Origin: Octopus sinensis | Taxonomy: Eukaryota | Length of the DNA stretch: 12,950 bases | NCBI RefSeq assembly: GCF_006345805.1 | Contig: NW_021826364.1 | Coordinates: forward strand, 1-12,950 | Reading direction: 5' to 3' | In this document: piece after piece, positions 1-12,950 of the stretch | Position numbering within the stretch: the first letter of the stretch is position 1 | How the letters are laid out: every line of letters starts with the position of its first letter | Program-made: the position numbers and the translations under genes | The notes under the pieces: generated by a model | What the model was told of the DNA's origin: nothing | Seen by the model: only the letters and a program-made list of their open reading frames with translations | Databases searched by the model: none

Positions 1-260
1 TAGATGTGGCTGCGAATGTTTTACCGTGTGTCGTGTATCGCCAGTCTTATGTTAAATGAGTGGAACTTTGATATGTCCGTATAAAACGCTTTCTATCATT
101 TAATTTCGTTTAATCTGAGTTTTGCTTTCATTTCAAGTCCAGATGGGCTTGAGTTTAGTGCCATTAACTTCGTCATCAATATAACAAATACCTGTAAAAT
201 AGTGGTATTGATTATATGGACTTTGAATAGATTCTTCCTAGTAAAAATGGGTCCTTAGTC

Positions 261-640
261 AAGCGAGGGAGTGGAAGTGCGTGGGAGGAAGATTAATAGA
301 AGGAGAGAGAAAGAGGGAAAGAGAGAGAGAGGGGTGAGAGAAATGCGGGGATGGAGTATGAGTAAGAGAAATAGAGGAGGAGTGTCTAATGAGAGAAAGA
401 GTGAGAAATGATTGGGAAGAAAGACAGTGATTGGATGAGAGAGGCAGACAGCTGAGGAAATGTGTGTGAGAGAGAGAGAGAGGGAAAAGAAGGGAAGAGA
501 AAGATAGAGGGAGGAGAAGGAGGAGAGAGCTGAAATGCATGTGAGACTAGTAAGCGAGGAAAGAGAAACTGGCGTAAGGGGATGAGTGGCAGCGAGTCAA
601 AAAGACAGAGAGGGAGGTAAAACTGAGAGAATGTGCAAAG
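261..640 (+). repeat. Polypurine (GA-rich) low-complexity tract
   Basis: Strong G/A skew with degenerate (GA)n runs, followed by (GT)n at ~648-670. It explains the spurious S/L-rich ORF 259..540. Confidence 0.85.
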
Positions 641-704
641 GATGCGAGTGTGTGTGTGTGTGTGTGTGTGTTTTATATATACAGTGAATGTATAACGATA
701 GGCG

Positions 705-851
705 CAAGTCCGCCGAGATGGACTTTGCCTTTCATCCTTTTAGGGTCGATAAATTAAGTACCAGTTGCATACTGGGGTCGATCTAATCGACTGGACCCGT
801 CCCCCAAAATTTCGGGCCTTGTGCTTAGAGTAGAAAAAAAAAACAAAAAAA
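705..851 (+). mobile_element. SINE family A, 5'-truncated copy with A-rich tail
   Basis: CCGCCGAGATGGACTTTGCCTTTCATCCTTTTAGGGTCGATAAATTAAGTACCAGTTGCATACTGGGGTCGATCTAATCGAC aligns by eye with the copies at 1747-1908, 3500-3710 and 10757-10900. It ends GTAG plus an A-rich tail. Confidence 0.85.
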
Positions 852-883
852 GATAGATACAAGTAGGTAAAATTTACATGTCG

Positions 884-916
<33 letters not shown>

Positions 917-922
917 GTATAT
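884..922. repeat. (TA)n/(TATG)n microsatellite
   Basis: Directly visible tandem di- and tetranucleotide repeat. Confidence 0.9.
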
Positions 923-923
923 G

Positions 924-1135
924 CTTTTATTCTTTTATTTGTTTCAGTCATTTGACTGCGGCCATACTGGAGCACCGCCTTTAGTCGAACAAATCAATCC
1001 CAGCACTTATTCTTTGTAAACCTAGTTCTTATTTATCCGTCTCTATTGCCGAACCGCTATGTTACGGGGGACGTAAACACACTAGCATCGATTGTCAAGC
1101 GATTTGGGGGAGGGGAGCAAACACAGTCACGCAAA
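924..1135 (-). mobile_element. SINE family B, 3' half, minus strand
   Basis: Reverse complement matches ~12327-12521 of the full-length copy (TTTCAGTCATTTGACTGCGGCCATACTGGAGCACCGCCTTTAGTCGA; GCCGAACCGCTATGTTACGGGGGACGTAAACAC). The tail reads (CTTTTATT)n on the plus strand. Confidence 0.88.
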
Positions 1136-1506
1136 CAATGGTCCAGTGGTTAGGGCATCGGACTCGCGGTCGTAGGATCGCGGTTTCGATTCTCAGACCG
1201 GGTGTTGTGAGTGTTTATTGAGTGAAAACACCTAAAGCTCCACGAGGCTCCGGCAGGGGCTTGTGGCGAACCTTGCTGTACTTTTTCACCACAACTTTCT
1301 TTCATTCTTTCTTCATGTTCTGTTGTACCTGTATTTCAAAGGACCAGCCTTGTCACACTCTGTGTCACGCTGAATCTCCCCGTGTCGCGTTGAATCACAC
1401 GTGTCTGTGGAGTGCTCAGCCACTTGCACGTTAATTTCACGAGTAGGCTGTTCCATTGATCAGATCAGCTGGAACCCTCGTCGTCGTAACCGACGGCGCG
1501 CCACAA
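1136..1506 (+). mobile_element. SINE family C, tRNA-derived, near full length
   Basis: Pol III A box TGGTCCAGTGG (1139-1149) and B box GGTTTCGATTC (1182-1192) at tRNA-like spacing, then ~300 bp of non-tRNA body ending CGTCGTAACCGACGGCGCGCCACAA. Only one copy in the window, so the boundaries rest partly on family recognition. Confidence 0.75.
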
Positions 1507-1755
1507 TATGGTTGTATGGTAAGAAGTTTGCTTCCCAGCCATATGGTTCTGGGTTCAGTCCCACTGCGTGGCACCTTGGGCAAGTTCTACAATAGCTCGG
1601 GCCAACCAAAACCTTGTGGATTTGATAGATAGAAACTAACAGAATCCCATCGTACATATGTGTGTGTGCGCGCGCGCGTGTGTGTATGCCTTTGTTTGTC
1701 CTCCACCACCGCTTGACAACCGGTGTAGATGTATTTATGTCCCCGTAACGTAGCG
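1507..1755 (+). mobile_element. SINE family B, 5' two-thirds, fused to a family A copy
   Basis: TGGTTGTATGGTAAG...GGTTCAGTCCCACTGCGTGGCACCTTGGGCAAG, internal (TG)/(CG) microsatellite, then GTTTGTCC...CCCCGTAACGTAGCG. Collinear with 12088-12388. Confidence 0.88.
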
Positions 1756-1907
1756 TGCCGGATAAAATGTTTCATGGCATTTCGTCCGTCTTTATGTTCT
1801 AAGTTCAAATTCCACCGAGGTCGACTTTCGGAGTCGATAAATTAAATAACAGTGAAACACTGGAGTCGATGTAATCGACTAGTTCCCTTATGCCTTTAGT
1901 AGAAAGG

Positions 1908-1908
<1 letters not shown>
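1747..1908 (+). mobile_element. SINE family A copy with internal deletions, followed by a (TAT)n tail
   Basis: ATTTCGTCCGTCTTTATGTTCTAAGTTCAAATTCCACCGAGGTCGACTTT matches 3551-3599. GTCGATGTAATCGAC hairpin at 1865-1879. It ends TAGTAGAAAGG, similar to the end of the 705-851 copy. Confidence 0.82.
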
Positions 1909-1941
<33 letters not shown>

Positions 1942-1951
1942 TATTATTATT
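1909..1951. repeat. (TAT)n microsatellite
   Basis: Directly visible. It is the probable SINE A tail and the insertion site of element D. Confidence 0.92.
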
Positions 1952-2149
1952 GAGTGAGAGAGCAGTGCATGCCATCAAAGTGAAACTGGGGTAAAATATA
2001 CGAAGCCCAATATACCCATCATAACTACCCGTCTGATAAGGGTACACCAGGCACATGCATCACAACCATATGTGCGCGACATGGTGATCTCATATCAAGA
2101 TAAACAGCGCATGACCTTGCAGGTGGGGCCCAGTTAGAATTTTCTTCTG
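1952..2149 (-). mobile_element. Element D, partial copy (198 bp)
   Basis: Direct repeat of 2169-2366 (offset 217) with 3 mismatches counted by eye, bounded by (TAT)n on both sides. The strand is inferred from a 5'-truncation model. Confidence 0.75.
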
Positions 2150-2168
2150 TATTATTATTATTATTATT

Positions 2169-2725
2169 GAGTGAGAGAGCAGTTCATGCCATCAAAGTGA
2201 CACTGGGGTAAAATATACGAAGCCCAATATACCCATCATAACTACCCGTCTGATAAGGGTACACCAAGCACATGCATCACAACCATATGTGCGCGACATG
2301 GTGATCTCATATCAAGATAAACAGCGCATGACCTTGCAGGTGGGGCCCAGTTAGAATTTTCTTCTGGTCAAGTAGCCTATCTCGCTGAAAAGGTCCCTGA
2401 ATAAGGATTGTTTAAGGATGTTGAACGAAACACCCATGTTTCCAGAGATGAACTATTCAAACCCCAAAGAATCCCTCTCAACACATGGCTATGATGCTCC
2501 CCCATTACTTCTGCTCGTGATCAGAAATGCACATATTGTCAGCCACTAAGGGACATGCTCAACTGGTTATGGTCAAACAACTGACAAGCAAATCTGTGGT
2601 ATTGAGCAGAATATTTGCTGTAGCCCATCTTTTATACCAAGACAAAACAATGTACATGATAACACTTCCAATCAGTTAAGATCAGAAGCCATGAGAGCCA
2701 CTGCCTGGTACTGCATCAGGGCATT
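2169..2725 (-). mobile_element. Element D, ~555-bp non-coding interspersed element embedded in (TAA)n
   Basis: Complex sequence sharply bounded by (TAT)n at 2150-2168 and 2725-2812, with a partial second copy adjacent. No credible ORF and no clear A/B box seen. The strand is inferred. Confidence 0.7.
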
Positions 2726-2784
2726 TATTATTATTATTATTAATATTATTATTATTAATATTATTATTATTATTATTATTATTA

Positions 2785-2812
<28 letters not shown>
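2725..2812. repeat. (TAT)n microsatellite, i.e. the (TAA)n tail or target of the minus-strand LINE
   Basis: Directly visible, and abuts the LINE 3' UTR. Confidence 0.92.
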
Positions 2813-2815
<3 letters not shown>

Positions 2816-3480
2816 TAGTATACTTTTTATATCGTGCTTTCATTTCACTACCGAGCGCAGCTCTGTGTGCCTTGGGTATGTGCTGTGATTTGTTGTGATG
2901 CTCTGATGGTTATTGTATGGAAAGTGTTCTGCGTAGGATGTGTGCAGTGCCTAGTAGTGCAATTTTCTGTATGTTATATGTGTTTGTAAGTCCTGGTGTT
3001 TTTGTTATGTATTTGTCTGAATATATTTTTATCATGCCTAATGCACCTATTATGATAGGAATTGTTTCTGTTTTTAGATTCCACATTCTGGTTACCTCTA
3101 TTTCCAGGTCTTTGTATTTTGAGAGTTTCTCCATTTCTTTTAGAGACACGTTGTCATCCGCTGGTATTGATACATCAATTAGAAAACATTTTTTTCTTCA
3201 TGATCTCTGACAACTATATCTGGTCTGTTGGCCTTAATTTCTCTATGTGTGTGTATCGGCATATCCCAGAGTATGGTTGCTTTCTCGTTTTCTGTGACCT
3301 TTTCTGGTGTGTGCCTATACCATCTTTTTTCTGTTGTTATTCCATAATGTTGGCATAGCTTCCAATGTATGTAGGTTCCAACTCTGTCATGTCTGTGAAT
3401 ATATTCCTTCTTAGCCAGGACTGGGCAGCTAGAGATAATATGATTTATTGTTTCTTGTCCATCTTCACATATTCTGCAGT
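2813..3480 (-). mobile_element. 5'-truncated R4/Dong-like (R2-group, RLE-type) non-LTR retrotransposon
   Basis: Minus-strand coding remnant 3478-2910, then a ~97-bp 3' UTR ending in (TAA)n. CCHC, RHD and PD..D..K motifs typify RLE LINEs, and Dong elements are known to target TAA repeats. Confidence 0.9.
2910..3478 (-). pseudogene. LINE ORF C-terminus: CCHC zinc knuckle plus restriction-like endonuclease, with one frameshift
   Basis: Hand translation: CRICEDGQETINHIISSCPVLAKKEYIHRHDRVGTYIHWKLCQHYGITTEKRWYRHTPEKVTENEKATILWDMPIHTHREIKANRPDIVVRDHEEK / frameshift in T7 run 3189-3195 / CFLIDVSIPADDNVSLKEMEKLSKYKDLEIEVTRMWNLKTETIPIIIGALG...LSIQ*. Confidence 0.9.
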
Positions 3481-3499
3481 AATATAGAAAAAGTAAAAA

Positions 3500-3710
3500 G
3501 GCAGCGAGCTGGTAGAATCGTTAGCACACCGGGTGAAAAGCTTAGCGGCGTTTCGTCCGTCTTTACGTTCTGAGTTCAAATTCTCCCGAGGTCGACTTTA
3601 TCTCCTATCCTTTCGGCATTGATAAAATATACACCAGTTGAACATTAGGGTCGATATACTCGACTTAATCTTTACGCTGAACTTGCTGGCCTTGTGCAAA
3701 AAATCCGGAA
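3500..3710 (+). mobile_element. SINE family A, full length, diverged
   Basis: Head GGCAGCGAGCTGGTAGAATCGTTAGC, B box GAGTTCAAATT (3572-3582), GAGGTCGACTTT, hairpin at 3650-3664, 3' end GCTGGCCTTGTGCAAAA. Collinear with 10757-10900. Confidence 0.85.
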
Positions 3711-3820
3711 CCTTCCGGGTCGATAGAATAAGTACCAGTTGTCTAATGAGGTCGATGTAATCGACTTACGTCCTCCCGCCAAACTTTCTGGCCTAGGGCC
3801 AAAACTTGGAACTAGTATTT
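3711..3820 (+). mobile_element. SINE family A, second 3' half in tandem
   Basis: CCTTCCGGGTCGATAGAATAAGTACCAGTT...GGTCGATGTAATCGACTTA...CTGGCCTAGGGCCAAAA repeats the 3' half of the preceding copy. Confidence 0.8.
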
Positions 3821-3830
3821 AGTTCATCAA

Positions 3831-3905
3831 GACAAAAATGGCCGAGTGGATACGGTATTGGACTACAAGTCCTGAAACCATGAGTTCAAATACGCTAGAG
3901 GCCGT
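3831..3905 (+). mobile_element. tRNA-like head (old SINE or tRNA pseudogene); 3' extent unknown
   Basis: A box TGGCCGAGTGG (3839-3849), anticodon-arm-like GGAC-TACAA-GTCC and B box GAGTTCAAAT (3882-3891). No acceptor stem seen. Confidence 0.5.
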
Positions 3906-4116
3906 TTATGTGTCTTTGCGTTACATGTTTAGTTTTTTGTCTCACGTTTATCTGTTCAAATCTGGTCTGACTCTCGAAAAGGTGGATCAAAATATTTTAT
4001 CAGTGGAAACAGCACATATTCTGTAGAAATAGTATTCTGGAAAAATATTTCTGTCTCGTGAGAATTTCGGCTCTTTCATTGGGTTTTATCAAAAAACGTT
4101 TGGTGTAAGTTCTAAG

Positions 4117-4463
4117 CAGTGAAGGCACATGGCTCAGTGGTTAGGGTGTCGAACTTACGACCGTGAGGTTGTGATTTCGAATCCCGGACCGGGCTGCGTG
4201 TCGTGTCCTTGAGCAAGACACTTTATTTCACGTTGCTCCAGTTTACTCAGCTGTAGAAATGAGTTGCGACGTCACTAGTGCCAAGTTGTATTGGCCCCTT
4301 TGCTTTTCCCTTGGATAACATCGGTGGAGTGGAGAATATAGGCCGGTATGCATGGGCGACTGCTGGTCTTCCGGGAACAACCGTGCCCGGACTTGTACTT
4401 AGGAGGGTAACTTTTTTGGTGCAATCTCATGGTTATTCATGACCGAAGGGGGTCTCCTCTCCG
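4117..4463 (+). mobile_element. Full-length CORE-type tRNA SINE (family E) with a 10-bp target-site duplication
   Basis: A box TGGCTCAGTGG (4130-4140) and B-box-like GATTTCGAATCC (4173-4184). CORE-like GTGTCCTTGAGCAAGACACTTTATTTCACGTTGCTCCAGTTTACTCAGCTGTAGAAATGAG at ~4203-4263. AAGTTCTAAG occurs at both 4107-4116 and 4464-4473. Confidence 0.9.
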
Positions 4464-5235
4464 AAGTTCTAAGGGAACTGAAACTAGGACTTGAATAATG
4501 TTATGCTACTGGTATCTTTTCGGAAAGGTATGAAGGCCATAACTTCTTAAATGTACTCCTTTTAAAAGGTATTTGGCTTTGGTTTCATGTTTGCGTCAAA
4601 AAAAAAAAAAATATATCTACAATACAAAAATATCTTTATTTTAGCTTCAGAAGTAAAAATACCGAAGAGAAATTATATTTTCCATGGTCGAATAATTTCA
4701 GTATTAATAAGCATATCGTTTTCCCTTTAGGGGTTTTGTATAGCATTTTGTTCGTTTACAACAATTGCATGTTTTAAAGGAGGATATGTAAGTACTGGAT
4801 CGTGCAACCAGGAGATTTGGGCAACGATTAGCAGCTGTTATAACATGCTTTCAGATAAGAACAACAAGAGCAACAATAATTTTTTAGAATAGTTTGTGTG
4901 TGGCATGGAATATAATTAGTCCAGCGAGAAAGTCGATTAGATGTATATGAAATACAGTTAGCAACTTTTCATTCGGCAACACAAAACTACTCGGCAAAGG
5001 AAATACGAAAGTTCGTCACGCAAACATTTCGTTGTTCTTGAAGATAGTTAAGATGCCAAGAGAATATTTCAACAAAGAAAATCAATAGCAAGAAATGTGA
5101 CTTTTGTTTTGTGACTTTAGCTGTTTGTTTCCATTAAACACCTCTCGTGTGCAAGAAAATTCCACGTACATTTCGGAAAATAAACTACTAATTTACATGT
5201 GTCTATCTTGCAAAGATGGTCATTTGTGCTTTCTC

Positions 5236-5340
5236 GTTGTTATCTTCTTGCTGTCGTTGTTGTTGCAAATGTTGCTGTTGTTGTTTTTGCTGTTGCTGTT
5301 GTTGCTGCTGCTATTATTGTTGTTGTTGTTGCTGTTGATG
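5236..5340. repeat. Imperfect (TTG/CTG)n trinucleotide repeat
   Basis: Directly visible. It produces the poly-Leu in ORF 5104..5400. Confidence 0.88.
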
Positions 5341-6009
5341 TTTGTGAAAGATGGCGAGGACGATGTTGGTGCTAAGAAAGGCAGCGGAGTTTCGTGTTAG
5401 TTGGAAACATTATTTTAAATTCTAAAGAAAGCAAACTATAGCAATCGCCTTGCAACACTCATTTGAATAATGGCGTTGGCCTTTTGACTCGCAGAATTGC
5501 AAATTCGTCCTCTATTACCGGCATTATTTTATAACGTCCAGTTTATAATCGGTGTTGCAGTTTCTGTGTTCAAATTGTGCCATAGCATACTCAGAGAAAA
5601 GAAAACAGAACCTGTGGTTGTTTTTAGGGTCTCCGAGATGGGTCGAAGGAAGGAGGAACGAAATGAGGCTATTTCGCTGTTAAAAAATCGTTTAAATTTT
5701 AAGGGTTAATCTACTTCTAGCTCCAAAAAGGCACGAAATGAGATGCTCTAAAAGCAGCCAGAGGGTTAGATGTTACATGAAGCAGGATGGCAAACTAACA
5801 CTGTAGCAGGTTTAACAATGAACTTCGAACGCCCCCGTCAAAGAAATAAAAAAAAGGAAAAACCTTGAAAAAAGAACGGAATATAAACGTTAAGGGGTCA
5901 GCTACTCATAGCTGTAAACAGGAACAAAGTAGTCTGCTCTAAATGCAACCAAAGGATCAGTCGTTATTAAATCAGATGGTGGATTAAAGCTAATCACTGG
6001 TTTAACATC

Positions 6010-6146
6010 GGCGAAGACATGGTAAGTTTACTTCCAAATAACATGGTCCCGGGTTCAGTCCCAATGCATGGCACTTTGAGAAAGTGCCCTCTACTATAGC
6101 CTTGTGTCGGCCAAAGCCTCGTGAGTGGGTATGGTAAACAGAAACT
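6010..6146 (+). mobile_element. SINE family B, 5' half, diverged
   Basis: ACATGGTCCCGGGTTCAGTCCCAATGCATGGCACTTTGAGAAAGTG...CTACTATAGCC...CCAAAGCCTCGTGAGTGG matches 12121-12226. It breaks off at (TA)n. Confidence 0.82.
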
Positions 6147-6189
6147 ATATATATATAGAGAGACGGCATGAGAGGCATTGTTTATTGGG

Positions 6190-6244
<55 letters not shown>

Positions 6245-6246
6245 AT

Positions 6247-6277
<31 letters not shown>

Positions 6278-6280
6278 AGA
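6146..6280. repeat. (TA)n/(GA)n compound microsatellite containing a 29-bp copy of the LINE 5' junction
   Basis: CGGCATGAGAGGCATTGTTTATTGGGGTC occurs at 6164-6192 and 6281-6309, each preceded by (TA)n(GA)n. Confidence 0.9.
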
Positions 6281-6782
6281 CGGCATGAGAGGCATTGTTT
6301 ATTGGGGTCGACTAAAAAAACTCAATCCCTACTCTCTCCAAAGCCACCGGGAGGGCTACATCATTTTTGTGAAGTGGAAAATATTCCATCAATATTGCAC
6401 AAATGATGTTGGCATCAATTTTAAAATCCATCCCAGTCTTGGCCCCCGTGCTATCCGCCCACTACAAAAATCCAACTCGGTACACATAGCAACAGTACGT
6501 CACAACTACTTTACCTCAACCGGTCCAGCTCTCTTTAATACCATACCAAAATACGTCAAAACGGAAACGGATCCCATAGAATTCAAATGTTCACTGGACA
6601 AATTTCTTCAAAAAATCCCGGACCAACCTCCTACACTCGGATATGTCTCCAATAATAATAACTCTTTGCTAGAGTGGGCTATGGTGTCCCATATATGGCT
6701 AAAAGACTTCACCAGGGGTGCTATTGAGTTAGACATTGCCTGGGCCTATACTGGCCGAAACCTTTCAAAGTTATCAAAGTTT
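6281..6782 (+). mobile_element. 5'-truncated CR1/L2(Jockey-group)-like LINE: post-RT C-terminus and 3' UTR
   Basis: ORF 6285..6815 contains YWGRLKKLNPYSLQSHREGY (compare YxxRLxxLxLxSLxxRR), GPALFNTIP, FKCSLDKFLQKIPDQP and NSL. The tail is TCAAAGTTATCAAAGTT followed by (TA)n. The clade assignment is approximate. Confidence 0.8.
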
Positions 6783-6805
<23 letters not shown>

Positions 6806-6814
<9 letters not shown>

Positions 6815-6960
6815 ATTTAGGGTATCTAAGAGATACCACCATGCTGGAAATAGCAGTCAAAACTTGACTCTAAAACCACATTTAATGTGGTTTTAGTGTC
6901 AAGTTTTGGCAGCTATTTTCAGCATGGTGATATCTCTTAGATACCCTAAATTATAATTTT
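6806..6960. repeat. 155-bp near-perfect palindrome (77-bp arms, 1-nt centre)
   Basis: 6806-6882 is the reverse complement of 6884-6960 with 5 mismatches. The centre is at 6883. Confidence 0.95.
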
Positions 6961-7312
6961 GATAATAATAATTACCTTTGAAGGTTTTTATTCCCATGCT
7001 GACCACTTGATAAGATCGATATTTAAATTAACTATCTTATCCTTATTTATATAAATCTCTATATATATATATATAGTCATCTACTTGGTAGTAAAGTAGT
7101 GAAGGAAAGCATCTTGTTTTAACCATCAGGCTTTAATTCTTAAGAAAGTCTCGCAGAAGGTCTTGTGTAATCCTATATATCGTGATAAATTTTAGCGTAT
7201 GAATCAAGGATTTGTGTTCTCTCTTCAAGATTCCAACTTCGGTCATACTTTGCTTCAGATGGGTTGCTACATATCCTGTTGTTCCAGTTCAAAAGATATG
7301 AAGCTGAAAGTG

Positions 7313-7315
<3 letters not shown>

Positions 7316-7401
<86 letters not shown>

Positions 7402-7424
7402 CGCGCGCGCGTGTGTGTGTGTAT
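7316..7424. repeat. (TA)n(TG)n(CG)n(TG)n compound microsatellite
   Basis: Directly visible alternating purine-pyrimidine tract of ~109 bp. Confidence 0.95.
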
Positions 7425-7825
7425 AAGACAGACAATCGCAATGATATTCCCAAAATGGTATTTATTCTGTTTAATAGCTTATGCCCATGACCCACCTGGA
7501 AACATCGTGCACCATGTAATTATTACATAATTAATTGTAGTTAATATTTTTTTAATTAATTCATTAATTTATTTATTATAAATTAATTGAAAAAAAAATT
7601 AATTTAATTTAGCGTGGAAGTCATTTCACCAGGAACGTTTTTGAAATATGAGAATCAAATTTTATTCTATGCTTAAGAATGCAGTCGGATGGTTTCTGCC
7701 GAGTGCTGCAAGGCAGGAATGAGATTTAGTGTTGCGAAGGCTCGCACACTGGTCCTCTCAAGAAAATCTGAAACCACGCTGTTTCATTCAGGTTGTTTAA
7801 CATGGCTCCATGTTTATTTAACATG

Positions 7826-8066
7826 TGGGTGTATCACTAAGAGGTTTGCTTCCCAACCACATGGTTTTGGGATCAGTCCCCTGTGTGGTATCCTAGGCAA
7901 GTGTATTCTACTACTAAACGGAAACTACGAGGAAGCTCGCCGTATATATCTATATGTGTGTCTTTGCATCTTTGTGGCTATGCTTGTCACCCCACAGCAT
8001 TTCACTACCGATCATGGTTTGTTTACGTTCCTGTAACTTAACGGTTCGGCAATAACACCGATAAGA
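7826..8066 (+). mobile_element. SINE family B, old copy, internally deleted and 3'-truncated
   Basis: TTTGCTTCCCAACCACATGGTTTTGGGATCAGTCCC...GGCAAGTGT...AACGGAAACT...GTTTACGTTCCTGTAACTTAACGGTTCGGCAA is collinear with 12090-12412. Confidence 0.8.
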
Positions 8067-8068
8067 TA

Positions 8069-8320
8069 TTCTTTTATTCTTTTATTTGTTTCATCCATTT
8101 AACTGCGACCATGCTGGAGTACAATCTTAACAGGTTTTAGTCGAACAAATCGACTTATTCTTTGTAAGCCTAGTACTTATTTTATCCGTCACCTTTGCTG
8201 AACTGCTAAGTTACGGAGACGTAAACACACCAATATCGGTTGTGAAGCGATGGTGGGGGACAAACACAGACACACACATACACGCACGCGCACACACATG
8301 CACATATACGACGGGCTTCT
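8069..8320 (-). mobile_element. SINE family B, 3' portion, minus strand
   Basis: Closely similar to 924-1135. It runs through the internal (CA)n to TATACGACGGGCTTCT, the reverse complement of 12229-12244. Confidence 0.87.
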
Positions 8321-8742
8321 CCTCCTACCGCAACTTTTATCCCAGTGCACACATAAAAAAAAAACTACGTTGTCCCCCCATCAGACTCTTTGTTTCCAGT
8401 AACCATACAGACGTTTCACGCCGTTCTCAGAGGATGTTACCACTCACTTTGATAATCACAGGTCGAAGGAGAGGTACGAACACGTGAACCGTGTATTTGA
8501 ATTACGAGTTAGTTCTTGGACCAATAATGCTTCATGCCCATTTGGTTTGAAGCAAAATATTTTACAGATGTAATTCCTATTTCATTCAATAGCATTTTGG
8601 TGAAACATCGACTGGTATCATGGGGTACGTTACCAAATTTCGTCTTGTATTATTAGTTTGTTTTTCAATTTGTTTCCATTCAAATGCATTCACTTCCAGA
8701 ATAAATATATCGCCATATATCAAATGAACGAGATTAACATGA

Positions 8743-8760
8743 TGTGTATGTGTGTGTATG

Positions 8761-8848
<88 letters not shown>

Positions 8849-9277
8849 TATATACACATATATATATATATAAGTATATGTATATATATCTTACATATTA
8901 TACATATTTATACATAATATATACACATATATGTATATATATACATATATATATAGAGATATATATATTACATATATATATACACATATATATATATATG
9001 TATATACATATATACATATATATGTATGTATATATATATATGTAATATAATATATATATGCATATACATACATATATATTTTGCGTACACACACACACAC
9101 ACCACACACACACATATATATATATATATATTATATATATATATATTAGTATATAAATATATACAAATATATAGATATATGTGGATGTATGTTTGTATGT
9201 ATGTATGCATGTATGTATGTGTATGTTTGTATGTTTGTATGTATGCAAGTGTGTATATATATATATTCATACATATG
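8743..9277. repeat. Long compound (TA)/(TACA)/(CA)/(TATG) microsatellite
   Basis: Directly visible. It is the source of many I/Y-rich spurious ORFs. Confidence 0.95.
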
Positions 9278-9537
9278 TTCATTTTTGTGGTTTAGCAACA
9301 AAGCCATTCAAATATAACACGATCAAATTTAAGAATTATTTTATTTTATTTCGTTTTCACTTCCATTTATTCTTCGTTCTTTACTCTGTCTCGCTGGATT
9401 TCGTCAAAAAGTTTGTCATCAGATATAAATTTACTCGTCTGACTGACTGGAATTTCTCTGAAGTTTCCCCAACTGAAAAATATTTCAGCCTTCTCGTATG
9501 ACAAGTGAGACTAGTATAAAAAAAAAAGAGATAAGAA

Positions 9538-9781
9538 TACACACACACACACAGACACACATACACATACACACACACACACACAAACACACACGCACAG
9601 CACACACATCACACACGTATGTGTGTATATTGTATACATACACACATATATATATATGTATGTATGAAGGCATGTTGTATGTACATATATAATATACATG
9701 TATAGTATGTATTTGTATATATGTGTGTGTATATATCACTATATACATATATATATATATATGTATATATATATATGTATA

Positions 9782-9849
<68 letters not shown>

Positions 9850-10042
9850 TCACACACAGATGTATTGATGCAGACAGATAGAGAAATAGATAGATAATTA
9901 GATCGACAAAAGATAGAGGGATATGTGCCTAACATACATGTATACATACATATATATGTGTGTGTGTTTACATATATGTTTGATTGCGTGCCTTTGCACA
10001 CGCACACACAAACACACAAACACACACATACACACACATGCA

Positions 10043-10087
<45 letters not shown>

Positions 10088-10185
10088 AACATCCCCAACA
10101 CGCACACACAGCCACGCACGCGCACAAACACGCACGCGCACAAACACGCACACATTCACACACAAACATATATATATATATATAC
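9538..10185. repeat. Long compound (CA)/(TA)/(GATA)/(CACG) microsatellite
   Basis: Directly visible. Confidence 0.95.
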
Positions 10186-10756
10186 AAGAGCAGAATAAAA
10201 AAAGGGGTTTAGTTTTTCTCTTTATTATAACATCATGGATTATATCTACACTTGTTTCACTAGCGAGTACAACTTTACTGCGCGGCAATAGTTACGTAGG
10301 CGATTGCATAATCACATCAGAACACCAGATCTTCAGAAGAAAATAGTAATTTAATTCTGCGTTATTTAACAAACACAGTTGGTCGACAGTGTTATATATA
10401 TACAGAGGGCAGTTAATATAGTAACGATTATTTGAACTAAGATTTTTACATCGTGGTTATACTGGTTTTTGCGATGAGCTATCTGGAAGATCTGCCATGT
10501 GCGTCGCTCCCGGAAATGTGTAGAAAATTGATCAGTCTGTGCCTGAGGATCGTCAGGAACAATCAACTACACTGCTGATGTTGTTCGTCTGTCGTATGGG
10601 TCCGTGCAGGTAATCTTAACATCTGAATTGAATATGTAGCGTGTCTCTGCTTTTCGATAATACTCTAACGAAAAGCACCCAGGAGTTGTTTCGAAATAAT
10701 AACGAAATAATAACTGTGCATATTCTGTATAAAATACTGGTTATATATATATAAAA

Positions 10757-10900
10757 CGAGCTGGCAGAAACGTTAGCATGCTGGGCGAAATACTTAGCAG
10801 TATTTCGGCTGTCTCTACGTTCTGAGTTCAAATTCCGCCGAGGTCGATTTTGCCTGTCATCCTTTCGGGTTCGATAAATCGAGTACCAGTTGCATACTAG
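10757..10900 (+). mobile_element. SINE family A, 3'-truncated
   Basis: CGAGCTGGCAGAAACGTTAGC...GTTCTGAGTTCAAATTCCGCCGAGGTCGATTTTGCCTGTCATCCTTTCGGGTTCGATAAATCGAGTACCAGTTGCATACT matches 705-773 and 3505-3645. Confidence 0.88.
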
Positions 10901-11051
10901 TTTATCCTGTGCATATTGTATTATTAGCATTATTCTGTGTTTGAGAATAAAATTATTTCTTTATCTGTATCTTTCACTACATTTCAACGCTTCTAAAGCA
11001 AACTTTGTTAACTTTCAACGTAAGTTGAATTTAAGATATATATATATATAT

Positions 11052-11857
11052 ATATGCCGAAAAATTGGACATGTTGTCCATTAACCATATAATTTTTTCA
11101 CAATACATGTATACATACATATGTAACATACATGCATATGTAACATATGTATTGTGAAAAGATTATATGGTTAATGGACAACATGTCCAATTTTTCGGCA
11201 TATTTGGCATTAGAATTTTTTTCCTTTGCCCTCACTTATGAATTGTTTATAAATTTAACCGTTAAAGGTATTTTTTAATATACTGGCCATTGATAAAATT
11301 TTTTTCGAGAAAATATTTTTTTTCGAAAAGAATTTTATCCTTACATTTGATATAAATTTAAGCGTTCACTTCCGAACTGACTAACTCACTCTGTGAGAGC
11401 CTCAGTTCAAATCGCACGTGCCTCGAATGGGCTGGAGTATTTCTAGTTTGGAAGTATTTGGGGTACTTAGCTGTGCCCATTACTTAGTATTTGCTTCTTT
11501 CATGGGTATGAGTAAGTATCTCATTTATTTCTTTTGCCACATGTATCACTGACGAAGAGAGGGCTCCTAGTAGCTAACTCTGAAATCGGTCCGATATGGT
11601 AATAATGGAATTTTTTAGAAATTTCTGCCGACCTTTTTTCGAGTAGCGTGCGTATTGTGAAAAGATTATATGGTTAATGGACAACATGTCCAATTTTTCG
11701 GCATATTTGGCATTAGAAATTTTTTCCTTTGCCCTCATTTATGAATTGCTTATAAATTTAACCGTTAAAGGTATTTTTTAATATGCTGGCCATTGATAAA
11801 ATTCTTTTCGAGAAAATATTTTTTTTCGAAAAGAATTTTATCCTCACATTTGATATA
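11052..11857 (+). mobile_element. Non-autonomous Penelope-like/retrozyme-like element (partial tandem, inverted end, hammerhead motif)
   Basis: Inverted repeat 11052-11108/11147-11203 (57 bp, 1 mismatch). Direct repeat 11149-11354/11652-11857 (206 bp, offset 503, 6 mismatches). Hammerhead core at 11549-11591 and (TA)n on both flanks. Confidence 0.75.
11543..11597 (+). ncRNA. Minimal type-I hammerhead ribozyme motif, probably slightly decayed
   Basis: GTATCA-CTGACGA-AGAG(AGGGCTCCTAGTAGCTAA)CTCT-GAAA-TCGG-TC/CGATAT. Both core boxes are present, stem II is AGAG/CTCT, stem I is GTATC/GATAT with an A.C mismatch at the first pair, and the putative cleavage is after GTC at 11591. Confidence 0.65.
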
Positions 11858-11887
11858 TATATACATGTGTGTGTGTGTGCGCGTGTA

Positions 11888-12027
11888 GCTGGAATTTACA
11901 AAAAAAAACATCCCACAAAAGACGAAGACAGGTGTGCATACAACAAACAGGTGTATTAGTTTGACATTCGGGAAGGTGACAAAGTCATTTACGTTTCGAG
12001 CCTACGCTCTTAAACAGAGAGGAACAC
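11888..12027 (-). mobile_element. Fragment of a second putative Penelope-related repeat with a decayed hammerhead-like motif
   Basis: Minus strand 12017-11990 reads CTGTTTA-A-GAGC-GTAG-GCTC-GAAA-CG-TA. Fragment boundaries are taken from the flanking microsatellite and the SINE head. Confidence 0.5.
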
Positions 12028-12028
12028 G

Positions 12029-12239
12029 GTGGGTGTGTGGTAAGTATAGGCGTAGGAGTGGTTGTGTGGTAGGTTATAGGCGTAGGAGTGGCTTTGTGGT
12101 AATTAGCTTGCTTACGAACAACATGGTTCCGGGTTCAGCCCCACTGCGTGGCACCTTGAGCAAGTGTCTTCTACTGTAAGTCGAGCCGACCAAAGCCTTT
12201 TGAGTGGATTTGTTAAACGGAAATTGAAAGAAGCCCGTC

Positions 12240-12302
<63 letters not shown>

Positions 12303-12529
12303 GTATGTATGTATGTGTGTGTATATGTTTGTCCCCCCAACATCGCTTGACACCGATGCTGTTGTGTTTACGTCCCTGTATCTTAGCGGTTCGGCAAAAG
12401 AGACCGATAGAATAAGTACTAGGCTTACAAAGAGTAAGTCCTGGTGTCGATTTGCTCGACTAAAGGCGGTACTCCAGCATGGCCACAGTCAAATGACTAA
12501 AACAAGTAAAAGAGTAAAAGAGAGAGAGA
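12029..12529 (+). mobile_element. SINE family B, full length, with a triplicated 5' end and internal microsatellite
   Basis: Head GGCGTAGGAGTGGCTTTGTGGTAA, B-box-like GGTTCAGCCC, CCTTGAGCAAGTG, internal (TA)n(TATG)n at 12241-12327, and tail AAGTAAAAGAGTAAAAGAG. Five other partial copies occur in the window. Confidence 0.92.
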
Positions 12530-12950
12530 ATAAAAAAAGCTTTAGTGGCTAAGCGGTCGATAATGTCGATGGCTGAACAGAGGTGATCAGACAGATCCAT
12601 TTAAAAGAAGAAAAGAAAATGGAGATTAGGAAGCTAATAATTGTTTATATTTAACAACAAATTGGTCATCTTCATTTACAGCTGTTTCAATTAATACGCA
12701 ATAAGTTAATTACAAACTTGCACATTAAATTTACATTTATATGACATGAGTATAATTTCATCAGAGGGAAAAAAGATGTACCTTTGAACGTTATATGCGG
12801 GCTTATCAATTTATTTCAGCAGACTACATATTACAGTTTATGGTTTGTATTGTTATATGCTCGGGCGAGGGGTTTAACTGGTTGATTAGAGATAAAGCAG
12901 AATAGGTTAATAAAATTCGAACAATAAATAAAGTCATTAGACATGATAGA

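Follow-up and report, generated by a model that had tools for sequence, protein, structure and literature searches.

A non-coding hammerhead repeat family of Octopus sinensis with the insertion footprint of Penelope-like elements

The 503-nt unit studied in a 12,950-nt stretch of Octopus sinensis DNA (the window; contig NW_021826364.1) belongs to a family dispersed through the genome, of which at least 681 copies carry the hammerhead. Judged by its sequence, the family falls among the animal non-LTR retrozymes in the respects that could be tested: the unit was non-coding and had no LTR structure, each unit carried a type I hammerhead according to fold and covariation, with a negative Rfam result, and some loci were tandem with two or more hammerheads. 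This class of element is already known, and the insertion footprint supports its proposed link to Penelope-like elements (PLEs). The unit works like a PLE insertion but is not an autonomous PLE. PLE machinery very probably mobilises it, and the likely enzyme is a Neptune-type Penelope protein with reverse transcriptase (RT) and GIY-YIG domains that would copy this non-coding hammerhead family in trans. A Penelope RT had been named as the copier in the original prediction, and coding Penelope-like families of the same genome shared the insertion footprint. Because two coding Neptune-type families showed the same pairing of two fixed ends, sites A and B, a Penelope-type RT/endonuclease likely mobilises the unit, with priming on both of the cut strands.

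The features of the window locus are given in Table 1. As predicted, the 206-bp direct repeats at 11149-11354 and 11652-11857 were offset by 503 bp with exactly 6 mismatches, (TA)n flanked the insertion on both sides, and the unit had no open reading frame (ORF) longer than 54 codons from stop to stop, even when read round as a circle. An ORF encoding RT and GIY-YIG, as in an autonomous PLE with an endonuclease (EN+), was not found at the window locus. The 57-bp inverted copy was recovered as a match with 1 mismatch, but only 55 bp of it was family sequence. Position 11140, inside the filler of 11107-11148, is therefore no unit start, and the unit lacks an intrinsic one. Unit positions (q) are counted from 11140. 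The inverted arm stood head-to-head with the direct arm and stopped at q64, 41 nt before the usual site A, an exception among the copies that may reflect a minor start site or a later deletion. The filler of 42 nt also differed from most family junctions, which had 0-16 nt of microhomology or short inserts. The locus contained 1 CTGANGA core and not 2. With only one hammerhead the window copy could not release a monomer and is therefore probably a dead end. SINE-like repeats of very high copy number flanked the insertion (10757-10895 and 12029-12530), and related copies lay at about 1509, 6009 and 7827. Elsewhere in the window, a near-perfect palindromic, MITE-like element of about 155 nt adjoined (TA)n (6803-6960), and a 217-bp head-to-tail duplication (98%) lay beside a (TTA)n tract (1934-2366).

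Table 1. Positions of the features at the window locus.
Feature	Position	Strand	Remarks
(AT)n target microsatellite, left part	11036..11055	.	last 4 nt overlap the arm end
Inverted short arm	11052..11106	-	unit positions q10-q64
Junction filler	11107..11148	.	42 nt, low complexity, ATGT/ACAT-rich, at the head-to-head junction
Direct arm	11149..11857	+	709 nt = 1.41 units, ends at site B
One full unit	11149..11651	+	503 nt, 35% GC, no ORF, predicted strong circular fold
Site A	11240..11244	+	one of the two fixed 3' ends of the family (the first); read through here and repeated at ~11747
Tail between sites A and B	11245..11354	+	~110 nt, long hairpin at 11292-11339
Type I hammerhead (predicted)	11537..11608	+	imposed fold, covariation
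Stem I	11544-48/11597-601 plus 11537-39/11606-08	+	5+3 bp
Hammerhead core	11549-55	+	
Stem II	11556-81	+	two-part
GAAA	11582-85	+	
Stem III	11585-88/11592-95	+	4 bp
Terminal tail	11748..11857	+	ends at site B; 5-nt ATATA microhomology to target
(AT)n target microsatellite, right part	11853..11863	.	

The hammerhead was a full type I motif instead of the minimal PLE type that had been proposed. Cleavage was predicted after 11596 (AUA), 5 nt from the GTC at 11591 favored earlier, and the imposed fold for the AUA site had -11.6 kcal/mol with 5 bp in stem I and 4 bp in stem III, whereas the GUC site would require A opposite C at the foot of stem I together with a loop of 2 nt, which is impossible, and gave -2.6 kcal/mol. 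This A-C apposition was nearly invariant, with A in 157 of 158 and C in 153 of 158 copies. Across 114 distinct ungapped hammerhead copies, 96% of the cells were paired, and compensatory switches between subfamilies, from A-U to G-C and from C-G to U-A, were present in 34 and 19 of the 114 sequences, respectively, both in the stretch left free in the pattern that gave 681 matches. This covariation goes back to two or three inherited changes and should not be counted as 59 independent events. The core was conserved across copies along with these compensatory changes, as the original prediction expected, although its conservation is partly built in by how the loci were picked. A search of the locus against Rfam gave no hammerhead family match, and the miRNA matches it returned were just the palindrome. 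The unconstrained fold of the hammerhead was an inactive alternative with z of only -0.4 to -1.4. Because stem III with its loop is near-palindromic, a dimeric hammerhead fold of the type described in the available text of PMC4209133 is also possible. The whole unit modelled as a circle had a predicted fold with z of -7.1 (60 shuffles), or -4.1 without the tail hairpin, while five control stretches of the window gave circular folds with z of +0.4 to -1.9.

When the 2.7-Gb genome was searched with the unit, 2,724 candidates came up, and the 40 that were scored contained 159 matches; the unit was multi-copy and not the single-copy local duplication that had been kept in view. The exact hammerhead pattern of the window subfamily, the exact tail pattern, and the hammerhead pattern with free stem II had 205, 218, and 681 genome matches, respectively, and 0 in each reversed control, so that the hammerhead motif is far beyond chance. 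Several subfamilies were present among the matches to the free-stem-II pattern, and pieces of the unit were also present in runs of organisms A to D. The 139 loci analysed comprised the best full-length matches, hammerhead-picked loci, tail-picked loci and one locus met by chance; the pattern-picked loci were drawn from the first 100 matches listed for each pattern, and the samples came mostly from the largest contigs. Before counting, L008, L011, L018 and L028 were removed as repeated places or contigs and L032 and L033 as segmental copies, as were the loci picked by PLE bait except L095. At L032 757-3647 and L033 792-991 (G000:C7, 16.33-16.36 Mb), a LINE-like element with an 827-aa frame interrupted the unit at q65/66, and the interrupted unit sat inside a segmentally repeated block. 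No published description of this octopus family was found in a search of papers on octopus hammerhead ribozymes and cephalopod retrozymes.

Contigs of four runs that were guessed to be RNA covered much of the unit, in a form from which strand, ends and circles could not be read, and loose ends in X12 resembled what we take to be a cDNA template-switch adaptor. No empty insertion site was seen in the four runs examined. A B-box-like word (Pol III) in the unit was set aside because the T-runs of the unit would stop Pol III, and splice-like words were set aside because no matching joints were among those listed for the run contigs.

The 3' ends of the copies clustered at two fixed points, site A (q105) and site B (about q215), both of which ran into (TA)n with a few bases of microhomology, while the 5' ends were scattered across the unit. 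The spacing to the B anchor was 101-108 nt in most counts and 83-94 nt in a second group with a shorter hairpin, giving a tail of about 85-110 nt between A and B. Most sampled loci were head-to-head, with 96 junctions in 139 loci, and most junctions showed a few bases of overlap. Among the 69 junctions with both outer ends classifiable there were 67 AB, 2 BB, and 0 AA pairs, where 34.5 AB pairs were expected (p 4e-18); the other 27 of the 96 junctions, including that of the window, were not classable as A or B. Loci picked by the hammerhead alone gave 35 AB, 2 BB, and 0 AA, with 14 unclassified. The copies were circularly permuted and partly tandem with variable inverted ends, as had been predicted. 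No fixed terminal inverted repeats (TIRs) of a MITE or other DNA transposon were found; the inverted arms varied in length and end point, and target-site duplications were unreadable inside (TA)n. Position q362, at an 8-nt palindrome, was a recurrent 5' break point, often with fold-back (L117, L135, L137 and L175). A published count of A and B pairing was not found in the main texts of the literature searched.

The octopus genome contained the coding families Nep-1, Nep-2, Nep-3 and Nep-4. Nep-1 and Nep-2 encoded an RT followed by a C-terminal GIY-YIG domain with a cysteine linker, and both had near-identical copies with open frames of 775-781 aa; the Nep-1 frames were 775-777 aa in copies that were 99% identical. 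RVT_1 scores of both families were just under the curated cut-off, and in both a long upstream ORF overlapped or abutted the RT frame. Domain order and cysteine linker, as described in the available text of PMC8557442, place Nep-1 and Nep-2 as putatively Neptune-type. All four families terminated within (TA)n, at two points separated by about 30-55 nt, and they carried variant minimal hammerhead cores, including the U3-A8 type given in the accessible part of PMC4209133. In the four young Neptune-type families (L101-L106, L206-L225, L306-L335), the cores were U4C or U3-A8 with a palindromic 4-nt loop III. Head-to-head pairs were AB in 16 of 18 cases for Nep-1 and in 10 of 10 for Nep-4, and one B+B pair of Nep-1 is probably an internal tandem junction.

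The original prediction also envisaged an autonomous RT and GIY-YIG partner sharing the pLTR. This partner was searched for, but the four Neptune-type families and 30 GIY-YIG loci yielded no coding PLE whose pLTR was homologous to the unit, nor was unit-like sequence found in Nep-1, Nep-2, Nep-3 and the 30 GIY-YIG loci. Nep-4 has a look-alike 3' half of the hammerhead, but was rejected as partner when 106 of 300 shuffles aligned as well as its best alignment. L170 was rejected as other Nep-2 copies end before the unit. At this locus (960-8570; G000:C1:207471500-207481000), an intact two-ORF Nep-2 copy lies in a 5,935-nt partial tandem, and the repeated end past the Nep-2 3' end comprises ~370 nt of flanking sequence together with an older copy of the unit and a SINE-like repeat, an arrangement suggestive of either 3' transduction or a local duplication. 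The genome also contained other, divergent PLE families with GIY-YIG (L278, L293, L284, L288-L290).

Rare variants were common to the two inverted arms at 62 of 19,121 sites (29 of 66 loci) and to tandem laps at 27 of 10,121 sites (8 of 37 loci); the value for pairs from different loci was 6 of 167,026 sites. These results point to a single source molecule or locus for the arms of one locus, and later gene conversion could also account for the shared variants. Only 4 of 265 arms started within q452-464, at the cut site, and 1 of 63 did so in the tail-picked loci, which were not biased to whole hammerheads. The cut position was crossed twice or more by 19 of the 265 arms, and the longest arms had 1,328 and 1,742 nt. 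Because few 5' ends lie at the cut site and arms cross it twice, the cleaved linear monomer is not the usual template, and a circle or an uncleaved multimer remains. A circular RNA is the template that we moderately favor, because internal starts on a linear RNA would erode the family and because circles have been demonstrated for other retrozymes, whose unit-length RNA is ligated into circles according to the available text of PMC7229834.

In the mechanism proposed, rare tandem loci with two hammerheads would be transcribed, self-cleave after the predicted AUA and release unit RNA, which would be ligated into a circle. A Neptune-type enzyme would cut the (TA)n tract, and reverse transcription would be primed at A on one strand and at B on the other. 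The cDNAs would differ in how far they extend, in many cases crossing the ligation point and exceeding a full lap, before both are joined at short microhomologies. That the two strands are primed at sites A and B, respectively, is probable. As described in the accessible part of PMC11167929, the Anolis Poseidon protein nicks and extends both strands of AT-rich DNA in vitro and starts at two internal RNA sites, which define the tail. More tentatively, a dimer of the Penelope protein may grip one ribozyme-made RNA circle at two sites and extend both cut strands simultaneously, with one of its subunits starting at A and the other at B, the hairpin looped out and the retrozyme recognised by structure, without a sequence debt to a partner pLTR. 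The variation in tail length from about 85 to 110 nt would then follow, because the hairpin between the sites is looped out.

We consider it unlikely that the same Penelope enzymes copy a linear, uncleaved multimeric read-through, with the hammerhead acting rarely or only trimming ends and no circle being copied. The available text of PMC11167929 reports that hammerhead cleavage is dispensable in vitro and that uncleaved RNA is the main substrate for Anolis Poseidon, and arms crossing the cut site with scarce 5' ends there fit such a template equally well. However, internal starts on it would shorten the family in each generation, yet successive subfamilies appear to have kept the full unit and a compensated fold. 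Tandem laps also have rare variants in common, and the longest arms span 2.6 and 3.5 units although few same-strand dimers occur, 6 pairs being counted by eye among the first 100 matches listed for the free-stem-II pattern. The A and B asymmetry might also have a single priming and not two as its origin, with the intermediate then folding back or being resolved by the endonuclease; we regard this as improbable. The one-sided tail is ascribed to EN-mediated resolution in the part of PMC8557442 that was available, and the start sites did not differ between strands in vitro in that of PMC11167929, but in the latter the limits of the tail are also assigned to two start sites of the RT. Moreover, the 3' ends of both arms point outward into (TA)n, their 5' break points are independent of each other, and most of the junctions have short microhomology.

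Coding PLEs that are truncated look two-armed as well, and the unit could on that account belong, as its terminal repeat, to a coding PLE that has so far escaped notice, the copies analysed being truncated ones; in the PLE searches only the best candidates were scored, and Poseidon- and Naiad-type families lay outside the survey. This explanation is nevertheless very unlikely, given that 54 of 265 arms were longer than 503 nt and continued past B directly into the unit again, without an ORF, and that the 59 free 5' flanks of unit copies had no unique sequence in common. PLE protein bait matched 5 of the 110 unit-picked loci (L001-L070, L141-L180), and among L070, L145, L151, L161, L163 and L170 the PLE was a separate element in the three inspected base by base (L070, L163 and L170). 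Spread at the DNA level as a DNA transposon (MITE), a Helitron-like element or a satellite would agree with inverted ends and insertion in TA repeats, but is extremely improbable in view of the variable inverted arms without fixed TIRs, the compensated strand-specific ribozyme fold and a footprint matching that of RT-coding families.

Animal non-LTR retrozymes, as presented in the available parts of PMC7229834 and bioRxiv 10.64898/2026.07.22.740005, resemble the unit in being non-coding, low in GC and tandem, in their type I hammerhead and strongly self-paired predicted circle, and in coexisting with PLEs; both sources propose mobilisation by PLEs, and the preprint also proposes that retrozymes originated from PLEs. 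Their units are 170-400 nt (PMC7229834) and 51-972 bp (bioRxiv 10.64898/2026.07.22.740005) in length, compared with 503 nt here, and they form long arrays, whereas copies of the octopus unit were mostly sub-dimer and two-armed with two fixed 3' ends in (TA)n. This two-ended (TA)n footprint was not seen in the accessible text of either source. Stem III was 4 bp here and is 1-2 bp in canonical metazoan motifs (PMC4209133, available part), and the unit lacked pLTR homology to a coding PLE, in contrast to the 21 Repbase PLE matches for Xenopus families in the portion of the preprint that was available. With EN+ Neptune-type PLEs, as far as described in the passages of PMC8557442 and PMC4209133 at hand, the unit shares partial tandems, 5' truncation, an adjacent inverted copy, a tail on one end only, microsatellite bias and a hammerhead upstream of the 3' end. 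It differs from them in having no RT or GIY-YIG, a full and not minimal hammerhead, and a hairpin-containing tail of about 85-110 nt instead of the 30-40 nt of PLE tails. Poseidon of Anolis (PAc; PMC11167929, available text) likewise has two internal start sites defining the tail, an AT-rich target and extension of both strands, but PAc is coding and showed no strand difference in start site in vitro, whereas insertions of the unit paired A with B almost always. The one-sided tail of PLEs has already been described qualitatively in the accessible part of PMC8557442.

Arguments about which enzyme spreads animal retrozymes have hitherto drawn on co-occurrence and on similarity of pLTRs. In the octopus genome the footprint that the unit itself leaves on insertion matched that of coding Penelope-like families, and the near-strict pairing of A with B constrains how the inverted and tailed insertions of PLEs form. 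If true, simultaneous extension of both strands by a protein dimer on one RNA circle would explain the tandems, inversions and one-sided tails of PLEs together. A 503-nt RNA with two mapped start sites and young, intact Neptune-type ORFs make both questions testable in vitro.
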